Shown in pieces: positions 1-64,000 of a stretch of 64,000 nt of DNA. The notes beneath the pieces were generated by a model, which saw only the letters and a list, made by a program, of their open reading frames with translations, had not been told where the DNA came from and made no database searches. The number at the start of each line of letters is the position of its first letter. Positions within the stretch are counted from its first letter, which is position 1. A program made the translations under genes and the position numbers. Where the stretch lies: contig DAHWMK010000022.1 in assembly GCA_027343225.1 (NCBI GenBank), positions 136,266 through 200,265 on the forward strand, read 5' to 3'. This DNA comes from Thermoplasmatales archaeon. Its GTDB lineage: Archaea > Thermoplasmatota > Thermoplasmata > Thermoplasmatales > GCA-001856825.

Positions 1-1292
1 AACTTCATTCCTCCAAAAGGCATTACATCTACCCTGAAATCTGAGGTGTCATTGATCAATACGGCACCGAAATCCAATCTCTGTATCGATTTCATGGCAA
101 TGTCCAGGTTTTTCGTGTACACCCCAGCCTGCAATCCATAGGGGACATCGTTTGCCATAGTAATTGCCTCTTCAAAATTCTGAACTGGTTGAAGTATTGA
201 AACGGGACCGAAAATCTCGTTGTGCCACAGTCCAAGGTTGTGCTTGACGTTCTTGATGAGCGTCGGGAGATAGAACCGTCCCTCCCTCCTTCCTCCTATC
301 AGGACTTCGGCTCCGTGGCTAACGGCGTTGTTTACTTCCTTTTCAACCCTGACCGCCTCGCTTTCTGCAATCATAGGCCCAACGTCCGTAGAGTCATTCA
401 GGGGATCTCCTACTTTCAGTTTTGCAACTTTCTCCACAAGTCTCTTTGAAAGATCGTCGTAGACATCTTTGTGAATCAGGATTCTTTGAGAGTGAATGCA
501 GTTCTGGCCCTGAGATTCCATTGCCGCATCCACTATAGCATCCGTGGCAAAGTCAAGGTCTGCATCATTCCAGACAATGACGGGGGAATTGCTCCCAAGT
601 TCCATTGAATATTTCTTTATCCCTGCCTTTTTGATCAGTTTGTCAGCTGCCTCGACACCTCCGGTAAATGTGACCATCTTAATCTCTTCGGAGTTCAGGA
701 AAAAGTTTGATACCTCTCCTCCTCCTGGTCCTATTACCGTCTGCATTGCGTTTTCCGGAAGCCCAGATTTGTTGATTATCTCGTTCAGTTTATATGCTGA
801 GTATGGCGTCAAGGAAGCGGGTTTATTGACTATGGAATTACCAGCGGCAAGTGCTGGTCCCACCTTATGTGCCACGAGGTTGAGAGGATCGTTAAATGGA
901 GTGATGGCAAAAACAGGACCAATAGGCACTCTGTTGTAGTATGCGAACCTGTTCTTTCCACGCGATTCAACGTCCATGGGAATGGTCTCCCCATAGATCC
1001 GCTTTGATTCCTCGGCCGAGAAAAGCATCGTTATTGATGCCCTTCGCGCCTCCCCCCTTGAGTATTTTATTGGTTTCCCAGCCTCATTCGCAATTATCCT
1101 TGCGAACTCCTCCCTTCCGTTTTCAAGTTCCTTGGATACCTTCATAAGAGCTTCATATCTTTCAAATGACGGAAGCTCTTTCATTGCTTGGAAGGCCTTT
1201 TTCGCGTTTTCCAAAGTCGTCTTTGCATCCGGTAGGTTCGTATCTCTTAGTTCGATAAACTGATCGCCAGTATACTTATTCTTGACAATCAT
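1..1292 (-). CDS. NAD(P)+-dependent aldehyde dehydrogenase, C-terminus cut by the window edge
   Basis: Absent from the ORF track because it has no stop codon inside the window. Hand translation of the minus strand from ATG at 1292-1290 gives MIVKNKYTGDQFIELRD..., open to base 1. It carries ALDH hallmarks in frame: SMELGSNSP (Met codon 605-603), ESQGQNCIHSQRI (catalytic Cys region, ~481-520) and PFGGMK at the edge. Confidence 0.88.
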   Translation of the reverse strand, partial: MIVKNKYTGDQFIELRDTNLPDAKTTLENAKKAFQAMKELPSFERYEALMKVSKELENGREEFARIIANEAGKPIKYSRGEARRASITMLFSAEESKRIYGETIPMDVESRGKNRFAYYNRVPIGPVFAITPFNDPLNLVAHKVGPALAAGNSIVNKPASLTPYSAYKLNEIINKSGLPENAMQTVIGPGGGEVSNFFLNSEEIKMVTFTGGVEAADKLIKKAGIKKYSMELGSNSPVIVWNDADLDFATDAIVDAAMESQGQNCIHSQRILIHKDVYDDLSKRLVEKVAKLKVGDPLNDSTDVGPMIAESEAVRVEKEVNNAVSHGAEVLIGGRREGRFYLPTLIKNVKHNLGLWHNEIFGPVSILQPVQNFEEAITMANDVPYGLQAGVYTKNLDIAMKSIQRLDFGAVLINDTSDFRVDVMPFGGMK

Positions 1293-1396
1293 ATTCTAAG
1301 ATAGGTCTATCGAAAATATATATTATCTGCTGACCTATGAAGAAAAATAGCAAAACAATGAGTTTCAGTATTCGATTTTAGGTTTGTCTTTGAAAT

Positions 1397-2185
1397 CTAG
1401 AACGGAAACCGCACGACTCCCCCGTCGATTTGTATGTTTGTTCCATTTATGTAGGACGCATCACTTGAACAGAGGAATGAGACCAGGTGACCTATCTCTT
1501 CTGGCTGTCCAAATCGTCTTGCCGGAATACCCTGTCTGATTGCGTCATATGCCTGTTCTATCGAGACATTCATCCTTTCCGCGTTTCGTCTCGCAATATT
1601 CTCTAGACGCGGAGTCATGATGTAACCCTGGGAGATGCTGTTGAACGTTATTCCCTTCTGGGCATACTCAATAGAAAGTACCTTCGAGAGACTGACCACC
1701 GCAGCCCTTAAAGATGCCGAAATCGAAAAATTCTCAAGGGCCTGCTTAGTGGTCAACGAAGTAACGAAGACCACCCTTCCATCCCCTCTGGATATCATCC
1801 CTGGAAGAATACTCTTTATCATTATCACCGAACTTTTCAGGAACATATTAACGCTTGAGTCCCAGTCTTCTTCGGTAATATCCAAAAATGGAGCAACTTT
1901 AGGATCACCAAAATTTATTACCAAAAAATCAACCTTTCCCTCATTCTTATTGATATCGGAGAACATTTTTCTGACATCTTCCGGATTGGTCAGGTCGCAA
2001 GGTGTGACTTCTACTTCTCTACCGGTTTCTTTCTTGATTTCTACCGCAGATTTTTTCAGTTTCTGCTGGTCTCTTGAAGAAATATGTACTTTGCACCCCT
2101 CTGCTGCAAGCACTTTTGCTATTCCCTTTCCGATACCGGAACTGGCTGCTGTTACTATTGCCACTTTTCCTTCCAGGCCTCTCAT
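1397..2185 (-). CDS. Short-chain dehydrogenase/reductase (SDR family)
   Basis: 262 aa. N-terminal Rossmann motif GKVAIVTAASSGIGKGIA, typical SDR length, C-terminal INGTNIQIDGG. Confidence 0.85.
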   Translation of the reverse strand: MRGLEGKVAIVTAASSGIGKGIAKVLAAEGCKVHISSRDQQKLKKSAVEIKKETGREVEVTPCDLTNPEDVRKMFSDINKNEGKVDFLVINFGDPKVAPFLDITEEDWDSSVNMFLKSSVIMIKSILPGMISRGDGRVVFVTSLTTKQALENFSISASLRAAVVSLSKVLSIEYAQKGITFNSISQGYIMTPRLENIARRNAERMNVSIEQAYDAIRQGIPARRFGQPEEIGHLVSFLCSSDASYINGTNIQIDGGVVRFPF

Positions 2186-2684
2186 GCATATCCAAAGGGG
2201 TTCTTTATTATATTCTTTCCTTTTATAACTCCGATCAAACTTAATCTGAGAACATCATTCTATTGCAGGAGCAAATCGAAGTTCCCAGAAAAATGTCGAA
2301 GTCATAATGAGCATCGTCGTTTGATGGAGGTCCGGAGTTGAAATTTTATTGGGGGTATGAACCGGATCCCTCATAAGGGACGTTAAGGATGCGGACTCCT
2401 GTCTAAGTTATCTATGTTCTATTTTGACAGAATGATCACCTATAAATTTACCAAATGGCATATAAGTGTTGAAGGCCCAATAGTCAGTATTTTGATAAAC
2501 GAGATTTACAGGTGATAAGAACCAATAAAGTGGAAAGGACGACCAATCTAGTCAAGCTAGTTCCCCGCTTTCATGACGTCATTCACTGCATACTCCGTCA
2601 TAACTGTGCTCCCTGCTCACGAGAACAATAGTCCAGAAACTATAATCTATGAAGATTAGATGTCGAGCAGATGGGTGAACTCTG

Positions 2685-3014
2685 ATGATCGTAGGAATTC
2701 CAACGGACGACGGAGTAACAGTATCTGAACACTTTGGAAGATCGAGAAGCTTCCTGATCGCTAAAATCGAAAATGGCATCCTAACTGGCAGAAATCTGTA
2801 TGAAAATCCTCACAACAAGGAATCCGACGACAAAGCCGGACACGGGAGGGTGCTAAAACTGTTGACAGACAACAAAGTGAACAAGGTAGTATGCTTCAAT
2901 TTAAACCCGAGAATGCAGGAAAATTTAGAGAGTCTCAAGATAAAGGTTGAAAGATCCGAACTGAACTCAAGAATTGATGACATCCTCCGGAAAGAAGTGG
3001 CAAATCATCATTGA
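2685..3014 (+). CDS. NifB/NifX-like (dinitrogenase FeMo-cofactor-binding fold) small protein
   Basis: 109 aa. MIVGIPTDDG...VSEHFGRSRSFLIA matches the N-terminal HFG signature of this small alpha/beta family. The assignment is by recall only. Confidence 0.6.
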   Translation: MIVGIPTDDGVTVSEHFGRSRSFLIAKIENGILTGRNLYENPHNKESDDKAGHGRVLKLLTDNKVNKVVCFNLNPRMQENLESLKIKVERSELNSRIDDILRKEVANHH

Positions 3015-4027
3015 CCTGGCAAGCTGCTTGAGATTCTTTTGAGGTAATCCTTCACCTCGGTGGCAGGTAGATCTATCACTTTTTCAAAATTTTCTAACAT
3101 TACAATGGAAGATGGGAGGTTGGATTTGGTCAATTGTTCCACGTTAATTCCGACAGGCACGGGTATATGCTTTTCCTCTATTACTGATATTATTTCGCTG
3201 TAAACTCTTAAGGAATTGATCGCAGAACGTCTTGAAGCTTCTCCTAGATCGTTGTTTTCTAAGATATAGTTCTTTGCGTTATCTGGTAATTCCACTGCAA
3301 GGAAGTCGAGCAGGTTAAGGTCGGCAATGCTTCTGATTGGCCCGAAGCTGAAAAGAATAGTTGCAGGCTTGACTCCAGCCACAGCACACTGTCTGTTGTA
3401 TTCACTAATCATATTGATTACCTGAGCACTGTCGAACAGGAGTTGAGTCGTAAAGAACTCTGCACCAGCTAGAGTCTTGAAAAGCATCCTCTTTGCCTCA
3501 TCCTTGCGCTCAGGGAGCGAGATGTTTCCTATCGTTATTTCTTCCTTGTGAAATTCTGACCACAATCTCCTTGCTATGACGTTTGCTTCCGAAACGCTGG
3601 GGCCCGGATATCTATGATGCCTAGTATTACCTCCAACGAAAATCATATTGCTAATACCCAAGGTGTGAGTCTCCTTAATCCATTCGACAAAATTTTCGTA
3701 GTTCTCTATATGGGCCACAACCTTGTTGACCAGAGCGTCGATGTGCAGAATATCGGCCGTTCCTCGAGCCAATGCTCTCGTATAGATGCTATTGTATCTA
3801 GGTTTTCCCTCGTGATTCTCTTCCACTAGTTCTGGAACACTGATAGCATTGAGTCTCGAGAATGAATTTAGGGCAATAGCTAGCTCTTCTTTCCTGCTAT
3901 TGAGGTTTCTAATGATCTTATCGTCGTGGGCTGCGTCACCTGTCTTGTTGTCTCTCAGAGGTAACACCGTGAATATGAGAGGCTTCTTTGCAAGCATCTT
4001 CTTGAAATTGCTCTGGTCACTTCCCAT
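3008..4027 (-). CDS. Methylenetetrahydrofolate-reductase-like TIM-barrel protein (divergent)
   Basis: 339 aa. AGAEFFTTQLLFDSAQV...GVKPATILFSFGPIRS...AVELP resembles the MetF pattern (aGAdf.iTQ..fD ... G..Pi.s ... iP). The remainder is divergent. Confidence 0.5.
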   Translation of the reverse strand: MGSDQSNFKKMLAKKPLIFTVLPLRDNKTGDAAHDDKIIRNLNSRKEELAIALNSFSRLNAISVPELVEENHEGKPRYNSIYTRALARGTADILHIDALVNKVVAHIENYENFVEWIKETHTLGISNMIFVGGNTRHHRYPGPSVSEANVIARRLWSEFHKEEITIGNISLPERKDEAKRMLFKTLAGAEFFTTQLLFDSAQVINMISEYNRQCAVAGVKPATILFSFGPIRSIADLNLLDFLAVELPDNAKNYILENNDLGEASRRSAINSLRVYSEIISVIEEKHIPVPVGINVEQLTKSNLPSSIVMLENFEKVIDLPATEVKDYLKRISSSLPGQ

Positions 4028-4233
4028 TTGGTGTTTAGATACATTTTGTTATTTAAGTGTATCTTAAGTAGGAGGTGTGATGAAAATTAAGAAATGAAAA
4101 TATCAACTTTAGTTGGTAGAACCAGAAACTTCCAAAATTTCGACAACTTAATGGCGGTAATTGGGTTCATCTTTTCGACCTTTTATTGAGATTGGAGAAG
4201 ATGTTCAGGTTTTCCATCCTAGTCTGGTAGAAA

Positions 4234-5445
4234 TCACTTTGATGCGGTAACAGAGCCGGAAATGCTATCAGCGTTCCTACTTATTGCACTTCTCAGAGTG
4301 GGGGAGAAGACCACAAGTGCGATTGCTGCAGCGACTACCACTGGAGTGACGATAAAGAACGGCATCGAAAAGCCATAAGTCCCTGCTATATATCCTGCTA
4401 GAATCGGTGCTATTGCGGCTCCCGCCCATCGAAGGAAATTGTAGGATGCGGAAGATACTGATCTCGAAAATGGGGAAACTTCCATGGCCAGAGAGGTGAA
4501 GGAAGCGTTAGAAATACCGCATAAAACCCCAGAGATAACAATGACTTCCAATCTGTAAGAAGGGTAAAGACCCATCAGAACGAAAAGCATTGCAAAGATA
4601 AAGAGGACCAGCTGTTCAAGCAAGAATCTGTCCATTCTCTTTACCAACCTTGGAACCAAAACAACAGAGGAGACGGCAACCAGAACTCCCCAGAGGAAGT
4701 ACGTTATCCCCAGCTCGAACGTTGTAAGGCCCGATAAGGTCAGCGGAGTATATGCCAGGATTGTGAAAAAACCGAAGTTGTAGCCGAGGGCAATTATTGC
4801 ATTCAGGAAAACTGGTCTGTTTTTGAGGGTCTCTATGATCTCTACAGGAGTTCTCTTCTTCTCTGCCTTTGGCGGCTCTCTAACAAATGTAAGTGTAATT
4901 ATGAAGCCGATAGCCATTAAAGTGGCAGTCCCGAAGAAAGGATATCGCCAATTGTAGGATCCAAGAAGGCCACCAAGAAGTGGCCCTGAAGCTATTCCAA
5001 GGCCAAGTGCTGCCTCGTACACGGTAATTGCGCGTTCAATCCTTCCTGATGATCCAGATGCAACCCCGACTATGATTGAGAGTGCAGTGGAAGTGAAGAA
5101 TGCGTTGCCAAGACCCCATCCTCCTCTAAATACCGCAAATATTCCTATGTTCGGTGAGAGGCCGGAGAGCGTCGCAAAGAGGACAACCACTAGAAGTCCC
5201 GCAATGAGAGTCCTCTTACTTCCGAACCTTGTTGAGAAGTAGCCAGATATGAACATTGATACGGACATCACAGCAATATAGCTGGTGAAAAGCCATTCTA
5301 TTTGGAATGGAGTTGCGCCCATCTCCCTGCCTATGAGAGGAAGAAGTGGATCTACTACACCTATACCCATGAAGGCGATGAATGTTGAAAATGCGACTGC
5401 CAGTACTCCACTTCTTCCTAGCGACTGCACCTTTCGCCAATGCAT
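4234..5445 (-). CDS. MFS transporter
   Basis: 403 aa with about 12 hydrophobic segments and an MFS-like loop motif GYFSTRFGSKRT after TM2. Confidence 0.8.
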   Translation of the reverse strand: MHWRKVQSLGRSGVLAVAFSTFIAFMGIGVVDPLLPLIGREMGATPFQIEWLFTSYIAVMSVSMFISGYFSTRFGSKRTLIAGLLVVVLFATLSGLSPNIGIFAVFRGGWGLGNAFFTSTALSIIVGVASGSSGRIERAITVYEAALGLGIASGPLLGGLLGSYNWRYPFFGTATLMAIGFIITLTFVREPPKAEKKRTPVEIIETLKNRPVFLNAIIALGYNFGFFTILAYTPLTLSGLTTFELGITYFLWGVLVAVSSVVLVPRLVKRMDRFLLEQLVLFIFAMLFVLMGLYPSYRLEVIVISGVLCGISNASFTSLAMEVSPFSRSVSSASYNFLRWAGAAIAPILAGYIAGTYGFSMPFFIVTPVVVAAAIALVVFSPTLRSAISRNADSISGSVTASK

Positions 5446-5551
5446 CTCAAATATTTAACCCGTCTTTGAGCAGTTGGTTTAAGCAAAGGTGTTGGATGCA
5501 TACTCACAACGAAGAACCGTTAAATGGAATGAAGTTTTAATGTTTCCACAC

Positions 5552-6205
5552 ATGAGAAGGAAGTACCTGACGTTTGATTGTTATGGAACTCTTATAGACT
5601 GGAGAAAAGGCATCATCGACAACTTCAAAAAGTTCGCAAATTTTGAAAATTCCCAGAACCTTGATTTGTTCAACAGATATGTTTTATTGGAGGCAAAAAA
5701 CGAGACCAGTTACTCCACTTACAGTAGAGTACTCGCTTCCACGTTTCTGAGCTTGGCCCGCGAGCTTAATCTAAATCCATCGGATAGACAGGCAAATGCA
5801 TTTGCGGGAAGTATTACCAGATGGCCCGCGTTCAGTGACACAAAGCCTACGTTGAAATCTTTGGGGGAGAAGGGGTACAAGAGGATCATTCTCTCAAACA
5901 TTGACCGTGAACTGCTTTCAGAGACTATCCGTCAAAACGAACTAGAGGTCGACGGGTATATCACAGCAGAAGACGTCAAATCCTACAAGCCACAAAAGGG
6001 TCACTGGATTGAGCTTCTAAAGAGATATGACATCAGCAGAGACGACGTCATTCACATAGCTGGAAGCATATACCACGATATCATCCCAGCATCCGAGATT
6101 GGATTCAAAACTATCTGGGTCAACAGATACGGAGATCAGGCTAAATTTAGCGTGGTACCGACATTTTCCGTCAACAGTCTTTCCGAAGTTTTGACCATAC
6201 TTTAA
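5552..6205 (+). CDS. HAD-superfamily hydrolase (2-haloacid dehalogenase-like)
   Basis: The track ORF starts at 5489. I prefer ATG 5552 (MRRKYLTFDCYGTLIDW), which places HAD motif I (FDxYGTL) at the N-terminus. ATG 5540 is also possible. YKPQKGHW and later motifs fit HAD. Confidence 0.75.
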   Translation: MRRKYLTFDCYGTLIDWRKGIIDNFKKFANFENSQNLDLFNRYVLLEAKNETSYSTYSRVLASTFLSLARELNLNPSDRQANAFAGSITRWPAFSDTKPTLKSLGEKGYKRIILSNIDRELLSETIRQNELEVDGYITAEDVKSYKPQKGHWIELLKRYDISRDDVIHIAGSIYHDIIPASEIGFKTIWVNRYGDQAKFSVVPTFSVNSLSEVLTIL

Positions 6206-6279
6206 TTATGCTTTAGTATCACTTGCTGACTTTACTGACTCCAAGCCGAATTCACTTATCTATTACTTCTTAGATCCTT

Positions 6280-6804
6280 TCAGATAGGGAGATTTTCCCA
6301 ATCTATAAGATCTGCATTGCTTGGGGTTCTAACTTCAAGAGCCCCCAACATCTCAGTAAACAACTGGTCTTCTACCTCTACTTTGTTGTCCTTTCGTTGA
6401 AAGGGCTTGTTAAAGAAAGATCCAATTGCAGCCAACCCAACTGCCGTCTGCATTTTCTCCTCGTTAGTCGATATGTCCTTAATCTGGTTGGCAAATTTCT
6501 TAGAGATCTCGTTTTTCTTTACATCTCTAAGAAAATCGTTTACTGTTTCGGTTAGCAGCTTGCTGTGTTCTTCTGCCAGAAGTACTCGCACCTTGTATTT
6601 GGGTGAAAACTCGATGTGGTCACCGGTGACTTTGAACCAGTTTATTGCATCCTTCTCAAAGAAAACAGAAGAAAGTGCGTCTGCTACCTTGTTTGGATTA
6701 GAAAAATCGATACCCTTAGTCAAATTGTATACGACCAGGGAGCCGTCATCTGAGGTCTTCCTCGTGGATAAAATAGCGTTGTACAGATTGCCATCTGCGT
6801 TCAT
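6280..6804 (-). CDS. Hypothetical protein, last gene of the permease-hisD unit
   Basis: 174-aa ORF on the same strand, 110 nt downstream of hisD. No family recognised. Confidence 0.5.
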   Translation of the reverse strand: MNADGNLYNAILSTRKTSDDGSLVVYNLTKGIDFSNPNKVADALSSVFFEKDAINWFKVTGDHIEFSPKYKVRVLLAEEHSKLLTETVNDFLRDVKKNEISKKFANQIKDISTNEEKMQTAVGLAAIGSFFNKPFQRKDNKVEVEDQLFTEMLGALEVRTPSNADLIDWENLPI

Positions 6805-6914
6805 TGTGCGTTATGCGAAATGTGGATATATAAATTGTTCGGGGCAATTTCAGAAGAGACGTAATATTACAAGAATAAAAAAATAAAAATTCTATAGATT
6901 CATTCTGTCAGGAC

Positions 6915-8210
6915 TTAGGTTGGTTTTTTTTGATCCTTCTTATTCATCCGGAGGAAGGCAGATTGTGCATGACCTGCTAGCCCCTCTTTTATACTTTGTC
7001 TGTAAGCTCTGCTAGATAGGTTTTGTTTCGCTTCCTTGCTTTTGACTTTTTGATAAGTCAGTATTTTAAGATAAGAACCAACGGATAATCCGCCAGTGTA
7101 TCTTGCTGCACGATTAGTAGGGAGAGTATGGTTGGTGCCGATGAGTTTATCTGAGAAGACAACAGGAGTGTTTTCATTCAAGAAGAGAGAACCATAATTC
7201 CTGAGGTCCCTAAAAGCAACCTTTTCCAATTCCCTGGACAAATGGAGTTCCAAGTGTTCTGGAGCGTATGAATTTGCATATTCTATCGCTTCATTTATAT
7301 TCTCACACACTACAACAGAACCCTTATCCTTCCAAGAAGTTTTAAGAATTTCTTTGGTCGACAGCGAATCAATGAACTCATCCATCCTGTCCAGTACATT
7401 CCTTGCTAGAGTTTCCGAGGTCGTAACCAAACAGGATCTAGCCGCTACATCATGTTCCGCCTGTGCGAGAAGGTCATACGCTACATTGTCTAGGTTCGCT
7501 GACTCATCCACTATCAATAAAACCTCGCTCGGTCCAGCGAGAAGGTCGATTCCCACTTTTCCAAATACCTGCCTCTTTGCCTCATTTACGTACTTGTTCC
7601 CTGGTCCTATGATTTTATCGACCCCCTTCACGCTCTCCGTGCCATAAGTCATAGCCGCAATTGCTTGGGCACCACCGACAGTAAGGACCTCGGTCGCTCC
7701 CGATTTCACAATACCGTACAAAACCGCTGGATCCGGCCGATCTTTTCCTGGTGGAGTTGATGCAACTATCCGTTTCACACCAGCGACTTTTGCAGGTACA
7801 ATCCCCATCAAGGCCGAAGATAGCAGAGGAAATCTTCCAGCAGGTACGTACACTCCTACCGATTCAATGGGCACAATTTTTTGACCAAGTGTAGTACCGC
7901 CATCATCGACTTCTAGAGCCATGTTTTTGTACATGGATAGCTGGAATTCAGCAAATTTTCGGATCCTCTTTATATTGGTGTTTACCAGTTCCATTGTCTC
8001 TGGGGGAACTCTATCCATGATAGAGGCTATCTCATCTTTCGACATTACAACAGAGCCCAACTTCACTCTGTCATATTTTAAAGTGTAATCTCTAAGGGCT
8101 GCATCACCTCTTTTCCTGACCGACGATATTATTTCGGAGACAAAATTCCTGAGTTCATTCTCTTCCACTTCAGTCTCAAGTCTCTCCAGTTTTATTTCCT
8201 TGCAAGTCAT
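6915..8210 (-). CDS. hisD: Histidinol dehydrogenase family protein
   Basis: 431 aa. Zn and active-site motifs are present: LLAQAEHD, GTNHTLPT, GLAGHAQSAF, plus GPGNKYV. Confidence 0.88.
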   Translation of the reverse strand: MTCKEIKLERLETEVEENELRNFVSEIISSVRKRGDAALRDYTLKYDRVKLGSVVMSKDEIASIMDRVPPETMELVNTNIKRIRKFAEFQLSMYKNMALEVDDGGTTLGQKIVPIESVGVYVPAGRFPLLSSALMGIVPAKVAGVKRIVASTPPGKDRPDPAVLYGIVKSGATEVLTVGGAQAIAAMTYGTESVKGVDKIIGPGNKYVNEAKRQVFGKVGIDLLAGPSEVLLIVDESANLDNVAYDLLAQAEHDVAARSCLVTTSETLARNVLDRMDEFIDSLSTKEILKTSWKDKGSVVVCENINEAIEYANSYAPEHLELHLSRELEKVAFRDLRNYGSLFLNENTPVVFSDKLIGTNHTLPTNRAARYTGGLSVGSYLKILTYQKVKSKEAKQNLSSRAYRQSIKEGLAGHAQSAFLRMNKKDQKKPT

Positions 8211-8214
8211 GATA

Positions 8215-9639
8215 TCACTGATGTTCAGATGTGCCTATTTCTTTGCCAACTTTGTCTAAGTCTTCCTTCTTTCGGTATCTTCCTATTGCTATTGCAACGC
8301 CTATTCCGCTAAGGATTACTGCTATCACCCAATAAGAAGCGATGTTAAGTGGGTAGGATGGGAGCGGGATGAAGACTCCATAAATTGCGAATGCATAGAC
8401 GAACGTAGCGACCAGTGGGAAAATTGCAAAGGGCAAAACTTCCTTCATTTTTGCCTTGAGAGTTCTTGTACCCCAAACTGGGAGTGAGAAGTTAGCAATT
8501 ATATGAACCACGTAAAGAGAAGCACCATTCATCGTGGTTATCACTGCAGCCGCGGTAAATGGTCCCCATATGAGCCCGCCCACTAGTGCGATAATGACAA
8601 CTACAATCATTTCCACTATGATCACTTTGTAGGGAGCACCCGTCCGTTTTGCTACGTGCGAGAGAGCTTTAGGAAACACTATAGAATCTCTGGCCATAGC
8701 AAAACCCGTTCTACTGAGTGCGTTACCTTCTGCGATCCCGTTGGATATGAAGCTGTTGAGAGTGAGTATGATAAATATGGTTGCAGCAACTGGCCCTCCA
8801 TATTTCGCAACTACGACGAACCCTGGGTTAGAAGTAGAAGCAAAATTTCCCATGTTATTAATTCCCCACCCTACCGTAAAAGCATATGTACTCATGATAT
8901 AGGCAAGGGCTGCCATCCCTATGGCTATAAGAATCGCCTTTGGCACTGTCTTCTTGGGTTGTTTCATTTCTTCAGAGAGAGTGATTACAGACCCAACTCC
9001 GACATAACCTAAGATAGCATAAACTGTAGCAAGTCCGACTTGACTGAAGCTATGGCCAGTAAACGTGAATGGAAGGACGGAGTTGGATGGACCCACTTTC
9101 GCGATTATTACTATGGAGATGATTACCAGGAACACTATTTCCAGTACTCCTCCGATCATTGTATAGAAAAGGGATGGGCGCAGTCCGCTCAGTAGGAGAA
9201 TTGTAATTATGAGGAATGGTATGAACATCAGCGGAATCCACCCCAGCGGATTTGATGAAAGGCCCGGAACAATGGGCCAAAGGACGCCAGCAAAAAACAA
9301 GATGGAAAAGCCACTCACGGCACCAAGCAAGTTAAAAAGGTACAGCCAAGATGCAAATATACCAGTTCGGGAGCCAAATCCCGCTCTTATGTAAGAATAG
9401 TAGCCACCAGCGTGAGAAATCCTCTTTGAGAACGCATAGTTCATATACATTGCAGACAGAACGCCTATGACTGCTATGACGTAGGTAATGGGCAACGATG
9501 CCCCCAATATTCCCGCTTCAACTACATAGAAAGATGCCGCGGTGGCAGCAGGAGCAACAAAAGACAGGCTTTGAAAAACGCCAAGCCAAAGACCACCGAC
9601 ATTTTTCCTAAGCTGAGTATTAGAACCTTCGACAGCCAT
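8215..9639 (-). CDS. APC-superfamily amino acid/polyamine permease
   Basis: 474 aa with about 12 TM segments and APC-like composition. It lies 4 nt upstream of hisD. Confidence 0.8.
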   Translation of the reverse strand: MAVEGSNTQLRKNVGGLWLGVFQSLSFVAPAATAASFYVVEAGILGASLPITYVIAVIGVLSAMYMNYAFSKRISHAGGYYSYIRAGFGSRTGIFASWLYLFNLLGAVSGFSILFFAGVLWPIVPGLSSNPLGWIPLMFIPFLIITILLLSGLRPSLFYTMIGGVLEIVFLVIISIVIIAKVGPSNSVLPFTFTGHSFSQVGLATVYAILGYVGVGSVITLSEEMKQPKKTVPKAILIAIGMAALAYIMSTYAFTVGWGINNMGNFASTSNPGFVVVAKYGGPVAATIFIILTLNSFISNGIAEGNALSRTGFAMARDSIVFPKALSHVAKRTGAPYKVIIVEMIVVVIIALVGGLIWGPFTAAAVITTMNGASLYVVHIIANFSLPVWGTRTLKAKMKEVLPFAIFPLVATFVYAFAIYGVFIPLPSYPLNIASYWVIAVILSGIGVAIAIGRYRKKEDLDKVGKEIGTSEHQ

Positions 9640-9781
9640 AAGATGCTAAATATTTCACATCTTATTTAAAGGTGTTTGATAATCTCACGCAACGATAATT
9701 CTGGAAATTATTGTGCAATTTCTTATAAGTTTGGGAAAGGATTGGCCCTAATTTTAAATACATAGGCAAATTAAAGTTCCT

Positions 9782-10285
9782 ATGGCCACACGTAAAAGTA
9801 CAGAACCGGATATTTTTGACTTAAGGCTCTTGAAACAACTCGCCACCGATGCCTCCCAGTCAAACTCTCAACTTGGAAAGAAAATAGGAATATTTTCGGC
9901 ATCTGCCATTAGCAAGAGGAAGAAATCTTTGGGAGAAAAGGGGCTGATAGGAGGGATAAGGGCTTCTCTAAACGTTGAGAAATGTGACCTGAATTATCCC
10001 GTTGTAATATTGGTCAGAGGGAAGTATGGCCTAAACTATGTAGAGACCCTGGGAGAGAAGCTCAAAAAGTTACCAGGAATTCTTTCTATTTATAACGTCA
10101 GCGGCGACATCGATTTCGTGGTATTTGCAGTCTACAGAAACAGAACGGAGTATCTAGCAATTCTAGACAAGCTATATGATATGGGTGAAATAGAAAGAAC
10201 GGACACGAGACAGATATACAAAATAATAAAGGATTTCGACTACTCAAATGCAATAAACCTGAACGGAACAATGTCTTCAAAGTAA
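9782..10285 (+). CDS. Lrp/AsnC-family transcriptional regulator
   Basis: 167 aa. N-terminal HTH (DLRLLKQLATDASQSNSQLGKKIGIFSASAISKRKKSL) and a C-terminal RAM-like domain. Divergent from the permease operon. Confidence 0.8.
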   Translation: MATRKSTEPDIFDLRLLKQLATDASQSNSQLGKKIGIFSASAISKRKKSLGEKGLIGGIRASLNVEKCDLNYPVVILVRGKYGLNYVETLGEKLKKLPGILSIYNVSGDIDFVVFAVYRNRTEYLAILDKLYDMGEIERTDTRQIYKIIKDFDYSNAINLNGTMSSK

Positions 10286-10732
10286 TGGATCAAGACAATG
10301 AAACGAATCAAGGTCATCAACTTTACAGAAAACAGGCAGGATACACTCTTTGATATTATCTAGGGGATTATGCGTTTCAGTGAATGTTCACGATGAGCAC
10401 CAACCAATAAGTCCATATGATCCGCCTAAAGAGGATGCAGTTTATAATTTACGGAAAAACAATACCAGGGATTTTAGCAAAAAGGTGCGAGTAATCCAAA
10501 TGAGTGAAAACACGAGAGTTGGTTACGGAGCTAGAGAAACAAACAAAGAAGCTTCTGAGTAAATTGTATAGATTATCCACTCTCAAAATAGAAGTTCAAG
10601 TCAGTTCATGACTTTTAGACTGTTTAAAACAATATAGCATCCCCGAAAGAATTAGTAACGAAGGGCTAAACCGTCGAAGTTTAACAGGAAATATTAGTAA
10701 CTATTAAGCACTATCATCTGAGGGGAGGCTTA

Positions 10733-12016
10733 TTGAACGACTTAAGAAATAGCTTAAAAATAGATGACAGGCAAGTGAGGGAAATCAATGATTTTCTACT
10801 TAAGAAGGACAACCCTCTCGTGAACGACGTTCTTTCTGTCATCGACAAGTACGGCGGAGTAGAAGAGATCAATAAAAAGGCAAAGGAGAATAGTAGACTC
10901 GAGACCATAATGACAAAACTCTCCGCAATGCATTCCCCATTTGTCAAGGACATAGAGTGGCTTGAAAGGCAGAGGGATTCTGATGCGTTCATCGATATAC
11001 CCAATTACAGAAGGAAGATATTGGGAATGGCCGCAAACTCAATGAGCTTCGATGAAGAATTTCCTGTCACCCTAGAGATCAGCGGCTCAAACTTTTTCCC
11101 CTGGCTCATCGAAGAGGCAAAAATGGCCATTTCCAAGAAAGAACTAATGCCCGGTAGATACATTAGGGTCCGCTCGATGAAGGAACAAGTCGAGGATGGC
11201 GATATACTAGCCTTCTCAGCAGCTATGAATATTATTGGAGCCTCTTATGTGCAGACTCTTGATACAAAAGGAACACTCTCAGGGACTGATGGGGTGCCTA
11301 TAAACCCTCACCTCGGAGGTCAAGACACGATAACCGGTTATTTTGGAGGAATCGGAGTGCCCAACAAATACGCAATAGAATGGGTAAATGAGGTTCTCCA
11401 CTACTACACTGAGTATGGAATACCGCAGGTCCTCAATATTAATTCCGGTACGGTTCTGCTTGGTTATTGGCTGTACCGATTTGGGATCAATATTGAGTTC
11501 AAGATATCTGTATATCTGGGTACCGACAATCCGTACTCCGTCCTGTGGGCTTTAATGATCGCGAAACTCTTCAGTCGCACAGATGGTAGGAGTCCTCTCA
11601 CTGGGCTGAATCTCTCAAACTCCGTCAATGATAAGACTATTGAGTCAGCAGCCTACATCCGTAATTCACTGGGACTCGAAGACATAGTTCGCTTGGAGCA
11701 CCACGTTACGGAAGCTTATAAGGGCATTGTTAGACAGCCGTACGACAGAACGGATGAACTAATAGGACTAGCCGATCATGTGAAAAACTTGGGGGCAAAG
11801 CACGAGGGAGGGCTCCCAGAAATAGATGCTGAGAGAGACCATCCATCGGACATACTCGACTATTTCATGCCTAAGAATGAAATCACTGATAAGGGACTGA
11901 TGCCGAAGCTTCTCGTCAATTACCTTGACAAACATGATGCCATAAACACCTTTGCAGAAAGACTTACAAAAAGAGGATTGAGTTTTGTGGCAGCTCAGAG
12001 GTTGCACAAGAAGTAA
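10733..12016 (+). CDS. Hypothetical protein (427 aa, soluble, no family recognised)
   Basis: Long uninterrupted ORF with a TTG start 7 nt after GGGGAGG. Composition is enzyme-like (e.g. GGQDTITGYFGGIGVPNKY, YLGTDNPYSVLWALMIAKLF). I could not assign a family. Confidence 0.7.
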   Translation: MNDLRNSLKIDDRQVREINDFLLKKDNPLVNDVLSVIDKYGGVEEINKKAKENSRLETIMTKLSAMHSPFVKDIEWLERQRDSDAFIDIPNYRRKILGMAANSMSFDEEFPVTLEISGSNFFPWLIEEAKMAISKKELMPGRYIRVRSMKEQVEDGDILAFSAAMNIIGASYVQTLDTKGTLSGTDGVPINPHLGGQDTITGYFGGIGVPNKYAIEWVNEVLHYYTEYGIPQVLNINSGTVLLGYWLYRFGINIEFKISVYLGTDNPYSVLWALMIAKLFSRTDGRSPLTGLNLSNSVNDKTIESAAYIRNSLGLEDIVRLEHHVTEAYKGIVRQPYDRTDELIGLADHVKNLGAKHEGGLPEIDAERDHPSDILDYFMPKNEITDKGLMPKLLVNYLDKHDAINTFAERLTKRGLSFVAAQRLHKK

Positions 12017-12406
12017 CACGCTAGACTTGCGATGTATGGGATATCACGATCACAGCTTACAAAGTATGAAGATTAGTCCAAGAGAGCGTCAGTCATTGAT
12101 TCCAAAGTATTTTTGGAATCTCCATTCAACTCCGTGAAATGGATATTTTGTGATTTGTAAGGCTGAGGTGCAATGCTTATATAATAAAATCCAAAATTTC
12201 TCCATAAAGTGTGTTTAGAGTTGATATCGAATTTCTAGAGAATAAAATAGAACAAAGTCCAGAATGGATACAACAGATCCAAACTTTTCAAACTAAACAA
12301 TAAATTCACAATTGTCCTTTTAGAGTTACTTAGTCAGAAGATTTGACAGAAATGTAACTAAGCGAGAAAAGATTTAATAGTGTACAAACATAAAAATTGT
12401 GATACA

Positions 12407-13354
12407 ATGGTCTCTTCTAATAAAATAACTGAGACCTCGGTAGTTGGTGCTGGAGTTATGGGATCTGGGATCGCTATTACTATGGCATCAAAGAACATTC
12501 GAGTGCATCTCAATGATCTGAGTGAAGATATTCTCAAAAATTCTGAAAAACAGATTTTGGATTTACTTCGATATCTTGAAGGCAAAAAGTTAATTGCTGA
12601 CGCAAAAAAGATTGAAGAAAACGTAGTTTATGAATCGGACCTCAATAAGGCAATAGAAAACGCAGACATTATTTTCGAAGCAATTATCGAGGAACCCACA
12701 GCAAAGAAAGATTTATTCTCCAAACTGACCGAAAGGGCAAAAGAAGATGCAATTCTGACATCCAACACTTCAGTAATCAGGATAGCCGAGATTGCGTCGG
12801 ACCTCAAAAGAAAGGAGAAGATAGTCGGAGTTCACTGGATGAATCCCCCCTATTTGGCTCCCTTAGTAGAACTTACTCCATCTGAATGGACCGACAAGGG
12901 AATCGTTGATAAGGCAAGAAATTTTCTAGAAAATGTCATTGGGAAGAAGGTAGTCCTCAGTCCGGACATTCCGGGGTTTATAGTGAATCGTTTTCATGCG
13001 GCCGTTACTTCAGAGGCTATTAGACTAATGGATGAGGGTGTTTCTATTGAGGATATTGATGACGTATGGAGATATCACCTTGGGATACTTTACGGATTAT
13101 TTGGGCCATTAAGGAATGCAGATTACATAGGATTAGATACGACGTATCTAGCGGGGATGTATCTATCGCAAAAACTAGGAAGGGATCTCGTATACGTTCC
13201 TGAATGGTTCCTCAAGAAACTAAGTAGCAACGAAATCGGAGTCAAAAGTAAGAAAGGATTCTACAATTATGGAGACGAGGGTTCTTCCAGTTGGTATGCT
13301 AGAAGGACAGAGATGATAATGGAGGAATTGAAATGTCGAAAGGTTCAGAAATAA
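12407..13354 (+). CDS. 3-hydroxyacyl-CoA dehydrogenase family protein
   Basis: VVGAGVMGSGIAITMA NAD-binding fold, EEPTAKKDLF, SNTSVIRI, VGVHWMNPPYLAPLVEL. The track start is GTG 12380. ATG 12407 (MVSSNKITE...) is more likely. Confidence 0.85.
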   Translation: MVSSNKITETSVVGAGVMGSGIAITMASKNIRVHLNDLSEDILKNSEKQILDLLRYLEGKKLIADAKKIEENVVYESDLNKAIENADIIFEAIIEEPTAKKDLFSKLTERAKEDAILTSNTSVIRIAEIASDLKRKEKIVGVHWMNPPYLAPLVELTPSEWTDKGIVDKARNFLENVIGKKVVLSPDIPGFIVNRFHAAVTSEAIRLMDEGVSIEDIDDVWRYHLGILYGLFGPLRNADYIGLDTTYLAGMYLSQKLGRDLVYVPEWFLKKLSSNEIGVKSKKGFYNYGDEGSSSWYARRTEMIMEELKCRKVQK

Positions 13355-15009
13355 TCGCTGAATCTCTTTCAAAAGAGGACGTAAAGTGCGTATTCACTCT
13401 CCCAGATGGATGGCTAATGCCCGTTTACGAAGAACTGGAAAAGAGGGGGATTAGGGTAATCTCAATGAGAAGTGAACAAGCTGCAGCAAATGCAGCGGAC
13501 GGATGGGCTAGGAGCACAAGAAAAATGGGGGTGGTAGCAGTCGCTGTAGGCCCCGGGGTAGCAAATATAATGCCCTCGCTGGCCCAGGCCTACCTAGCTG
13601 GTAGTCCTATTCTTGCACTAGGGGGACGGACACCCTTTTCTAGCATAGATAAGATGGCCTTTGAAGAAGTCAATACTCACTCCTGGGTAGAAGGGTATAC
13701 TAAATACTCTCGAATGGTCACATCGACGTGCCGCTTGAATGAATACATTCAAGATGCAGCTAGACAGGCACTTACGGGTCGGATGGGACCAACGCTCTTG
13801 GAAATACCAAAGGATATTTCTTCCAGCGAGTGTGATCGAGTAATTAACTACGAACTTCCTCAGAGGTACAGACCGGCAGGTAGAATTTATGGTGACAAGG
13901 AAAAGATAAATCAATCTGCAGAGCTAATAAGAAAATCTGAGAGACCCGTAATCGTGGCTGGAAGCGGAGCATATTGGTCCGGTGCATGTGAAGAAATAGT
14001 CAAGCTTGCAGAAGAGATTCATTCTCCAGTTGCAACTGAAGGACTTGCTGTCGGATGCATTCCAAATTCGAATCCATTATTTGGAGGGAATGCAAACGCA
14101 GGAATCATAACAAGATATGCAGATCTCGTGATTGTGATGGGAGCGAGGTTTGATGAATTTTTGGGATACGGAAGAGATGAATCGTTCTTCAGCACGGATA
14201 CAAAGGTGGTGCATGTCGATATAGATCCTACAGTCATAGGCAAAAACAAGGCAGTAGACATTGGTATTTGGGGGGATGTGAAAGCAGTCACTGCCCAAAT
14301 CCTAGAGTCCTTGTCTCAACTGCCAAAGAGCACTGACAAGAGGGTTGAATGGAGTTCAAACACAGGCCTACTCATAAAGGCATATTACGATAGGGTCGAA
14401 GAAGAGGCTGCCTCAGATGAGATTCCCATTCGACCTCAGCGGCTTATGAGAGACCTAAGAGATTTCGCAGGGGAAAACAGCATCTTTATTCTAGACGGGG
14501 GAGACGCTACTGCTTGGGCTTTCTTATATCTCAGATCTTACCGACCCGGACAAATAATATGGTCTCATGGGCCATTCGGAATGATAGGCACCGGGATCCC
14601 TATGGGAATAGCTGCAAAACTTGGAAATCCAGACAAAGACGTATACGTCATAACTGGGGATGGAAGTTTCCTGATGAGTGCAGTTGAAATAGAGACAGCC
14701 AGCAGGTACTCGGTTCCCATCACCATAGTTGTTGTAAATGATAATGTCTGGGGCGATGTGTACCATAACAGGGTACTAGCGACCGGGAGGCAAGAGAGCG
14801 GCAGATACGCACTACTGGAAAGAAGAAAGTATGACGAGTTTGCAAGGAGCTTGGGTGGGTTCGGAGAGTCAGTGGCAGATCCCAACCAAATAATCAATGT
14901 ACTTAAAAGAGCAAAAGATAGCGGGTTACCCTCAGTCGTGGATGTCATTGTATCCAAAGAATTCAACAGTCCACTGAGTCAACTTCAAGGTTTCCTCAAA
15001 AAAGACTAA
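13333..15009 (+). CDS. Thiamine-diphosphate-dependent enzyme (acetolactate synthase / oxalyl-CoA decarboxylase / 2-hydroxyacyl-CoA lyase superfamily)
   Basis: 558 aa with the three-domain ThDP layout and the ThDP-binding motif GDGSFLMSAVEIETA...VVVNDNVWG. It overlaps the upstream gene by 22 nt. Confidence 0.85.
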   Translation: MSKGSEIIAESLSKEDVKCVFTLPDGWLMPVYEELEKRGIRVISMRSEQAAANAADGWARSTRKMGVVAVAVGPGVANIMPSLAQAYLAGSPILALGGRTPFSSIDKMAFEEVNTHSWVEGYTKYSRMVTSTCRLNEYIQDAARQALTGRMGPTLLEIPKDISSSECDRVINYELPQRYRPAGRIYGDKEKINQSAELIRKSERPVIVAGSGAYWSGACEEIVKLAEEIHSPVATEGLAVGCIPNSNPLFGGNANAGIITRYADLVIVMGARFDEFLGYGRDESFFSTDTKVVHVDIDPTVIGKNKAVDIGIWGDVKAVTAQILESLSQLPKSTDKRVEWSSNTGLLIKAYYDRVEEEAASDEIPIRPQRLMRDLRDFAGENSIFILDGGDATAWAFLYLRSYRPGQIIWSHGPFGMIGTGIPMGIAAKLGNPDKDVYVITGDGSFLMSAVEIETASRYSVPITIVVVNDNVWGDVYHNRVLATGRQESGRYALLERRKYDEFARSLGGFGESVADPNQIINVLKRAKDSGLPSVVDVIVSKEFNSPLSQLQGFLKKD

Positions 15010-15156
15010 GCCGAGAAAGTAACGTCAAAGAATTCAAAATAAGAGGCTAAGATGCCGTTCATATCTGACTGGCGAAATGCGAATAAGATCTAGGTTAATT
15101 TAAGTTTCCTTAATTTTAGACAATTATAATATATATCACATAGCATAACATTCGGT

Positions 15157-16527
15157 ATGACTGATTCAACAGCCATAATGGCCGCTCTTTCTAAAATTGA
15201 AAAAATGGATGTGAACCCATATTTTGGAGGTCTGTTTACCTATGTTTATGAGACAGGTGACAGAAAGCTCAGGGAAATTCAGCACAAAGCCTTGAATATG
15301 TTCTACGACAAGAACGCACTTGACTTTACCACGTTCAAGAGTGCGGCATTTTTTGAAAGGGAGATAGTTAGCTTCGCAAAGTCTATTTCACATGCAGACG
15401 AACAAGTCTTGGGGACGCTCACTTATGGCGGAACCGAGAGCATCTTGCTCACCGTGAAGTCTGCAAGGGATTTCTTTAAAAAGACTAGAGGGGCGAACGA
15501 GATTCCTGAGTTAGTAGTTCCTGCATCTGGACATCCCTCATGGGAGAAGGGAGCTGACTATTTTGGACTTAAATTGAAACTAATTCCCATTGATCGAGAC
15601 TCCAAAAAAGTGGACCTCGAGGCACTCAAGTCAGCAATCGACAGTAAGACTGCACTTGTAGTTGGATCAGCTCCGAATTTTCCATATGGAAGTATCGACC
15701 CGATTACAGAAATGGGACAAATCGCGAAAGACAAAGGAGTTCCGTTACACGTAGATGCTTGCGTCGGGGGATTTATTCTGCCATTTTTTGAGAGGCTGGG
15801 AGAAAAGATACAAACTTATGATTTCCAGGCGGAAGGTGTGACTTCTATATCAATGGATACTCACAAATACGGGTATTCTTTAAAGGGATCATCAGTCTTA
15901 CTATTCAGAAACCCAGAGATGAAGAGGTATTCTAATTACATAAACATCTCATGGCCTAGCTACATTTTCGTTAACACATCCATACTATCCTCAAGATCTG
16001 TCGGGCCCATGGCTAGTGCTTGGACAGCTATAAACTATCTTGGGGTTGATGGTTACCTCTCACTTACTCGGAAAGTTATTTCTGCAAGAAATGATCTATT
16101 CAGAGGACTAAGCAAACTCGGTTTTAATACCACTGCACCCCTAGAATCGAGCATTCTTTCGTTGTACAACGATAATATTGACCTGCTTGCATTTGTGTAC
16201 GGAATGCAGAAAAAATCCTGGTATTTGGAGGTCCAGAAGGAAATTAAAGACGTTGTTCCATACAATCTTCACATGACTCTCAGTCCGGTACACGACAAAT
16301 TATCAAAGGCATTTATTAGAGATGCAAATGAAGTAGTGAAATCTCCTGTGAGTTCCGAATTCAAGAATATAATGGAGGATTTAAACAAAGGAGATATGAC
16401 CGTCCTAATGAAGATGGTCAAGGAAGGGGCCATCAACCCAGTTTTGCTCATAAAGGTGTTAGAGCAGATACCAGAGTACTCTGCAAAGGAAATAACAAAC
16501 GAGATAGTGAACGAGGTGTTCAGATGA
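15157..16527 (+). CDS. Group II PLP-dependent decarboxylase (glutamate decarboxylase / sphingosine-1-phosphate-lyase-like)
   Basis: 456 aa. GGTESILL, HVDACVGGF and the PLP-lysine context SMDTHKYGYSLKGSS. Confidence 0.82.
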   Translation: MTDSTAIMAALSKIEKMDVNPYFGGLFTYVYETGDRKLREIQHKALNMFYDKNALDFTTFKSAAFFEREIVSFAKSISHADEQVLGTLTYGGTESILLTVKSARDFFKKTRGANEIPELVVPASGHPSWEKGADYFGLKLKLIPIDRDSKKVDLEALKSAIDSKTALVVGSAPNFPYGSIDPITEMGQIAKDKGVPLHVDACVGGFILPFFERLGEKIQTYDFQAEGVTSISMDTHKYGYSLKGSSVLLFRNPEMKRYSNYINISWPSYIFVNTSILSSRSVGPMASAWTAINYLGVDGYLSLTRKVISARNDLFRGLSKLGFNTTAPLESSILSLYNDNIDLLAFVYGMQKKSWYLEVQKEIKDVVPYNLHMTLSPVHDKLSKAFIRDANEVVKSPVSSEFKNIMEDLNKGDMTVLMKMVKEGAINPVLLIKVLEQIPEYSAKEITNEIVNEVFR

Positions 16528-17684
16528 AGTCCAGGTTTGTAACTCTTCTTGGGCTTATTCTCATAGTATTTGTCTCCCAAGATATCTGGGTCACCTACTC
16601 TCCCATCCTGACCAATGTCGCTCAAATCACGGGAGTATCCTCTGGGGCAGTTGGACTTTTGGCGATAATTTATCCAATATTCTTCCTCGCACTGACGATA
16701 CCGGTTGGAATCCTTCTTGATAAGAACTTCAAATTCTGGCTAACGTTCGGCTCGGTCCTGACTTTCGCAGGCGGAGCATTTAGAATATTTTCCCCGCACA
16801 CCTACATCTGGCTGCTCACGTTCCAAATTTTTGGAGCAATAGGCCAGCCATTTTCCCTTAACTCGTTTGCCCTTTTTGCAAGTTCTTATTTCGAAAAGAG
16901 AAAGTCCTTGACTATATCTGGATTGAGTTTTTCAGTCTATCTAGGCACTATCTTTTCTCTAGGTGCAGGAGAATACCTATTCAAACTCGGAGGACTCCAT
17001 ACTGTTTTTCTACCAACAGCAATTATTTCCGTCGTTGGTATAGTACTATTCCTAGTTGGAATTATTACCCTCCAGGATAGACAACCAGAGGAGAAATCGT
17101 CAGTCTACAAGGAAATGAGTTATGCCGTGAAACAGAAGAACCTATGGATACTGGGAGTAATACTGGGACTGGGTGTTGCTGCCTATGATAACCTATCAAC
17201 GTGGTTGCAACCGGTAATCCAGACAATTGGAATGGGGCAGGTTGCAGGAACCGTAGTTGCACTGACTCTGATACTCGGTCTGGTAGGAATTTTAATCGTT
17301 CCTAACATAATTACGAAGAGGGACATAAGAACATACTACCTTAGAGTCGTAGCTACAGTTGTTTTCCTGATATTTGTCGTACTGGCTTTCTTCGCTTCTA
17401 AAATTACCCTTTATGGTCTTCTCCCATTAAGTGGCTTTTTGATGCTCCCAGCTTATCCAATTATAATGGAATGGATAAGCAAATTCTATGTCAAGAGTCA
17501 TCAGGGAATTGCAACTGGCTTCATGGCCTTTGTAAGTAGGATATTTTCCGTAGTCTTTACATTATCTGCCCTCGTAGTCATAGCTTCTGTCACATATTAC
17601 TTCCTGTTCCTGGCAGCGCTGATTGCTGGGGCGGTAATTTTTACAATTCTCCTCCCGAGAGATAAAGTGGTGGTACCTGCGTAA
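16524..17684 (+). CDS. MFS-type transporter
   Basis: 386 aa with 10-12 hydrophobic segments. Its ATG overlaps the decarboxylase stop (ATGA at 16524-16527). Confidence 0.75.
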   Translation: MKSRFVTLLGLILIVFVSQDIWVTYSPILTNVAQITGVSSGAVGLLAIIYPIFFLALTIPVGILLDKNFKFWLTFGSVLTFAGGAFRIFSPHTYIWLLTFQIFGAIGQPFSLNSFALFASSYFEKRKSLTISGLSFSVYLGTIFSLGAGEYLFKLGGLHTVFLPTAIISVVGIVLFLVGIITLQDRQPEEKSSVYKEMSYAVKQKNLWILGVILGLGVAAYDNLSTWLQPVIQTIGMGQVAGTVVALTLILGLVGILIVPNIITKRDIRTYYLRVVATVVFLIFVVLAFFASKITLYGLLPLSGFLMLPAYPIIMEWISKFYVKSHQGIATGFMAFVSRIFSVVFTLSALVVIASVTYYFLFLAALIAGAVIFTILLPRDKVVVPA

Positions 17685-17783
17685 CTGTAAAGAGCAGCTC
17701 GGTTGAACCAAAGGGGCTCAGGTTAATCCTAGGAGGTGTACTCAAGGATCATTGGAAGTAGTAGGTCCTCCGATATTGATGTC

Positions 17784-17869
17784 ATGCGGAGGGCCGGATT
17801 CGAACCGGCGAACCCCTGCGGGAACAGACCCTAAATCTGTCACCTTTGACCTGGCTCGGCAACCTCCGC
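17784..17869 (-). tRNA. tRNA-Leu (anticodon UAG)
   Basis: Minus strand reads GCGGAGGTTGCCGAGCCAGGTCAAAGGTGACAGATTTAGGGTCTGTTCCCGCAGGGGTTCGCCGGTTCGAATCCGGCCCTCCGCA. It has a 7-bp acceptor stem, an anticodon stem ACAGA/TCTGT with loop TTTAGGG, a long variable arm and a GGTTCGAATCC T-arm. No CCA is encoded. Confidence 0.93.
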
Positions 17870-17963
17870 TCGCTGTCAATTGGTCAGGAGTATATTGTTT
17901 TTCTCGTTCAATTAAATCGGGCAAAGACAACAAGTTTATAACTTCACTTCCATTAAAAATTCA

Positions 17964-18860
17964 ATGAACGTATGCCCTGCATGTGGGGAGAAGTTTACCG
18001 ACAACCATATCTCTTCTCTGTCTGCCCACTTTTACTCAATGGCACTGTCCAGTGACCCCACTCACGTCATGTGGCTAAACAGGTATATATCTAGTAAGAA
18101 AATATCAAGGGATAAGTTAACGGGGGAGTTCGAACATTTCTACGATTTCACGGAGGGTGGACTAGCTAATTGGATCAGGGAGAAATTTGTAGGTAGGTTC
18201 TTCTCCAGCGAGCCTAATGTATTCGTCCTAGAGATGCAAGAACCGACTAAATACACAATAATGGGATATGTCACGGAACATTTTCATTTCTTGAAGCAGT
18301 GGGTAAGATCCTGCGCACACATAATAGCAAGGACAGATTTTTTTGATGTACAGAAGTATGAGTTCGACAATATCTCGGAAGAGTATTTTGGGGTCGGAAA
18401 TCAAACTCCTCACATAGAACTTCTAATGCAAATGGGCGAATCCGTGGGCCTCAAGCGGGAAATCGTTGTAAACTCAAAGCCATTAAAGAAGACCGAAAAT
18501 GCACTGAAGTATTGGGAACACGTCTCCAGTTCTGAGCACTGGCTCGATGCCATGGTCTCTATGCATTCACTTGAGCTCATTGCGGACAGGAATGTGAAGG
18601 AATACGGAGCGAAGTACTCTTATTTTAAGCCAGAGATACTGAACGAAGGTGTCACAAAAGAAACAGCACATTTTCTAAAGGCAGGGTATGAGGCTGATCA
18701 GTATCACTCTGGTGAAGCCCTAAAGCTCGTAGAGAAGTACGCTAGAACGCTAGACATGGAAAGAGAGGTGCAATCCTATTTTCTTAGATCCGCTGATTTT
18801 TTCTACAGCTACCTTGAAGGGAGATATGAAAGGGGGAAAATGTATGAAAAGGAATTATGA
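17964..18860 (+). CDS. Zn-finger plus heme-oxygenase-like (TenA/PqqC/CADD-type) helical domain protein
   Basis: 298 aa. N-terminal CPACGEKF...H...H finger. The rest is helical with paired acidic/His motifs (YVTEHFHFLKQW, TPHIELL, SMHSLELIADR, GYEADQYHSGEA) typical of iron-containing heme-oxygenase-like proteins. The family call is by pattern only. Confidence 0.5.
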   Translation: MNVCPACGEKFTDNHISSLSAHFYSMALSSDPTHVMWLNRYISSKKISRDKLTGEFEHFYDFTEGGLANWIREKFVGRFFSSEPNVFVLEMQEPTKYTIMGYVTEHFHFLKQWVRSCAHIIARTDFFDVQKYEFDNISEEYFGVGNQTPHIELLMQMGESVGLKREIVVNSKPLKKTENALKYWEHVSSSEHWLDAMVSMHSLELIADRNVKEYGAKYSYFKPEILNEGVTKETAHFLKAGYEADQYHSGEALKLVEKYARTLDMEREVQSYFLRSADFFYSYLEGRYERGKMYEKEL

Positions 18861-19155
18861 CGGCTGTGCATTATGCGACGCAACGTGGGGGGACTACTGG
18901 AGAGAAGTGGAAGGAGAAAGGATGTTCTTTTGCTGTTCCATATGTGCCGATGCTTTTGAAAACATGATAAAGAGAGTGAAACTGGATACAGGATGGGATA
19001 CTGTAGATTCTGTTTCAATAGACGGCAATTACTCACGAGGAAGAGATTGCATTGCAACGAGCGGAAAGAAGAAGATAGAATTTTTTTTCAGGCACGAGGA
19101 TGGGCAAATTACTGAGTTCAGGATAAAGGATCAGGGAACCAGTCCAGTTCCATAG
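18844..19155 (+). CDS. Small CxxC...CCxxC zinc-binding protein (Ta0938-like by recollection)
   Basis: ATG 18844 gives MKRNYDGCALCDATWGDYWREVEGERMFFCCSICADAFENMIKR... It overlaps the upstream stop by 17 nt. The track start at 18814 is probably over-extended. Confidence 0.6.
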   Translation: MKRNYDGCALCDATWGDYWREVEGERMFFCCSICADAFENMIKRVKLDTGWDTVDSVSIDGNYSRGRDCIATSGKKKIEFFFRHEDGQITEFRIKDQGTSPVP

Positions 19156-19952
19156 TCTACCCAAAGGTCCTCAGAGAAAATCCTGAATCCCAGATTGGAA
19201 TAGGCCTTGACAGCGGGTCCGTTTTCTTTATTAACGAACAGAATGGCTTTGTCCAGATTGCTGTAGTGATCAAGCATCGAAGATAACAACTTCTGGACAT
19301 ATCCCTTGTTTCTCATCGTCGGGTCAGTAAAAACTGAGGATACGACGAACCAGTCCTTCCAGATCGCTCCAAGAGTTGCAACGCTGACCAGAGCTCCACC
19401 TACAAAATAACCAAAGACAGTACTATAGTTCAGGAGATTTCTGTATTCCTCTAGATCCATAGTTTTGAATCTAGTGTTTTCCCACTGCGAAATCAGTTTG
19501 GCGTACTGAGTGTACTTGTCCTGCGTCAGCAGTTTTACGTTATCGTCGTGAGTTCCAGCTGGTCTCTCGTTGACCATACAGTATTCCCTGTAAACATTTG
19601 GTGCGTCTGAAAATAAGCTAAGATTGTCATGGTACCTTACGTGAATGACCGAATTGCTCCTGTCCACATATTTTAAAAGGGCTTCTTCAGAATCGTTGTC
19701 CCCATAGAGCCATATATCTTTTATACCCGTAGAGTGATAATAATTCAATAATACCCCAGTAGTCTCGTTTCCCGCTCTGGAGTAAAGAAAAGAACTGCTC
19801 CCAAGGAGGAAATTGAAATTATCTAGGTCAAAGAGCATGTAGAAGTTGTCATAGTCGTTCTTTAGGAACTTCATGAGTTTCTGTTTTTCAAACCATCCTT
19901 CAAGTTTTTTGACCTCTACAGCCATTAATTCTTCAAGTACCCAATCAGACAA
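19131..19952 (-). CDS. GNAT-family N-acetyltransferase with an uncharacterised N-terminal domain
   Basis: 273 aa. The C-terminal acetyl-CoA-binding region is TDPTMRNKGYVQKLLSSML...NGPAVKAYSNLGF. The start is either TTG 19952 or ATG 19925. Confidence 0.7.
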   Translation of the reverse strand: MSDWVLEELMAVEVKKLEGWFEKQKLMKFLKNDYDNFYMLFDLDNFNFLLGSSSFLYSRAGNETTGVLLNYYHSTGIKDIWLYGDNDSEEALLKYVDRSNSVIHVRYHDNLSLFSDAPNVYREYCMVNERPAGTHDDNVKLLTQDKYTQYAKLISQWENTRFKTMDLEEYRNLLNYSTVFGYFVGGALVSVATLGAIWKDWFVVSSVFTDPTMRNKGYVQKLLSSMLDHYSNLDKAILFVNKENGPAVKAYSNLGFRIFSEDLWVDYGTGLVP

Positions 19953-19986
19953 TATTTAACTATTTTGTTGTGATAAAGGAATACCT

Positions 19987-20886
19987 ATGAATATGCTTCA
20001 CATCAGCGAAAATTCAATGGTTGCCCTTCAAGAGGTCAAGAATGACCTGAGCGGCAAGTTTTACTGGAAGTTCTCCAGCCCCAACCTTGAAGGATCAACC
20101 TTCCATCTGCTGAATATAAATGGGAAGCTGCTTCGACCTACTCTAGTTTTCGTAGGTGCCGAATCCGTTGGACTTAACTCACTTAAATTCGTAAATCTGG
20201 CAATAGCTATCGAATACCTGCACATCTCGTCCCTGATCCACGACGATATAATAGATAAGGACGACATGAGAAGGGGAATAGAGACTGTCCACAAGAAATA
20301 CGGAATAGAGAATGCGATTCTCGCGGGGGACGCCCTAATCGCAAGGGCTGTCGCTCTCTCGTCAGTGTACGGGGAAAACGTGGTCAAGCGGATTGCAGAG
20401 GCTGCATTCCAGATGTGTGACGGAGAATCTATGGACTTCTGCACGCAGAGAAGGAATGTTGAAATGAACCTAGACAACTACCTGGACATAGCAAGGAAGA
20501 AGACTGCATCCCTGATATCAACATCAATCAGCATTGCAGCAATAAGTGAAAAGATGGATGAAAACCTAACCAGCAGGTTAGGAAGGGCGGGTGAGATGTT
20601 GGGAATAGCGTTCCAGGTCAGAGATGACGTAATAAACTCCGTTGGTTCTTTCGAACTAGGGAAGAGACCGGGAAATGATGACAAGAAATTCAATCGCCCG
20701 AATATCGTTTCTGTTTTCGAGAATGGTGGAGAAAACAAGAAGGACGCAATTGAAAAATCCATTAACCTAATGTCAAGCAACGTAAAGAATGCGATCCAGG
20801 AACTTTCGGAATTCGAAAAGATCAATTACATTAAGAAAATAATTGCAGCATACTTCAGCGAAGAAGACCTAAGAAAATATCTATAG
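19987..20886 (+). CDS. trans-polyprenyl diphosphate synthase (GGPP/long-chain synthase family)
   Basis: 299 aa. First DDxxD region is LIHDDIIDKDDMRRG. The second Asp-rich motif is FQVRDDVIN. Confidence 0.85.
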   Translation: MNMLHISENSMVALQEVKNDLSGKFYWKFSSPNLEGSTFHLLNINGKLLRPTLVFVGAESVGLNSLKFVNLAIAIEYLHISSLIHDDIIDKDDMRRGIETVHKKYGIENAILAGDALIARAVALSSVYGENVVKRIAEAAFQMCDGESMDFCTQRRNVEMNLDNYLDIARKKTASLISTSISIAAISEKMDENLTSRLGRAGEMLGIAFQVRDDVINSVGSFELGKRPGNDDKKFNRPNIVSVFENGGENKKDAIEKSINLMSSNVKNAIQELSEFEKINYIKKIIAAYFSEEDLRKYL

Positions 20887-20905
20887 TTTCCATGTATAGT
20901 CGTCC

Positions 20906-21457
20906 ATGGAATACGTTCTTGCAATAACGGGAGCATCAGGCATTGCATATGGAGTAGACATTTTGAAGAAGCTTCCATCCAGGAAAGTGCTCATTCTGTC
21001 GAAGGGTGCACTAGAAGTTGCGAGATATGAATTGAAGGATCAGGTGAAGGAACGCACCCTGAGAAGGTATGCAGACGAGACTTACGGCGAGGAAGATTTT
21101 GGAGCTCCAATTGCGTCCGGTTCCCACAAGTACGATGCGTTCATTATAGCTCCAGCTTCAATGAACACGGTCGGTAAGATAGCGGCAGGGATATCGGACA
21201 ATCTTGTCACGAGGGTTGCTTCCATCTCTCTGAAGGAGAGAAGAAAGTTGGTTATTGTATTCAGGGAGATGCCTCTTAGCACAATACATCTCAAGAACCT
21301 CTTGACGCTTTCCGAAGCGGGTGCATACATTCTTCCAGCAAGTCCAGGATTTTATCACGGTCCCAACAAAATGGATGATCTTTTCGGGTTTGTGACGTCA
21401 AGAGTTCTGGATATAATTGGGGTGGAAAACAATCTTATCAGGAGATGGGGAGAATAA
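20906..21457 (+). CDS. ubiX: Flavin prenyltransferase UbiX
   Basis: 183 aa. ITGASGIAYG..., APASMNTVGKIAAGISDNLVTR and typical UbiX/Pad1 length. Confidence 0.88.
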   Translation: MEYVLAITGASGIAYGVDILKKLPSRKVLILSKGALEVARYELKDQVKERTLRRYADETYGEEDFGAPIASGSHKYDAFIIAPASMNTVGKIAAGISDNLVTRVASISLKERRKLVIVFREMPLSTIHLKNLLTLSEAGAYILPASPGFYHGPNKMDDLFGFVTSRVLDIIGVENNLIRRWGE

Positions 21458-21542
21458 ATCCATCTTCATTCTAAATTTTTTTTTTCAAAGATATTTTCTG
21501 ACCAATAGACAAAATTTATTAACGCTCAATTCTTTTCTTGTG

Positions 21543-21743
21543 ATGGTTTCTTCTCACTGCCTAATATGCGGCGAAGTAGTTGTCTCCGGTCTTTATTGCC
21601 ATAACTGTTTATGGGAAATAAAGAGGATAAGACTCAAAAACGAGGAAGACCTGGACACCTGGATGAAGGGCAGCATGCAGTCCTTCAGGAAGATACCATA
21701 CCACGAGAATCTTAGAACACTTGACTCTTTCAGTAGTCCGTGA
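21543..21743 (+). CDS. Small zinc-ribbon protein (hypothetical)
   Basis: An internal ATG of track ORF 21417..21743 gives MVSSHCLICGEVVVSGLYCHNCLWEIKR... (CxxC-x9-CxxC). The upstream part of the track ORF overlaps the ubiX 3' end and a T-rich spacer. Confidence 0.4.
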   Translation: MVSSHCLICGEVVVSGLYCHNCLWEIKRIRLKNEEDLDTWMKGSMQSFRKIPYHENLRTLDSFSSP

Positions 21744-21939
21744 TGTTGTACTTTTCCTTGAACTCCTGAAACTTCTGCCTGCTGTCTATTCCATATTTCT
21801 GTGAGATCTCTTCCATCATTTTTGTTCTAGAGTTGTCCCATTCTTCACTGAGTAGCATCATCCTCTTTCTTTCCGGTGAGAATACTATCTCCTCTCCCTC
21901 TCTCTTCAGTTCTCTCAGGATCTCAAAGTCCTCTGTCAT
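21730..21939 (-). CDS. Hypothetical 69-aa charged helical protein, last ORF of the nuo transcription unit
   Basis: Its ATG overlaps the stop of the upstream ORF (ATGA at 21936-21939). The sequence is hydrophilic and Glu/Lys-rich. Confidence 0.5.
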   Translation of the reverse strand: MTEDFEILRELKREGEEIVFSPERKRMMLLSEEWDNSRTKMMEEISQKYGIDSRQKFQEFKEKYNITDY

Positions 21940-22235
21940 CTGTCATTGCACCTCTTCGAATCGAATTTAGGATATGCAACGTCATACCTGTTCATGGAGT
22001 AAAGGAACCGAAAGTAGATGGCGAGTTTCTCCCTCTCATCACCATCAATTTCCATTATCTTCTGCTTTATCTTCTCAGGTTCAACGTTGTTCTTCAGTGC
22101 ATCCAGGAGTACCTGGGAGACCTGAGAATAGAATCCTTTCCCCTTCGATGCCCGTTCCAGGAAGTGCTCCGCCCTCTTTACCTCTCCAGCTATCATCTCC
22201 GTTTCATACATCTGGAAGTATGCGTCCTCTAGCAT
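21936..22235 (-). CDS. Hypothetical 99-aa soluble protein directly abutting nuoN
   Basis: It starts on the base after the nuoN stop (22236/22235). No TM segments and no family recognised. Confidence 0.55.
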   Translation of the reverse strand: MLEDAYFQMYETEMIAGEVKRAEHFLERASKGKGFYSQVSQVLLDALKNNVEPEKIKQKIMEIDGDEREKLAIYFRFLYSMNRYDVAYPKFDSKRCNDR

Positions 22236-23648
22236 TTACAGGCCTCCCATCAGGAATGGAATTATGTTTGGAAAGATGTTCTGTGCAAAGGCGTATACGA
22301 GGAAGTACAATATACCGAATAGCACAGTCAGAAATGCAGATGTGTAGAGAAGGTAGTTGTTTGGAACCTTTTCCTTCTTACCATCTCTCCAGAACATGAA
22401 CATTATGACTCTCCCGTAATAGTAAAAGGAAACGACCGAATTGATTACGGATATTATCACTACTAGGTACGCCAGCGGAGTGCCCGTTGATAGAACGGAG
22501 AGGAATAGGAAGTACTTTCCTATGAATCCAAGAGTGCCCGGGAAACCGGCAAGCGACAGAAGGAGTATTGCGAAGGAAACGGCGAATATTGGGTTCCTCT
22601 TCCACATGCCCGAGAAATTGTCTATGTCAAAGTTCCCGAGGCTGTCGAGAGAGAGGAAGGAGCCACCTTTCATGAAGCCGTATGCGAGAGCATACAGGAA
22701 CAGGCTAATCACAGCAAGATGATATGCGCCCGTACCCGCAGCAAGGAAGACCACAGACAGGTATCCCGCCTGAGCTATCGATGAATATGCCAACATCCTC
22801 TTGACGTTGTTCTGGGATATCGCAACCACATTTCCAAAAGTCATCGTAAGGATTGCGATTATTGCAAATATGATCTTGAGGTAGGGGAAGAAGGATGGGG
22901 AATTGAAAAAGATGTTGAACAGTACCACGAGGGTCATGATCTTGGAACTCGTGCTCAGGTAGGATGAGATCGGGTTTGATGTACCGGTATAGGTATCTAT
23001 TGCCCATCCATGCAGAGGGAATACTGCGAGCTTGAAGCCAAACCCAAAGACCAACAGTCCCATGGCCAGGAAATAGACGCTCTGGAATGAAGGACTTGCT
23101 CCCAGTGAGAGACTCCCCGTAGCGATGTAATAGAGCGAGATTCCGAAGACTATCAGGCCAGTGGAAAATGCACCGATGATGAAGTACTTCACGGCTGCTT
23201 CGAGCTCACTGTCTGACTTCCCATAGGCTGCCAGAACGTAAGTCGGGATGGATACGCCTTCGAAGGCTACAAATATGAAAAGGAGGTTGTACGATGTTAT
23301 TGCCAACAGCATGAAACCCAGGGAGACCAGGAATATGAAAATCATCAGGCCGGGCTTCTTGCTCAGAGGAGATTTCGCTATTCCTACCATGGACAGAATA
23401 CCGGGGATCAATATCGCTATGAAGAAAAGCTCGGAGAAACCCGAAAGGAGGATCGTGCCGTTTGCTATCGAAATACTGGTAGAGCCGTTGAGGAATGTAA
23501 GGAGCAGTGATGCCGCAGCGAATATTCCCCCTATTGCCACCAGTACTATCCTGTTCTCGGAGACCAGGCTTACAAAAAGTGCAACGAATGCTCCTATGAA
23601 CAGCACAAACACGTTCCAAAGGTAGTCATAATTTCCAAGTACGATCAT
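22236..23648 (-). CDS. nuoN: NADH:quinone oxidoreductase subunit N
   Basis: 470 aa polytopic antiporter-like subunit, in last position of the nuoL-M-N order, with a 4-nt overlap with nuoM. Confidence 0.9.
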   Translation of the reverse strand: MIVLGNYDYLWNVFVLFIGAFVALFVSLVSENRIVLVAIGGIFAAASLLLTFLNGSTSISIANGTILLSGFSELFFIAILIPGILSMVGIAKSPLSKKPGLMIFIFLVSLGFMLLAITSYNLLFIFVAFEGVSIPTYVLAAYGKSDSELEAAVKYFIIGAFSTGLIVFGISLYYIATGSLSLGASPSFQSVYFLAMGLLVFGFGFKLAVFPLHGWAIDTYTGTSNPISSYLSTSSKIMTLVVLFNIFFNSPSFFPYLKIIFAIIAILTMTFGNVVAISQNNVKRMLAYSSIAQAGYLSVVFLAAGTGAYHLAVISLFLYALAYGFMKGGSFLSLDSLGNFDIDNFSGMWKRNPIFAVSFAILLLSLAGFPGTLGFIGKYFLFLSVLSTGTPLAYLVVIISVINSVVSFYYYGRVIMFMFWRDGKKEKVPNNYLLYTSAFLTVLFGILYFLVYAFAQNIFPNIIPFLMGGL

Positions 23649-25099
23649 GGATGAATCCCTCCCAAAAACTGGATTGCATGGATATTGAAGATGTGGAACA
23701 CCAAGGCAGGGTATATACCGAGCAAAAATATGAGGGCAAGCGGCAGGATCGCTACGAGTAGTTCTTCTCTTCTGGCACTAACATTCCCCAAAAACTCGTT
23801 GTACGGTCCGAAGATGGTCCTCTGTAGTGCAAAGACGTGATACGAAGCTGTAAGCACAACGCCTGCAAGCACGAATATTAGATAGTATTTCAGAACTGCA
23901 TAACTGCCGAGAAGAATCGATATCTCCCCCACAAAACCGGAGAAGCCCGGGATCGCAACGGAGGCGAGGAACGCAGCCAAGATGAGGAATGAGAGACCCG
24001 GCAGCTTCCTCGCAAGCCCGCCAAGTGAAGGGATTTGCCTTGTGCCAGTAGATTTCTCTAGGGTGTCAACGAGCGAGAATATCATCGCGATTATGATTCC
24101 GTGTGAAATCAGCTGGAACACGGCACCGTAGTATAAAAGCTGTGATGCTAGAGGATTAGAACCGTTTAGGTAGAGGAAGCCTCCAACAGCAATTGTTATG
24201 AATGACATATGCCCGATACTGGTGTAGCTCATCATTCTCTTGAGGTCCTTCTGATAGAGTGCAACCAGTGCCGAGTAAATCAGTGAAAAAATCCCGAGAG
24301 TAATCAGGGCAATTGGGACGAGGGCACTGCCAGCTAGTGAGGAAGCCATGAAGATTGGTGAGAATATCACCAGAAGTCCGAATGCACCCATCTTTGAGAG
24401 AAGCGAGGATATGAACACAGTTCCCTCGTAAGGCGCTTCCACGTACGCATCAGGCATCCAGGAGTGAAGCGGTATGGTAGGGAGTTTAATCAGGAAAGCA
24501 AACAGGAAACCGAATATCACGAATGCTTGATACGGAAAAGCAATTGTGCTCATACCAGAGGTGAGAGCGGTCATGGAGAAGCTTGACGCTCCCTCTGCAA
24601 AGAACATTGTGAATATCGCCAGTAGCATGAAGACGGACCCGACGTGAGTATAGATGAAGAACTTCATGGCCGCGTAGTTCTTGTTCTTTCCACCCCATAT
24701 ACCTATGACGAAGAACGAGGGGATGAGGACCATTTCCCAGAATATGTAAAATACGATGAAGTCCCTTGCCGTGAAGATACCGATCAGCGAAAAGAGCAGG
24801 AACTGAAGGAGAACAAAGAAACCAGGAGTGCTCTTGTATCTCAACGGTATGAAGATTCCTATGATTGATATGAGTACCAAAAGGACCGAACTTACAAAGT
24901 TCAGCTGGAACGTGAGTGAAAGTATTGAAAGAGTGCCGTAGTTGAAGTTTGTAAGAGTCAGATTGTTGAAAAACAGGAATATTAATATCGCTACAGAGAA
25001 GAGTATGGTCAGATACCTTGATGCCCTGCCCCTTATGACTGCGGACGCTACTATGATGATGGCAAGAATCAGGAACAGGTCGCTGATCTGGGATGTCAA
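23645..25099 (-). CDS. nuoM: NADH:quinone oxidoreductase subunit M
   Basis: 484 aa antiporter-like subunit with LPTIPLHSWMPDAYVEAP-type motifs. Confidence 0.9.
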   Translation of the reverse strand: MTSQISDLFLILAIIIVASAVIRGRASRYLTILFSVAILIFLFFNNLTLTNFNYGTLSILSLTFQLNFVSSVLLVLISIIGIFIPLRYKSTPGFFVLLQFLLFSLIGIFTARDFIVFYIFWEMVLIPSFFVIGIWGGKNKNYAAMKFFIYTHVGSVFMLLAIFTMFFAEGASSFSMTALTSGMSTIAFPYQAFVIFGFLFAFLIKLPTIPLHSWMPDAYVEAPYEGTVFISSLLSKMGAFGLLVIFSPIFMASSLAGSALVPIALITLGIFSLIYSALVALYQKDLKRMMSYTSIGHMSFITIAVGGFLYLNGSNPLASQLLYYGAVFQLISHGIIIAMIFSLVDTLEKSTGTRQIPSLGGLARKLPGLSFLILAAFLASVAIPGFSGFVGEISILLGSYAVLKYYLIFVLAGVVLTASYHVFALQRTIFGPYNEFLGNVSARREELLVAILPLALIFLLGIYPALVFHIFNIHAIQFLGGIHP

Positions 25100-26979
25100 T
25101 GTATCACCCCCGAGAGCATGAGAAGTCTTAGCAGAAGAAGTGCAAGTATCAACCCTATTAGAATTATAAGAGCATACTGCCTGGCAAGCCCCGTCTGAAT
25201 CTTCCTCAGTACCTTTCCAGAGTTTTGGAAGAGTTCTCCTGAAGCATCAACCAGTCCACCGATTGCCTTCCTCTCGAATCTGTCGGAAACAGCCGACAGT
25301 CCAATGACCCCTCTCTCGGCTATGACATTAGTGAAAAGCACATCTAGGAAGAACTTGTTCTTGACCAGAAGATAGAAATCCCGTGCTCCGCTCGCGACCT
25401 TTGCAGGTATGGTGGAACTTCTTCCCCAGGCATAGTAGGCAATTCCCATTCCGGCAAGCATAATTATTACAGGGACCAAGTCGGTGATGGTGAGTGGGGC
25501 TATTCCGAATGCACTTGTCACTGGTTTGTTCTCAACGAAGTCGTAAAATCCCTGCTGGAATATTCCAAATATAACGCTGAATGCAGCCAGAACCACAATC
25601 GGTACAAGCATGATCCAGCTCGATTCGTGTGCGTGCTCTGCAGGGTTGCTCCTGGGTTTTCCCAGTGCCACCTTGAAGAACATTCTGAACGCGTAAAGTG
25701 TTGTGAGGAATCCGCCTATTGCAAGAAGGGACCATGCAAATATCGACACCCCATAACTCGCAGTGATAATACTATCCTTGCTGAAGAAACCTGCAAAGCC
25801 TGGGAATCCGGACAGTGCCAGAGCACCGACGAACATCGATGTCACCGTCACTGGCATCTTCTTCCAGAGCCCACCCATCTTGTTGATGTCCCTGACGTTC
25901 ATGACTGCGTGTAGGATTGATCCAGCTGCTAGAAATAGAAGTGCCTTGAAGAACGCGTGAGCTTCGAGCTGATAAATGGAAAGACCTATGCTGGTCACTC
26001 CAAGACCAAGTCCCAGCGCTGCGACCATGTACCCTATCTGTCCTATTGTCGAATATGCTAGAATTCTTTTTATGTCGTTTACTACGAGACCAATCAGTCC
26101 GGACAGGATTATTGTCACGACACCTACGTAAAGTATGACGGTAAGCGCAGTAGGAGTCAGTATGCTCGTATCTATGGAATATACTCTTGCCATGAGATAG
26201 ACTCCTGCAGTGACCATCGTGGCAGCGTGTATGAGGGCAGAAACTGTGGTAGGTCCCTCCATTGCATCCGGAATCCATACGTGAAGCGGGAACTGAGCGC
26301 TCTTACCTATCGCTCCTCCGAACAGCAGAAGTGCGACAATAGTCCTCTGCCACTCGAGGTGAATTGCACCGAGTCCGCTGATCGAAAGGGCGCCGCCGGA
26401 TGAATACAGTATGGCAGCACCAATTCCAGCTATGAAGAAAACGTCTCCAACCCTGGTCACTATGAATGCCTTTTTTGCTGCAGATGCTGCGTTCGGTTTA
26501 TAGTGCCAGAATCCGATGAGCAGGTATGAGCAGAGTCCGACCAACTCCCAGAAGATGAACAGCATCAGGAGAGAAGAGGCGAGAACGAGACCAAGCATAG
26601 ATGAAGTGAAAAGGACCATTTCACCGAAAAAGACGTGTCTGTTGGGGTCTTCCTTCATGTATCCCACAGAAAAGAGGATTATCAGGAATCCTACGAAGGA
26701 GACCATTAGGGCCATTATCATGGACAGGTTATCAGCATAGACGCCAAGTGGAATTATTACAGGAAGTGAGGGCAGCCAGTTGAAGCTATACTGGATGATA
26801 GTGCCGTTGATAGTATATGTGAAGAAGAGAAAGATCGTGATGAGGAATGAGATGAAAATAAGTGCTGTTCCCAGATACATGGAGTAGTTCTTCTTGATGA
26901 ATCCGATTCCTATCACGAACGGAAATCCTATCAGAGGAAGTCCAAATATCAGGTAAGTCAGAATAATAGATAGATCCAT
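25096..26979 (-). CDS. nuoL: NADH:quinone oxidoreductase subunit L
   Basis: 627 aa. Contains AIGKSAQFPLHVWIPDAMEGPTTVSALIHAATMVTAGVYL and a C-terminal lateral-helix extension. Confidence 0.92.
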   Translation of the reverse strand: MDLSIILTYLIFGLPLIGFPFVIGIGFIKKNYSMYLGTALIFISFLITIFLFFTYTINGTIIQYSFNWLPSLPVIIPLGVYADNLSMIMALMVSFVGFLIILFSVGYMKEDPNRHVFFGEMVLFTSSMLGLVLASSLLMLFIFWELVGLCSYLLIGFWHYKPNAASAAKKAFIVTRVGDVFFIAGIGAAILYSSGGALSISGLGAIHLEWQRTIVALLLFGGAIGKSAQFPLHVWIPDAMEGPTTVSALIHAATMVTAGVYLMARVYSIDTSILTPTALTVILYVGVVTIILSGLIGLVVNDIKRILAYSTIGQIGYMVAALGLGLGVTSIGLSIYQLEAHAFFKALLFLAAGSILHAVMNVRDINKMGGLWKKMPVTVTSMFVGALALSGFPGFAGFFSKDSIITASYGVSIFAWSLLAIGGFLTTLYAFRMFFKVALGKPRSNPAEHAHESSWIMLVPIVVLAAFSVIFGIFQQGFYDFVENKPVTSAFGIAPLTITDLVPVIIMLAGMGIAYYAWGRSSTIPAKVASGARDFYLLVKNKFFLDVLFTNVIAERGVIGLSAVSDRFERKAIGGLVDASGELFQNSGKVLRKIQTGLARQYALIILIGLILALLLLRLLMLSGVIH

Positions 26980-26980
26980 T

Positions 26981-27310
26981 TCACCACCTCAACAGTTTCA
27001 GTACGTCCAGCCCGGCCGATCTCTTCTTCCTGAAAACTGCAACAAAGAGCGACATTGCAACCACAGTCTCCGCAGCAGCTATGACCAGAACAAAAAGAGT
27101 CATATCCGCTCCACCAGCGTTACCGTAGTAACTGGAGGCCCCAATGAGATTTATTAGGCCAGCATTTATCATGATTTCGACGGAAATCAGCGCCTTTACT
27201 ACTGTCCTAGAACTCAGGAAGGAATAGATTCCAATTGCAAGTATTGCAATAGATAGAAATTCCACGGCTCCAATGTTCATCGGTGCCGCTAATATGCTGG
27301 AAAGACTCAT
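26981..27310 (-). CDS. nuoK: NADH:quinone oxidoreductase subunit K
   Basis: 109 aa with 3 TM segments and the AAAETVVAMSL motif. Confidence 0.9.
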   Translation of the reverse strand: MSLSSILAAPMNIGAVEFLSIAILAIGIYSFLSSRTVVKALISVEIMINAGLINLIGASSYYGNAGGADMTLFVLVIAAAETVVAMSLFVAVFRKKRSAGLDVLKLLRW

Positions 27311-27546
27311 TTATTTTCACCCCTCTCACCTAGATACATTGCGCCAAGCATTGCTGCGACGAGAAGGAAAGTGACTACTTCGAACGGGAGGAGATAGGTC
27401 GTAAAGAGAGACTGTGTGATCCCGAAGCTGCCGGGGGTACCGGTATTGACGGGAATCGTTCCGTTTGGAAATACTCCAAACTGGATAAACGAAAGCATGA
27501 TCAGGAAGAGCAGTACTGATAGAACTAGGGCAAATTTATTCCGCAT
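27307..27546 (-). CDS. nuoJ: NADH:quinone oxidoreductase subunit J, C-terminal half (separate ORF)
   Basis: 79 aa. LFTTYLLPFEVVTFLLVAAMLGAMYL matches the conserved NuoJ C-terminal TM segment. Confidence 0.8.
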   Translation of the reverse strand: MRNKFALVLSVLLFLIMLSFIQFGVFPNGTIPVNTGTPGSFGITQSLFTTYLLPFEVVTFLLVAAMLGAMYLGERGENK

Positions 27547-27778
27547 CCTGATACCTCCTGGAAAGCATGACTGAAGTCAATATCAGCGTTATAATCGCAC
27601 CTGCGTAGACAAGAATCTGGATTGCAGATATGAAGTAATTCTCAAGGTAGAAAAATATTCCTGCAACATCCACCACCAGGAATGTCAGCCAGAGAGTGGA
27701 ATGCAGCAGGTTCTTGCTAGAAGCAGCCAGAGCTGCAGCGATTATGGCAAGCAGAGAAAGAATGTAAAATATTATCAT
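27536..27778 (-). CDS. nuoJ: NADH:quinone oxidoreductase subunit J, N-terminal half (separate ORF)
   Basis: ISAIQILVYAGAIITLILTSVML is the NuoJ TM3 signature. I prefer ATG 27778, which overlaps the nuoI stop (ATGA) and follows GGGGGGAGGAGAG. The track start is 27796. Confidence 0.8.
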   Translation of the reverse strand: MIIFYILSLLAIIAAALAASSKNLLHSTLWLTFLVVDVAGIFFYLENYFISAIQILVYAGAIITLILTSVMLSRRYQDAE

Positions 27779-28248
27779 TGTCTCTCCTCCCCCCATAGTT
27801 CTGATTCCTTTTTCCCAAGCTGCTCTGGAGTGTACCTAGTGTTCTTTCTGATGAAATGAACCTCCTCCACCTCTGGTTCCAGAGTAATTGCACCTGTCGG
27901 GCATATTTCTTCGCACAGGTTGCAGTGGATGCACGTTGAAACATCAACGCTAGGATAAATCTCCCTCTTGTTTGGATACTTTTTTTCAAATTCCTGTTTC
28001 TTATCGTGATGAAAATCAACCATTCTTATGGTACCGTTAGGACATATCTGTTCACACAGAGTGCATCCTATGCAAGTCTCAACGTTGAGGAAGACTCTTC
28101 CTGTTGTCCGTGTGGGATATTCGAGTTTCTCCTCCGGCACTTCCCTAGTTACCTTGGGTCTGAAACCTTGCTTGAACACGGTCCACACACCCTTGACTAC
28201 CCCGGGAATCCCCTGAAGAGGTCCAGGAAATTTTTGATCATCAGACAC
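27775..28248 (-). CDS. nuoI: NADH:quinone oxidoreductase subunit I (2x[4Fe-4S])
   Basis: 157 aa with two ferredoxin motifs, CIGCTLCEQICP and CIHCNLCEEICP. The GTG start overlaps the nuoH stop by 1 nt. Confidence 0.9.
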   Translation of the reverse strand: MSDDQKFPGPLQGIPGVVKGVWTVFKQGFRPKVTREVPEEKLEYPTRTTGRVFLNVETCIGCTLCEQICPNGTIRMVDFHHDKKQEFEKKYPNKREIYPSVDVSTCIHCNLCEEICPTGAITLEPEVEEVHFIRKNTRYTPEQLGKKESELWGEERQ

Positions 28249-29327
28249 TAGAAAACACCTCCAAGATAGAGGGCCAGGCCGGCACTTATCAGCAAATTTA
28301 TGACGCTAAGTGGAAGAAGATATTTCCACCCCATTTGCAGAAGATGATCTATTCTGACTCTGCCCAGCGATATCCAGGTTAAGAGGAATATGAATATGAA
28401 CACGGCTCCCTTTACTACCAGCCAAATGGTTCCCGGAAATATCGGGCCTTCCCAGCCTCCAAGATAGACGACCGCAACTACGAACGCAGTAAGAGCCATG
28501 AATCCAAAATTACCCATATAAAAGATTCCGTACCTCATACCGCTATATTCAGTTGAGAATCCACTCACGAGTTCACTTCCGCTCTCAGGAAGATCGAAGG
28601 GAGGGATCGATTGCCTTCCAATCATTGCCAGGAAGAAGACAATGAAACCCAAGATTTCAGGAATGATGAATGGGATGAATCTCTGCGCTGTAACGATGTC
28701 GTTCGCACTGTAGCTGCCCGCCAATATAATTACCGAAATTATGGATATCAGCATAGGAACCTCGAATCCCATGTCCTGTGCCGCAGATCTCAGAGCACCG
28801 TAAAGTGAAAACTTGTTGTGAGAAGCAAGACCACCGATGATTTCTCCAACCGGAGCAATTGTCATAAAGGCAATAAGAAACAGTATTGTGTAATTGAAAT
28901 TAACAACCATCAGGTTCAGAATTGAGACACTTCCAAACGGAATGAGTATGAAGCCCAGAATGACAGGAGTGAAGACAAGGTAGGGTGCAACCTTGTAAGC
29001 AGTCCTATCGGCTGAGGTGGGTATAATGTCCTGTTTCTGTATTAGCTTGAACACATCCGCTATGAGCTGGAGCGTTCCCCAGATACCGACCCTGTTTGGG
29101 CCTATCCTGTTCTGAACATCGGCCATGTATTTTCTGAAAACATAAATTATGATGATGACGGCTACCATGGAGAGGGCGAATACCAGTACGACCTCAACAA
29201 CGGCAACTATGAAGTAGGCGATCCAGAGCCCCACTGGAATCCCATAGAATGTGAATGGAACAAAGTTGATGTGGAGGAACTTGACGATTCCGTAGAGGAT
29301 GCTCATGAGGAAGAAGAATAGATTCAT
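28248..29327 (-). CDS. nuoH: NADH:quinone oxidoreductase subunit H
   Basis: 359 aa polytopic protein with VQNRIGPNRVG, AAQDMGFEVP and SGFSTEYSGMRY motifs. Confidence 0.92.
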   Translation of the reverse strand: MNLFFFLMSILYGIVKFLHINFVPFTFYGIPVGLWIAYFIVAVVEVVLVFALSMVAVIIIIYVFRKYMADVQNRIGPNRVGIWGTLQLIADVFKLIQKQDIIPTSADRTAYKVAPYLVFTPVILGFILIPFGSVSILNLMVVNFNYTILFLIAFMTIAPVGEIIGGLASHNKFSLYGALRSAAQDMGFEVPMLISIISVIILAGSYSANDIVTAQRFIPFIIPEILGFIVFFLAMIGRQSIPPFDLPESGSELVSGFSTEYSGMRYGIFYMGNFGFMALTAFVVAVVYLGGWEGPIFPGTIWLVVKGAVFIFIFLLTWISLGRVRIDHLLQMGWKYLLPLSVINLLISAGLALYLGGVF

Positions 29328-30430
29328 CTATCCACCTCCCCAAACACGGGGTCTATAGAGCTTACAGCGGCCGTAAGGTCAGCTATCTTGTATCCCTTCA
29401 ACATCGTTGGAATCGAAGAAAGGTTTGCAAAACTCGGGCTTCTTATCCTTACTCTATAGGGTATGGACGATCCATCCCCTATAAGATGGATTCCGAACTC
29501 CCCCTTGGGCGATTCTGTTGGAACGTACGATTCTCCCGTGGTCTTTAACCTGACTAGCATCGGCTTAGAATACTTCTTGTTGTAGAATTCACCCTGAGGG
29601 ATTTTTTCCAGGACCTGTTTGACTATCTTCACACTCTGTCTCATCTCCTCTATTCTCACGAGGAATCTTGCATAGACATCTCCCTCGGTTCTGGACGGGA
29701 CATCAAAGTTTATCTTGTCGTAAAACAGGTACGGCGAATTTTTCCTCACGTCTCTCTTCATCCCCGAGGCCCTCTGCATGGGACCTGTAACACCATATGA
29801 CAGCACGTCGTCAGCAGTCAGAACACCGACACCCTTTGTCCTGCTGACGTATATGTAGCTCTTTCCAAGAATTGCCTGGATTTCTTCCAGTTTAGATTCG
29901 AAATCTTCAGTCCAGGCTCTTATCATCTCCAGCGCCTTGGGAGTGACATCAGAATATACTCCGCCAATGGCGAAATAGTTGTAGAGAAGTCTGCTTCCTG
30001 TGATCTCATCGAATATCCTTAGAATCCTTTCCCTCTCTCTGAAACAGTAGAAGAAAGGAGTGAGCATTCCCATATCTAGACCGTGGGTGCCTAACCAGAT
30101 CAGGTGTGAGGCTTCTCTGTTCAGTTCCACCATGAGCATTCTGATCCACTGCGCCCTCTCAGGAACCTGTACGTCCATGAGGCTTTCCACCGCTAGAACA
30201 TAACCGAGTTCCATGTTCAGAGCAGCAACGTAGTCGAGCCTGTCGATGTAGATCAGTCCTTTCGGATAAGAACCCATCTCAGCCAGTTTTTCCGCGTTTC
30301 TGTGAAGATATCCTATGACGGGTTGAGCATCCACAATAATTTCTCCGTCAAGTTTTACTTTGATTCTGAGGACTCCGTGCGTGGATGGATGCTGAGGACC
30401 AAAGTTGACTTCTATTACTTTGTCCTCCAT
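29324..30430 (-). CDS. nuoD: NADH:quinone oxidoreductase subunit D
   Basis: MEDKVIEVNFGPQHPSTHGVLR... The C-terminus is DPVFGEVDR. ATG 30430 lies 1 nt after the nuoC stop and follows GGAGGG. The track start at 30493 is over-extended into nuoC. Confidence 0.92.
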   Translation of the reverse strand: MEDKVIEVNFGPQHPSTHGVLRIKVKLDGEIIVDAQPVIGYLHRNAEKLAEMGSYPKGLIYIDRLDYVAALNMELGYVLAVESLMDVQVPERAQWIRMLMVELNREASHLIWLGTHGLDMGMLTPFFYCFRERERILRIFDEITGSRLLYNYFAIGGVYSDVTPKALEMIRAWTEDFESKLEEIQAILGKSYIYVSRTKGVGVLTADDVLSYGVTGPMQRASGMKRDVRKNSPYLFYDKINFDVPSRTEGDVYARFLVRIEEMRQSVKIVKQVLEKIPQGEFYNKKYSKPMLVRLKTTGESYVPTESPKGEFGIHLIGDGSSIPYRVRIRSPSFANLSSIPTMLKGYKIADLTAAVSSIDPVFGEVDR

Positions 30431-30431
30431 T

Positions 30432-30887
30432 TCAGTATCCCTCCGTCTTTTCGTAGGAAACCCTATCCTCTCCATCGTCTCCGAGGTTAACATACTGCTT
30501 CTTGTCCATCGGATAGTCCTTCCTCAGTGGATGACCAACCCATCCCTCCGCAAGCAGGATTCTCTTCAGGTTCGGGTGATTCTTGAACTTTATCCCAACT
30601 AGGTCCCACGTCTCCCTCTCGTGCCAGTCTGCTCCCTTCCAGAGTGATGTCACTGAATCAACTTCATCATTGGTTTTGGTCTTGACTATAAGATGGGCAC
30701 TGCTGGACGATGAAAGAAGGTGGTACATGACCTCAAGGTGATCCTTGTAATCCACGCCAGAAATCATCAATAGGGTGTCGAATCCCTCGTCCTTCCTCTC
30801 TTTCAGGTATTGCAGGATATTTTCCTTTGCTACGTAGACGACCCTAATCCCGTTTTTGGTAGAAGACTCGCTCTCCGTCGGTATCAA
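30432..30887 (-). CDS. nuoC: NADH:quinone oxidoreductase subunit C
   Basis: 151 aa. Contains [27 protein letters not shown], the NuoC signature. Confidence 0.9.
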
Positions 30888-31342
30888 TGTTTCACCTTTC
30901 CCGCAACTATTCTATCCTGAAGCATCTTCAGAGCTTGAATCAGCGCTTCAGGTCTCGGAGGGCAACCATAGACATACACATCGACCGGAACTACCTGATC
31001 CACTCCATCCACTACCGAATATCCTCTGACATAAGGACCGCCTGCAGAGGCACAGGCACCCATGGAGATGACGAACTTCGGAAACGCCATCTGATCGTAC
31101 AGTCTCCTGATTCTCGGCGCCATCTTTTTTGTGACTGTTCCTGAAACTATCATGAGATCTGAATGTCTTGGGGAATCTCTGAAGATGTCTGAGCCAAATC
31201 TTGCCCAGTCATAATCTGATCCCATCGCACTCATCATTTCTATGGCGCAGCACGCCAGTCCAAAGGTGAAGGGCCAGAGCGACTTGCCAGTTCCCCATTT
31301 TAGTGCCTCATCCAACGAGGTAACGAGAATGTTATCCGACAC
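30884..31342 (-). CDS. nuoB: NADH:quinone oxidoreductase subunit B (N2 cluster)
   Basis: 152 aa with the [20 protein letters not shown] and GCPPRPE cysteine motifs. Confidence 0.93.
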
Positions 31343-31703
31343 TGGACCACCTCATATATCCTTTCTTAGACGCGTAGAACAGTCCGGCTAGCATTATGGC
31401 GATAAACAGGACGACATCCAGAAAAATTCCAGTTCCTAGAGACTTAACGGAACCAGCCCACGGAAGAAGGAGAATGAAGTCAACGTCAAAAACAACGAAT
31501 GCCATTATGAAGAAGTAGTATTGAAGAGGAAGCGGCGACTGAAAGTCACCGACAGCTACCTCTCCGCACTCGTAGTTGTCGTGAGTATATCTCCCGTACG
31601 CCTTGGGCGAAAAGTGATGTGCCGTTCCCAATAGTATCGCTATAATTATAGGTACAATAATGACTGCCAGAGCAAGGGCAGCCAACTCAGGGGTCATGCT
31701 CAT
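31332..31703 (-). CDS. nuoA: NADH:quinone oxidoreductase subunit A
   Basis: 123 aa with 3 TM segments and YECGE plus [14 protein letters not shown] motifs. First gene of the nuo cluster. Confidence 0.88.
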
Positions 31704-31725
31704 CCATCCTCAAGTGATTTATCAA

Positions 31726-31733
31726 ATTTATAT
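31726..31733 (-). promoter_or_regulatory. Candidate TATA box for the nuo operon
   Basis: Minus strand reads ...AACATATAAATTTGATAAATCACTTGAGGATGGATG. The ATATAAAT centre lies about 27 nt upstream of the nuoA ATG, in the 61-nt sdhB-nuoA spacer. Confidence 0.35.
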
Positions 31734-31764
31734 GTTTTTAGAATCGTGCTTGACATATTGGGCA

Positions 31765-32568
31765 TCAGGAAACACCAGAAACGGATTTTCTCTCTGGACC
31801 TTTTGTTGCTTCCTTTTGTTTGAACTTGACGAAAACGTTGGTTGTGAGAGTTTGACGGAGGAGCTGGATTGCGAGAGCAGGATCCACTCCCTTTGGACAC
31901 ACCTCCGAACATGCTCCGGAAAAGTGGCATCGCCAGACGCCGTGTTTGGAATCGAGTGCATTTAGTCTCTCGTTGAAACCTAGGTCCCTGTTATCAGCGA
32001 TATACCTGAATCCCTGGGCCAGTGCCTGTGGTCCAAGATAGAGTTCATCGGATGCACTTGTAGGACAGGCAGATAAGCACAAGCCACACAGGATGCAATC
32101 AGTAAACATTGCAAATTCTTCGCGTTGTTCAGGAGTCTGAAGGAACTCGCTCTTTGGTTCCTCCTCTTCCCTGATTATGAACGGCTTTACTGTCTCGTGG
32201 TTTCTGAACAACTTTGAGATGTCTGGAACAAGGTCCTTTGTTATCTCATAGTTGCCCATTGGGTCGACCTTTATAAGATCCTTTCCAAGTTCCAATACCT
32301 GGGTCTGGCAGGCAAGTCTCTCCTTTCCGTTTATGATCATTCCGCAGGATCCACATATTCCCATCCTGCAAGAGTACCTTGCAGCCAGAGAATGATCCAG
32401 ATGCTCCTTGATGTAGAGTATTGAATCTAGGACAGTCATCCCTTTCTGCACGGGGACTTTGTATTCCATATATTTAGGCAGTTCCTTGTTCTCAGGATCG
32501 TACCTTCTGACCCTGAACGTAACAGTCTTAACTACTTCTCCAAACCCCTTCAAAACAAGCTCTTGCAT
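31765..32568 (-). CDS. sdhB: Succinate dehydrogenase iron-sulfur subunit (operon 1)
   Basis: 267 aa with CRMGICGSCGMIINGKERLAC, CILCGLCLSACP and CHFSGACSEVCP cluster motifs. Confidence 0.92.
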   Translation of the reverse strand: MQELVLKGFGEVVKTVTFRVRRYDPENKELPKYMEYKVPVQKGMTVLDSILYIKEHLDHSLAARYSCRMGICGSCGMIINGKERLACQTQVLELGKDLIKVDPMGNYEITKDLVPDISKLFRNHETVKPFIIREEEEPKSEFLQTPEQREEFAMFTDCILCGLCLSACPTSASDELYLGPQALAQGFRYIADNRDLGFNERLNALDSKHGVWRCHFSGACSEVCPKGVDPALAIQLLRQTLTTNVFVKFKQKEATKGPERKSVSGVS

Positions 32569-32569
32569 A

Positions 32570-32953
32570 TCAGAACCCTCCGTTCAGTGCTACAATAACA
32601 GTTCTGGATCCCCAGATGAAGACTATAAGGGCTACTATTACGAGAGCATATGTTATGATCTTGTCTGCCCGTGCTCCCGGGAATATCTCCGAGAGTATGA
32701 CCCTGAAGCCATTAAAGACATGAAATACTAGGAACGTCAGCAGTAACTCCAGAACTGACCCCCATATTAAAGAGGAGTACACTGCCCGCACCCAGGAATA
32801 GTAAAGTGTTCCACCCACCAGAATGTGGGCACCGCTTGTGCCACCATAAGCATACAGTACCTTGTCTGGACTGGGTGACAGAACGCTTATCAACAGGAAG
32901 TGGAAAGACCCAAACACCACGACAAGCAGCCCGGTCAGGTATTGCAAAAACAT
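32570..32953 (-). CDS. sdhD: Succinate dehydrogenase membrane subunit D (operon 1)
   Basis: Three hydrophobic segments between sdhC and sdhB. ATG 32953 (MFLQYLTG...) avoids overlap with sdhC. The track start at 33013 and upstream GTG codons are alternatives. Confidence 0.7.
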   Translation of the reverse strand: MFLQYLTGLLVVVFGSFHFLLISVLSPSPDKVLYAYGGTSGAHILVGGTLYYSWVRAVYSSLIWGSVLELLLTFLVFHVFNGFRVILSEIFPGARADKIITYALVIVALIVFIWGSRTVIVALNGGF

Positions 32954-32967
32954 CACCTGCGACTCTC

Positions 32968-33417
32968 TCACACTATCGCCCCCGTGAAAATGAAAACTAT
33001 TCCAATAGCGCATATTACCAACATGAATATAGCAACGGCGACCTTGAGGGCGTTGTTCAATCCTCGAAGCGACTTAGGCTTGTAAGGATATTCAGGTCTG
33101 TAGGGCTTCGGAAGCAGCAAACCGTTCTCCACTACGGTAAGCCTGATGCCATTCAGAGCGTGGTACGTTGCGGCAATGAGAATCGCAGACAGTATGTAGG
33201 GGCCGTAGTGGACTCCAAAAGGGTAGTCAAGATCTACCATGATCTTGTTCCACGTGACCGGTCCATTCAGTATGTTTGATGTCTCCCAGACGTGAGCCAT
33301 CAGGTAAAGACCGAGTGCAATACCTGTGAGTCTGTGAAGTGCATACATCCATCTGTCCGTCCCGTACTTGAATGGGTTGAACCAGAAAATCCAGCCTTTC
33401 TTGTTTTCTATCGTCAT
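32968..33417 (-). CDS. sdhC: Succinate dehydrogenase cytochrome b subunit C (operon 1)
   Basis: 149 aa with 3 TM segments and HRLTGIALGLYLMAHVWE-type His-containing helices. Confidence 0.8.
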   Translation of the reverse strand: MTIENKKGWIFWFNPFKYGTDRWMYALHRLTGIALGLYLMAHVWETSNILNGPVTWNKIMVDLDYPFGVHYGPYILSAILIAATYHALNGIRLTVVENGLLLPKPYRPEYPYKPKSLRGLNNALKVAVAIFMLVICAIGIVFIFTGAIV

Positions 33418-33426
33418 TGAATCACC

Positions 33427-35154
33427 TCAGTACACCCTCGCTTCCGGCTTCCACTTTGTTAGCGTCACTGGACGATAACTGATGTTCAATGCACCATCGA
33501 TTCTCTGAGCAATCGTGTGTTTCAGATAGTTTTCATCGTCCCTCTTTGGATAATCGGTTCTGAAATGGGATCCTCTGCTCTCTCTTCTCTCGAGAGCGCT
33601 GTGCACGACAACTTCCGCCAGTTCGACGAGGTTCTTCATTTCCAGAGAAGCGATCAGGTTTTGATTGTACACATTTCCCTTCTCAGAAATCGAAATCTTT
33701 TGGCTCTTCTCAATGAGTCCTCTGATTATCTTTAAGCCCTCGGTGAGACCCTTCTCATTCCTGAAAACGTAGGCGTCCTTGTCCATAGTCTTCCAGAGTT
33801 CTCTCTTAATGTCGTAGGGATCATTGTCTCCCTTGTCCTTGTAGGCATCTGCCAAAAATTCCTCTGCTCGCTTTCCATCCCCATCGGTTAGACTTACGGA
33901 CCCGCTGTTAGATAGCAGCCATTTCGCCGAATCCTCTCCAGCAATCTTTCCGAAGACGACGCACTCGCTTGTAGAGTTGGCACCAAGCCTGTTCGAGCCA
34001 TGGACAGATAGACATGCAGTTTCTCCGGCAGCCCAGAGGCCTGTTACTCCGGTGAAGCCCGTGCGCGTGACATCTATCCCACCCATAGTGTAATGGGCAG
34101 AAGGTCTGACTGGCAGAGGGGAATCCACCGGATCGATGCCAACATAGTGGATGCCAATCTCCCTCACCTGGGACAATTTTTCCTTGATTTTCTCCGCACC
34201 GATAGGCGAAAAATCCAACAATAAGTAGTCCAATCCATCAGGTCCCTTGAATCCTTTTCCTTCCAGGATCTCTGTCATCATGCTTCTGGAAACTATGTCT
34301 CTTGGGGCCAAGTCCTTCTTAGTGGGGGCATATTTCTCCATGAATCTTTCCCCCTTCGCATTTCTGAGTATGCCTCCATCTCCTCTGACCCCCTCCGTTA
34401 TGAGAATTCCTGAAGGTACAAGACCCGTAGGATGGAACTGGACGAATTCTATGTCCTTTAGTTTCATACCCCGTCTGAGGGCAACAGCGAGACCATCTCC
34501 AGTGACTAGATGTGAATAGGTTGTATATCCATACAATCTTCCTAGTCCTCCGGTAGCAATTATTCCAGCTCTCGCCTTGAAAATTCTGGTCTGTCCTGTT
34601 GGAATGTCAAATGCCATCACTCCCTTGAACTTGTTGTTTTCAATTATGAAATCATAGACAAACTGCTCGTGAAACTTGTCTATGTTCTGATACTTGAGCA
34701 TTGTATCATAGAGTGTGTGAACCTCATAGAAGCCTGTTCTGTCAGAGGCAAATGTTGCTCTCGGATACGAATGTCCACCGAAAGGTCTCTGAGCAATCCT
34801 CCCATCATCCCTCCTTGCCCAAGGTATTCCCCAGTGTTCCAGCTCTAAGATATCCAGTGGTGCCTGCCTGACGAAGAATTCAATTATATCCTGATCTCCA
34901 AGATAGTCCGAGCCCTTTATGGTGTCGTAGGCGTGAAGGTCGAAGGAGTCTCCCTCATCCATGTAGAGTACTGCGGCGGATCCGCCTTCTGCTGAGATCG
35001 AATGCGGTCTCATCAACTGATTCTTTGCTATTATCGCAATCCGCAATTTATCCTTCCCAACTCTGGCTGCTTCAATCGCAGCCCTAAGACCCGCCAGACC
35101 GGAACCAATTATGACTAAATCGTAATCAAAGATTTCGACCAAATAGATCTCCAA
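33427..35154 (-). CDS. sdhA: Succinate dehydrogenase flavoprotein subunit (operon 1)
   Basis: 575 aa with [15 protein letters not shown], the covalent-FAD His context [16 protein letters not shown] and RGSHFR. The track start is TTG 35154. A second TTG at 35142 is possible. Confidence 0.92.
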
Positions 35155-35170
35155 TAAGAAAGTGCCTGAC

Positions 35171-35180
35171 GATATAAAAA
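35171..35180 (-). promoter_or_regulatory. Candidate TATA box for sdhACDB
   Basis: Minus strand reads GAGAATTTTTATATCGTCAGGCACTTTCTTATTGGAG. The TATA element lies about 20-30 nt upstream of the two candidate TTG starts. Confidence 0.3.
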
Positions 35181-35195
35181 TTCTCAGTTTTAGCC

Positions 35196-35210
35196 ACTAA
35201 ATTAAATTTA
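35196..35210. promoter_or_regulatory. 15-nt palindrome CTAAATT-A-AATTTAG upstream of the sdhA TATA box
   Basis: Two perfect 7-bp arms around one central base, lying between the two complex II operons. Confidence 0.25.
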
Positions 35211-35271
35211 GTTTACCTAAATGGAAAATAAATGGATAAAACTCAAAACTCACTCACCTATTCCTCACAGA

Positions 35272-35442
35272 TCAGGTGATCAAAATTGAAGATGCAAAGA
35301 GTATGAAACCTACTATCACCATTCCGATCACAGGAGTCATTCCAAGGTCAATCACTTTGTACAGTACCCCCGCTATCTCAATCAGGAATATCCCGAGGAA
35401 GAACAATGGGTATCTGTACCTGCTAGGCAGAATTTTCAGCAT
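35272..35442 (-). CDS. Unannotated 56-aa small membrane protein (two predicted TM helices)
   Basis: Below the ORF-track length cut-off. Hand translation gives MLKILPSRYRYPLFFLGIFLIEIAGVLYKVIDLGMTPVIGMVIVGFILFASSILIT*. The ATG lies 3 nt after the stop of the anchor gene (TGAGGCATG) and is preceded by GGGAGG. Confidence 0.55.
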   Translation of the reverse strand: MLKILPSRYRYPLFFLGIFLIEIAGVLYKVIDLGMTPVIGMVIVGFILFASSILIT

Positions 35443-35445
35443 GCC

Positions 35446-36165
35446 TCAAAGCCTCCCGTGTACTAGGAGGATGTTAGGAATAATTCCAGAGACCATTCCC
35501 CTTATGAACAGGTCAACGAAAACAAACATTATCAGACTCGTCCAAGCTATCGCCTCGTGATGCCCGTTCAACCTAGACTGGAACCTGTAGAGAGAATTTC
35601 TCTTGTTCTTGCTCACGGGGCAGTTGACACAATCGTTGTGTCCCCCGATCAAGTGCCTCACCGAGTGGCAGGAGAAGGTATAGAAGGTCACAGCAAGGGC
35701 GTTTACGGTGAGGATTATCGTTCCCAGACTCACGGTTAGCAGGCCAGAATATGTTATCGAATGATAAATGTCGTAATAGAAGAAAGGAAGAACTCCCCAA
35801 GCGGTGTACATGAAATATCTGTGAACATTCTCCACCCTGAAAAATCCAGTCTCGCCGCTGTACCCCCTTGTTTTCGAATCTTTCCTGGCATCCGTGGCGC
35901 AATTATTCGGGTGATTGAAGAGGTGTCTATGGTAATCCTTTCTGTATGCATAGCAGGTGACCCTGAATAGGGCGACCAGAGGCAGGATGAGGATAGTTGG
36001 AGTGTAGAATGGATCAGTCAGACCGTCGTAAACTGGAACTCTGTAGATGAAGAGGAGAACCGTGCCCAGAAGCGTTATCAGTACAAATGACCAGAATCTC
36101 CAGTTCGGTTCAAGGAATTCCGGGGGGATAAGATGCCTGATGGGAGATTCGCTCGCAGATCTCAT
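35446..36165 (-). CDS. Atypical single membrane anchor of the second complex II (5 TM, Cys/His-rich loop)
   Basis: 239 aa with about 5 hydrophobic segments. The loop motif SCHSVRHLIGGHNDCVNCP lies at 35620-35670. The gene overlaps the Fe-S subunit gene by 4 nt. It shows no resemblance to the sdhC/sdhD pair of operon 1. Confidence 0.65.
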   Translation of the reverse strand: MRSASESPIRHLIPPEFLEPNWRFWSFVLITLLGTVLLFIYRVPVYDGLTDPFYTPTILILPLVALFRVTCYAYRKDYHRHLFNHPNNCATDARKDSKTRGYSGETGFFRVENVHRYFMYTAWGVLPFFYYDIYHSITYSGLLTVSLGTIILTVNALAVTFYTFSCHSVRHLIGGHNDCVNCPVSKNKRNSLYRFQSRLNGHHEAIAWTSLIMFVFVDLFIRGMVSGIIPNILLVHGRL

Positions 36166-36911
36166 TTGCTGCCACTCCTTCTTCTCCTGGATCTTATAAA
36201 CATCGCAAGCGGATCGTACTGATTGTTAACAGCCCTTTCCTTCTCTGGGATTATTGCATTGTCTGTGATGTGTATCTCTTCGGGGCAGACTTCAGTACAG
36301 CACTTGGTTATGTTGCAATACCCCAGTCCGGCGTCCTTGTTCATGAATTCTGACCTGTCAAGCGCATCCAGAGGATGCATGTCGAGTGAAGCAGCCTTGA
36401 CGACATGCCTAGGCCCGAAATAGTTAGTGCTGTGCTCCCTTATCACGTGGCAGACATTCTGGCAAAGAAAACACTCGATGCACTTCTTGAATTCCTTTGA
36501 TCTCTCTATGTCAACCTGGGACATCTTCCACGGTTTTTCCAGACCTTCCTTTGGAGTGAATTTAGGAATCCGCTTCAGTAGTTCCCAGTTTTCTGACACG
36601 TCAGTAACCATGTCCTTTATGAGAGGGTATGCCGCTATAGGCGATACGGTAATCTTCCCCTCCTTTAGCGAATCAACCCGCGTCTTGCACATGAGGGCTG
36701 GCATGTGGTTAATCTCAGCGGAACAAGACCCACACTTACCTGCAGAACAGTTCCATCTCAAGGAGAGATTAGGGTCAATGTGCCTTTCTATGTATTTCAT
36801 AGCATCCAGAACAACCATTCCTTCTTCTCTCGGTACGTCGTAATCGACATACTTCCCCTCACGTTCCACAGAAGGGTCGTGCCTGTACACACTAACTCTT
36901 ACGGTATCCAT
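36162..36911 (-). CDS. sdhB: Succinate dehydrogenase/fumarate reductase iron-sulfur subunit (operon 2)
   Basis: 249 aa with CSAGKCGSCSAEINHMPALMC, CIECFLCQNVC and CNITKCCTEVCP. Confidence 0.88.
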   Translation of the reverse strand: MDTVRVSVYRHDPSVEREGKYVDYDVPREEGMVVLDAMKYIERHIDPNLSLRWNCSAGKCGSCSAEINHMPALMCKTRVDSLKEGKITVSPIAAYPLIKDMVTDVSENWELLKRIPKFTPKEGLEKPWKMSQVDIERSKEFKKCIECFLCQNVCHVIREHSTNYFGPRHVVKAASLDMHPLDALDRSEFMNKDAGLGYCNITKCCTEVCPEEIHITDNAIIPEKERAVNNQYDPLAMFIRSRRRRSGSK

Positions 36912-38638
36912 CAGTATACCTCCTCAGGCACCAGTTTCTTAAGCTCGTCCGGTATCTTCGGAACCTCTCTCCACTCTAGTTTCATTCCATTATCCCCCTT
37001 GGTGTAAATTATGTTCTTTCTCAATTCTGGGTTCTTCTTCGGGAAATCGCTTCTGGCATGCGCACCCCTGCTCTCCTTTCTTTCAATTGCCCCTCTGACA
37101 ATGGCCTCGGCTGCAATTAGCATGAAAGGAAGTTCGAGCGCCTGCAGCAGTCCCTTGTTGTACTTTAGACCACCCCTAACGCCGGCCATTGTCGAAGTCC
37201 CCTTCAGATCCATCACAGTTTTCAGAGCCTTTCTGAGATTCTCCTCATTTCTTATGATACCTACGTTTTCACTCATGTTTTCCGCAAGTCTCTCGGCAAT
37301 CTCGTGAGGATTCAATCCCTCCTTCCCAACGAATGACTCCACCCTCTCTATTTCAGCCGAAACTACGGATTCATCGATCTTCCCAATTGAAACTTTCTTT
37401 GCATAAGAGGAAGCCCCCTCTCCACTCCTCTTCCCGAAAACGAGTATATCTGCAAGGGAATTACCCCCGAGTCTGTTTGCACCGTGGAGTCCGCTTGCAA
37501 CCTCTCCCGATGCGAACAGTCCTGGAACGTTGGTTGCGGTCGTCTCTGGATCGACTCTTATCCCTCCCATCTGGTAGTGCACAGTTGGTGCGACTTCCAT
37601 CTTCTCCTTCGTTATATCCACTCCCGCGAAATCTAAGAACTGTTTGTACATGCTTGGCAGCTTCTTCTTGATGAAGTCAGGTCCCTTGTGGGTTATGTCC
37701 AGGTAGACCCCTCCATGCGCAGTACCTCTCCCGGCCATTATCTCTGCATAATTGGCCCTTGCAACAATGTCCCTAGCATCTAGTTCCATCTTCTTGGGTG
37801 AATAGCGCTGCATGAATCTTTCACCCTGGGAGTTCAGAAGTATCCCTCCCTCTCCCCTCACGCCTTCGGTGACAAGCAAGCCCTTAACCCCTGGAGGATA
37901 AACCATGCCCGTCGGATGAAACTGGATCATCTCCATGTCCATCAATTCCGCTCCGGCGTCGTAAGCAAGTCCAAGCCCATCTCCGGTTGACTCCCACGAA
38001 TTCGATGTAACCTTATAGATTCTACCGCAACCTCCCGTTGAAATGATCACGGCCCTAGAACTGAAAACGTAAAACTCGCCCGTGTTGAGCTTGAGTCCAA
38101 CAGCTCCAACGACCCTTTCCCCATCCTTCAGAAGCTTCGTAACGTAGAGCTCGTCGAAGAACTTTATGTCTCTGTGAAGAATCTGATCCTCAAGCGTCCT
38201 TATTATCTCAAGACCCGTTCTATCACCAACGTGACAGAGTCTCCTGTATGTGTGAGCCCCAAATGCCCTCTGCATTATGGTTCCCTCCGGCGTCCTGTCA
38301 AAGAGGGCACCATACTCTTCGAGCTCTCTTACCCTCTCAGGAGCCTCCTTTGCTAGGAGCTCAGCCATCCTGTAGTTTGAAATGTAAACTCCCTCTTCCA
38401 TGGTATCCGCGAAGTGGACCTCCCAGCTGTCTTTTGAATCCACGTTTGCAAGGGCTGCGGCAATACCTCCTTCTGCCATGACCGTGTGCGCCTTTCCAAG
38501 GAGTGATTTGGAGAGTATGGTCACCCTCGCTCCCGAATCGAAAGCAGAAATCGCCGCTCTCATCCCTGCCCCTCCAGCCCCAATTATAAGAACATCCGTC
38601 TCGTGTTTAACATATTTCGAACTCATATAACTCATCAA
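36911..38638 (-). CDS. sdhA: Succinate dehydrogenase/fumarate reductase flavoprotein subunit (operon 2)
   Basis: 575 aa with DVLIIGAGGAGMRAA, GKAHTVMAEGG, IQFHPTG, RGAHARSD and GANRLGGNSL. Confidence 0.9.
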   Translation of the reverse strand: MMSYMSSKYVKHETDVLIIGAGGAGMRAAISAFDSGARVTILSKSLLGKAHTVMAEGGIAAALANVDSKDSWEVHFADTMEEGVYISNYRMAELLAKEAPERVRELEEYGALFDRTPEGTIMQRAFGAHTYRRLCHVGDRTGLEIIRTLEDQILHRDIKFFDELYVTKLLKDGERVVGAVGLKLNTGEFYVFSSRAVIISTGGCGRIYKVTSNSWESTGDGLGLAYDAGAELMDMEMIQFHPTGMVYPPGVKGLLVTEGVRGEGGILLNSQGERFMQRYSPKKMELDARDIVARANYAEIMAGRGTAHGGVYLDITHKGPDFIKKKLPSMYKQFLDFAGVDITKEKMEVAPTVHYQMGGIRVDPETTATNVPGLFASGEVASGLHGANRLGGNSLADILVFGKRSGEGASSYAKKVSIGKIDESVVSAEIERVESFVGKEGLNPHEIAERLAENMSENVGIIRNEENLRKALKTVMDLKGTSTMAGVRGGLKYNKGLLQALELPFMLIAAEAIVRGAIERKESRGAHARSDFPKKNPELRKNIIYTKGDNGMKLEWREVPKIPDELKKLVPEEVY

Positions 38639-38671
38639 ATGCTGTCAGCTATTCGAAGAGTATTTTACAAG

Positions 38672-38683
38672 ATATAAATTTTT
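38672..38683 (-). promoter_or_regulatory. Candidate TATA box for complex II operon 2
   Basis: Minus strand reads CTCTAAAAATTTATATCTTGTAAAATACTC..., about 39 nt upstream of ATG 38638. Confidence 0.3.
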
Positions 38684-38742
38684 AGAGATAATTGAATTTA
38701 TTTAGCATTACTCATAACGTCAAGCAGAGCCCCCTCTCACGA

Positions 38743-39681
38743 TCAGATCACAGAGAAGTCAATCTTGTTCATCCTTCTGTCCTTGCTCAGGAGGACTATC
38801 CTTGAATCCTCTCTCTCGCCGCCGAAATCATAGTTAAGGTAGCCGTTGAGCCTGTACGAGAAGTCCCTTATCTCGTCGTGCGATGGCATGTTGTTGATAG
38901 TCAGCCTGTTCCTAGATCCACCTACATGCACATATCCCTTGTTCTCCACGAAATCTGGGTCGGCTTTCCTGTCCAGTCTATAGTACTCTTCTACGTAACC
39001 TAGGTTGACGTTCTTCACCAGAGTGTGCCTTATCACCGTTCGAGTGTCCAGCGAAGGAAGAAGCTCGAGAGTCCTGTTAAGCCTCTCCCACGAGTCCTTG
39101 TATATGGGATTTAGCACCTCATTGAACAGTTTCTTGTTCGGCGCTGCAACGGTAACGTAAAGCTGGGTAGGAAGTACCTTCAGTCTTTCTAGAGCATCGG
39201 GCTGAGTTCCATTCGTTACGACGAAAGTGGAGATGTGCCTGCTCCTCGCCTCTCGAAGGAGGTCGTCCAGTTTTCCGTACAGGGTAGGTTCTCCAGTTAA
39301 AGAAATCGCCATGTGCTTCGGCTGCTGAGCATCTAGCCACTTCTTCATACTGGTTCTAGAATCTCCATTGAAACCCGTTAGCAATAAACGTTGAGCCTGA
39401 ATGGAGCCCTCAAGAATGTCTTCGGCCTCGTCTTCTTGCGGTATCCTTGCTCCCTCCCACCCCTGAGACCTCCAACAGAATGTGCAGTTTTCAGAGCACC
39501 AGTCCACGGACGGAGTCATTTGAATGCATCTGTGACTCTCAATGCCGTAAAAGGTGTTCTTGTAGCACGGCCTGTTGTAGTACAGGTCTTGTCTCACCCA
39601 GTGGCATAGTTTCACGCCAGAATGATTGCCCACTATCTTGTAGCCCTGTTTCTCGAGGGCCCTCTTCTTGACTTCATCCAT
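38743..39681 (-). CDS. taw1: Radical-SAM 4-demethylwyosine synthase (Taw1/TYW1)
   Basis: 312 aa with LEKQGYKIVGNHSGVKLCHW, YGIESHRCIQMTP and the radical-SAM cluster CSENCTFCWR. Confidence 0.88.
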   Translation of the reverse strand: MDEVKKRALEKQGYKIVGNHSGVKLCHWVRQDLYYNRPCYKNTFYGIESHRCIQMTPSVDWCSENCTFCWRSQGWEGARIPQEDEAEDILEGSIQAQRLLLTGFNGDSRTSMKKWLDAQQPKHMAISLTGEPTLYGKLDDLLREARSRHISTFVVTNGTQPDALERLKVLPTQLYVTVAAPNKKLFNEVLNPIYKDSWERLNRTLELLPSLDTRTVIRHTLVKNVNLGYVEEYYRLDRKADPDFVENKGYVHVGGSRNRLTINNMPSHDEIRDFSYRLNGYLNYDFGGEREDSRIVLLSKDRRMNKIDFSVI

Positions 39682-40396
39682 TCAGATTGACACCTACCCC
39701 CGAGACTATGAATCCTGTGTGGTACAGAAACGAAGTCTCGGGCCTCATTCCCATGGCACTCAGTTGCATGGGAACGTCTATGAGCTCATGAACATTGACT
39801 AAAAAACCCTTTTTTAAGAGGAATCGCGAAAATCTCTCTGCTTGCGAATAGGTAGGGAGAATGGTCGAAACCTTCTTGTCGCCAGTGAGCTTCGTGTCAA
39901 GGAAATTCCAGGGCTCCGGATTGTCTATGAATATGCTTTCGAAAGAATTGATGTCCGCCTCCTTTCCGTCCCTGTTGTTTGCATCAATGAATTCTTCCAC
40001 TTCAAATCTTGCGATGTTCCTCTTCATCAGTCGGAAGTATTCCTCGTCAAGCTCATAGCTCACTATTCTGAGTTTGTACATTAGTGCAGCAAGAATGGAA
40101 AAACCACCCGCTCCGCCCCCTATTTCAAGCAGTCTCGAGCTAAACGGCAGATCAAGTTCAAAACATATCTGGGCTACATCTTTCGGGAGGACGATTTGGG
40201 GCCCCCTCTCTATTGAAGACGAAACGTCGTTCAGAGTTGATTTCCGAGTCCTGAATGTTCGAGACCCCAGTTCTATTTCCCCGGTGGATAGAGTTATCTT
40301 CCTCGTATCCAGGTTTCCTAAATTCCTTATGTAAAGTAGTCCAACCTTGTTGGAAAACGAGTAGATTTCGCTATCATTGTATATTGTTACGAGCAC
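39674..40396 (-). CDS. trmI: tRNA (adenine-N1)-methyltransferase TrmI/Gcd14 family
   Basis: 240 aa with RGPQIVLPKDVAQI and the SAM motif LLEIGGGAGGFS. It overlaps taw1 by 8 nt. Confidence 0.8.
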   Translation of the reverse strand: MLVTIYNDSEIYSFSNKVGLLYIRNLGNLDTRKITLSTGEIELGSRTFRTRKSTLNDVSSSIERGPQIVLPKDVAQICFELDLPFSSRLLEIGGGAGGFSILAALMYKLRIVSYELDEEYFRLMKRNIARFEVEEFIDANNRDGKEADINSFESIFIDNPEPWNFLDTKLTGDKKVSTILPTYSQAERFSRFLLKKGFLVNVHELIDVPMQLSAMGMRPETSFLYHTGFIVSGVGVNLNG

Positions 40397-40442
40397 AGAT
40401 TGAACAGAATAAAGAATTTAAAATAGTTATTCTTCCACTCTT

Positions 40443-43028
40443 GTGTCAGAACGGGAAGAGGTCATTGGTTATTTTGTACAGAATGGTTATAGGAGGAAAA
40501 CGTGTGTCCACTGCGGAAAGATATTTTGGACGATTGATCCAAAAAGAAACACCTGCGGTGAGATTCCTTGTGATCCTTACTCGTTCATAGGCAACCCTCC
40601 AACCTCAAAGAAATACTCCCTACAGCAGATGAGGGAGGAGTTTCTTTCTTTCTTCGAGGCGCTGGACCACAAGAGGGTAAAGAGATACCCGATAGTGGCC
40701 AGGTGGAGGGAGGACGTTTATCTCGTGAATGCAAGCATCTACGATTTCCAGCCTCACGTAACATCTGGCAAGGTTCCGCCTCCCGGAAATCCACTGGTGG
40801 TATCGCAGCCGTGTATCAGGACCGTTGACCTAGACAATGTAGGAAAAACGGGAAGACATCTCTCCGTTTTTGAAATGGGAGGTGCCAAGGCGTTCAATTT
40901 TCCAGGCAAAGAGATCTACTGGAAGGACAAGGCAATAGAGCTGGCTGTAAAATTCCTTGAACACCTCGGTGTGAATAAAGAGGAAATCGTGTTTAAAGAG
41001 AAGCCGTGGGCGGGCGGAGGCAACGCAGGATCTTCCGTCGAAGTGATGGTCAGAGGTCTCGAGGTGGCAACGCTGGTGTTCATGGACATGGTCGAAGTGG
41101 CCGATGGAGATGTTGAAATTGACGGTGTGCGTTACAGGAAGATGGAGAACAGGATAGTCGATACCGGCTACGGCATCGAAAGATTTACATGGCTGTCCCA
41201 AGGCACTGACACAATCTATGAAGCTCTGTACCCTCAAATGGTCTCGGAATTAATGAAGGAGGCCGGGATCAGGAGACCGGATTTCCTGAGGAACTTCATC
41301 GACGCCTACGCAAGCGAAGACGGTTCGGAAGTGAAATTTTTGAAGTCCCTTGAAGATGAGGAGCGAATCAATCTGGACAAACTGTCAAACATATACATCT
41401 TGGCTGATCACACTCGTGCAATCACCATCCTTCTGTACGATGGCCTTGTTCCTTCAAACTCCAGGGCAGGCTACGTCCTCAGAATGTTGATCAGGAGAGC
41501 ACTTCTTGCGAGGAAAAAACTGGGAATAGAAACTGAACTTTGGGACCTCGTAGAGCAGCAGAAGGACAGGTTCCGGAGCATTCTTGACACAAGTCTGGAA
41601 AGCTCGGCAAGGGAGATCATCGGACTGGAAGTGGAGAGATTCGAGGAGCTGCTTGGGAAGGGAGACGGGATGATCAAAAAGTACTCCAAGGGTGGAGCAA
41701 TAAGGGCAGAGGATGTGCTTCTCCTATTCGAATCAAATGGGCTTCCAATAGAATACGTCAAGGAGAGATGCGATGCCCTTGGAATAAAGTTCCCTGCAAG
41801 GCTAGACAAGGCAAAGGGATTCTCGAACATCAGAAAGGAACCCAAAGAGAAGGAACTCTCCCTGAAGAACAAGTATCCTCCAACGGAAAAGTCATACTAT
41901 GACAACGAGAAGATTATGGAATTCAACAGCAAGGTGGTAGGTGTCGAGGGAGGTGGAATCATACTTGAAAGTACGTACTTCTACCCCGAGGGAGGAGGGC
42001 AGCCTTCCGACAAGGGTATTATCACTACTGCCGGCACAAAAGTTAGCGTAAATGAGGTCAAGATAGTGGACGGCACAATCGTCCACGGGGTGGATGACAT
42101 CAGTGGGATTAAGGTGGGGGAGACCATTCACGGAATGGTGGCGTCTGACAGGAGAAAAAGGCTGATGCAGAGCCATACCGGAACTCACATAATTCTTTCC
42201 TCGATACGCGATGTTCTGGGACCTCACATCTGGCAGGCAGGGGCACAAAAGGATGAGGCTGTTAACAGACTGGACGTCACGCACTTCAAGGAGGTTTCTC
42301 AGGAGGAGATTTCGAAGATTGAGGATAGAGCCAACGAAATAGTCAGGCTGAATCTTCCCATACACAAGGAGTTCGTCAACAGAAACGATGCAGAGCAGAA
42401 GTACGGTTTCACTCTCTATCAGGGTGGAATACCAGAAGGGAACAAGCTCAGGCTTGTCGAGATACCAGGAATAGATGCAGAAGGATGTGGTGGGACCCAT
42501 CTTGACTCAACTGGTGAGGTTGGCTACATCAAGATAGTCAAAGTGGAAAGAATACAAGATGGAATAATCAGATTCAATTTTGCTACTGGCAAATCGGCGG
42601 TTGAATACTCAGACAGGCAGAGCAATCAGCTCGCAGGGATCAGAGAGAGGCTGGGGGAAGACCCGGTAAAGGCATTTGAAGACTTGAACCGCACCCTTGA
42701 AGAAACCAAGAAGGCAATAGAGTCAGGATTTGAGTATTCCAGTATAAGATATGAGGGCAAAGACCTGAAAATAGTGACGGTAAGCGAGTCAATAGCAGAA
42801 TCAGTTTCCAAGAGTCTCTCATCATCAACGGGCATAGTCATTTCTAGGGAAAAGATAAGAGTCGCATCTTCGTCCCCGGAGGTCTCAGCACTCGACATCA
42901 TGCGCGTCCTTGAGAAGGAAGGTCTCGTAAAAGGCGGCGGGAACAAGACTTATGCGCAAGGAAAAGTATTAAAGGAAAATCTTGGTACTAAAGAGGTAGA
43001 AGAGGCGATAACGTATCACAGTGGATGA
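40443..43028 (+). CDS. alaS: Alanine--tRNA ligase (archaeal type)
   Basis: 861 aa from a GTG start. It has the archaeal N-terminal Zn element CVHCGKIFWT...C, the editing-domain HTGTHI...CGGTHL motifs and a C-terminal DHHA1-like domain. Confidence 0.93.
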   Translation: MSEREEVIGYFVQNGYRRKTCVHCGKIFWTIDPKRNTCGEIPCDPYSFIGNPPTSKKYSLQQMREEFLSFFEALDHKRVKRYPIVARWREDVYLVNASIYDFQPHVTSGKVPPPGNPLVVSQPCIRTVDLDNVGKTGRHLSVFEMGGAKAFNFPGKEIYWKDKAIELAVKFLEHLGVNKEEIVFKEKPWAGGGNAGSSVEVMVRGLEVATLVFMDMVEVADGDVEIDGVRYRKMENRIVDTGYGIERFTWLSQGTDTIYEALYPQMVSELMKEAGIRRPDFLRNFIDAYASEDGSEVKFLKSLEDEERINLDKLSNIYILADHTRAITILLYDGLVPSNSRAGYVLRMLIRRALLARKKLGIETELWDLVEQQKDRFRSILDTSLESSAREIIGLEVERFEELLGKGDGMIKKYSKGGAIRAEDVLLLFESNGLPIEYVKERCDALGIKFPARLDKAKGFSNIRKEPKEKELSLKNKYPPTEKSYYDNEKIMEFNSKVVGVEGGGIILESTYFYPEGGGQPSDKGIITTAGTKVSVNEVKIVDGTIVHGVDDISGIKVGETIHGMVASDRRKRLMQSHTGTHIILSSIRDVLGPHIWQAGAQKDEAVNRLDVTHFKEVSQEEISKIEDRANEIVRLNLPIHKEFVNRNDAEQKYGFTLYQGGIPEGNKLRLVEIPGIDAEGCGGTHLDSTGEVGYIKIVKVERIQDGIIRFNFATGKSAVEYSDRQSNQLAGIRERLGEDPVKAFEDLNRTLEETKKAIESGFEYSSIRYEGKDLKIVTVSESIAESVSKSLSSSTGIVISREKIRVASSSPEVSALDIMRVLEKEGLVKGGGNKTYAQGKVLKENLGTKEVEEAITYHSG

Positions 43029-44772
43029 AATCTTAACGATTCGTTCTGCGGTACGCAAGTATTTTGCCGTCACGAACGAAGTTAAGATTCAGGAAGGCGT
43101 GTACGAATTTCACACTCTGGTAGATCCCAACCTAGAGGCGGATTTCAAGAAGCTAGTTTCGGAGCTGAAGACTATAGGTTACATTCCCGTGATAGGGAAG
43201 GGGAAAGAGGCTGGTTCCGATTACATCATATCTGTTATAAAAAGGAGGAAAGCACGTCCATTCGGAATATGGATAAACGTGGTGCTCCTCGTGGCCACAC
43301 TGGTCTCTACTATATATGTGGGCTCACTGCTTGCGGCTCCATATTTTGGTCTGGGAAACACCTTGCAGCTCTATCTCTACGGCTTCGTCTACTTCTCGCT
43401 CCCTCTCCTCGTGATCCTTGGATCGCACGAGCTAGGTCACTATTTTGTCGCCAAGAAAAACGGCGTTGCCGCATCTCTTCCTTTTTTCATTCCTCTCCCG
43501 GTTCCCCCTCTCGGTACAATGGGTGCATTTATCTCCCTTCGGGACCCTCTTCCAGATAGGAAAACGCTTATCAAGATTGGCGCTGCGGGTCCCCTCGTAG
43601 GGTTCGTAATGAGTATCGTCGTGGGTATCATTGGGGCAAGTCTCGGCGACATCCAGAAGCCTGTGATCATCACCAACTCGCAGATTACCACACTCATATA
43701 CCTGCCCGTTATCTACTACATCTTTCCCGCTATTCACATAACTAACAGCATCCATCCAGTTGCGTTTGCTGCGTGGGTGGGTTTTCTTGTCACGGCAATT
43801 AATCTATTCCCAATTGGTCAGCTGGATGGTGGGCACGTCGCAAGGGGTCTTCTTGGGAAGAATGCAAAATACCTAAGTTACTCATTCATAGTCATCCTTG
43901 TGGTGCTGGGCATTTACTACTTCTCTTGGATACTCTTTGCAATCATAATCATAATCCTCGGACTCAACCACCCTCCTCCGCTGAACGACATTTCTAAACC
44001 CGGAAGGAAGGAAATAATGGTCGGTGTTATCGCGATAGCACTCGTTGCAATATGCTTCTCTCCAGTACCGTTTGCAGAACACGTAGCTCAAGACAATTCC
44101 ATTGCCTACGTGACAGGAGGAAATAATTTTATTATCGTGGGAAACCCCGTTTTCAACGTTGACTACATGTCCCTCAACGTTGACAACACTAACAATTACA
44201 CAATTCTCAACAGTGTGGTGGTCAATACGCCTGCAGGTCTATCTGCAACCGCCCCGTTTAACAACAGTACGGGACCACTTGAAAAAAAGAGTTACGAGAT
44301 CGCGGTCTGGCCTTCCTCCAACTCTAGCCTTGGGTACTACAGCTTCTCTATCAGTGTATCTACCGCAACGAAGCACTGGAATTTCGACAGGAATGTTACC
44401 GTGGTTGAACTGGATCCAAATCTAACCCTTAACAACAGAAATCCTCTGTATTCAAATAGGACTACAATCAACATGACACTCATCAACAACGGTGGTGCAG
44501 CAATTCTTGATATTCACAAGTTCAACAGTTCGTCAGATTTTTACTTGAGCAGTACGACAAATATCGTAACTTTCGGAAACGGTACTTTCCTTACGATACC
44601 ATCTGAAAAGCAGATAACGATCTCCCTGGTGTTCTTCAATCTGACCCAGGCTGGGGGGGTGGTGATGGTAGATCAGAACAGTCCCTGGCAGGCGGTAGTA
44701 GTTTTCTATGTTCCTCCAGACTCGTCGCAGTATCAATTGCTTTCAAACACGCAGGGCTCTCAGTTTGGATAG
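43021..44772 (+). CDS. Site-2 protease (M50) family intramembrane metalloprotease with a large C-terminal extracytoplasmic domain
   Basis: 583 aa with HELGHYFVAKKNG (HExxH) and NLFPIGQLDGGHV (LDG motif). The GTG start overlaps the alaS stop by 8 nt. The C-terminal ~220 aa are Asn/Ser/Thr-rich. Confidence 0.85.
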   Translation: MDEILTIRSAVRKYFAVTNEVKIQEGVYEFHTLVDPNLEADFKKLVSELKTIGYIPVIGKGKEAGSDYIISVIKRRKARPFGIWINVVLLVATLVSTIYVGSLLAAPYFGLGNTLQLYLYGFVYFSLPLLVILGSHELGHYFVAKKNGVAASLPFFIPLPVPPLGTMGAFISLRDPLPDRKTLIKIGAAGPLVGFVMSIVVGIIGASLGDIQKPVIITNSQITTLIYLPVIYYIFPAIHITNSIHPVAFAAWVGFLVTAINLFPIGQLDGGHVARGLLGKNAKYLSYSFIVILVVLGIYYFSWILFAIIIIILGLNHPPPLNDISKPGRKEIMVGVIAIALVAICFSPVPFAEHVAQDNSIAYVTGGNNFIIVGNPVFNVDYMSLNVDNTNNYTILNSVVVNTPAGLSATAPFNNSTGPLEKKSYEIAVWPSSNSSLGYYSFSISVSTATKHWNFDRNVTVVELDPNLTLNNRNPLYSNRTTINMTLINNGGAAILDIHKFNSSSDFYLSSTTNIVTFGNGTFLTIPSEKQITISLVFFNLTQAGGVVMVDQNSPWQAVVVFYVPPDSSQYQLLSNTQGSQFG

Positions 44773-44816
44773 GGAGGACTACCTACCATTTTAATAGGAA
44801 GTGATATTTCACCAGC

Positions 44817-46253
44817 ATGGCAGAATATGACGTTATAGTTGCGGGTGCAGGAGTATCAGGATCCACGGCCGCGGCTATGGCCAGCAAGCTCGGTAAAAGA
44901 GTCCTTCTAATAGACAGGAACTCTTCCGAGGAACCCGGAAAAAAAACAGTATGGGGCTGGGTCTGCGGAGATGCAGTTGCAAGGTCTCACATTACTTATG
45001 TTCAAAAGAACCTTGGGAACACTTTCAGTGACGCGGCTCTGGGTCTCAAAGTAGACGGGGTCGTCGCACTGTCTCCCGATCTGGGCTACAAGCTACCGTT
45101 CGATGGAGAAGGGTACAGTCTCGAAAGACCACTTTTTGGGAAGGCACTTTTCGAAGAGGCGATCAAGAATGGTGCGGAATTCAGGGGGAAGTTTAGCGTA
45201 GAGGGACCGATAGTCGAAGACAACGCAGTGAAGGGAGTCTATGGAAAGAATGAGAATGGAGAGGAAGAAAAGATCAGGGGAAAGGTGACGATAGATGCAC
45301 TGGGAATCGCATCTCTCCTTAGGAGGAAGCTTCCAGACAATCAGTACATTGACAAGGAAATAGATTACGAGGATCTAGAGCTTACGGGGAGGTTCATCTA
45401 CAAGACGGACGACTCATTTGATGACCCCAAGTACTACGACAAAAAGAACGCCCTGATCCACCTGAACCAACAGATGGCTCCGGGAGGGTATGGATGGGTG
45501 TTTCCTAAGACGGATGGAAGGGTCAATGTAGGTTTGGGAGTTCAACACAGGAGCCTCGAGATAAGGAACAAGAAGTTCGGTGCCAATGATAATCTGAAAT
45601 CTCTCATTGAGAAGTACGTGAAGTGGAACCCTCTGTTCAAGAGCTACAAACTTGACAGCACAAGCAAGAATGGGGAGGGATACTGGAGTGTCAGTGTGCG
45701 AAGACAGATGGAGGGAATGGTCTTTCCCGGATACATAGGAGCGGGTGATTCTATGGCTTCTGCCAATCCACTAAGCGCGGGTGGAATAGGTCCAGCCCTC
45801 ATAGGAGGAATTCTTTCAGGCAAGGCAGCAGCCATGGCAGTCGAGTCTGGAGATACCAGTCTGGAAGGGCTGTGGAATTACAATGTAGACTACGTGAAAC
45901 AGTATGGAAAAAGCATGGCTGGAATGGAGGTATTCAGAATCTTCCTTCAATCGATGAACAATCAGGATATTGACTACGGAATGAAGAGTTTCATAACGTA
46001 CGAGGAAGCGGTAGAAATCACGTATGGAAGAATCCCAGAGCTGTCACTCACCAATAAGGTCAGCAAGTTGGTGAAGGGGGTTGGTGCCCTCAGGACGTTC
46101 AAGGACTTGGTATGGACGACGCAAAAAATGAAGGAACTCAATAATTTGTACGCAGATTACCCAAGGTCTCCGAAGGAGTTTCCCGAGTTCAAGAAGAGAG
46201 TGGTATCAATGATTAATGAAGCAAAGGCAAGGATGCCCTCAGCCCCGGTCTAG
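44817..46253 (+). CDS. Geranylgeranyl reductase family FAD-dependent oxidoreductase
   Basis: 478 aa with YDVIVAGAGVSGSTAAAMAS...LLIDRN, GGYGWVFP and GDS...NPLSAGGIG. Confidence 0.82.
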   Translation: MAEYDVIVAGAGVSGSTAAAMASKLGKRVLLIDRNSSEEPGKKTVWGWVCGDAVARSHITYVQKNLGNTFSDAALGLKVDGVVALSPDLGYKLPFDGEGYSLERPLFGKALFEEAIKNGAEFRGKFSVEGPIVEDNAVKGVYGKNENGEEEKIRGKVTIDALGIASLLRRKLPDNQYIDKEIDYEDLELTGRFIYKTDDSFDDPKYYDKKNALIHLNQQMAPGGYGWVFPKTDGRVNVGLGVQHRSLEIRNKKFGANDNLKSLIEKYVKWNPLFKSYKLDSTSKNGEGYWSVSVRRQMEGMVFPGYIGAGDSMASANPLSAGGIGPALIGGILSGKAAAMAVESGDTSLEGLWNYNVDYVKQYGKSMAGMEVFRIFLQSMNNQDIDYGMKSFITYEEAVEITYGRIPELSLTNKVSKLVKGVGALRTFKDLVWTTQKMKELNNLYADYPRSPKEFPEFKKRVVSMINEAKARMPSAPV

Positions 46254-46259
46254 GATATT

Positions 46260-46727
46260 CTACCGGACAGAGTGTTTCAGAACTCTTCCTTCGCTCACTT
46301 TTGACCTGCAGTATTCGTACAGTGCATCGTAGAGTGGGAACTGCATTTTCATGTTCTCAAAATCGTCCTTCGATATCTTGCTGAATCCCGTAGCAGCAGC
46401 TTCTAGTCCAGGTGATTCTGGAGGAGTATCCGATATCGAGGCATCAGCTCCCCTCACTATCTTTGCGAGTTCTAGGAGCGGCTTATCATCCAGCTTATAC
46501 TTCCTGATAACTGCGTCAAAAGAGACGAATTCACTTCCTCCTTCGTTGTAATGATATAATTCAGCGCCTGGTACGTCAAATGGTATTGCTCCCGTTCTTT
46601 TAGCCTCATCCAAAACCCTTTCCTTTGGAACGAAAATGAAGATTGCTTCCGGGTCAACGAATTTCCTGATCAGCCAAGGACAAGCAATTCTGTCGACTCT
46701 TGCCTTTTCACGAGTGATCCATTTCAT
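46260..46727 (-). CDS. Chromate-resistance (ChrB C-terminal, Chrome_Resist-like) domain protein
   Basis: 155 aa. MKWITREKARVDRIACPWLIRKFVDPEAIFIF is the family signature as I recall it. Confidence 0.65.
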   Translation of the reverse strand: MKWITREKARVDRIACPWLIRKFVDPEAIFIFVPKERVLDEAKRTGAIPFDVPGAELYHYNEGGSEFVSFDAVIRKYKLDDKPLLELAKIVRGADASISDTPPESPGLEAAATGFSKISKDDFENMKMQFPLYDALYEYCRSKVSEGRVLKHSVR

Positions 46728-46998
46728 AAAACTCTAGTTGCTTACTTGTATTAAACAATTTCAATAAACAGGGGGAACCACTCCATTTAGTCAGCCCCAT
46801 CTAACTTTTGGAGATAACGGAACTGGCTACCAACCATTGTAACGAATTCTTGGCCGGCATCAACTATTCTTTCGCCTCACTACCAGTCATTCCTGAGATA
46901 TCATGTATCAGGAAGGGTGTTGAGGTAAGAACAAGTAAAAGGGGTCCTCTGTGGAACTATATTTCAGATCCAAGAGATTTGAAAAAGGCGGAATGGTA

Positions 46999-47892
46999 TC
47001 AGAGAATTATCACAAAAACAAGGTAAGAAAGAAGGGTGCCAACTATCACTCCCGTGTTAAGAAAAGGAAGACCCGGTGCAGGTTTCTTGACATTTCCCAA
47101 AACAAGGTATATCATTCCAACTATTCCGCCTACAAGGGGAAGGATGAAAAAAGGATAGAAGTGTCCAACCTTCATTCCGTATATTGCAGAGGCAACGACC
47201 ATTATACCAGGAAATGCTACATCCCCAAATCCAAGGGCCATGGCAGTGTGCCCCTCTATTCCGTCTTCTCCGATCTCTATCTTCTCTATCTTCTTTGAGA
47301 AATCGGTGGGAAAGACGAACAGCATGGGGAGGTCCCTATCTATGGCAATTTTCGCGAGACCGACCATGTGCTTCGTCTTGTACACTGAAATATAATCATA
47401 TACCGCAAACAGCGCAAGGAAGATTGCTGCTGCCCATATACCCAGTAAAAGACCAAGAAGAAATGCAATCCCAGAGGTTAGGAAGAAACCGGCTATGTTA
47501 ACTACGTACCATTTGTTGTTGAAAATCATGGCGAGGACCATGATTACTGGTGCAGCAATTATGATCGCATAGTATTGCTCGTAGTTTCGTGCGATAACTA
47601 GTCCAAGATAGTTCCAGACCATGAACACTACCAGGCCTATGACGGCCACGAAAAGCCACTTCAGGAAATTAAGCTTGAACTTCTTTGAAAGGTAGATCAA
47701 TAGAAACGAGAAAACCAGAGCCGCAACTAGATAGTACACCACGTACCCAAGTCCCGAAGTGGTTGTACTAGCAGATATGGAAGGTGAAATCTGAATAGCG
47801 ATACTAGCCAAGTAAACAGCAAAAACGGACGACAGTACAAACAGTACTAAACTGGTCAATTGAGCAACCGGTAATTCAGATTCATCAGCCAT
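46999..47892 (-). CDS. Presenilin/signal-peptide-peptidase-like intramembrane aspartyl protease (A22 family)
   Basis: 297 aa polytopic protein. YD motif is FAVYDYISVY, GxGD motif is LGFGDVAFPG, and the C-terminal PAL-like motif is PAPGLPFL. Confidence 0.8.
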   Translation of the reverse strand: MADESELPVAQLTSLVLFVLSSVFAVYLASIAIQISPSISASTTTSGLGYVVYYLVAALVFSFLLIYLSKKFKLNFLKWLFVAVIGLVVFMVWNYLGLVIARNYEQYYAIIIAAPVIMVLAMIFNNKWYVVNIAGFFLTSGIAFLLGLLLGIWAAAIFLALFAVYDYISVYKTKHMVGLAKIAIDRDLPMLFVFPTDFSKKIEKIEIGEDGIEGHTAMALGFGDVAFPGIMVVASAIYGMKVGHFYPFFILPLVGGIVGMIYLVLGNVKKPAPGLPFLNTGVIVGTLLSYLVFVIIL

Positions 47893-48071
47893 TTGACTTT
47901 CATTTCTCCTTCTGTTGATTGTTGACAGACATCAAGTTCACAATATATGGCTTTCTCTGAAATGATATGATAGAATCCGATATTTCCCAGAGATAAAGAG
48001 TCGCCCCACATACATTTATTGTCGTAGCTGTCACGAGAAATTGAAATAGTCCAGTTTCGCTCACGAACATT

Positions 48072-48611
48072 ATGAAAGGTGATAGGGCCATGGAAAATCA
48101 TACAATTCCTTCAATCAAACATCTCAATGCGCAGGGACCCTTCGAGCCTCTCAAAGACAAACTAATGCTCTTTGGTCAATTCGTCGGTGACTGGGACATC
48201 GTTGAGGCAAAGAGTCTCCAAGATGATGGTTCGTGGAAAAGTTCCAAGGGAGAGTTTCACTCCGGATGGATCTTAGGAGGAACTGCGGTTCAGGATATCT
48301 GGAGGTCGACAGAAACCGAAACCGGTGACACTGGAGGGACGACAATTCACTTCTATGATTCCAATGGGGATTCCTGGAACAGCGTCTGGATCTCTCCTGC
48401 TCAGGGCACGATAAGAGGTTTCGTAGGCAAGAAGAAGGGAGATGAAATCGTCCTAGAGTCAAGGGAAACTAACAAGAGAAAAATGAAGTGGATATTCTAC
48501 GAATTAAGTAACAATTCGTTCAAGTGGAGATCGGAATATACAAGAAATTCAGGAGAGAACTGGATCATTACAGAGAAGATGACCATCAGGAGACAGAAAA
48601 AAAATAAGTGA
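48072..48611 (+). CDS. Hypothetical protein (possible DUF1579-like beta-barrel)
   Basis: 179 aa. FVGDWDI...GWILGGTAVQDIW...IHFYD...W resembles small lipocalin-like DUF proteins, but weakly. An alternative start is ATG 48090. Confidence 0.5.
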   Translation: MKGDRAMENHTIPSIKHLNAQGPFEPLKDKLMLFGQFVGDWDIVEAKSLQDDGSWKSSKGEFHSGWILGGTAVQDIWRSTETETGDTGGTTIHFYDSNGDSWNSVWISPAQGTIRGFVGKKKGDEIVLESRETNKRKMKWIFYELSNNSFKWRSEYTRNSGENWIITEKMTIRRQKKNK

Positions 48612-48753
48612 GGGATAGGAGGACTGTCAAGAAACTGGGGAATTCACTATGCTGGCAAAAGCTGAAGTCAGTGCGGAATATTGTTTCTGCGGGATATTAC
48701 GGTACACAACCAATCGATGATAACATTATTATAGAAGTGCAAAATTAGGGTAA

Positions 48754-49236
48754 GTGCCAACTGTCTCCTATTACAGATCTCTGAAACAATCTCTATCAGA
48801 GTGTACAGAAAAGCTAAGAGCGCTAGAGGTGAGTAACAACGAGAAGGAGAAGGAAATAAAGGAGCTAAAGGAGCAAAATCTGAGATTCTCCGCAGACCTT
48901 GAAAACTTCCAGAAGAAGGTAGGAGAAGAATCACTGAAGATTGTCAGCTACGCTTCAGAGAGGATCATCAAACAACTTCTACCGGTACTCGACAGTTTGG
49001 ACAACGTGACCGATGAGGGTTCTCTTGCAATCAAAAGGCAGATAGAGGGGATACTTCAGAAAGAAGGACTGACGGCAATAAACGACAGCGTTACGTTTGA
49101 TCCAAACAAGCACGAAGCTATCGGGGCAGAAGAAGGTGGCGAGGCAAACACAATCAAAAAGGTTGTAAGAAAGGGGTACGCACTCGGAGACAGGGTGATA
49201 AGGCCAGAATTAGTAATTATCAACAAAGGTGAGTAG
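48754..49236 (+). CDS. grpE: Nucleotide exchange factor GrpE
   Basis: 160 aa from a GTG start, with a coiled-coil N-terminus, [21 protein letters not shown] and a C-terminal beta domain ([14 protein letters not shown]). Confidence 0.88.
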
Positions 49237-49237
49237 A

Positions 49238-51088
49238 ATGGAGAAAATATTAGGAATAGATCTAGGGACGAGCAATTCACAAGCGGCTGTAATGATAGCC
49301 GGTAAACCAGTAGTATTGCCAAGTTCGGAAGGAACTACACTCGGAGGAAAGGCATTTCCGAGCTATGTGGCATTTACAAAGAACGGAGAACTTTTAATAG
49401 GAGAGCCAGCAAGGAGGCAGGCGCTCACAAATCCTGAGGGAACAGTCTATGCGTTCAAGAGGAGGATGGGTGAGAGTTTCAAGTTCAAAGTAAGGGACAA
49501 GGAGTACACACCGCAGCAGCTGTCTGGATTTCTCCTTCAAAAAATAAAGGACGATGCAGAGAAATATCTTGGAGAGAAGATATCAAAGGCGGTCATAACT
49601 GTCCCTGCTTATTTCAACGACAACCAGAGACAGGCAACAAAGGACGCTGGAGCGATAGCAGGACTTGACGTCGTGAGGATAATCAATGAGCCAACTGCCG
49701 CAGCACTTGCTTACGGGTTGGACAAGACTGAGGGAGAACACAGGATAATGGTGTTCGACCTTGGAGGGGGTACACTGGATGTGACCATAATGGAATTCAG
49801 TTCCGGTGTGTATGAAGTGCTATCCACCTCTGGGGACACGAAACTTGGTGGCACCGATATGGACGAGGCAGTGATCAACTACCTTGCCTCAAAGTTCCAG
49901 CAGGAGAACGGCATTGATTTGAGGAAGGACAAGAATGCGTATATCCGCCTCAAGGATGCTGCAGAAAAGGCAAAGATAGAGCTGTCCACATCGCTGTCAA
50001 CTGAGGTCAATCTTCCATACATCACAAGCGGAGCAGACGGACCAAAACATCTCCTAATATCGATGACAAGGGCAGATCTTGAGAACCTGGTAAGGCCAAC
50101 CATTGATAGGGCAAGGAGGCCGATTGAGGAGGCACTGAAGGGAGCAAAGCTTTCTGCATCGGACATAAGCAAGGTGATTCTTGTCGGCGGTCCGACCAGG
50201 ATGCCCATTGTCAAGAAGTTCGTGGAAGACATAATGGGAAAGAAGGTCGAAAGTGGGGTCGACCCGATGGAGTGTGTCGCAATTGGTGCATCCATTCAAG
50301 GAGCCGTCCTCGCAGGCGAGGTCAAAGGGATAGTACTCCTCGATGTCACTCCCCTCACCCTGAGCATAGAAACTCTGGGTGGCGTTGCCACTCCGCTTAT
50401 AGCCGCCAACACGACAATACCGACCAAAAAATCACAGATTTTCTCCACAGCTGCAGACAACCAAACGGCTGTGGAGATAATAATAGTTCAGGGAGAAAGG
50501 CCCATGGCTAAGGACAACACTTCTCTTGGTAGGTTCATGTTAGACGGAATCCCCCCTGCACCCAGAGGGATGCCGCAGATAGAAGTGACTTTCGACATAG
50601 ACTCGAATGGAATACTGAATGTTACCGCCAAAGATCTGGCAACGAATAAACAGCGTGGGATCACCATTACATCCAGCACTAAGCTCAGCAAGGAAGAAAT
50701 CAACAGAATGAAAGAGGAAGCAAAGAAGTACGAAGAGGAAGATAAGAAAAAGAAGGAGGAGATTGAAACTATAAACGGTGCGGAGGCCCTTGCTTACTCT
50801 ACGGAAAAGACCATAAGCGATTATGGAGACAAGATTCCTCAGGACATCAAGGACAACATAAACGGGAAGCTTAAAGATCTCAGGGACGAGATTCAGAAAA
50901 AGGATCTTGCGGCAATAAAGGAGAAGATGGATGTGTTGACAAAGGAGATCCAGAAGATAGGTGAATACATGTACAAGAACGTCAAGCAGGAAGAGCAACC
51001 ACAGTCTACTGGCAGTGGAGAGACCCCTCCAGGCACTAATCCCGGAGAGACTGAAATTCACGAAGATAAAGAAAATAAGGGCCAATGA
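49238..51088 (+). CDS. dnaK: Molecular chaperone DnaK (Hsp70)
   Basis: [33 protein letters not shown] and [17 protein letters not shown] 49238 lies 2 nt after the grpE stop. The track start at 49229 overlaps grpE. Confidence 0.95.
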
Positions 51089-51101
51089 ACTTCTGATGTG
51101 A

Positions 51102-52208
51102 ATGGGCAAGGACTATTACGCAATTCTCGGAGTGGACAGAAAGGCATCCAAGGAAGAGATAAAGAAATCATACAGAGAACTTGCTAAGAAATATCATCCA
51201 GACCTCAACCCCCAGAACAAGAAGGAGGCAGAGGAGAAGTTCAAGGACATCAGCGAAGCGTACGAAGTCCTTATGGACGACCAAAAGAGGGCCAGATTCG
51301 ACCAGTACGGAGAAGAGGGGGTGAAGTTCCAGGGACAAGGATTCGACTGGAACCAGTTCCACCACTATCAGGATATTCAGGATATATTTGGAGACCTGTT
51401 TTCCCAGTTCGGCTTTGGGGGAGGAGGATTTGGCAACCCATTTGGGGGATTCTCGAACCAGCAGAGAGAACTGAGAGGACAGGACGTTTACGTAGAAATT
51501 CCAATAGATATAAGGAGAATCGCGAGGGGAGAAAAGATCGAAGTGTTCTACTTCAGGGAAATGAAGTGTGAAGAGTGCAATGGTACTGGATCATCCACAA
51601 AAAAGCTCCTGACGTGCCCTACCTGCAGAGGACGAGGATATGTAGAGAGATCCTCGAATCAGGGATTCATAGTTTTTAGGACCACCGAGGTCTGCAGAAC
51701 GTGCAACGGTAGGGGGAAGGTTCCAGAAAAGGTGTGTCATGTCTGTTCCGGCTCTGGATACACCAGAAAAAAGGACAAGATAGAAATTTCACCGCCTCCA
51801 GGAATCCATGAGGAAGAGGTATACATACTGAGGGACAAGGGAAACTATAGGTACGGAGGATCCGGAGACTTGAGAATCAAGTTCGACATTGATTACATGG
51901 AATTCAGGAGATCGGGGGACGACCTGGAAAAGGACATTCAGGTTGACTTTATTGACGCCATAATAGGAGGAAAGGAGAAGGTCAACCTGCTTCGAGAAGA
52001 GAAGGAGATAGACATACCTGTAGGAACTCAGCCTGAAGAACGGCTCGTGCTGAAGGGAGAGGGGATACAGAAGAAGACAGGCAGAGGGAATGCAGACCTG
52101 ATACTCAGAGTGAAGGTGGCTCTGCCAAAGAAGATATCGAAGAAACAGCGTGAATTGCTGGAACAGTTCAAAAATGAGAAGGGATTCTTCTCTCAGTTTC
52201 ACTTGTGA
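51102..52208 (+). CDS. dnaJ: Co-chaperone DnaJ (type I)
   Basis: 368 aa with a J domain (KKYHPDLNP), a G/F-rich linker and four CxxCxGxG repeats ([32 protein letters not shown]). Confidence 0.93.
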
Positions 52209-52897
52209 ATCGAAAAGTACATCCTCTTGTTATTTTTTCCCTTGTTTTCAATCTTGTAAATTTCAATCTCTCCCACTTCCGAGGTGTTCTTGACGTGAGT
52301 ACCGCCGTCGGGTTGCATGTCTATATCTCCAATTTTCACCACCCTCAGGGTGTCTGAATCAGGAAGCAACCTGGCATCCACTTTCAGAGCTCCTTCCGTT
52401 TTTAGGATATCATCTCTACTCATCGAGAGAACAGAGACGTCCTGATTCCTTTTCAGCTCTTCGTTCACTCTTGCCTGCAGAGAGCGGGAAATTTCGCTGT
52501 TCCAGTCTTTGAAATTGAAGTCTATCCTCGAGTATTCCAGATTTATCTGGTTGCCAGTTATCGAGGCACCAAACTCTTTCATGGCTATTGAAGAAACCAC
52601 GTGAATTGCGGTGTGCATTTTCATGTGTTTGTATCTCCTATCCCAGTCAATAATGAGTTTGACTCTCTCCCCTAAGGATGGAAGAGGCTCGGTCTTATGG
52701 ACTATCTCCTCCTGTTTTGTAACGTCCTTCACTTCGTATCTGGTTGATCCAATCATAGCTCCAGTATCTGTGGGTTGACCTCCTGATGCCGCATAGAAGA
52801 TCGTTCTATCCAGGATGACCCCATCCCTCAGCTCGATGACTTCAGCTTCCAATTCCCTGAGATAGGAATCTTCAAGGTACAGCTGGGCCGTTCTCAT
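52199..52897 (-). CDS. alaX: Alanyl-tRNA editing protein AlaX (AlaX-M type)
   Basis: 232 aa with [21 protein letters not shown] and QPDGGTHV Zn-binding editing motifs. Confidence 0.85.
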
Positions 52898-53796
52898 TTC
52901 AGCACACCTACGAAGGGGATCAATATCGAGAACATGGCAACGAACAAGAAGAATATTCCTATGAACACGTTCGTCGAAACGAAGAGCTTCATAATACGCG
53001 TTTCAGGTTGCGCAAGTGCAAGGAGGTAAGATACAAATAGATATCCTCCAAGGATCAGATAAACCACAAAGACTGTGATCCCAATATAAAACGGGAAGTA
53101 CAGTCTGAATTCATATCCGGTCATGACTGTTATAACCACCGCAAGGAGTGCGATAGGAAATAGAATCCTCATTGACTGTTGGGTGGTCCTACCGACTGGA
53201 AGCATTGGAACTGAAGCATTAGCATAGTCTTCCCTGTACTTTATGGAGAGCGACCAGATGTGTAGAGGAGTCCAGATGAAGATTGTCCCGAACATCAAGA
53301 TTGCCAATACGCTGAATGAAGACGTGAAAGCATAAAAACCTGCAAGGAGAGGTGCTGCCCCTGAGTAAGCGCCCAGTATTATGTTCCACGGGGTTCTCTT
53401 CTTCGTGAGGTAGGAATATATTATCGTATAGTCAAAGATGCCAGTTGCCATGAAGGTGAGAGACAGGAGCGATCTGAATGCAGCCAATATGAGGGTAATC
53501 GCTATCAGGATTAGACCGCCATATAGCGCCACATATGGTTTCATTCTCCCTGAAGGAAGTGCCCTGTCCTTCGTTCTCTTCATCTTCTTGTCAATGGAAA
53601 TGTCAAAATAATTAGACAGAGACTCAGCACCCATCAATCCTAACGCGATATAAAGAGCGACATAAAGGAACCCCCCTACGTCCAAACTTCTCATGATGCT
53701 AAGTGCAAATACTTCGCCTGCAATTCCAGTTATCAGGAGAAAAACCCATACCCTAGGCTTTGTCATGAAGAAGAAATCGCTAACGAAGTTTCCCAT
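52894..53796 (-). CDS. ctaB: Protoheme IX farnesyltransferase (heme O synthase), UbiA family
   Basis: 300 aa with about 8-9 TM segments and NYFDISIDKKMKRTKDRALPSG (Asp-rich UbiA motif). Its stop overlaps the alaX start (ATGA). Confidence 0.85.
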   Translation of the reverse strand: MGNFVSDFFFMTKPRVWVFLLITGIAGEVFALSIMRSLDVGGFLYVALYIALGLMGAESLSNYFDISIDKKMKRTKDRALPSGRMKPYVALYGGLILIAITLILAAFRSLLSLTFMATGIFDYTIIYSYLTKKRTPWNIILGAYSGAAPLLAGFYAFTSSFSVLAILMFGTIFIWTPLHIWSLSIKYREDYANASVPMLPVGRTTQQSMRILFPIALLAVVITVMTGYEFRLYFPFYIGITVFVVYLILGGYLFVSYLLALAQPETRIMKLFVSTNVFIGIFFLFVAMFSILIPFVGVLK

Positions 53797-54050
53797 TGAA
53801 AGGACAATAAGGGACTCTATAAATTAATATGGTCGCAGGAAGGTAGATGCATCCATTTGTTTTCTGAAATAATGGAGGGAAATAGGTCCCACCCTCATCA
53901 CTTTGACATCGAGTCCGTTCAACCTAAAGGCTAAATAATGACATCGGATGCAGATTAACTCGTCAGCAACTTTACTTAAGAAGAGTTAAATCTGATATCA
54001 TAAAACCATGTCATCCAAAATAGTGAGGTTGTTGCTTGAGTTTCAGAGTT

Positions 54051-54122
54051 GGGCTGGTAGATCAGCGGAAGATCGCCTCCTTGGCATGGAGGAGGCCCGG
54101 GGTTCAAATCCCCGCCAGTCCA
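54051..54122 (+). tRNA. tRNA-Ala (anticodon GGC)
   Basis: GGGCTGGTAGATCAGCGGAAGATCGCCTCCTTGGCATGGAGGAGGCCCGGGGTTCAAATCCCCGCCAGTCCA. The acceptor stem carries the G3:U70 alanine identity pair, and the anticodon loop is TTGGCAT. No CCA is encoded. Confidence 0.93.
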
Positions 54123-54125
54123 TTA

Positions 54126-54700
54126 CAACTGGTTCAGGGTTGGGGGGATTTGAACCTTCTAACTCCATTAAAAAACCTGATTTCACTTTAGTTGCTTTCT
54201 CAATTGTTACTAGCTGATCCTTCAACTCATATATTTGTTGCGTGTCTACCCGTTCATGACCCAGGATAAGTCTCACGATTTTGGCAATTTCATTCCAATC
54301 TACAGATAATCTCCTGTCTCCTCACGTCCATATTCATAATACAGGGAGATTAATGATACCTAGAAACATCAGTCATTTCTTAGCAAGAAATTACTAATCG
54401 ACCTTAAAGTGTTGGAGAGGATACAGTGATTGGTAAGCGATCGGCAGCAGTTCAAACGATCTCCTTTTTCAGTTCTTACCCGGTAGTTCCAATCACATGA
54501 ATATTGGACATTGCTCTGATAGCGTTCAGAAAACTCTGCTTGGGCAATTTGAGCACTAATTATAATTACGAACGGTGATTTCTAGGGAATCATATCTGAT
54601 TAGCTTTTGTTAGGGATGGGATAATAAAGATGTCAGATTGAGGATGGTCGAAGAATTTTAAGAACATCAATGAAGATACTATTTTCCAATAAAACTTACG
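54126..54700 (-). pseudogene. Decayed tyrosine recombinase (integrase) gene next to tRNA-Ala
   Basis: Hand translation of the minus strand gives ...DWNEIAKIVRLILGHERVDTQQIYELKD (LGH..T..Y box II, 54229-54264). It is preceded one frame off by MNMDVRRQEIICRLE (HxLRR-like, 54317-54328) at the canonical ~24-codon spacing. Further upstream are fragments LELPGKN*KRRSFELLP and VLKILRPSSI* resembling GKG.K.R..P and the box I Arg region. Multiple stops and frameshifts are present. Confidence 0.6.
54144..54156. repeat. 13-nt perfect inverted copy of the tRNA-Ala T-arm (GGGGATTTGAACC versus GGTTCAAATCCCC at 54101-54113)
   Basis: Direct reading of the sequence. On the minus strand it reads GGTTCAAATCCCCCCAACCCTG, which resembles a tRNA 3' part (T-loop to acceptor end) lacking a matching 5' T-stem. 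Confidence 0.7.
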
Positions 54701-54762
54701 CTAAGACAGAAATATCAAAAGGTACAGAACAAATTTATTAGGTTCGGGGAAATAAATAGAGG

Positions 54763-55248
54763 ATGTGGGAGAAAATTCTCAAGAAAAATTTTGACAAGAC
54801 AGACATCGAAATAATGACATCACTCAATCAGGACGGTAGGATCACAGACCAAAAGATAGCAAATAGACTTGGGATTTCGAAAACTTCTGTCAGGACTAGA
54901 AGACTAAGGCTACAGAAGACAGGAGCAATAAAGATAATAGCACTTCTTGTTCTTCAAAATATGTCTCTTTCTTATGCAGACGTTTTAATTCAATTCAAGC
55001 CGGACTCCGACATTGGTACCATAAAAAGATTCGTGAATGCGTGTGCAAGCGATGAGTATATCTACGAAATTTCTGAATACGTCGGAGCGTATGACCTTCT
55101 TCTTAGATTTTTCGACAGGGATCTAAATGACCTAAAGGAGCATATAATTTCCACGGTCTTAGGTAATAAGATAATTTCCAACTACACCGTTTTCCCAGTA
55201 GTAAGGAGCTACAAAGCATGGGGAAATACTCTCAGTTCTGACGATTAA
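54763..55248 (+). CDS. Lrp/AsnC-family transcriptional regulator
   Basis: 161 aa with the HTH DIEIMTSLNQDGRITDQKIANRLGISKTSVRTRRLRLQKTG and a RAM-like C-terminal domain. Confidence 0.8.
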   Translation: MWEKILKKNFDKTDIEIMTSLNQDGRITDQKIANRLGISKTSVRTRRLRLQKTGAIKIIALLVLQNMSLSYADVLIQFKPDSDIGTIKRFVNACASDEYIYEISEYVGAYDLLLRFFDRDLNDLKEHIISTVLGNKIISNYTVFPVVRSYKAWGNTLSSDD

Positions 55249-55352
55249 AGTGAAAGGGACTGTGCCTTACTGAAACCGTTAAACTGAGATCTCCACTATT
55301 TACCTCATTTGCTTTTTCAGAGAGATACTTCATTTGGCTCACCAACGGACCT

Positions 55353-57083
55353 CTAATGTCTCTTAATCCGTTCCCTAAGTTTTCTTGTCTCCTCGAGATT
55401 TACTCCTGAGATATCTTCATGAAGAACTACCCCATAAATCTCCTTTGCGACTTGAATCGATACCAGCTCATTCCTCACATCTGCCAGAACTTTCTGCGGG
55501 TCCCTGTCTAGAGGGTCTCCATATCCGCCACCTGAAGACGTCATTATGCTTATGAGGTCCCCATCAAGAAGGCGTTCCGCTGATAGTCTCCTAATCTCTT
55601 TCCGTCTTCCACTCTCGAAAGTTATGACCTTATTGCCAGATCCATCTTGACCATCGTTAATACCCCATGGTTTAAAGTCGTGTCTTCCGACCTGCAAAGT
55701 AACCAGTGCCTCGCTGTTTCTGATCCGGTAGTTTCTGATTACACCAAAACCGCCCCTAAATTTGCCGTGACCCCCGCCACTTTCGAGGTTTAGCGAATAT
55801 CTTTCGACCACGATCGGAAAGTTCTTTTCGTACACTTCGGATGAAGCTATGTATGTTTCTCCATCACCGCACGCAACGAGGCCACTCGTTCCATCATAGA
55901 GTGCAGTTGCGCCCCATCCTCCAGGTTGTGGTTCTACAATCGCAAAAGGTTCCTTGGTCTTGTCATTTATCCCACCAACTATGGTAGCTACTATAGATAG
56001 GAAATGGCCTGCAGGCAGCCTGTCTGGGAAATTAGGAGCAAGCGCCTTCCAGACAAGTTCAGTAGCAAAGGCTATTGCCTCCCAATCAGTTGATGTCGGT
56101 GCTGGTCTTACTGGATAGAATACCGATCCAGGTTCAGCTACAACCTTTAGTGGTTTGAAGTAACCGCCGGTTGGATACGCGTGTGGATCCGTAACTGCAA
56201 GGAAAACTTCTCTTACCCCAGAAACTGTCGCAGGAAAAGGAGAATTTATTGGACTCATCACCTGCCTGTCGCTTCCCCTGAAATCCACAGAAAATTCGTC
56301 ATCAGTAATCTTTACCTTCGTCCTTACGTAAACTGGATCTTTCTTGTTGGCGATTGCTGCATCAATATAATCTTCAGCTTCGAATTCCCCCTTGGGGAGT
56401 TCCTTCAGTTTGAGTTTTGCGTACTTTTCGCCATCTTCGGACAATTTCTTCATTGCTGTAAGAACGTTTTCAATTCCATACTTTTCAATAAGTTTCTTGA
56501 CCCTCATTTCTGCAACTCTCATCGAAGCAGCCTGTGATTCCATGTCGCCCAAGGTGTAGGATGGAAGTCTGGAATTCTCTAGTATAACCTCAATCAAGTC
56601 TTTATTTCTTTTACCCTTGTCAAAGAGCTTGACGCATGGCATCTGCAAGCCTTCTTGAAATATCTCTGTTGAGTTCGGGTTCCAACTCCCGAAAGCCATA
56701 CCCCCGATTTCGCTCCAGTGTCCTTTGTTAACTACAAGCCCTATCAATTCATCTCTGTGGAACATTGGCAGTACTAACGTCACATCGTTGAGGTGAGTTC
56801 CAGAATTGTATGGAACATTGCTCACTATGATGTCTCCAGGATGCAGCTCTTCTTTCCACTTGTCGAGTACTTCCCTTGCAGCGAAGTCAAGAACTCCTGA
56901 GAATGCAGGTACTCCTGGTGCCTGTGCCACCAGTTCACCCTTAGCATCAGTCATTCCAACTGCGAAATCATAGACCTCGTATATGACGGGGCTCTTTGCA
57001 GTTCTAGCGAATGATATGAACATTTCCTCATTTGCGACTATCAGCCCATTTTTTACGATTTCGATTGTAAATCGGTCTGTCAC
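55353..57083 (-). CDS. hyuB: Hydantoinase B / oxoprolinase family protein (HyuB-like)
   Basis: Carries FTIEIVKNGL..., PGDIIVSNVPYNSGTHLNDV and GGGYGDP, typical of this family. I prefer GTG 57083, just after the hyuA stop and following GGGGGTGAAG. The track start at 57131 would overlap hyuA by 46 nt. Confidence 0.85.
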   Translation of the reverse strand: MTDRFTIEIVKNGLIVANEEMFISFARTAKSPVIYEVYDFAVGMTDAKGELVAQAPGVPAFSGVLDFAAREVLDKWKEELHPGDIIVSNVPYNSGTHLNDVTLVLPMFHRDELIGLVVNKGHWSEIGGMAFGSWNPNSTEIFQEGLQMPCVKLFDKGKRNKDLIEVILENSRLPSYTLGDMESQAASMRVAEMRVKKLIEKYGIENVLTAMKKLSEDGEKYAKLKLKELPKGEFEAEDYIDAAIANKKDPVYVRTKVKITDDEFSVDFRGSDRQVMSPINSPFPATVSGVREVFLAVTDPHAYPTGGYFKPLKVVAEPGSVFYPVRPAPTSTDWEAIAFATELVWKALAPNFPDRLPAGHFLSIVATIVGGINDKTKEPFAIVEPQPGGWGATALYDGTSGLVACGDGETYIASSEVYEKNFPIVVERYSLNLESGGGHGKFRGGFGVIRNYRIRNSEALVTLQVGRHDFKPWGINDGQDGSGNKVITFESGRRKEIRRLSAERLLDGDLISIMTSSGGGYGDPLDRDPQKVLADVRNELVSIQVAKEIYGVVLHEDISGVNLEETRKLRERIKRH

Positions 57084-57085
57084 TC

Positions 57086-59155
57086 TTACTTCACCCCCTT
57101 TATTATTATATTTCTGTATTTGTCTGGCCAAAATTCCTGTCCTTTTAGCACAATGACTGTTGATGTTGGGTCTTCAATTACTGCTGGTCCCTTAATTCTT
57201 CTATCGACCTTGAGGTTGTTCTTATCGTACACTGTCGCATCAATAGCGCTCCCCTCGATGAAAAGAAGACGCTGACCGATCTCTTCGTAGCCATTCCCGA
57301 AGGTCGTATTTTCAGTTATTCTTGGCTTCTCTATTGTGGTGGTGCCGACAGCGTGATAATTGATCATCTCGACAGGACTCTCTTCCAATCTAAAATTATA
57401 CTCCCTTTCGTGCGTTGAGTGAAACTTTCGAATCAGACTGGAGATGTCCTTTATCGACAGGGAAATCTTGTCCATCTGGACTTTGACAGTGTGTTCCTGT
57501 CCTCTATATCTCATATCCGAGAAATGTGAAATTTTCACTTTTTCATTTGAGATTCCTTCGTCCTCTTGAAATACATCAAGTATGTTCTCATCCAGTGTCT
57601 TGAATGTCTTATTGATTGTCGGAAGATTTTCCTCCCCCAACTTTAGGACATTCGTTGCTATCAAGTCGTGCCTAATGTCCGTGAGCAACATTCCCCATGC
57701 TGAAAAGACTCCTGGAGGTATAGAAGGAACGATTATCTTGTTCATCTCAAGTTCCTTGGCGATAAACGGGGCGAACATTGGGCCCGATCCTCCATGTGCA
57801 ATCAGAGTAAAGTCCCTAGGATCGTATCCCTTCTGTATTGAAACTATCCTGATTGCGTCTGCCGCGTTTTCATTTGCGATTTTTATTATGCCGTCTGCCG
57901 CTTCTTCCGTGGAAATCTCGAACCTACTTGCTATCTTGTCCTTTATCAGGTCAACTGCCCTGTCCTTGAAAATTTTCATTTCGCCGCCAAGGAGATAGTT
58001 GGGATTGATCAGTCCGTTTACCACGTAAGCGTCAGTTACTGTGACTTCTGTTCCCCCCTTCCCATAGCAGGCGGGACCAGGAACGGCTCCAGTGGCAATA
58101 GGTCCGACTCTCAAGTTTCCAACTTCGTCTATCCACGCAATGCTCGTCCCTCCATTGCCCACTTCTTCAATTTCTGTAACTGGAACTTTAAGCGGGTAAC
58201 CAGGATTGAATTTGCTTTTATTAATCTGATATTCGCTGTTCACTTTTTGGGTCAAATTTTCAATGAGACCGGCTTTTGTGGTTGTACTCCCTCCATCCAG
58301 AACCACTATGTTTTTTTCTCCTATTAGCCTAGCCAGCTCTATCCCACCCATTATTCCAGCAATGGGACCAGACTCTACCGCAAAGATAGGGAAGTCTTTT
58401 ACGAAACTAAACGAAGCGACTCCGCCATTGGACAAAATAGAAAAGAACTTCCCCTTGAAACCCATGTTTCCGATCTCCCTCTCGAGTTTTGAAAGATAGC
58501 TCCTCATCTTAGGCTTCACGAATGAGTTGAGTACTGCCGTGTTGGTTCTTTCGTATTCCCCCCACTGCATTGTTACCTTGTGGGAAAGGGTTATAGGGAT
58601 GTTGTCAACTTTCATGGATTTGAGAACATCCGAAACGATTTCTCCTGCTTCTATCTCGTGTGAAGGATTTACATAGGAATTGATAAAACTGATGCATATT
58701 GACTCTACTTTTTCATTGAGTAGTTTAATAGTTGCATCTCTAACCTGTTCTCTGTTAAGAGGTAACGTTTCTGTGCCGTCACTTAACATTCTTTCCGAGA
58801 CTTCGTGAGTAAGATATCTTGCGACAAACGGTTCAGGTTTCCTATATGCGAAATTGTAAACATCTCTTCTATTGGCTCGCTGTAGTATTAAGACATCCCT
58901 GTAGCCTTCTGTCGTCAGAAGTCCTACTTTTGCACCACTTCTAGTAATGATAGAGTTTATCACCACGGTCTGCCCGTGACCGACTATGGTGACGACGTCA
59001 GCCATATTCACTTTACTTTTCCTTATAGCATTTAACACTCCCGCAGATGGGTCTTCCGGGGTTGTCTCGACCTTGACCCATATTATCTTGCCTTTCTGTT
59101 CATCGTATGCGACGAGATCTGTGAAAGCGCCGCCAATATCCACACCAATCCTCAT
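57086..59155 (-). CDS. hyuA: Hydantoinase A / oxoprolinase family protein (HyuA-like)
   Basis: MRIGVDIGGAFTDLV... with the ATP-binding fold DGGSTTTK. ATG 59155 overlaps the racemase stop (ATGA). The track start is 59182. Confidence 0.88.
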   Translation of the reverse strand: MRIGVDIGGAFTDLVAYDEQKGKIIWVKVETTPEDPSAGVLNAIRKSKVNMADVVTIVGHGQTVVINSIITRSGAKVGLLTTEGYRDVLILQRANRRDVYNFAYRKPEPFVARYLTHEVSERMLSDGTETLPLNREQVRDATIKLLNEKVESICISFINSYVNPSHEIEAGEIVSDVLKSMKVDNIPITLSHKVTMQWGEYERTNTAVLNSFVKPKMRSYLSKLEREIGNMGFKGKFFSILSNGGVASFSFVKDFPIFAVESGPIAGIMGGIELARLIGEKNIVVLDGGSTTTKAGLIENLTQKVNSEYQINKSKFNPGYPLKVPVTEIEEVGNGGTSIAWIDEVGNLRVGPIATGAVPGPACYGKGGTEVTVTDAYVVNGLINPNYLLGGEMKIFKDRAVDLIKDKIASRFEISTEEAADGIIKIANENAADAIRIVSIQKGYDPRDFTLIAHGGSGPMFAPFIAKELEMNKIIVPSIPPGVFSAWGMLLTDIRHDLIATNVLKLGEENLPTINKTFKTLDENILDVFQEDEGISNEKVKISHFSDMRYRGQEHTVKVQMDKISLSIKDISSLIRKFHSTHEREYNFRLEESPVEMINYHAVGTTTIEKPRITENTTFGNGYEEIGQRLLFIEGSAIDATVYDKNNLKVDRRIKGPAVIEDPTSTVIVLKGQEFWPDKYRNIIIKGVK

Positions 59156-59937
59156 TTTGTAACCTCCTTGATCGATTTCCATCTAAAGCCGTATTGTTTT
59201 TCCAAGCCCCATTCCTTAATTTCTTCATATGGGGGTGCTTCGTACCTTCCAATCTTACTGTGCCCTAGTCCAGTTATCTTCTTTATGTCAATGAGGAAGG
59301 ATGCCATGAGAAGCGGAGCAAGAGATGCGTCTATCACAGGTACTCCTAGTTTGTCTTGCATCTTCTGGTAGAAACCAAATTCTGCTGTGCAACCCAGGAT
59401 TATAACTTCTGCCATATCCTCTTCGACTGCCTCTTTACCCGCCTTTAACAATCTTTTTTCCGTCTCCTTTTGATTTGACTGAAAATCTAGCACTCCCATA
59501 TCAATCGATTTGAAAGAAGCAAGTCTATCCTTGAAGCCATATTTCAAAACATTTTCTTCCATCTGTGGTATCCATTTTCTTCTTCCCACTATTATGGAGA
59601 ATTTGTGGCCAAGAGATATCGCGATTGACATCGAAGACTCCGAAGGTGCGGTCACTATAATATTCGAAATTTCCCTAGCTTCAGACAGAAAGGGGTCATA
59701 GAAACATCCGATTACTGCAGCATCATAACCTTCAAGCTCAGCCTTCTTTACAGACCTTAGAATGTCTTGCCCAACCAAGGCCTCGTAAAACTGATATTCT
59801 AAGTGTTTGGGGCCCATTTTGAACGAAACGGTATCCACATTTACGTCACTCTTTACATATTTACTGAAATATTCTGCCATCGGTTGATCAAAAATGTTCC
59901 AACCGACGGGATTTATCCACAGAACCTTTTTATTCAT
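59152..59937 (-). CDS. Asp/Glu/hydantoin racemase family protein
   Basis: 261 aa with conserved Cys contexts (AAVIGCFYDP, VIILGCTAEF) typical of two-thiol racemases. Confidence 0.75.
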   Translation of the reverse strand: MNKKVLWINPVGWNIFDQPMAEYFSKYVKSDVNVDTVSFKMGPKHLEYQFYEALVGQDILRSVKKAELEGYDAAVIGCFYDPFLSEAREISNIIVTAPSESSMSIAISLGHKFSIIVGRRKWIPQMEENVLKYGFKDRLASFKSIDMGVLDFQSNQKETEKRLLKAGKEAVEEDMAEVIILGCTAEFGFYQKMQDKLGVPVIDASLAPLLMASFLIDIKKITGLGHSKIGRYEAPPYEEIKEWGLEKQYGFRWKSIKEVTK

Positions 59938-60010
59938 TCACACACCTCTTTCTTTAGAACTAAAAAATATGGCTTAGAAAAAATACAAAAATTTCCACAC
60001 GACATACTGT

Positions 60011-61051
60011 CTACCCTACCTCCTTCTGTTTGGTGTTCTCCTTGGTTGAGTAAAGATGGCAGCTAACCAGGTGGTTCTTGGTGTATTCTATGAGTGGGGG
60101 ATCTATAGTACTGCATATCTCCATGGCAAATGGGCACCTAGGATGAAAACTGCACCCACTTGGAAGGTGTAAGGCACCTGCTATCTCACCAATGTTTGGA
60201 ACCTTCTGAGGTTTTAGTTTTTCTTCCTCTTCAGTTATCACGGGTATCGAAGAAAGGAGGAGTTTTGTATACGGATGGAGGGGATTTCTGAAAAATTCTC
60301 CTGTATCCGACACCTCCTTTAATTTACCTAGGTAGGTGATTGCAACTCTGTCGGAGACATTCGACATGAGGCTGAGATTGTGGGTTATAAAAAGGTAGGA
60401 CAGGTTGAGTTCTTCTTTAAGTTTCATGAGAATGTTTATTATCTTCCCTTGAACAGAAACATCCAGTGCTGACGTTGGTTCGTCCAGTACCATGAAAGAT
60501 GGTTCAGTAGCAAGTGCCCTAGCTATAGCGACAAGCTGTTTCTCTCCTCCTCCAAGTTCATCCGGGTATCTATTTACGAACTCAGCCGGAAGGTCCACTG
60601 TTTGCATGAGCTTCAATATCTCGCTGTCGATATCTACCCCCTGACGATGAACTTCGAGCGGTAGTCTCAGCGTCTGCTTTACGGTCTTTCGAGGGTTAAG
60701 GGACGATGCTGGATTCTGAAATACTATCTGGATATCCTTCTTAAGCCATTTAGGCCGTCTATTTCCGTACTTGGCAATATCTTCGCCTTTGTACAACATT
60801 TTTCCTGAAGTAGGAGGATATATACCTACAATCATGTTTCCAATTGTAGTTTTACCTGACCCAGATTCTCCGACAAGTCCCAGTATTTCTCCATCCTGTA
60901 TCTTAAATTCCACATCGTCCACTGCCTTTATCACCCCCTTCTTTGTCGTAAAATATTTCTTCAAGTTGCTGACTTCCAGTATAGTTGCCGTATCATCTAC
61001 CTCCTCTTTCGAAAAGATGACAGGCAACGTAATGCTCTTTTTCAACTTCAT
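60011..61051 (-). CDS. Peptide/nickel-type ABC transporter ATP-binding protein (OppF/DppF-like)
   Basis: 346 aa with Walker A GESGSGKTT, the signature LGGGEKQ, Walker B MVLDEPTSALD and a C-terminal oligopeptide-type extension with Cys residues. Confidence 0.88.
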   Translation of the reverse strand: MKLKKSITLPVIFSKEEVDDTATILEVSNLKKYFTTKKGVIKAVDDVEFKIQDGEILGLVGESGSGKTTIGNMIVGIYPPTSGKMLYKGEDIAKYGNRRPKWLKKDIQIVFQNPASSLNPRKTVKQTLRLPLEVHRQGVDIDSEILKLMQTVDLPAEFVNRYPDELGGGEKQLVAIARALATEPSFMVLDEPTSALDVSVQGKIINILMKLKEELNLSYLFITHNLSLMSNVSDRVAITYLGKLKEVSDTGEFFRNPLHPYTKLLLSSIPVITEEEEKLKPQKVPNIGEIAGALHLPSGCSFHPRCPFAMEICSTIDPPLIEYTKNHLVSCHLYSTKENTKQKEVG

Positions 61052-61991
61052 ATATAGGGGGGGAATCTGTTTCGCACTTGTCGATTTTAAAGGGGCATCT
61101 TGTCACGAACCTGCAACCCTTAGGGGGGTTTAGGTAGCTTGGAACAACTCCCGGGATACCCTTTGGTACCCCCCCTCCGCTGAGCGTAGGGACACTGTGA
61201 AGAAGCATCTCGGTGTACGGATGTTTCGGATTTGAAAAGATTACTCCTGTCGGTCCTGATTCTACGATTGTTCCAGCGTACATCACATATATTCTGTCCA
61301 CGAATCCCTTGACCGTTCCTAGGGAGTGTGTAATGAGTATGACCGAGATCTTTTCCCTTTCAACTATCGACTTTAGAAGGCGCATTATCTGGTCCTCTAT
61401 CGTGACATCTAGTGCTGTTCCAGGTTCATCAGCTATGAGGAGATCACGGGCTGAAACCAGAGCCATTGCTATGTTCACTCTCTGCTTCATTCCACCAGAG
61501 AGCTCGAATGGGTAACTGTCCATGATTCGATCAGGTTCTGGGAGTGCTGCCTCTTGGAAGTAACGCACAGCACGATCGTGCAGTTCGTCCTTAGTCAACC
61601 TCTCATCGGATGAGTACTTCAAAGTATCGTACATCTGTTGTCTGATTTTGAAAACTGGATTCAAAGCGGTTGTGGGGTCTTGAAATATCATTGCAAGGTT
61701 GTGTTTTCTCAATAAAGAGAAATCTGAATTGGGCATCGTCAGTATATTGTTGCCGTTAAGGGATATTTCTCCGTTCATTAGAACGGCGTTGCTCGAGAGA
61801 ATTCTCATCACAGACTTCATCGTGGTCGTTTTTCCACACGCCGATTCCCCTATTATCCCGATTTTCTCTCCTCTTAACAGATAGAAGGAAATATCGTTTA
61901 ACACGCTTAACAAACCTTCGTATACCCGATATCCCACCGATAGCTTTTTGACTTCAAGGAGCACGTTAGAGTTTTTCAACATTGGCTTCAC
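60993..61991 (-). CDS. Peptide/nickel-type ABC transporter ATP-binding protein (OppD/DppD-like)
   Basis: 332 aa with GESACGKTT, LSGGMKQR and LIADEPGTALD. Confidence 0.88.
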   Translation of the reverse strand: MKPMLKNSNVLLEVKKLSVGYRVYEGLLSVLNDISFYLLRGEKIGIIGESACGKTTTMKSVMRILSSNAVLMNGEISLNGNNILTMPNSDFSLLRKHNLAMIFQDPTTALNPVFKIRQQMYDTLKYSSDERLTKDELHDRAVRYFQEAALPEPDRIMDSYPFELSGGMKQRVNIAMALVSARDLLIADEPGTALDVTIEDQIMRLLKSIVEREKISVILITHSLGTVKGFVDRIYVMYAGTIVESGPTGVIFSNPKHPYTEMLLHSVPTLSGGGVPKGIPGVVPSYLNPPKGCRFVTRCPFKIDKCETDSPPIYEVEKEHYVACHLFERGGR

Positions 61992-62896
61992 CTAATTGAT
62001 GATGAAAACATATCCCTGATTCCATCTCCCAAAAGATTAAACGCGAGAATCACAAGTACTACTGCAATTGCAGGGAATATGGAGATCCACCATATGTTTG
62101 GCAAATACGAGGATCCCTCCGCTATCATAGTTCCCAGGTCTGGAGTTGGTGGTGGTGCTCCAAGGCCGACATAGCTCAGTGCAGCTCCAATCAGTATTAC
62201 CCAGCCAGCATCTAGAGAAATCTTGGTTAATATGGATCCCAGTTCGTTGGGCAGTATTTCAGAAAACATAATGTGGAATGATGAAGCACCGGTCAATTTA
62301 GCTGCCCTCACATAATCTTCATTCCTTAGCGAAGATGTTTGCGAATAGACAAGCCTGGTATACCATGGCCACCATACAAGGGAAATGGCCATCAAAACGT
62401 GTAACTCAGTAGGTCTCATAACAGATGCAACTGAGAGCGCGAGCAGGAGAGGTGGAACTGCTACGAATATATCAGCTACACGCATGATCAGTACGCTGAA
62501 CCATCTTCGAATGTAGTAACCTGCGACCAGTCCCATCACTACACCCGGTACCACTGTAATACCTAGAACCACACCCACAAGGGTGAACGAATATCGAAAC
62601 GCAAACATCACTCTAGTTAGAACATCTCTACCGTCTTCATCAGTACCAAATAAATGTGATAGATTTGGAGACTTCAAAGAATCACTGAAGTTGACATACA
62701 ATCCAGCATTGGAAGGGTATGGGGAAATATGTGGTGCAAAAATTGCAATTATCAGAAGGAATATCAGTATTCCAAGTCCGACCAGTGATAATTTATTGTT
62801 TTTGAACTTGTACCAATACTTTCCATAGTGATGTAACCTCTTGGATAAATTAACAACGCTTGTTTCAGCGGTCAAGTCAATCACCAGTCTCCCCAC
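61988..62896 (-). CDS. ABC transporter permease (OppC/DppC-like)
   Basis: 302 aa with 6 TM segments and an EAA-like loop (VRAAKLTGASSFHIMFSEILPN). Confidence 0.85.
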   Translation of the reverse strand: MGRLVIDLTAETSVVNLSKRLHHYGKYWYKFKNNKLSLVGLGILIFLLIIAIFAPHISPYPSNAGLYVNFSDSLKSPNLSHLFGTDEDGRDVLTRVMFAFRYSFTLVGVVLGITVVPGVVMGLVAGYYIRRWFSVLIMRVADIFVAVPPLLLALSVASVMRPTELHVLMAISLVWWPWYTRLVYSQTSSLRNEDYVRAAKLTGASSFHIMFSEILPNELGSILTKISLDAGWVILIGAALSYVGLGAPPPTPDLGTMIAEGSSYLPNIWWISIFPAIAVVLVILAFNLLGDGIRDMFSSSIR

Positions 62897-63911
62897 TTAT
62901 TCTTGGATCCAGTCGACTCACCGTCAAGTCGACTAGCGTATTGGCAATAACGAACAAGATTCCAGCGACCATTACAACCGCAATGATCGCATTAAGGTCC
63001 TTACCAAGCATGGCGTTAAGTCCATATCTTGAAAGTCCGGGCCAGTTGAAGATTAGCTCTATAAGGAAGGCATTTGCAATCATAGATGATACATCCAGCG
63101 CATAGACCGTTATCATTGGGATTATTGATGGTTTCAGCAAATACCTCGTTGTTATAACACGCTCAGGGAGACCCCTTGACGTTTCTGATAACGTGAAATC
63201 CATGTTTTGATTTTCAACTACTGATGACCTCAGTATTCTTGCTTCTTGAGCAATTGGTCCAAGTGCTAGTGAAAATGCAGGCAATATTAAATGCCATATG
63301 GCGTTGATCCAAGTCCCGAAGTCGCCTGTTATGAGCCCGTCAATCAGATAAAGTCCAGTGATGTGTGGAGGAGGGCTAATACCAGGGCTCAACTCTCCAA
63401 TTACAGGGAAAAGGTGAAGGCCATACCCCAGCGACAGCTGAAGCAGTATAGCGACCACAAATGAGGGGACTGCAATACCAATGTATGAAATCACTCTCAC
63501 GATATTGTCTACGTAAGAATTCTCCCTCCTTCCAGCAATTAGACCCAGAGGAATTGATATCAACAGATCCATTATTGCTGCAGTGACTAGAAGATCAAGC
63601 GTCGCAGGAAGAAACTCCTCAACATCCGTGAGTACGTTTCTATGAGTAGTCAAGGAAATACCCCAGTTGCCGGTAAATAACCCCTCTATCCAGTACCAGT
63701 ACTGTACAGGTAGAGGTTCTCTCAGATGAAGTTCCGATATAAGCGTATTAATGGCCGACAGGGAGGCGTTTGGACCCAAAGCAAGTCTTGCCAGATCTAC
63801 AGGGGTCCCAGGGAGCACTCTAGCTAAAACAAATACCAGAACGGACAGGCCAAATAGAGATATGATACCGTAGGCGAGCCTATTGATTACAAAACTGCTC
63901 CCTTTTTTCAT
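62877..63911 (-). CDS. ABC transporter permease (OppB/DppB-like)
   Basis: 344 aa with 6 TM segments and the loop SETSRGLPERVITTRYLLKPS. Confidence 0.85.
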   Translation of the reverse strand: MKKGSSFVINRLAYGIISLFGLSVLVFVLARVLPGTPVDLARLALGPNASLSAINTLISELHLREPLPVQYWYWIEGLFTGNWGISLTTHRNVLTDVEEFLPATLDLLVTAAIMDLLISIPLGLIAGRRENSYVDNIVRVISYIGIAVPSFVVAILLQLSLGYGLHLFPVIGELSPGISPPPHITGLYLIDGLITGDFGTWINAIWHLILPAFSLALGPIAQEARILRSSVVENQNMDFTLSETSRGLPERVITTRYLLKPSIIPMITVYALDVSSMIANAFLIELIFNWPGLSRYGLNAMLGKDLNAIIAVVMVAGILFVIANTLVDLTVSRLDPRISGETGD

Positions 63912-63967
63912 TCTATCACCTTGTTTCCTCCGAGACTAAATTAAATAAGGTAAATAAAAGGAAAAAA

Positions 63968-64000
63968 CTACTTGTCACTAAGGCATCGCTGTAGCATTGA
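63968..64000 (-). CDS. Possible 3' end of the upstream gene (expected substrate-binding protein), only 10 codons in the window
   Basis: Minus strand reads ...SMLQRCLSDK* with TAG at 63970-63968, 56 nt upstream of the permease start. The identity is inferred only from canonical Opp/Dpp gene order. Confidence 0.25.
   Translation of the reverse strand, partial: SMLQRCLSDK

Follow-up and report, generated by a model that had tools for sequence, protein, structure and literature searches.

The question raised by this locus is whether a type of complex II whose solved representative has three subunits is accompanied, in some archaea, by a small fourth protein. The minus strand of the window (the whole stretch of 64,000 nucleotides analyzed here) carries a head-to-tail pair of complete complex II operons between positions 31765 and 38638. 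A preliminary description, which called the membrane anchor of the upstream operon atypical, reported a hidden open reading frame (ORF) of 56 codons directly behind the anchor gene and suggested that it might encode a small subunit or an assembly factor. Is this frame a gene, does it belong with the anchor, and what could its product do?

The operon in which the frame lies (35272-38638, minus strand) reads sdhA-sdhB-sdhC-small. The flavoprotein gene sdhA (36911-38638, exact start not fixed) has NF005866 (PRK07803) as its best NCBIfam model, with 759 bits, under the cut-off of 819 for this model, and 7D6V_A as its closest PDB relative (E 3e-172). The iron-sulfur subunit gene sdhB (36162-36911) clears NF009052 (PRK12386) with 327 bits against a cut-off of 256 and carries the Pfam domains Fer2_3 and Fer4_8. 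The anchor gene sdhC (35446-36165) encodes 239 amino acids with five predicted transmembrane (TM) helices and belongs to no Pfam or NCBIfam family; its sole match in a phmmer search of the PDB was 7D6V_C (E 3.3e-23). In an AlphaFold2 model comprising five long helices and the hairpin of the small protein, 7D6V_C was again the only significant Foldseek match (E 2.2e-7, probability 1.00). These chains belong to Sdh1 of Mycobacterium smegmatis, the founding type-F complex II, which has three subunits (PDB 7D6V and 7D6X; PMC8054011). The five-helix anchor of Sdh1 contains a membrane-embedded Rieske-type 2Fe-2S cluster, whose ligands are His155, His240, and two cysteines (PMC8054011). As counted on the phmmer alignment, H115 and H203 of the archaeal anchor align with these two histidines, and C71 and C166 align with the mycobacterial cysteines of TCYYY and SCHS. 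All four residues are invariant in the archaeal anchors (sets of 23 and 81), and C71 and C166 are thus presumably the Cys ligands of the cluster. Because of the matches to 7D6V_C and the conserved Rieske His ligands, the atypical anchor is recognized as a type-F SdhC and, as far as sequence can tell, the operon is that of a type-F, M. smegmatis Sdh1-like complex II.

Compared with Sdh1 of M. smegmatis, SdhA, SdhB, and the five-TM anchor are homologous, and both tested His ligands as well as the candidate cysteines are shared. However, Sdh1 has no hairpin protein and its genes are arranged C-A-B with small soluble ORFs on either side, instead of A-B-C-small, while the archaeal anchor is about 40 amino acids shorter and lacks the long outer loop between TM1 and TM2. 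Archaeal short-type anchors also share an invariant D-C-x-x-C (C179 and C182 here) and an invariant C89. The D-C-x-x-C sits in the predicted cytoplasmic TM4-TM5 loop and could form an extra, clade-specific metal site; the M. smegmatis SdhC shows a gap at this position and has instead a second Cys in C-H-S-C-R-H.

Directly downstream of the type-F operon begins a classical one, with sdhA (33427-35154), sdhC (32968-33417), sdhD (32570-33013, overlapping sdhC by 46 nt in a different frame), and sdhB (31765-32568), all on the minus strand and including two PF01127 anchors. The tandem of type-F and classical operons is also kept in the I-plasma genus and in one further locus (L049). The anchor shares 84% identity with its I-plasma counterpart and 91% with the one encoded in a Thermoplasmata metagenome-assembled genome (MAG), and the source organism falls in the I-plasma group of uncultured Thermoplasmata. 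In several "plasmas" from acid mine drainage (AMD), Yelton et al. (2013) noted a "missing" SdhD and a poorly annotated SdhC (PMC3750248), which would fit a misreading of type-F operons. An AT-rich, T-rich spacer (35155-35271, minus strand; gttttgagttttatccatttattttcc ... aatttttatat) lies 3' of the small ORF and parts the two operons, so that the small ORF closes its own. The spacer contains several T-runs followed by a TTTTTATAT element about 20-30 nt ahead of the TTG start of the classical sdhA, and it may thus hold a terminator and, behind it, a promoter.

The small ORF itself (35272-35442, minus strand) runs from an ATG at 35440-35442 to a TGA at 35272-35274. Translation of the minus strand gives MLKILPSRYRYPLFFLGIFLIEIAGVLYKVIDLGMTPVIGMVIVGFILFASSILIT, a product of 56 amino acids and 6.3 kDa that is identical to the peptide quoted earlier. 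The anchor stop TGA (35446-35448) is followed by GGC and then by the ATG, so that the reported spacing of 3 nt is exact, and the GGGAGG said to precede the start was found at 35452-35457 (minus strand), a Shine-Dalgarno-like hexamer inside the final anchor codons, 9 nt before the ATG. Since only one in-frame sense codon separates this ATG from the upstream stop, no other start is possible. The description of the ORF as hidden is right in that a 60-amino-acid cut-off misses it, but NCBI and JGI do annotate it in related MAGs, where the few named family members are publicly labeled "hypothetical protein." The 94-amino-acid antisense ORF listed in its place is indeed present (35276-35560, plus strand); it has no Pfam match, and we judge it spurious because most of the 16 related loci described below have their antisense frames interrupted by stops.

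A frame of this size behind the anchor gene could be a chance opening within the 3' untranslated region, and its shortness, its hydrophobic product, the AT-rich surroundings, and the lack of a family model would all suit such a reading. We therefore turn to comparative data, which already contradict it. Two separate searches of 41 related genomes, one using the small protein as query and one using the anchor, returned the same 16 loci, from 15 genomes and the window itself, which take in another genus of the family and one genus of another family. In all 16, the small ORF has 56 codons and directly follows the anchor, with its ATG 2-5 nt past the anchor stop or, in one locus (L034), with a 1-nt TAAATG overlap; in the anchor-less genomes among the 41, no match to the small protein was better than E 0.01. 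The preliminary description had named a syntenic ORF in relatives as the check to be run, and the ORF proved conserved in every relative that has the anchor, with clear purifying selection. Pairwise differences among the 16 loci amount to 1770, 1166, and 3922 at codon positions 1, 2, and 3, respectively. The dN/dS ratio of the small ORF is approximately 0.11-0.18, compared to 0.04 when the same pairs are evaluated for the anchor; these values are rough because dS is close to saturation.

A wider sample, in which one genome per species was scanned with an anchor alignment, gave 80 loci labeled Thermoplasmata (including E-plasma and Oxyplasma meridianum), Micrarchaeota, Marsarchaeota, Nitrososphaerales, and others. 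The small ORF stands right after the anchor in all 80. Carriers that are in culture include O. meridianum M1, Thermogymnomonas acidicola, and Micrarchaeum A_DKE, the last in co-culture. An HMM built from the 16 proteins matched 77 of them at E<1e-3; L116 has a divergent but recognizable copy that retains the RYPFF and VGF motifs, and in two loci the contig ends a few codons into the gene, with the N-terminus MKRI(L/I)P.RFRYP... still in place. Lengths range from 50 to 67 amino acids, and the start codon is ATG in 67 loci, GTG in five, and TTG in five. That the frame is open in 80/80 loci, down to about 25-30% identity, with conserved motifs, a dN/dS of about 0.11, and a strong third-position bias, leaves a chance origin with hardly any probability. 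On this comparative evidence, the small ORF is a genuine protein-coding gene under purifying selection. It also founds a new protein family: the small protein has no Pfam match at E<=1 and no NCBIfam model, a profile search against 1.84 billion representative proteins recovered 65 family clusters only, all of 36-70 amino acids and all free-standing, and literature searches turned up no account of archaeal type-F enzymes or of the small hairpin protein. Three of the contigs with the archaeal operon are labeled "bacterium," "Methanothrix sp.," and "Gammaproteobacteria bacterium" (L052, L060, and L103, respectively) and are probably mis-binned MAG contigs.

The gene is tied to the anchor more closely than to the rest of the operon. 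The order sdhA-sdhB-anchor-small prevails among the loci. Three of them, of Nitrososphaerales type (L102, L104, and L113), have sdhB-sdhA convergently on the opposite strand, which places the soluble part of the enzyme and its membrane part in separate transcription units, and there the anchor and the small ORF stay adjacent; in three others (L091, L111, and L116), the pair occurs without adjacent sdhAB. Because the pair persists where sdhAB has moved or is not adjacent, the conserved unit is the anchor plus the small ORF. The distance between the anchor stop and the small-ORF start has a median of about 4-5 nt within a range of -4 to +41 nt, and 16 loci have ATGA overlaps. Shine-Dalgarno-like 4-5-mers occur at -18 to -4 in 46 of 77 loci (60%), compared to 17% at random positions of the same loci. 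The translational coupling to the anchor gene proposed in the preliminary description fits this tight junction, and we infer that the small ORF is translated in this way. Read-through or frameshifting, which would make the ORF an extension of the anchor, was rejected since the gap differs between loci (-4, -1, 1, 2, 3, 4, 5 nt, etc.); the frame relation varies accordingly, and the small ORF must thus give a separate polypeptide. AlphaFold2 run on an artificial TGA-read-through fusion of the anchor and the small ORF returned a pLDDT of 76 and a pTM of 0.68.

The two hydrophobic helices first noticed in the translation are also predicted by AlphaFold2, which, with 75 sequences, models a helical hairpin (H7-31 and H35-54) at a mean pLDDT of 90.3. 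The N-terminus is basic and aromatic (ILPSRYRYPLFF) and helix 2 carries a conserved GF...F..S motif. Conservation across the family is high at R10 (K/R, 99%), Y11 (Y/F, 96%), P12 (97%), F14 (100%), F15 (80%), G17 (G/A, 99%), G25 (88%), K29 (basic, 74%), G45 (100%), F46 (92%), and S52 (98%). Small residues spaced at i and i+7 or i+8 on both helices, as seen here, are typical of helix packing. The segment before helix 1 is basic, with about 3.2 Lys/Arg per sequence, and the loop has about one Lys/Arg, balanced by as many acidic residues; the positive-inside rule predicts a cytoplasmic location for the two termini. An acidic, membrane-embedded residue in helix 1, E22, is found in about half of the family. 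The small protein has no conserved Cys or His and hence would ligate no cofactor. Trypsin would release from it only very hydrophobic peptides, YPLFFLGIFLIEIAGVLYK and a C-terminal piece of 27 residues.

No relative of known structure was recovered: phmmer of the small protein against all PDB chains of at least 20 residues gave no match at E<=10, and Foldseek of the hairpin model retrieved helical hairpins only, none of them significant. An origin by internal duplication of the anchor was also considered and rejected, as the profiles of the small protein and of the anchor, when compared by hhalign, revealed no homology. A MAFFT alignment (A3) that placed the small proteins on the HRYF...LPFF stretch of the anchor was an artifact and was discarded. 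Subunits SdhC and SdhD of the PF01127 (Sdh_cyt) family are likewise encoded inside sdh operons and are complex II membrane subunits, but these canonical anchors have three helices and heme-ligand histidines, whereas the small protein has two helices, no conserved His, and no PF01127 match.

How far the gene extends was assessed in 201 genomes of the phylum, 63 of which have an anchor homologue. The short-type anchor (profile E<1e-90) occurs in three of them only (G000, G039, and G220), and exactly these three have an adjacent small ORF; the remaining 60 have more distant and longer anchors of 256-312 amino acids and make up a second, larger type-F clade. Away from the anchor, no copy of the small protein was detected at E<1e-4 in the 201 genomes, and the two marginal profile matches obtained (E 2e-4 and 6e-4) share no contig with the anchor. 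Inspection of 14 long-anchor Thermoplasmatota loci revealed no consistent small TM ORF, and all 14 have the mycobacterial order anchor-sdhA-sdhB (C-A-B). In two of these loci (L126 and L134, of L122-L135), a sixth, C-terminal TM helix is fused to TM5 of the long anchor. As an equivalent of the hairpin, this helix was dismissed for want of any sequence similarity. The small hairpin gene was not found either in the actinobacterial Sdh1 operons inspected (L119-L121; Mycolicibacterium and Amycolatopsis). These are arranged as a soluble ORF of 95-98 amino acids, then SdhC-SdhA-SdhB, then a soluble ORF of 53-100 amino acids. The first ORF is conserved, with an ATGA overlap in Amycolatopsis, and the second is non-conserved; being soluble and unrelated, neither qualifies as an equivalent of the hairpin. 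Among the genomes sampled, the small gene is thus confined to one type-F clade, that with a short anchor and the A-B-C order, and is not Thermoplasmata-wide. Because the actinobacterial and long-anchor operons do without the gene, the hairpin is dispensable for the type-F mechanism as such.

What, then, does the product do? Being strongly conserved and always placed after a type-F anchor, it is probably an unrecognized fourth subunit, and the reading that we favor, as the best supported, is that succinate:quinone oxidoreductases of one archaeal type-F subclass contain the hairpin as a small membrane subunit in stoichiometric amount. The conserved fourth gene at all 80 short-anchor loci contrasts with the three-subunit composition of the solved enzyme. 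In the mechanism that we propose, SdhC and the hairpin would be made one-to-one and would remain together, the hairpin serving as a second membrane subunit. Its helices may pack on SdhC through the conserved small residues, G17 and G25 of helix 1 and G45 and S52 of helix 2, placing the near-invariant (K/R)-Y-P-L-F-F at the cytoplasmic membrane surface. It is at this surface that SdhB docks and the quinone site is formed in the mycobacterial structure. The hairpin could there stabilize the anchor or its cluster, or shape the access of quinone, as does the unrelated one-helix SdhF. Four findings count against a subunit: three subunits suffice for the solved type-F enzyme (PMC8054011), the gene is missing from the actinobacterial and long-anchor Thermoplasmatota operons inspected, the nonsynonymous rate of the small ORF is about twice that of the anchor, and natural fusions to the anchor are seen neither in the 65 family clusters nor among the anchors listed (229-266 amino acids).

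The closest functional parallel is SdhF, which the preliminary description had correctly cited as a small subunit of mycobacterial Sdh2 (PMC7447783). This type-A, diheme enzyme of M. smegmatis (PDB 6LUM) contains SdhF as a single helix of 3 kDa, which contacts helices I and V of SdhC as well as SdhB and covers the proximal quinone site (PMC7447783). SdhF was overlooked by annotation and by SDS-PAGE and was detected only by cryo-EM and mass spectrometry of Sdh2, and homologues are reported mainly in mycobacteria (PMC7447783). Both are very small membrane proteins, and the parallel that we propose is one of function, but the present one has 6.3 kDa and two helices against the 3 kDa and one helix of SdhF. 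Given this other topology and the lack of a PDB match at E<=10, a search in which a 3-kDa chain may be hard to match, the small hairpin is analogous, not homologous, to SdhF. Accessory mini-proteins are also known outside complex II. CydX of cytochrome bd, for instance, is encoded at the end of its operon and is needed for the stability or activity of the complex. Proteins of this kind are unrelated to the hairpin in sequence and most of them have a single helix, so the comparison can be one of analogy only.

The same linkage and the same selection would be expected of an assembly or insertion factor that helps the short-type anchor to fold in the membrane or to acquire its 2Fe-2S cluster and that the mature enzyme lacks or contains in less than stoichiometric amount. 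This is the main rival, and a credible one because type-F chemistry works without such a protein, as the three subunits of 7D6V illustrate. Moreover, both soluble ORFs that flank the actinobacterial genes are absent from the 7D6V structure, so type-F operons can hold non-structural helpers. Against this role, the small protein has no conserved Cys or His with which to handle a cluster, and coupling through ATGA overlaps suggests one-to-one production. The complex II assembly factors of the SDHAF and SdhE families are soluble, and we know of no dedicated membrane-hairpin assembly factor for this enzyme. On balance, we regard a function restricted to assembly as rather unlikely.

A third reading would tie the function to complex II only loosely: the hairpin gene would travel with the anchor gene by co-regulation and its product serve, for example, as a link to a partner complex, in oligomerization, or in regulating quinone access under acid stress. 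Judging from record titles, most carriers indeed come from acidic habitats such as mine drainage, and the presence of E22 in only part of the family suggests lineage-specific roles. Yet the anchor and the small ORF stay together through operon rearrangements and no anchor-free copy was seen at E<1e-4 in the 201 phylum genomes, and we consider such a loose association improbable. If the product is a subunit, as we favor, a more specific version may be envisaged. The hairpin would be an obligatory part of the membrane domain and would define an archaeal type-F subclass with two membrane subunits (5 + 2 helices), the order A-B-C-small, a short anchor, and the extra D-C-x-x-C, with (K/R)-Y-P-L-F-F, on the cytoplasmic side, contributing to the quinone pocket or to the contact between SdhB and SdhC. 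We put this forward tentatively, as a possibility that is more doubtful than subunit status alone.

The small ORF is a clean case of a functional gene lying under the usual ORF cut-off of 60 amino acids. Of type-F complex II, a single enzyme has been solved, the mycobacterial Sdh1, which is being investigated as a drug target and is unusual in its Rieske-type cluster embedded in the membrane. A large archaeal branch of this type exists, and one of its clades, with Thermoplasmatales-like archaea, Micrarchaeota, Marsarchaeota, and some Nitrososphaerales, always has the gene of an extra mini-protein beside the anchor. Should the product be a subunit, class F would be uniform neither in its number of subunits nor in its membrane architecture, and models of quinone access derived from the mycobacterial structure would not be directly transferable to archaea.

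Follow-up and report, generated by a model that had tools for sequence, protein, structure and literature searches.

A Probable Type F Complex II Operon, with a Candidate Additional Membrane Subunit, beside a Type A Operon in a Thermoplasmatales Archaeon

A 64,000-nucleotide stretch of DNA from a Thermoplasmatales archaeon (hereafter the window, with positions counted from its first letter) probably codes for an archaeal type F complex II, orthologous to the mycobacterial Sdh1-type enzyme. This identity is proposed because all three subunits are homologous to those of Sdh1 from Mycobacterium smegmatis, the Fe-S subunit falls into the NF009052 family, a fold search with the membrane anchor leads to the same enzyme, and both His ligands of the membrane cluster are kept. 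An earlier note on this DNA had suggested a type-F-like enzyme beside a type A one, and the comparison with solved structures bears this out: the chains of 7d6v are the best solved relatives of the flavoprotein, the Fe-S protein, and the anchor (E-values of 3.2e-172, 8.1e-83, and 3.3e-23, respectively, the last by phmmer), and the neighbouring operon is nearest to 6lum.

What is known by experiment of the rare type F kind of complex II comes from a single mycobacterial enzyme, under study as a target for drugs against tuberculosis. The type was reportedly defined in a 2019 paper by Hards, and Karavaeva and Sousa are said to have surveyed complex II evolution in 2023. A full-text literature search returned no prior report of an archaeal type F enzyme, and earlier ones may exist.

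Organization of the Locus

The type F operon consists of three chained ORFs located 5' of a type A sdhA-sdhC-sdhD-sdhB operon. The features of the region are the following:

38672–38678, minus strand: putative promoter of the type F operon, a TATA-like element (TTTATAT) read by eye approximately 37 nt 5' of the ATG at 38635
36911–38638, minus strand: sdhA (type F), flavoprotein with FAD, 575 aa with the TTG start and more likely 574 aa with the ATG at 38635
36162–36911, minus strand: sdhB (type F), three-cluster Fe-S subunit, 249 aa
35446–36165, minus strand: SdhC-F membrane anchor, 239 aa, five transmembrane helices
35821–35823 (H115) and 35557–35559 (H203), minus strand: candidate His ligands of the anchor [2Fe-2S] cluster, from alignment to M. 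smegmatis Sdh1
35953–35955 (C71), 35899–35901 (C89), and 35668–35670 (C166), minus strand: candidate Cys ligands of the same cluster (two of the three), from conservation
35620–35670, minus strand: Cys/His stretch of anchor loop 4, C166-H167-x3-H171-x7-C179-x2-C182
35272–35442, minus strand: fourth gene, previously unannotated, 56-aa two-helix membrane protein
31765–35154, minus strand: type A complex II operon sdhA-sdhC-sdhD-sdhB (context, outside the type F enzyme)

The type F sdhA and sdhB genes overlap by 1 nt (36911), and sdhB and the anchor gene by 4 nt (36162–36165), so that the chain of three ORFs described previously is exact in its coordinates and in the lengths of its products (575, 249, and 239 aa). 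Nevertheless, the TTG start at 38638 probably lies one codon too early, since gene callers on identical contigs choose the adjacent ATG at 38635, which yields a protein of 574 aa. An element nearly identical to that of the type F operon, TTTTTATAT, was also read by eye upstream of sdhA of the type A operon. As for the host, the genome is that of an uncultured, acidophilic I-plasma-like Thermoplasmata MAG, not of Thermoplasma proper.

The Flavoprotein and the Fe-S Subunit

SdhA holds the Pfam domains FAD_binding_2 (7.8e-102) and Succ_DH_flav_C, together with all the motifs HTVMAEGG, HPTG, TEGVRGEGG, ARD, HYQMGG, and GANRLG, the first of them within the covalent-FAD His context GKAHTVMAEGG (residues 48–58) that had already been recognized. 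Its best PDB match is 7d6v_A, compared to 3e-127 for 6lum_A, and its best NCBIfam model is NF005866, with 759 bits, under the cutoff of 819. SdhB scores above the cutoff of the equivalog NF009052 (327 bits versus 256), and the runner-up to 7d6v_B among its PDB matches reaches only 3.7e-26. Its cysteine residues (55, 60, 63, 75, 144, 147, 150, 154, 199, 204, 205, and 209) contain the 4+4+3 pattern of a three-cluster protein, in agreement with the first reading, plus one extra Cys. The C-terminal tail of SdhB, …EKERAVNNQYDP…, corresponds to the region bearing the quinone-site Tyr in Sdh1.

The flavoprotein/Fe-S pair might also be read as a thiol:fumarate reductase-like or other soluble dicarboxylate oxidoreductase, to which the 239-aa protein would be unrelated. 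The second-best NCBIfam models are indeed TfrA (651 bits) and TfrB (148 bits), and the mis-annotation of Tfr as Sdh is known in the literature. However, both scores lie under their cutoffs (718 and 385, respectively), and the Fe-S protein spans only positions 2–221 of the 488-position TfrB model, which means that it is devoid of the thiol-reducing half, and passes the Sdh1-type equivalog instead. Moreover, the 239-aa protein shares homology with an anchor whose place in a complex II is proven by structure, and its gene, besides overlapping sdhB by 4 nt, lies directly 3' of sdhB in 75 of the 80 related loci; among the five exceptions, three have sdhB-sdhA on the opposite strand, and in two no sdhAB was found. 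TfrAB itself, which has no membrane anchor, is effectively refuted by domain content and cutoffs, and any reading of this kind is extremely improbable.

The Membrane Anchor

The anchor showed no match of any kind in Pfam or NCBIfam, PF01127 included, and differs, as had been noticed, from the neighbouring SdhC and SdhD, which are two PF01127 anchors. In a Foldseek search with its AlphaFold2 model, a check suggested in the earlier note, the only significant match was 7d6v_C (E = 4.5e-8), at a moderate level of similarity (TMq 0.59, rmsd 9.3 Å), and no heme-b anchor was matched. The model (pLDDT 77) is all-helical, with five long helices, the same number as in the SdhC of Sdh1, and has low confidence at the C89 loop (pLDDT below 50) and at the C179/C182 loop (approximately 65). 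The proposed arrangement of about five helices with the Cys/His motif between helices 4 and 5 is retained, and the positive-inside charge pattern places the N-terminus in and the C-terminus out. The two findings that would have spoken for a conventional anchor, an end-to-end alignment with heme-b anchors and an unconserved Cys/His loop, were not obtained.

The anchor was also considered as a canonical Rieske domain protein (PF00355; CxH…CxxH boxes), and this candidate was rejected on the grounds of no Pfam match, an all-helical structure, and candidate ligands on separate helices. The term "Rieske-type" is consequently used here for the 2His/2Cys ligation only, not for the Rieske beta-fold.

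Cluster Ligands and the Cys/His Loop

Conservation was assessed in an alignment of 227 sequences, comprising 119 archaeal homologues and 108 actinobacterial sequences. The His ligands of the membrane [2Fe-2S] cluster named in the structure paper of M. smegmatis Sdh1, His-C155 and His-C240, map to H115 and H203. Both residues, as well as C71, C89, C166, and H167, are invariant in the whole alignment, and the ligand positions are kept in nearly all diverse representatives. Since the names of the Cys ligands were not found in the accessible literature text on Sdh1, the remaining candidate ligands can only be stated as two of the three universal cysteines C71, C89, and C166.

The loop motif, SCHSVRHLIGGHNDCVNCP, comprises residues 165–183, and codon arithmetic places C166–C182 at 35620–35670, as originally given. 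As judged from its conservation, the motif is far from chance, because C166, H167, C179, and C182 are invariant in the 119 archaeal sequences and H171 is present in 98 of them. H176, by contrast, which was also part of the motif as first drawn, is variable (N in 54 sequences, R in 36, and Y in 17). The idea that this loop provides the Rieske ligand set had to be abandoned: H115 and H203 fall outside it, H176 varies, and the solved enzyme has nothing that corresponds to C179 and C182. In Actinobacteria, the C179 column is occupied by H219 and C182 aligns to a gap, while the column of mycobacterial C209 corresponds to V169 in the archaeal anchor. The CxxC formed by C179 and C182, which the solved mycobacterial anchor lacks, is also present in many bacterial representatives and is mostly exclusive with a Cys at position 169; it is regarded here as accessory. 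Together with H85, which is likewise invariant in the archaeal anchors, and H81 (117 of 119), these cysteines lie on two cytoplasmic loops and may constitute an accessory site replacing mycobacterial C209, H219, and H223.

Whether such a site would be a second metal centre (Zn or another Fe-S), with a redox or structural role, with H85, C89, C179, C182, and possibly H167 or H171 as ligands, and with nothing equivalent described for the mycobacterial structure, is doubtful. The invariance of H85, C89, C179, and C182 and near-invariance of H81 are consistent with it, as is the location of the residues on loops 2 and 4, both cytoplasmic and poorly predicted without cofactor or partner. The same region holds a different conserved set in Actinobacteria (C209, H219, and H223, with His in the C179 column), and the mutual exclusivity of CxxC and C169, a pattern not corrected for phylogeny, is what would be expected for alternative builds of one site. 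On the other hand, 13 representatives with an intact core have neither the loop cysteines nor C169, so that the family can do without the site; no extra metal is listed in the Sdh1 paper; and the loop cysteines could instead contact SdhB or act as alternative ligands of a single cluster. Residue 85 is only weakly associated with the CxxC, Asp or Asn being found at this position in seven sequences without CxxC as well, and, hence, this association was not used as evidence for a shared site.

A Small Gene Downstream of the Anchor

The description of the locus as having a single anchor overlooked a conserved 56-aa two-helix ORF. The ATG of this ORF, at 35442, lies three bases (35443–35445) after the stop codon of the anchor gene (35446–35448). 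Among 80 related archaeal loci, 78 have the ORF 3' of the anchor, on its strand and with gaps of 6–76 nt by HMM match coordinates; the contigs of the other two are truncated. It is always 56 codons long with varying stop codons, and its codon-position differences (1249:827:2967) show the third-position excess of a coding-type substitution pattern. The protein has a conserved N-terminal P-x-x-[YF]-R-Y-P-L-F-F motif plus a G-F motif, and was modelled by AlphaFold2 as a helical hairpin with a pLDDT of 92.9. Its homologues form 53 clusters of 43–64 aa, which are called "hypothetical protein" where named, and every given taxon is archaeal.

The anchor is thus probably accompanied by a second, tiny membrane protein. 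No match was found for it in Pfam or among PDB sequences, and neither the solved Sdh1 complex nor any of five bacterial type F loci has a homologue of it; for this reason, its membership of the complex, as a small second membrane subunit packing against the anchor, is proposed from synteny only. The small ORFs of the mycobacterial operon (98 and 53 aa) were tried as counterparts and discarded, as they are hydrophilic and unrelated. Since the 56-aa gene always accompanies the archaeal anchor, the terms "single anchor" and "three-subunit" may fail for the archaeal enzyme.

That the ORF instead encodes a small membrane protein independent of the enzyme, or is a conserved frame without function, is rather unlikely. 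Its absence from the Sdh1 complex and the five bacterial loci, the lack of anchor/56-aa fusions among 421 collected proteins, and the lack of any annotated function would fit such an independent role. However, it follows the anchor closely in all 78 assessable loci, including the five without sdhB directly 5' of the anchor, and its substitution pattern, constant length, and confident hairpin model argue against a non-functional frame. Taking the hairpin as a subunit, we tentatively suggest, as a possibility somewhat short of an even chance, that the type F enzyme of archaea has four subunits. The hairpin and the loop Cys/His site (H85, C89, C179, and C182) would then form a module unlike the solved type F enzyme, possibly with a second metal centre, and in many acidophilic archaea this module would be the principal or sole anchor of complex II.

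Distribution and Implications

Type F matches were obtained in 193 stretches of species-representative genomes, and the predicted type F clade is widespread in acidophilic archaea. Outside the I-plasma clade, most archaeal loci have no other complex II genes in the fetched stretch (up to approximately 12 kb). For such genomes, a low-confidence SdhC and a missing SdhD have been reported (Yelton 2013). A class II fumarase adjoins the operon in 26 loci and a malic enzyme in 13 of 66; citrate synthase flanks bacterial homologues. If the four-subunit reading is true, the module would replace the classical SdhCD in Thermoplasmata, Micrarchaeota, Marsarchaeota, and some Nitrososphaerota, and its role as main or only anchor would explain the long-standing annotations of missing SdhD and doubtful SdhC.

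The type F architecture, predicted to be heme-free and Fe-S-anchored as in mycobacteria, is common in acidophilic archaea, which gives an identity to the missing or low-confidence membrane subunits of acid-mine-drainage archaea and would widen the known range of membrane-embedded Fe-S clusters. In addition, natural sequence variation points to core versus accessory Cys/His positions, and in the 56-aa gene there is a specific candidate, amenable to testing, for a further subunit of complex II.

Proposed Electron Path and Direction

The cofactor content, electron path, quinone, and direction of the enzyme can be predicted as follows. Succinate would be oxidized at the FAD of SdhA, and the three clusters of SdhB ([2Fe-2S], [4Fe-4S], and [3Fe-4S], in this order) would hand the electrons on to a Rieske-type (two His plus two Cys) [2Fe-2S] cluster near the cytoplasmic face of the five-helix anchor, predicted to be heme-free. 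This cluster, with H115, H203, and two of the cysteines C71, C89, and C166 as ligands, would in turn reduce a membrane quinone, presumably of the naphthoquinone type, at the junction of anchor helix 3 and the SdhB tail. The quinone site of Sdh1 is made up of the start of helix 3 together with the SdhB C-terminal tail (Tyr-B236, Phe-C147, Ile-C150, Leu-C151, as well as Ile-C154). Tyr-B236 and Phe-C147 are conserved as Y232 of SdhB and F108 of the anchor, Leu-C151 and Ile-C154 are conservatively replaced by V111 and V114, and Ile-C150 by R110. The product of the fourth gene, with which the A-B-C operon ends, would pack as a helical hairpin against the anchor.

Alternatively, the type F enzyme could work as a quinol:fumarate reductase or a low-oxygen isoenzyme, leaving the oxidative TCA cycle to type A; this is possible, though improbable. 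The presence of two anciently diverged tandem operons (the two SdhA copies are 37% identical and the two SdhB copies 32%), each with its own TATA-like element, suggests a division of labour, and related organisms are facultative or micro-aerobic. SdhA also carries Glu in HTVMAEGG, at a position occupied by Glu in Escherichia coli FrdA and in enzymes using low-potential quinones, and by Gln in ubiquinone-dependent SdhA. However, the type A SdhA has a Glu as well (HSISAEGG), so this residue does not discriminate direction. Furthermore, most other archaeal lineages show no complex II besides the type F operon in the fetched stretch, where it lies beside fumarase or malic enzyme; given a complete TCA cycle, it must then be what sustains the oxidation of succinate. 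M. smegmatis Sdh1 is a succinate:quinone reductase in vitro according to its structure paper. Succinate oxidation is, hence, the direction preferred here.

Comparison with Known Complex II Enzymes

The closest characterized system is Sdh1 from M. smegmatis and M. tuberculosis (PDB 7D6V/7D6X; Rv0247c-Rv0249c), with homologous SdhA, SdhB, and five-helix anchor, the latter heme-free in Sdh1 and predicted to be so in the archaeon. Both anchors share the two His ligands, the three universal cysteines, H167, the N-in/C-out topology, and the Phe at F108 (F147 in M. smegmatis), and both enzymes share the SdhB tail with the quinone-site Tyr. Despite these similarities, clear differences exist. The archaeal gene order is A-B-C-small ORF, compared to (98 aa)-C-A-B-(53 aa) for Sdh1, and only the archaeal operon holds the conserved 56-aa two-helix protein. 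The archaeal SdhA is 60 aa shorter; the anchor, only about 30–33% identical, is approximately 40 aa shorter, with neither the N-terminal extension nor the Cys-containing periplasmic loop. In addition, C209, H219, and H223 of M. smegmatis correspond to V169, C179, and a gap, the archaeal anchors having the invariant H85, C179, and C182 and the near-invariant H81 instead, and the quinone contact Ile-C150 is an Arg.

The bacterial CxxC-type relatives, such as the "succinate dehydrogenase" of Candidatus Eisenbacteria (cluster of P0276), belong to the same anchor family and are uncharacterised. They share the GG-x-x-D-C-[FY]-S-C loop as well as, at 169, a hydrophobic residue, and their anchor genes also adjoin sdhA and sdhB in a TCA context. 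Unlike the archaeal operons, they show the order C-A-B, no small two-helix ORF, and usually Asp rather than His at 85.

Type A enzymes, exemplified by the succinate:quinone reductase of Thermoplasma acidophilum, Sdh2 from M. smegmatis (PDB 6LUM), and the neighbouring operon, catalyse the same reaction with the same architecture of the soluble module. The neighbouring operon, located 291 nt downstream on the same strand, resembles a canonical type A operon, as had been stated, with two PF01127 anchor subunits, expected to hold the two b-type hemes of this type, and best PDB matches of its SdhA to 6lum_A (1.9e-143) and of its SdhC to 6lum_C (1.3e-6). In contrast to the SdhA and SdhB copies, the anchors of the two operons are devoid of detectable similarity. 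A genome in which a type A operon adjoins a type F one provides a natural system for studying why two succinate dehydrogenases are kept.

Finally, the 56-aa protein can be compared to SdhF of M. smegmatis Sdh2, a 3-kDa single helix. SdhF has one helix rather than two, belongs to a type A enzyme, and shows no sequence relationship to the archaeal protein; by analogy only, it constitutes a precedent for a very small, operon-encoded membrane subunit of complex II that was recognized late.

A type F complex II operon beside a type A operon

A contiguous minus-strand block (29324-38638) comprises the type F operon, a type A complex II operon and the beginning of the nuo (complex I) genes. The three ORFs that the earlier note had described as a second complex II operon were confirmed in position and length, with overlaps of 1 nt (sdhA/sdhB) and 4 nt (sdhB/anchor).

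Features of the region
38672-38678, minus: TATA-like element aaTTTATATc preceding type F sdhA (by eye)
36911-38638, minus: type F flavoprotein (sdhA), 575 aa from TTG
36162-36911, minus: type F Fe-S protein (sdhB), 249 aa
35446-36165, minus: hydrophobic protein (type F anchor), 239 aa
35272-35442, minus: small ORF, 56 codons, ATG at 35442, encoding MLKILPSRYRYPLFFLGIFLIEIAGVLYKVIDLGMTPVIGMVIVGFILFASSILIT
about 35170-35178, minus: TATA-like element tTTTTATATc preceding type A sdhA (by eye)
33427-35154, minus: type A sdhA, downstream of the type F operon
32968-33417, minus: type A sdhC, between type A sdhA and sdhD
32570-33013, minus: type A sdhD, ORF of 147 aa
31765-32568, minus: type A sdhB, followed by the nuo genes
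31332-31703, minus: nuoA, about 60 nt from type A sdhB (31765)

Each sdhA is preceded by its own, near-identical TTTATAT element, one per operon, which suggests two separately initiated transcripts and separate regulation. As listed, type A sdhD shares 46 nt with sdhC; on identical contigs, gene callers place its start later (133 or 127 aa) and give type F sdhA 574 or 571 aa instead of 575, so that the mechanical starts of both ORFs are probably too early.

Both soluble subunits of the type F operon are recognised by Pfam. The flavoprotein holds the expected GKAHTVMAEGG (residues 48-58) and a complete set of catalytic motifs (HPTG, TEGVRGEGG, ARD, HYQMGG and GANRLG). The 12 Cys of the Fe-S protein follow the standard three-cluster layout, also as claimed, and its score for the NCBIfam equivalog NF009052 lies above the curated cutoff. 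Their closest solved chains are SdhA (3.2e-172; runner-up 3e-127) and SdhB (8.1e-83; runner-up 3.7e-26) of Sdh1, the type F enzyme of Mycobacterium smegmatis (Msm). The nearest solved relative of the proteins of the neighbouring operon is the type A Msm Sdh2 (6lum), and both of its small anchors are PF01127, in agreement with the type A assignment made before. Flavoproteins of the two operons are only 37% identical and Fe-S proteins 32%, which points to old paralogues and not to a recent duplication.

The membrane anchor is homologous to that of mycobacterial Sdh1

The 239-aa anchor has no match in Pfam or NCBIfam, whereas both type A anchors next door belong to PF01127, which bears out the remark that it does not resemble them. 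In a phmmer-type search of all PDB chains, its sole significant match is chain C of 7D6V/7D6X, the membrane anchor of Msm Sdh1 (E = 3.3e-23, query residues 52-234). An AlphaFold2 model built with 65 homologues (pLDDT 77, pTM 0.75) exhibits five long helices and, in the Foldseek comparison that had been proposed as a check, matches 7d6v_C alone in the PDB (E = 4.5e-8, probability 1.00, TMq 0.59), with no heme-b anchor reaching significance. Since sequence and fold agree, and all three subunits have Sdh1 chains as their closest solved relatives, the analogy drawn in the earlier note is a demonstrable homology, and the membership of the core subunits in the type F class is solid.

Conservation of the cluster ligands

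According to Zhou et al. (2021, PMC8054011), the SdhC subunit of Sdh1 has five helices, with a cytoplasmic N-terminus and a periplasmic C-terminus, and carries a Rieske-type [2Fe-2S] cluster whose ligands are two His and two Cys. The His ligands are named as His-C155 and His-C240, and the double Ala mutant does not reduce quinone (Zhou et al. 2021, PMC8054011); the texts consulted name no Cys ligand. Msm numbering was rebuilt from the alignment and an identical database protein, and the recovery of H155 and H240 validates this residue mapping. Six Cys/His columns are invariant across 119 archaeal and 108 actinobacterial anchors, which means that the two proven His ligands are conserved along with three Cys candidates.

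Invariant columns of the anchor alignment (window anchor, Msm)
C71, Msm C114
C89, Msm C132
H115, Msm H155
C166, Msm C206
H167, Msm H207
H203, Msm H240

The earlier note had drawn attention to the loop motif SCHSVRHLIGGHNDCVNCP (residues 165-183). The motif is where it was placed, but it does not represent the cluster ligand set, as it overlaps the invariant columns solely at C166 and H167. The conservation expected of its residues holds for these two and for the nearly invariant H171 (Msm H211); it fails for H176, which varies to N, R or Y, and is partial for C179 and C182, invariant in Archaea but without counterpart in Msm. Actinobacteria hold H219 in the C179 column and a gap opposite C182, and conserve C209 and H223, with V169 of the window anchor in the C209 column. 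In Archaea, H85 is also invariant, and H81 and H202 are near-invariant. In actinobacterial anchors, helices 1 and 2 are separated by an additional periplasmic loop that has invariant Cys at Msm residues 74 and 79, possibly forming a disulfide; this loop is entirely absent from the archaeal anchors.

Accessory cysteines in loop 4

A profile search with the anchor across 1.84 billion representatives, clustered at 50% identity, returned 1445 clusters at E ≤ 0.001 and 852 at E ≤ 1e-10, with the archaeal anchors mostly merged into about one representative. The CxxC is also found in bacterial representatives, which rules it out as an archaeal invention. Of 54 diverse sequences that keep all six core residues, 30 hold a loop 4 CxxC (or CxxxC), including a cluster named from Candidatus Eisenbacteria, and 11 have Cys at position 169 as in Msm; both occur together in only one, and 13 have neither. 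These counts show the extra cysteines to be accessory and to exist in alternative versions, one of which is that of the solved mycobacterial enzyme. According to the charge distribution, the Cys/His-bearing loops 83-110 and 165-202 are cytoplasmic, towards SdhB, and both are of low confidence in the AlphaFold2 model. Their extra Cys and His may make up another metal site, lie in contact with SdhB or serve as alternative cluster ligands.

A conserved fourth gene

The 291-nt 'intergenic' region between the anchor stop and type A sdhA holds the 56-codon small ORF, whose ATG follows the anchor stop codon after three bases (35443-35445). An HMM built from tblastn matches of this ORF was applied to 80 related loci, and in 78 of them it detects a same-strand homologue that follows the anchor at a distance of 6-76 nt; in the other two, the contigs end 44 and 70 nt past the anchor. 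The pair persists in all five loci lacking sdhB directly upstream: in three, labelled Nitrososphaerota (L069, L080) or unclassified (L071), it is divergent from sdhB-sdhA on the opposite strand, and in two (L058, L078) no sdhAB was found adjacent to it. Anchor and small ORF thus behave as a unit of their own.

Across 14 close orthologues the length is constant at 56 codons while the stop codons vary, and differences per codon position are 1249:827:2967, a pattern typical of coding sequence. The AlphaFold2 model of the protein is a confident helical hairpin (pLDDT 92.9). It has no match in Pfam or the PDB; its profile search gave 53 clusters, all standalone (43-64 aa), named 'hypothetical protein' where the source names them and all archaeal where taxa are given, with one representative 100% identical to the window protein. 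A search for anchor/small-protein fusions revealed none, and the HMM found nothing in five bacterial type F loci even at E ≤ 10; three bacterial operons of the CxxC type consist of anchor-sdhA-sdhB and no further genes. From its gene neighbourhood, the most economical reading is a small additional membrane subunit restricted to the archaeal clade. The anchor that the earlier note called single is thus followed by a candidate second membrane subunit.

Distribution in Archaea

A scan with one genome per species revealed 193 stretches encoding a relative. The best 80 of the 193 come from Thermoplasmata (I-plasma, E-plasma, Oxyplasma meridianum), Micrarchaeota, among them the complete genome of Ca. 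Micrarchaeum A_DKE, Marsarchaeota, Nitrososphaerota and further DPANN-labelled MAGs; Thermogymnomonas and Cuniculiplasma are among the protein-level matches. The window sequence itself occurs in metagenome assemblies of an uncultured member of the Thermoplasmata, its nearest species representative being 91% identical and I-plasma 84%. In 75 of these best 80, the anchor gene is immediately preceded by sdhB, and the tandem of type F, type A and Tyw1 is limited to an I-plasma-like clade (14 loci), outside of which type F is usually the sole complex II within the fetched stretch (at most about 12 kb). Near the type F operon, class II fumarase and malic enzyme are encoded in 26 and 13 of 66 loci, respectively.

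Type F operons of the archaeal type, with 50-65% identity to the window, also occur in three MAGs that bear the labels 'bacterium', 'Methanothrix sp.' and 'Gammaproteobacteria' (L016, L024, L070); these labels are probably binning or labelling errors and not real hosts. MAG SRP271791_co2_52 contains the Tyw1/type F/type A region twice in full, on two contigs (L010, L012), with anchors 80% and 77% identical to that of the window, probably because the bin mixes two strains.

One genome column in the table of Yelton et al. (2013) lists SdhA as 13606_0106/0110 and SdhB as 13606_0103/0109, and in their supplement genes 0091-0110 of scaffold 13606 follow the same type F/type A/nuo order as the window; this order and the position next to nuo are consistent with I-plasma. 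The small ORF and the anchor would correspond to genes 0107 and 0108, neither of which is in that table. The same authors describe A-, E- and G-plasma as 'missing SdhD' and their SdhC as of low confidence, and Chen et al. (2018) recall abundant succinate dehydrogenase in ARMAN proteomes. These data are consistent with expression of a TCA-cycle enzyme in relatives, and are no evidence for the window locus.

The type F class is already known, and some archaeal anchors are already named 'succinate dehydrogenase' by NCBI. No earlier report of the wide archaeal occurrence was found in a full-text search, whose reach did not extend to the survey of Karavaeva & Sousa (2023), nor did a literature search find one for the A-B-C-small-gene operon, the conserved 56-aa protein or the alternative accessory Cys/His patterns.

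Proposed electron path and comparison with mycobacterial Sdh1

By homology, electrons from succinate would first reach FAD, then the three clusters of SdhB and the 2His/2Cys cluster of the anchor, and finally a membrane quinone, for which a site is predicted close to the SdhB tail and the beginning of helix 3. Two residues of the quinone site are conserved (Msm Tyr-B236 as Y232 and Phe-C147 as F108), whereas the contact Ile-C150 is replaced by Arg110. Both window flavoproteins hold Glu at a position where this residue marks low-potential-quinone enzymes; as it is present in both, it cannot tell type F from type A.

The mycobacterial Sdh1 operon differs in its small genes. It is flanked by two other small ORFs (L081, 4653-4949, 98 aa, and 8681-8842, 53 aa), which are hydrophilic and unrelated to the archaeal 56-aa protein. 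Counted with the three subunit genes, they agree with the 'five putative genes' that Zhou et al. (PMC8054011) cloned; only three of the proteins were observed in the purified complex.

Follow-up and report, generated by a model that had tools for sequence, protein, structure and literature searches.

Gene Content of the tRNA-Ala(GGC) Locus

The analyzed window is a 64,000-nt stretch of DNA (G000:C15:136266-200265) from a 1.21-Mb, 74%-complete metagenome-assembled genome (MAG) of an uncultured, acidophilic archaeon of the order Thermoplasmatales. The locus is built around an intact tRNA-Ala(GGC) gene and continues past the right end of the window. The following features can be described.

54050..54123, plus strand: intact tRNA-Ala(GGC) gene (ARAGORN; Rfam tRNA, 64.4 bits)
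54106-54122, plus strand: putative att core AAATCCCCGCCAGTCCA, the last 16-17 nt of tRNA-Ala(GGC), deduced from the direct repeats that bound the elements of G079 and G116
54104..54181, minus strand: integrase relic, authentic terminal frame IRFFNGVRRFKSPQP*TSCNGLAGI* (protein HMM positions 265-292 of 292; tblastn against the tails of the G008, G015, and G013 genes)
54182..54282, minus strand: integrase relic, upstream frame KIVRLILGHERVDTQQIYELKDQLVTIEKATKV... (protein HMM positions 234-282 of 292; nhmmer match 54104-54281, envelope to 54297)
54283..54762, no strand: spacer of about 480 nt separating the relic from the Lrp/AsnC gene (no signal of an integrase, no homolog in relatives or in this genome, no Rfam match)
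54763..64000 and on to about 66175, no strand: variable insert (ORFs, Pfam, synteny with 12 relatives)
54763-55248, plus strand: Lrp/AsnC regulator (ORF, Pfam)
55353-57131, minus strand: hydantoinase B, hyuB (ORF, Pfam)
57086-59182, minus strand: hydantoinase A, hyuA (ORF, Pfam)
59152-59937, minus strand: Asp/Glu/hydantoin racemase (ORF, Pfam)
60011-63911, minus strand: oppF, oppD, oppC, and oppB (ORF, Pfam)
Beyond the window end, to about window coordinate 66175 (G000:C15:~202440): oppA

To the left of tRNA-Ala(GGC) lies a minus-strand gene for heme O synthase (UbiA family), and this pairing is kept throughout the genus. In the Rfam search of 53500-55300 at E<=1, the tRNA alone was matched.

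The genome contains a second tRNA-Ala gene (G000:C27:60684-60765), whose 3' half is the same as that of tRNA-Ala(GGC). Four short contigs from independent assemblies of the same species (L091-L094) break at the 3' end of tRNA-Ala(GGC), probably because the C27 gene has an identical 3' half. In genome annotation, the slot downstream of tRNA-Ala(GGC) should be flagged as hypervariable in the genus and as a place where assemblies tend to break. Contig C9 was considered as an alternative allele of the locus and rejected, as it carries only a ~34% paralog.

Integrase Remnant Adjacent to tRNA-Ala(GGC)

The first-pass annotation described the 640 nt between the tRNA and the Lrp/AsnC gene as a relic tyrosine recombinase gene. 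This holds for the last ~60 codons of an integrase, the 3'-terminal fifth of the gene, which occupies about 179 nt on the minus strand (54104-54282). The rest is unrelated sequence, and a full gene would not fit. The box II motif LGHERVDTQQIY, previously placed at 54229-54264 of the minus strand, is encoded at exactly these positions (54264..54229) and, as the nhmmer match shows, stands far above chance. It keeps the conserved His (LGH, 54264-54256) and the catalytic Tyr (54231-54229).

The relic is disrupted by a single frameshift at about 54182-54190 and by an internal TGA (54134-54136), and it is cut off on its 5' side at about 54282-54297. The native stop codon, TGA at 54104-54106, falls inside the T-loop of tRNA-Ala(GGC), the frame ending in NGLAGI* (54124..54104). 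The relic tail also contains, at 54144-54156, a 13-bp inverted copy of the tRNA T-arm (54101-54113) that encodes RFKSP. Within the integrase family, a motif resembling FKS is partly conserved, as is the DNA that encodes it. The inverted copy may be an additional integrase-binding site, or it may merely reflect a constraint on the protein.

Two family-specific profiles were used, a protein HMM built from 11 members and a DNA profile derived from the intact genes that related Thermoplasmatales MAGs carry at this site. With the DNA profile, nhmmer aligns 54104-54281 of the minus strand with profile positions 694-872 of 872 (E=3.7e-18 locally), and the relic is the top match in the whole 1.2-Mb genome (E=2.3e-15), part of the score stemming from the 17 nt common to the tRNA. 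The protein HMM covers the relic in two frames, at positions 234-282 (the KIVRLILGHERVDTQQIY... frame) and 265-292 of 292, with low scores of 11.9 and 6.6 bits. A tblastn search of the whole genome with the G015 gene yields the relic with E=7e-6. The assignment of this stretch to the integrase family leans on the DNA profile and on positional correspondence.

Generic profiles perform differently. A Pfam search of three stop-masked minus-strand frames of the relic region (E<=10) produced nothing, and when all six frames of the genome were scanned with PF00589, the matches were a XerA-like gene on C27 and a partial integrase on C30, the relic going undetected. Therefore, the frameshift-tolerant search proposed earlier as a check would come out negative if based on Pfam or PF00589, whereas the family-specific DNA and protein profiles do match. 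As the intact ortholog from G008 scores 103 bits against PF00589 (E=1.7e-29) and the relic has no match, the relic derives from a member of PF00589 and is not itself one. The C30 integrase (G000:C30:458-886, L002) is a different PF00589 protein (98.8 bits) on a 4.7-kb contig; its 210-aa frame starts close to the beginning of the contig. It may be part of another mobile element broken by assembly.

The catalytic Arg-I, the Lys, and the HxxR box (R134, K157, and H221xxR224 in the G008 numbering) are absent from the relic according to the protein HMM and nhmmer. Judged by its sequence, the integrase stub, devoid of these residues, is non-functional. The open frame 54043..54276 (77 aa), reported to run through the tRNA, does exist, although it is an artifact: it passes antisense through the tRNA in the wrong frame and is a by-product of the frameshift. 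We propose that 54104-54282 be marked as an integrase pseudogene fragment and that the 77-aa frame not be annotated as a gene.

Intact Members of the Integrase Family in Related Genomes

Intact integrases occupy the identical site, in the identical register, in G008 (298 aa) and G013 (302 aa), and truncated integrases adjoin tRNA-Ala(GGC) in G015, G002, and G018. The coincidence of site, orientation, and register in the intact orthologs bears out the original proposal that a mobile element with a tyrosine integrase was once inserted at the 3' end of tRNA-Ala. Comparison of the G008 protein with 169 genomes of the order delineates a distinct subfamily with 41-59% identity. At 14 of the 15 family loci across the order, the gene abuts tRNA-Ala(GGC) with an overlap of ~16 nt and in the same register. 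The integrase gene faces the tRNA from the opposite strand, and its last five codons and stop (GLAGI*) are antisense to the 16-17 nt with which the tRNA ends. The relic shares these characteristics of the lineage: profile homology, location antisense to tRNA-Ala(GGC), a stop codon in the T-loop, and the ~16-nt overlap.

An intact family member has a length of ~298 aa (~890 nt) and the catalytic motif W[HQ]KCRHTYAK of the HxxR type. The nearest solved relatives are XerA of P. abyssi (4A8E, E=7.5e-39) and of T. acidophilum (5HXY, E=1.9e-31). Full-length genes in the integrated state were found in six genomes (G008, G013, G019, G116, G079, and G086). Two of them provide element boundaries. The 16-nt tRNA end of G079 recurs as a direct repeat 13.4 kb downstream, and the 17-nt tRNA end of G116 recurs 24 kb downstream. 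These repeats define an att core of the family that extends from the T-loop to the tRNA 3' end, coinciding with the last five integrase codons and the stop. When the element ends are joined in silico, the predicted episomal integrase is 16-23 aa longer than the integrated form. Most proteins encoded by the complete G079 element lack Pfam matches; the remainder include a STAND NTPase and an HTH protein.

The G079 locus (L083, G079:C74) contains an older, 218-nt integrase 3' stub at 14807-15025, right after the distal att repeat (nhmmer, E=4e-11). Therefore, a newer element entered a site already bearing a stub and pushed this stub outward, an example of serial integration.

A pattern scan of IMG/VR found no relatives of the family, and for Thermoplasmatales one review names XerA alone (PMC8371274). 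The data presented here define a tRNA-Ala(GGC)-specific integrase lineage in Thermoplasmatales, together with its 16-17-nt att core.

Variable Insert Downstream of the Stub

Synteny with related genomes is unbroken up to the tRNA and resumes at C15:~202440-202507, at a KaiC-like gene, in G012, G018, G003, G011, G014, and G007. In G001 (L026) and G015 (L022), the backbone resumes only at the homolog of C15:~206616, and the KaiC-like gene with its neighbors (G000:C15:202440-206600) is missing. As these two genomes resume later than the other six, the variable zone beside the tRNA is two-tiered.

The ~12-kb module with the Lrp, hydantoinase, racemase, and Opp genes is missing from the tRNA slot in all 12 relatives, where the slot comprises 1.1 to 12 kb of other content. 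A HyuB homolog (E<=1e-20) is present in four of the 18 same-genus genomes. Among the whole genomes searched, the best HyuB match (72%) comes from another family; the same-genus G005, the sole close copy within the genus, has 51% and carries the module at another locus, and metagenomic copies reach 82-84%. Thus, the patchy distribution of HyuB and the absence of the module from the slot in relatives indicate that this module in a hypervariable slot was probably acquired horizontally.

The closest foreign cluster, oppABCDF-racemase-hyuA-hyuB...Lrp with 82% HyuB, was observed in a MAG labeled Micrarchaeaceae (L095; GCA_038878415.1, JAVZVQ010000013.1). It has the same gene order, with DDE transposase genes located at one end as well as in the interval from hyuB to Lrp. 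No integrase was found beside the hyu-opp module in G005, G038, or L095, and in L095 no tRNA either. The hyu-opp module looks like a cassette exchanged horizontally among acidophilic archaea.

The composition of the insert is ordinary, with a GC content of 43.2% vs. 43.9% for the genome and a tetranucleotide distance at the 67th percentile of genome windows. A direct repeat of the tRNA-Ala 3' half had been expected to mark the second boundary; all genome-wide matches proved to be tRNA genes. With up to three mismatches, the 17-nt core has no second copy in the window or in C15:200000-212000, and in the whole MAG it matches tRNA genes only, with no free displaced tRNA 3' fragment. Searches with 14-mers and local alignment likewise returned only tRNA genes. 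No attR that would mark the far boundary of the original element survives there. Considered as a tRNA-linked island, the interval from 54124 to ~66175 combines a tRNA and an integrase remnant with absence from relatives and a patchy distribution, and has neither attL/attR repeats nor atypical composition.

Origin of the Stub and of the Adjacent Genes

In our interpretation, 54104-54282 is very probably the 3' stub of an integrase from the XerA-like tRNA-Ala(GGC) family, left by an element that integrated here and whose interior was deleted; a link to the genes on the right is not part of this interpretation. A full-length integrase pseudogene that decayed in place and takes up all 640 nt of the spacer (54124-54762) seems to us very unlikely. 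Short motif-like strings do occur there in other frames, and one of them, MDVRRQ (54314-54331), assigned in the first-pass annotation to the HxLRR position, lies about 20-24 codons upstream of LGH, roughly in the place of HxxR. However, it has just the Arg in common with W[HQ]KCRHTYAK and was matched by none of the HMM, tblastn (word size 2), tblastx/blastn, nhmmer, and Pfam searches. Two other supposed integrase pieces, GKN*KRRSFELLP and LKILRPSSI*, were dropped after the same kinds of search (HMM at E<=100, tblastn, tblastx/blastn, nhmmer, and Pfam) left them unmatched. HMM positions 1-233 have no match in the spacer in any frame with filters off at E<=100, and upstream of about 54297 no trace of the integrase family was found in any frame or in DNA (HMM, tblastn, tblastx, nhmmer). 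The sequence 54283-54762, which presumably holds the Lrp promoter, has no match in any of the fetched loci or in its own genome (tblastx/blastn). The tRNA-to-Lrp distance of 640 nt leaves no room for an intact gene of ~890 nt. In our reading, the integrase was cut by deletion rather than decayed in place. It is very improbable, too, that the similarity arose by chance or from a conserved tRNA trailer or terminator element. The tRNA sequence supplies part of the profile score, and the ~35 nt 3' of tRNA-Ala(GGC) are 90-93% conserved in five relatives; yet this conserved stretch is integrase coding sequence in G008 and G019 and is wholly missing in G001, G010, and G012, and the homology reaches 158 nt past the tRNA, including the LGH...Y box. 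We give practically no credence to the stub being the Int(C) part of an SSV-type ("suicidal," type I) integrase, with a complete provirus to the right and Int(N) at its far end. The open frame leading from the integrase fragment into the tRNA superficially resembles partitioned genes (PMC8371274), but the six genomes listed above have full-length integrated genes, the att core covers the last five codons and the stop instead of the break point of the stub, and neither the remainder of C15 nor the genome contains an N-terminal integrase fragment.

The status of the genes to the right is a separate question. The suggestion that they may be cargo of the vanished element agrees with their forming a variable, horizontally distributed insert. 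That Lrp-hyuBA-racemase-oppFDCBA was brought in by the element of the stub and is now a decayed, fixed ~12-kb island (54124 to ~66175) is possible, though we consider it unlikely. The module is bounded exactly by the stub on one side and by the resumed backbone on the other, is absent from the site in the 12 relatives, and has a patchy HyuB distribution, with the best whole-genome match in another family. On the other hand, attR is lacking, the composition is ordinary, and the same module occurs at integrase-free loci in G005 and G038. Moreover, the closest foreign copy is located beside DDE transposases without an integrase or a tRNA, the G079 element carries mostly Pfam-less proteins, a STAND NTPase, and an HTH protein instead of metabolic operons, and the slot contents differ in every relative.

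Truncation Series and Proposed History of the Site

The DNA-profile scan of the genus revealed stubs of 505 nt (G015), 313 nt (G002), 179 nt (the window), 153 nt (G018), 50 nt (G014), 47 nt (G011), 38 nt (G003), 37 nt (G017), and 35 nt (G007), and one of at least 58 nt in G005, where it reaches the contig end. Every stub ends in tRNA-Ala(GGC), and together they form a nested 5'-truncated set. In the comparison with relatives, earlier suggested as a search for the empty site, several genomes retain intact or truncated integrases, and no integrase trace was detected by the scan in G012, G001, and G010. The simplest explanation of this series would be repeated integration followed by deletions unable to cross the tRNA.

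The following scenario may be proposed. An element of the XerA-like family would have integrated at the 3' end of tRNA-Ala(GGC). Crossover in the T-loop/acceptor segment would restore the tRNA from element DNA, and the displaced original 3' end would come to lie on the distal side of the element. A later deletion would have taken out the inside of the element together with some 80% of the integrase gene. The tRNA is presumably needed, so deletions would stop short of it and the stub anchored there would persist; the frameshift and the stop codon would have been gained afterwards. With its tRNA 3' end intact, the site should still be able to serve as an attB. Eight public assemblies of the species, from several samples, share an identical stub arrangement with 99.97-100% identity, and a search for intermediate states in all eight returned none, each having the same stub. 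The deletion history is one that we infer rather than observe, all eight assemblies being in the same state.

The relic itself is an ordinary scar of a mobile element and contains nothing surprising to a specialist. The locus documents the decay of integrative elements against an undeletable tRNA, and the related genomes supply a clean series for comparison. A broader hypothesis, speculative and rather improbable at present, is that tRNA-Ala(GGC) is an order-wide, long-lived hot spot of an undescribed integrase lineage, in which integration swaps the C-terminal tail of the protein, a possible integration-state switch, and that it serves as a gate for metabolic modules. If true, this would amount to SSV-type gene partition in a minimal form confined to the 3' end, and the hot spot would let in modules such as the hydantoinase/Opp cluster.

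Comparison With Known Systems

Islands flanked by tRNA genes and carrying integrases are known for acidophilic archaea generally (PMC12302457). The prototype of type II (non-partitioning, lambda-paradigm) integrases is that of pNOB8, according to the She et al. classification reviewed in PMC8371274. The family described here resembles this type in being intact after integration, as observed in relatives, in its tRNA 3' target, and in the position of the integrase at the element end beside the regenerated tRNA. The type II signature is R...YxxR...Y (PMC8371274), whereas the family has the Xer/bacterial arrangement R...K...HxxR...H...Y (W[HQ]KCRH...LGH...Y), and its att core, in contrast to the pNOB8 type, overlaps its own last five codons and stop.

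The XerA chromosome-dimer resolvases (4A8E, 5HXY) have the same length and two-domain layout as the family and are its closest solved relatives. The XerA-like gene of the host, located on C27 (327-aa frame), is ~28-30% identical to the family, which is accessory, sporadic, and tRNA-linked.

Integrases of bacterial phages and islands use a classical T-loop sublocation of tRNA sites, as reportedly described by Williams (2002; cited in PMC12302457). The sites considered here are alike in that the identity block extends from the T-loop to the tRNA 3' end, the tRNA is restored by the element, and remnants mark old events. They differ in the archaeal host (Thermoplasmatales) and in the target, which is specifically the GGC isoacceptor of tRNA-Ala.

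The SSV-type "suicidal" integrases (PMC7253208, PMC8371274) share with the family an att site inside the integrase frame and a dependence of the protein end on the integration state, the predicted episomal form of the family having the additional 16-23 aa. Genes of the SSV type are split into inactive halves. In the family, with its six full-length integrated genes and no Int(N) in G000, no more than the last five codons are concerned, and the integrated gene is complete.
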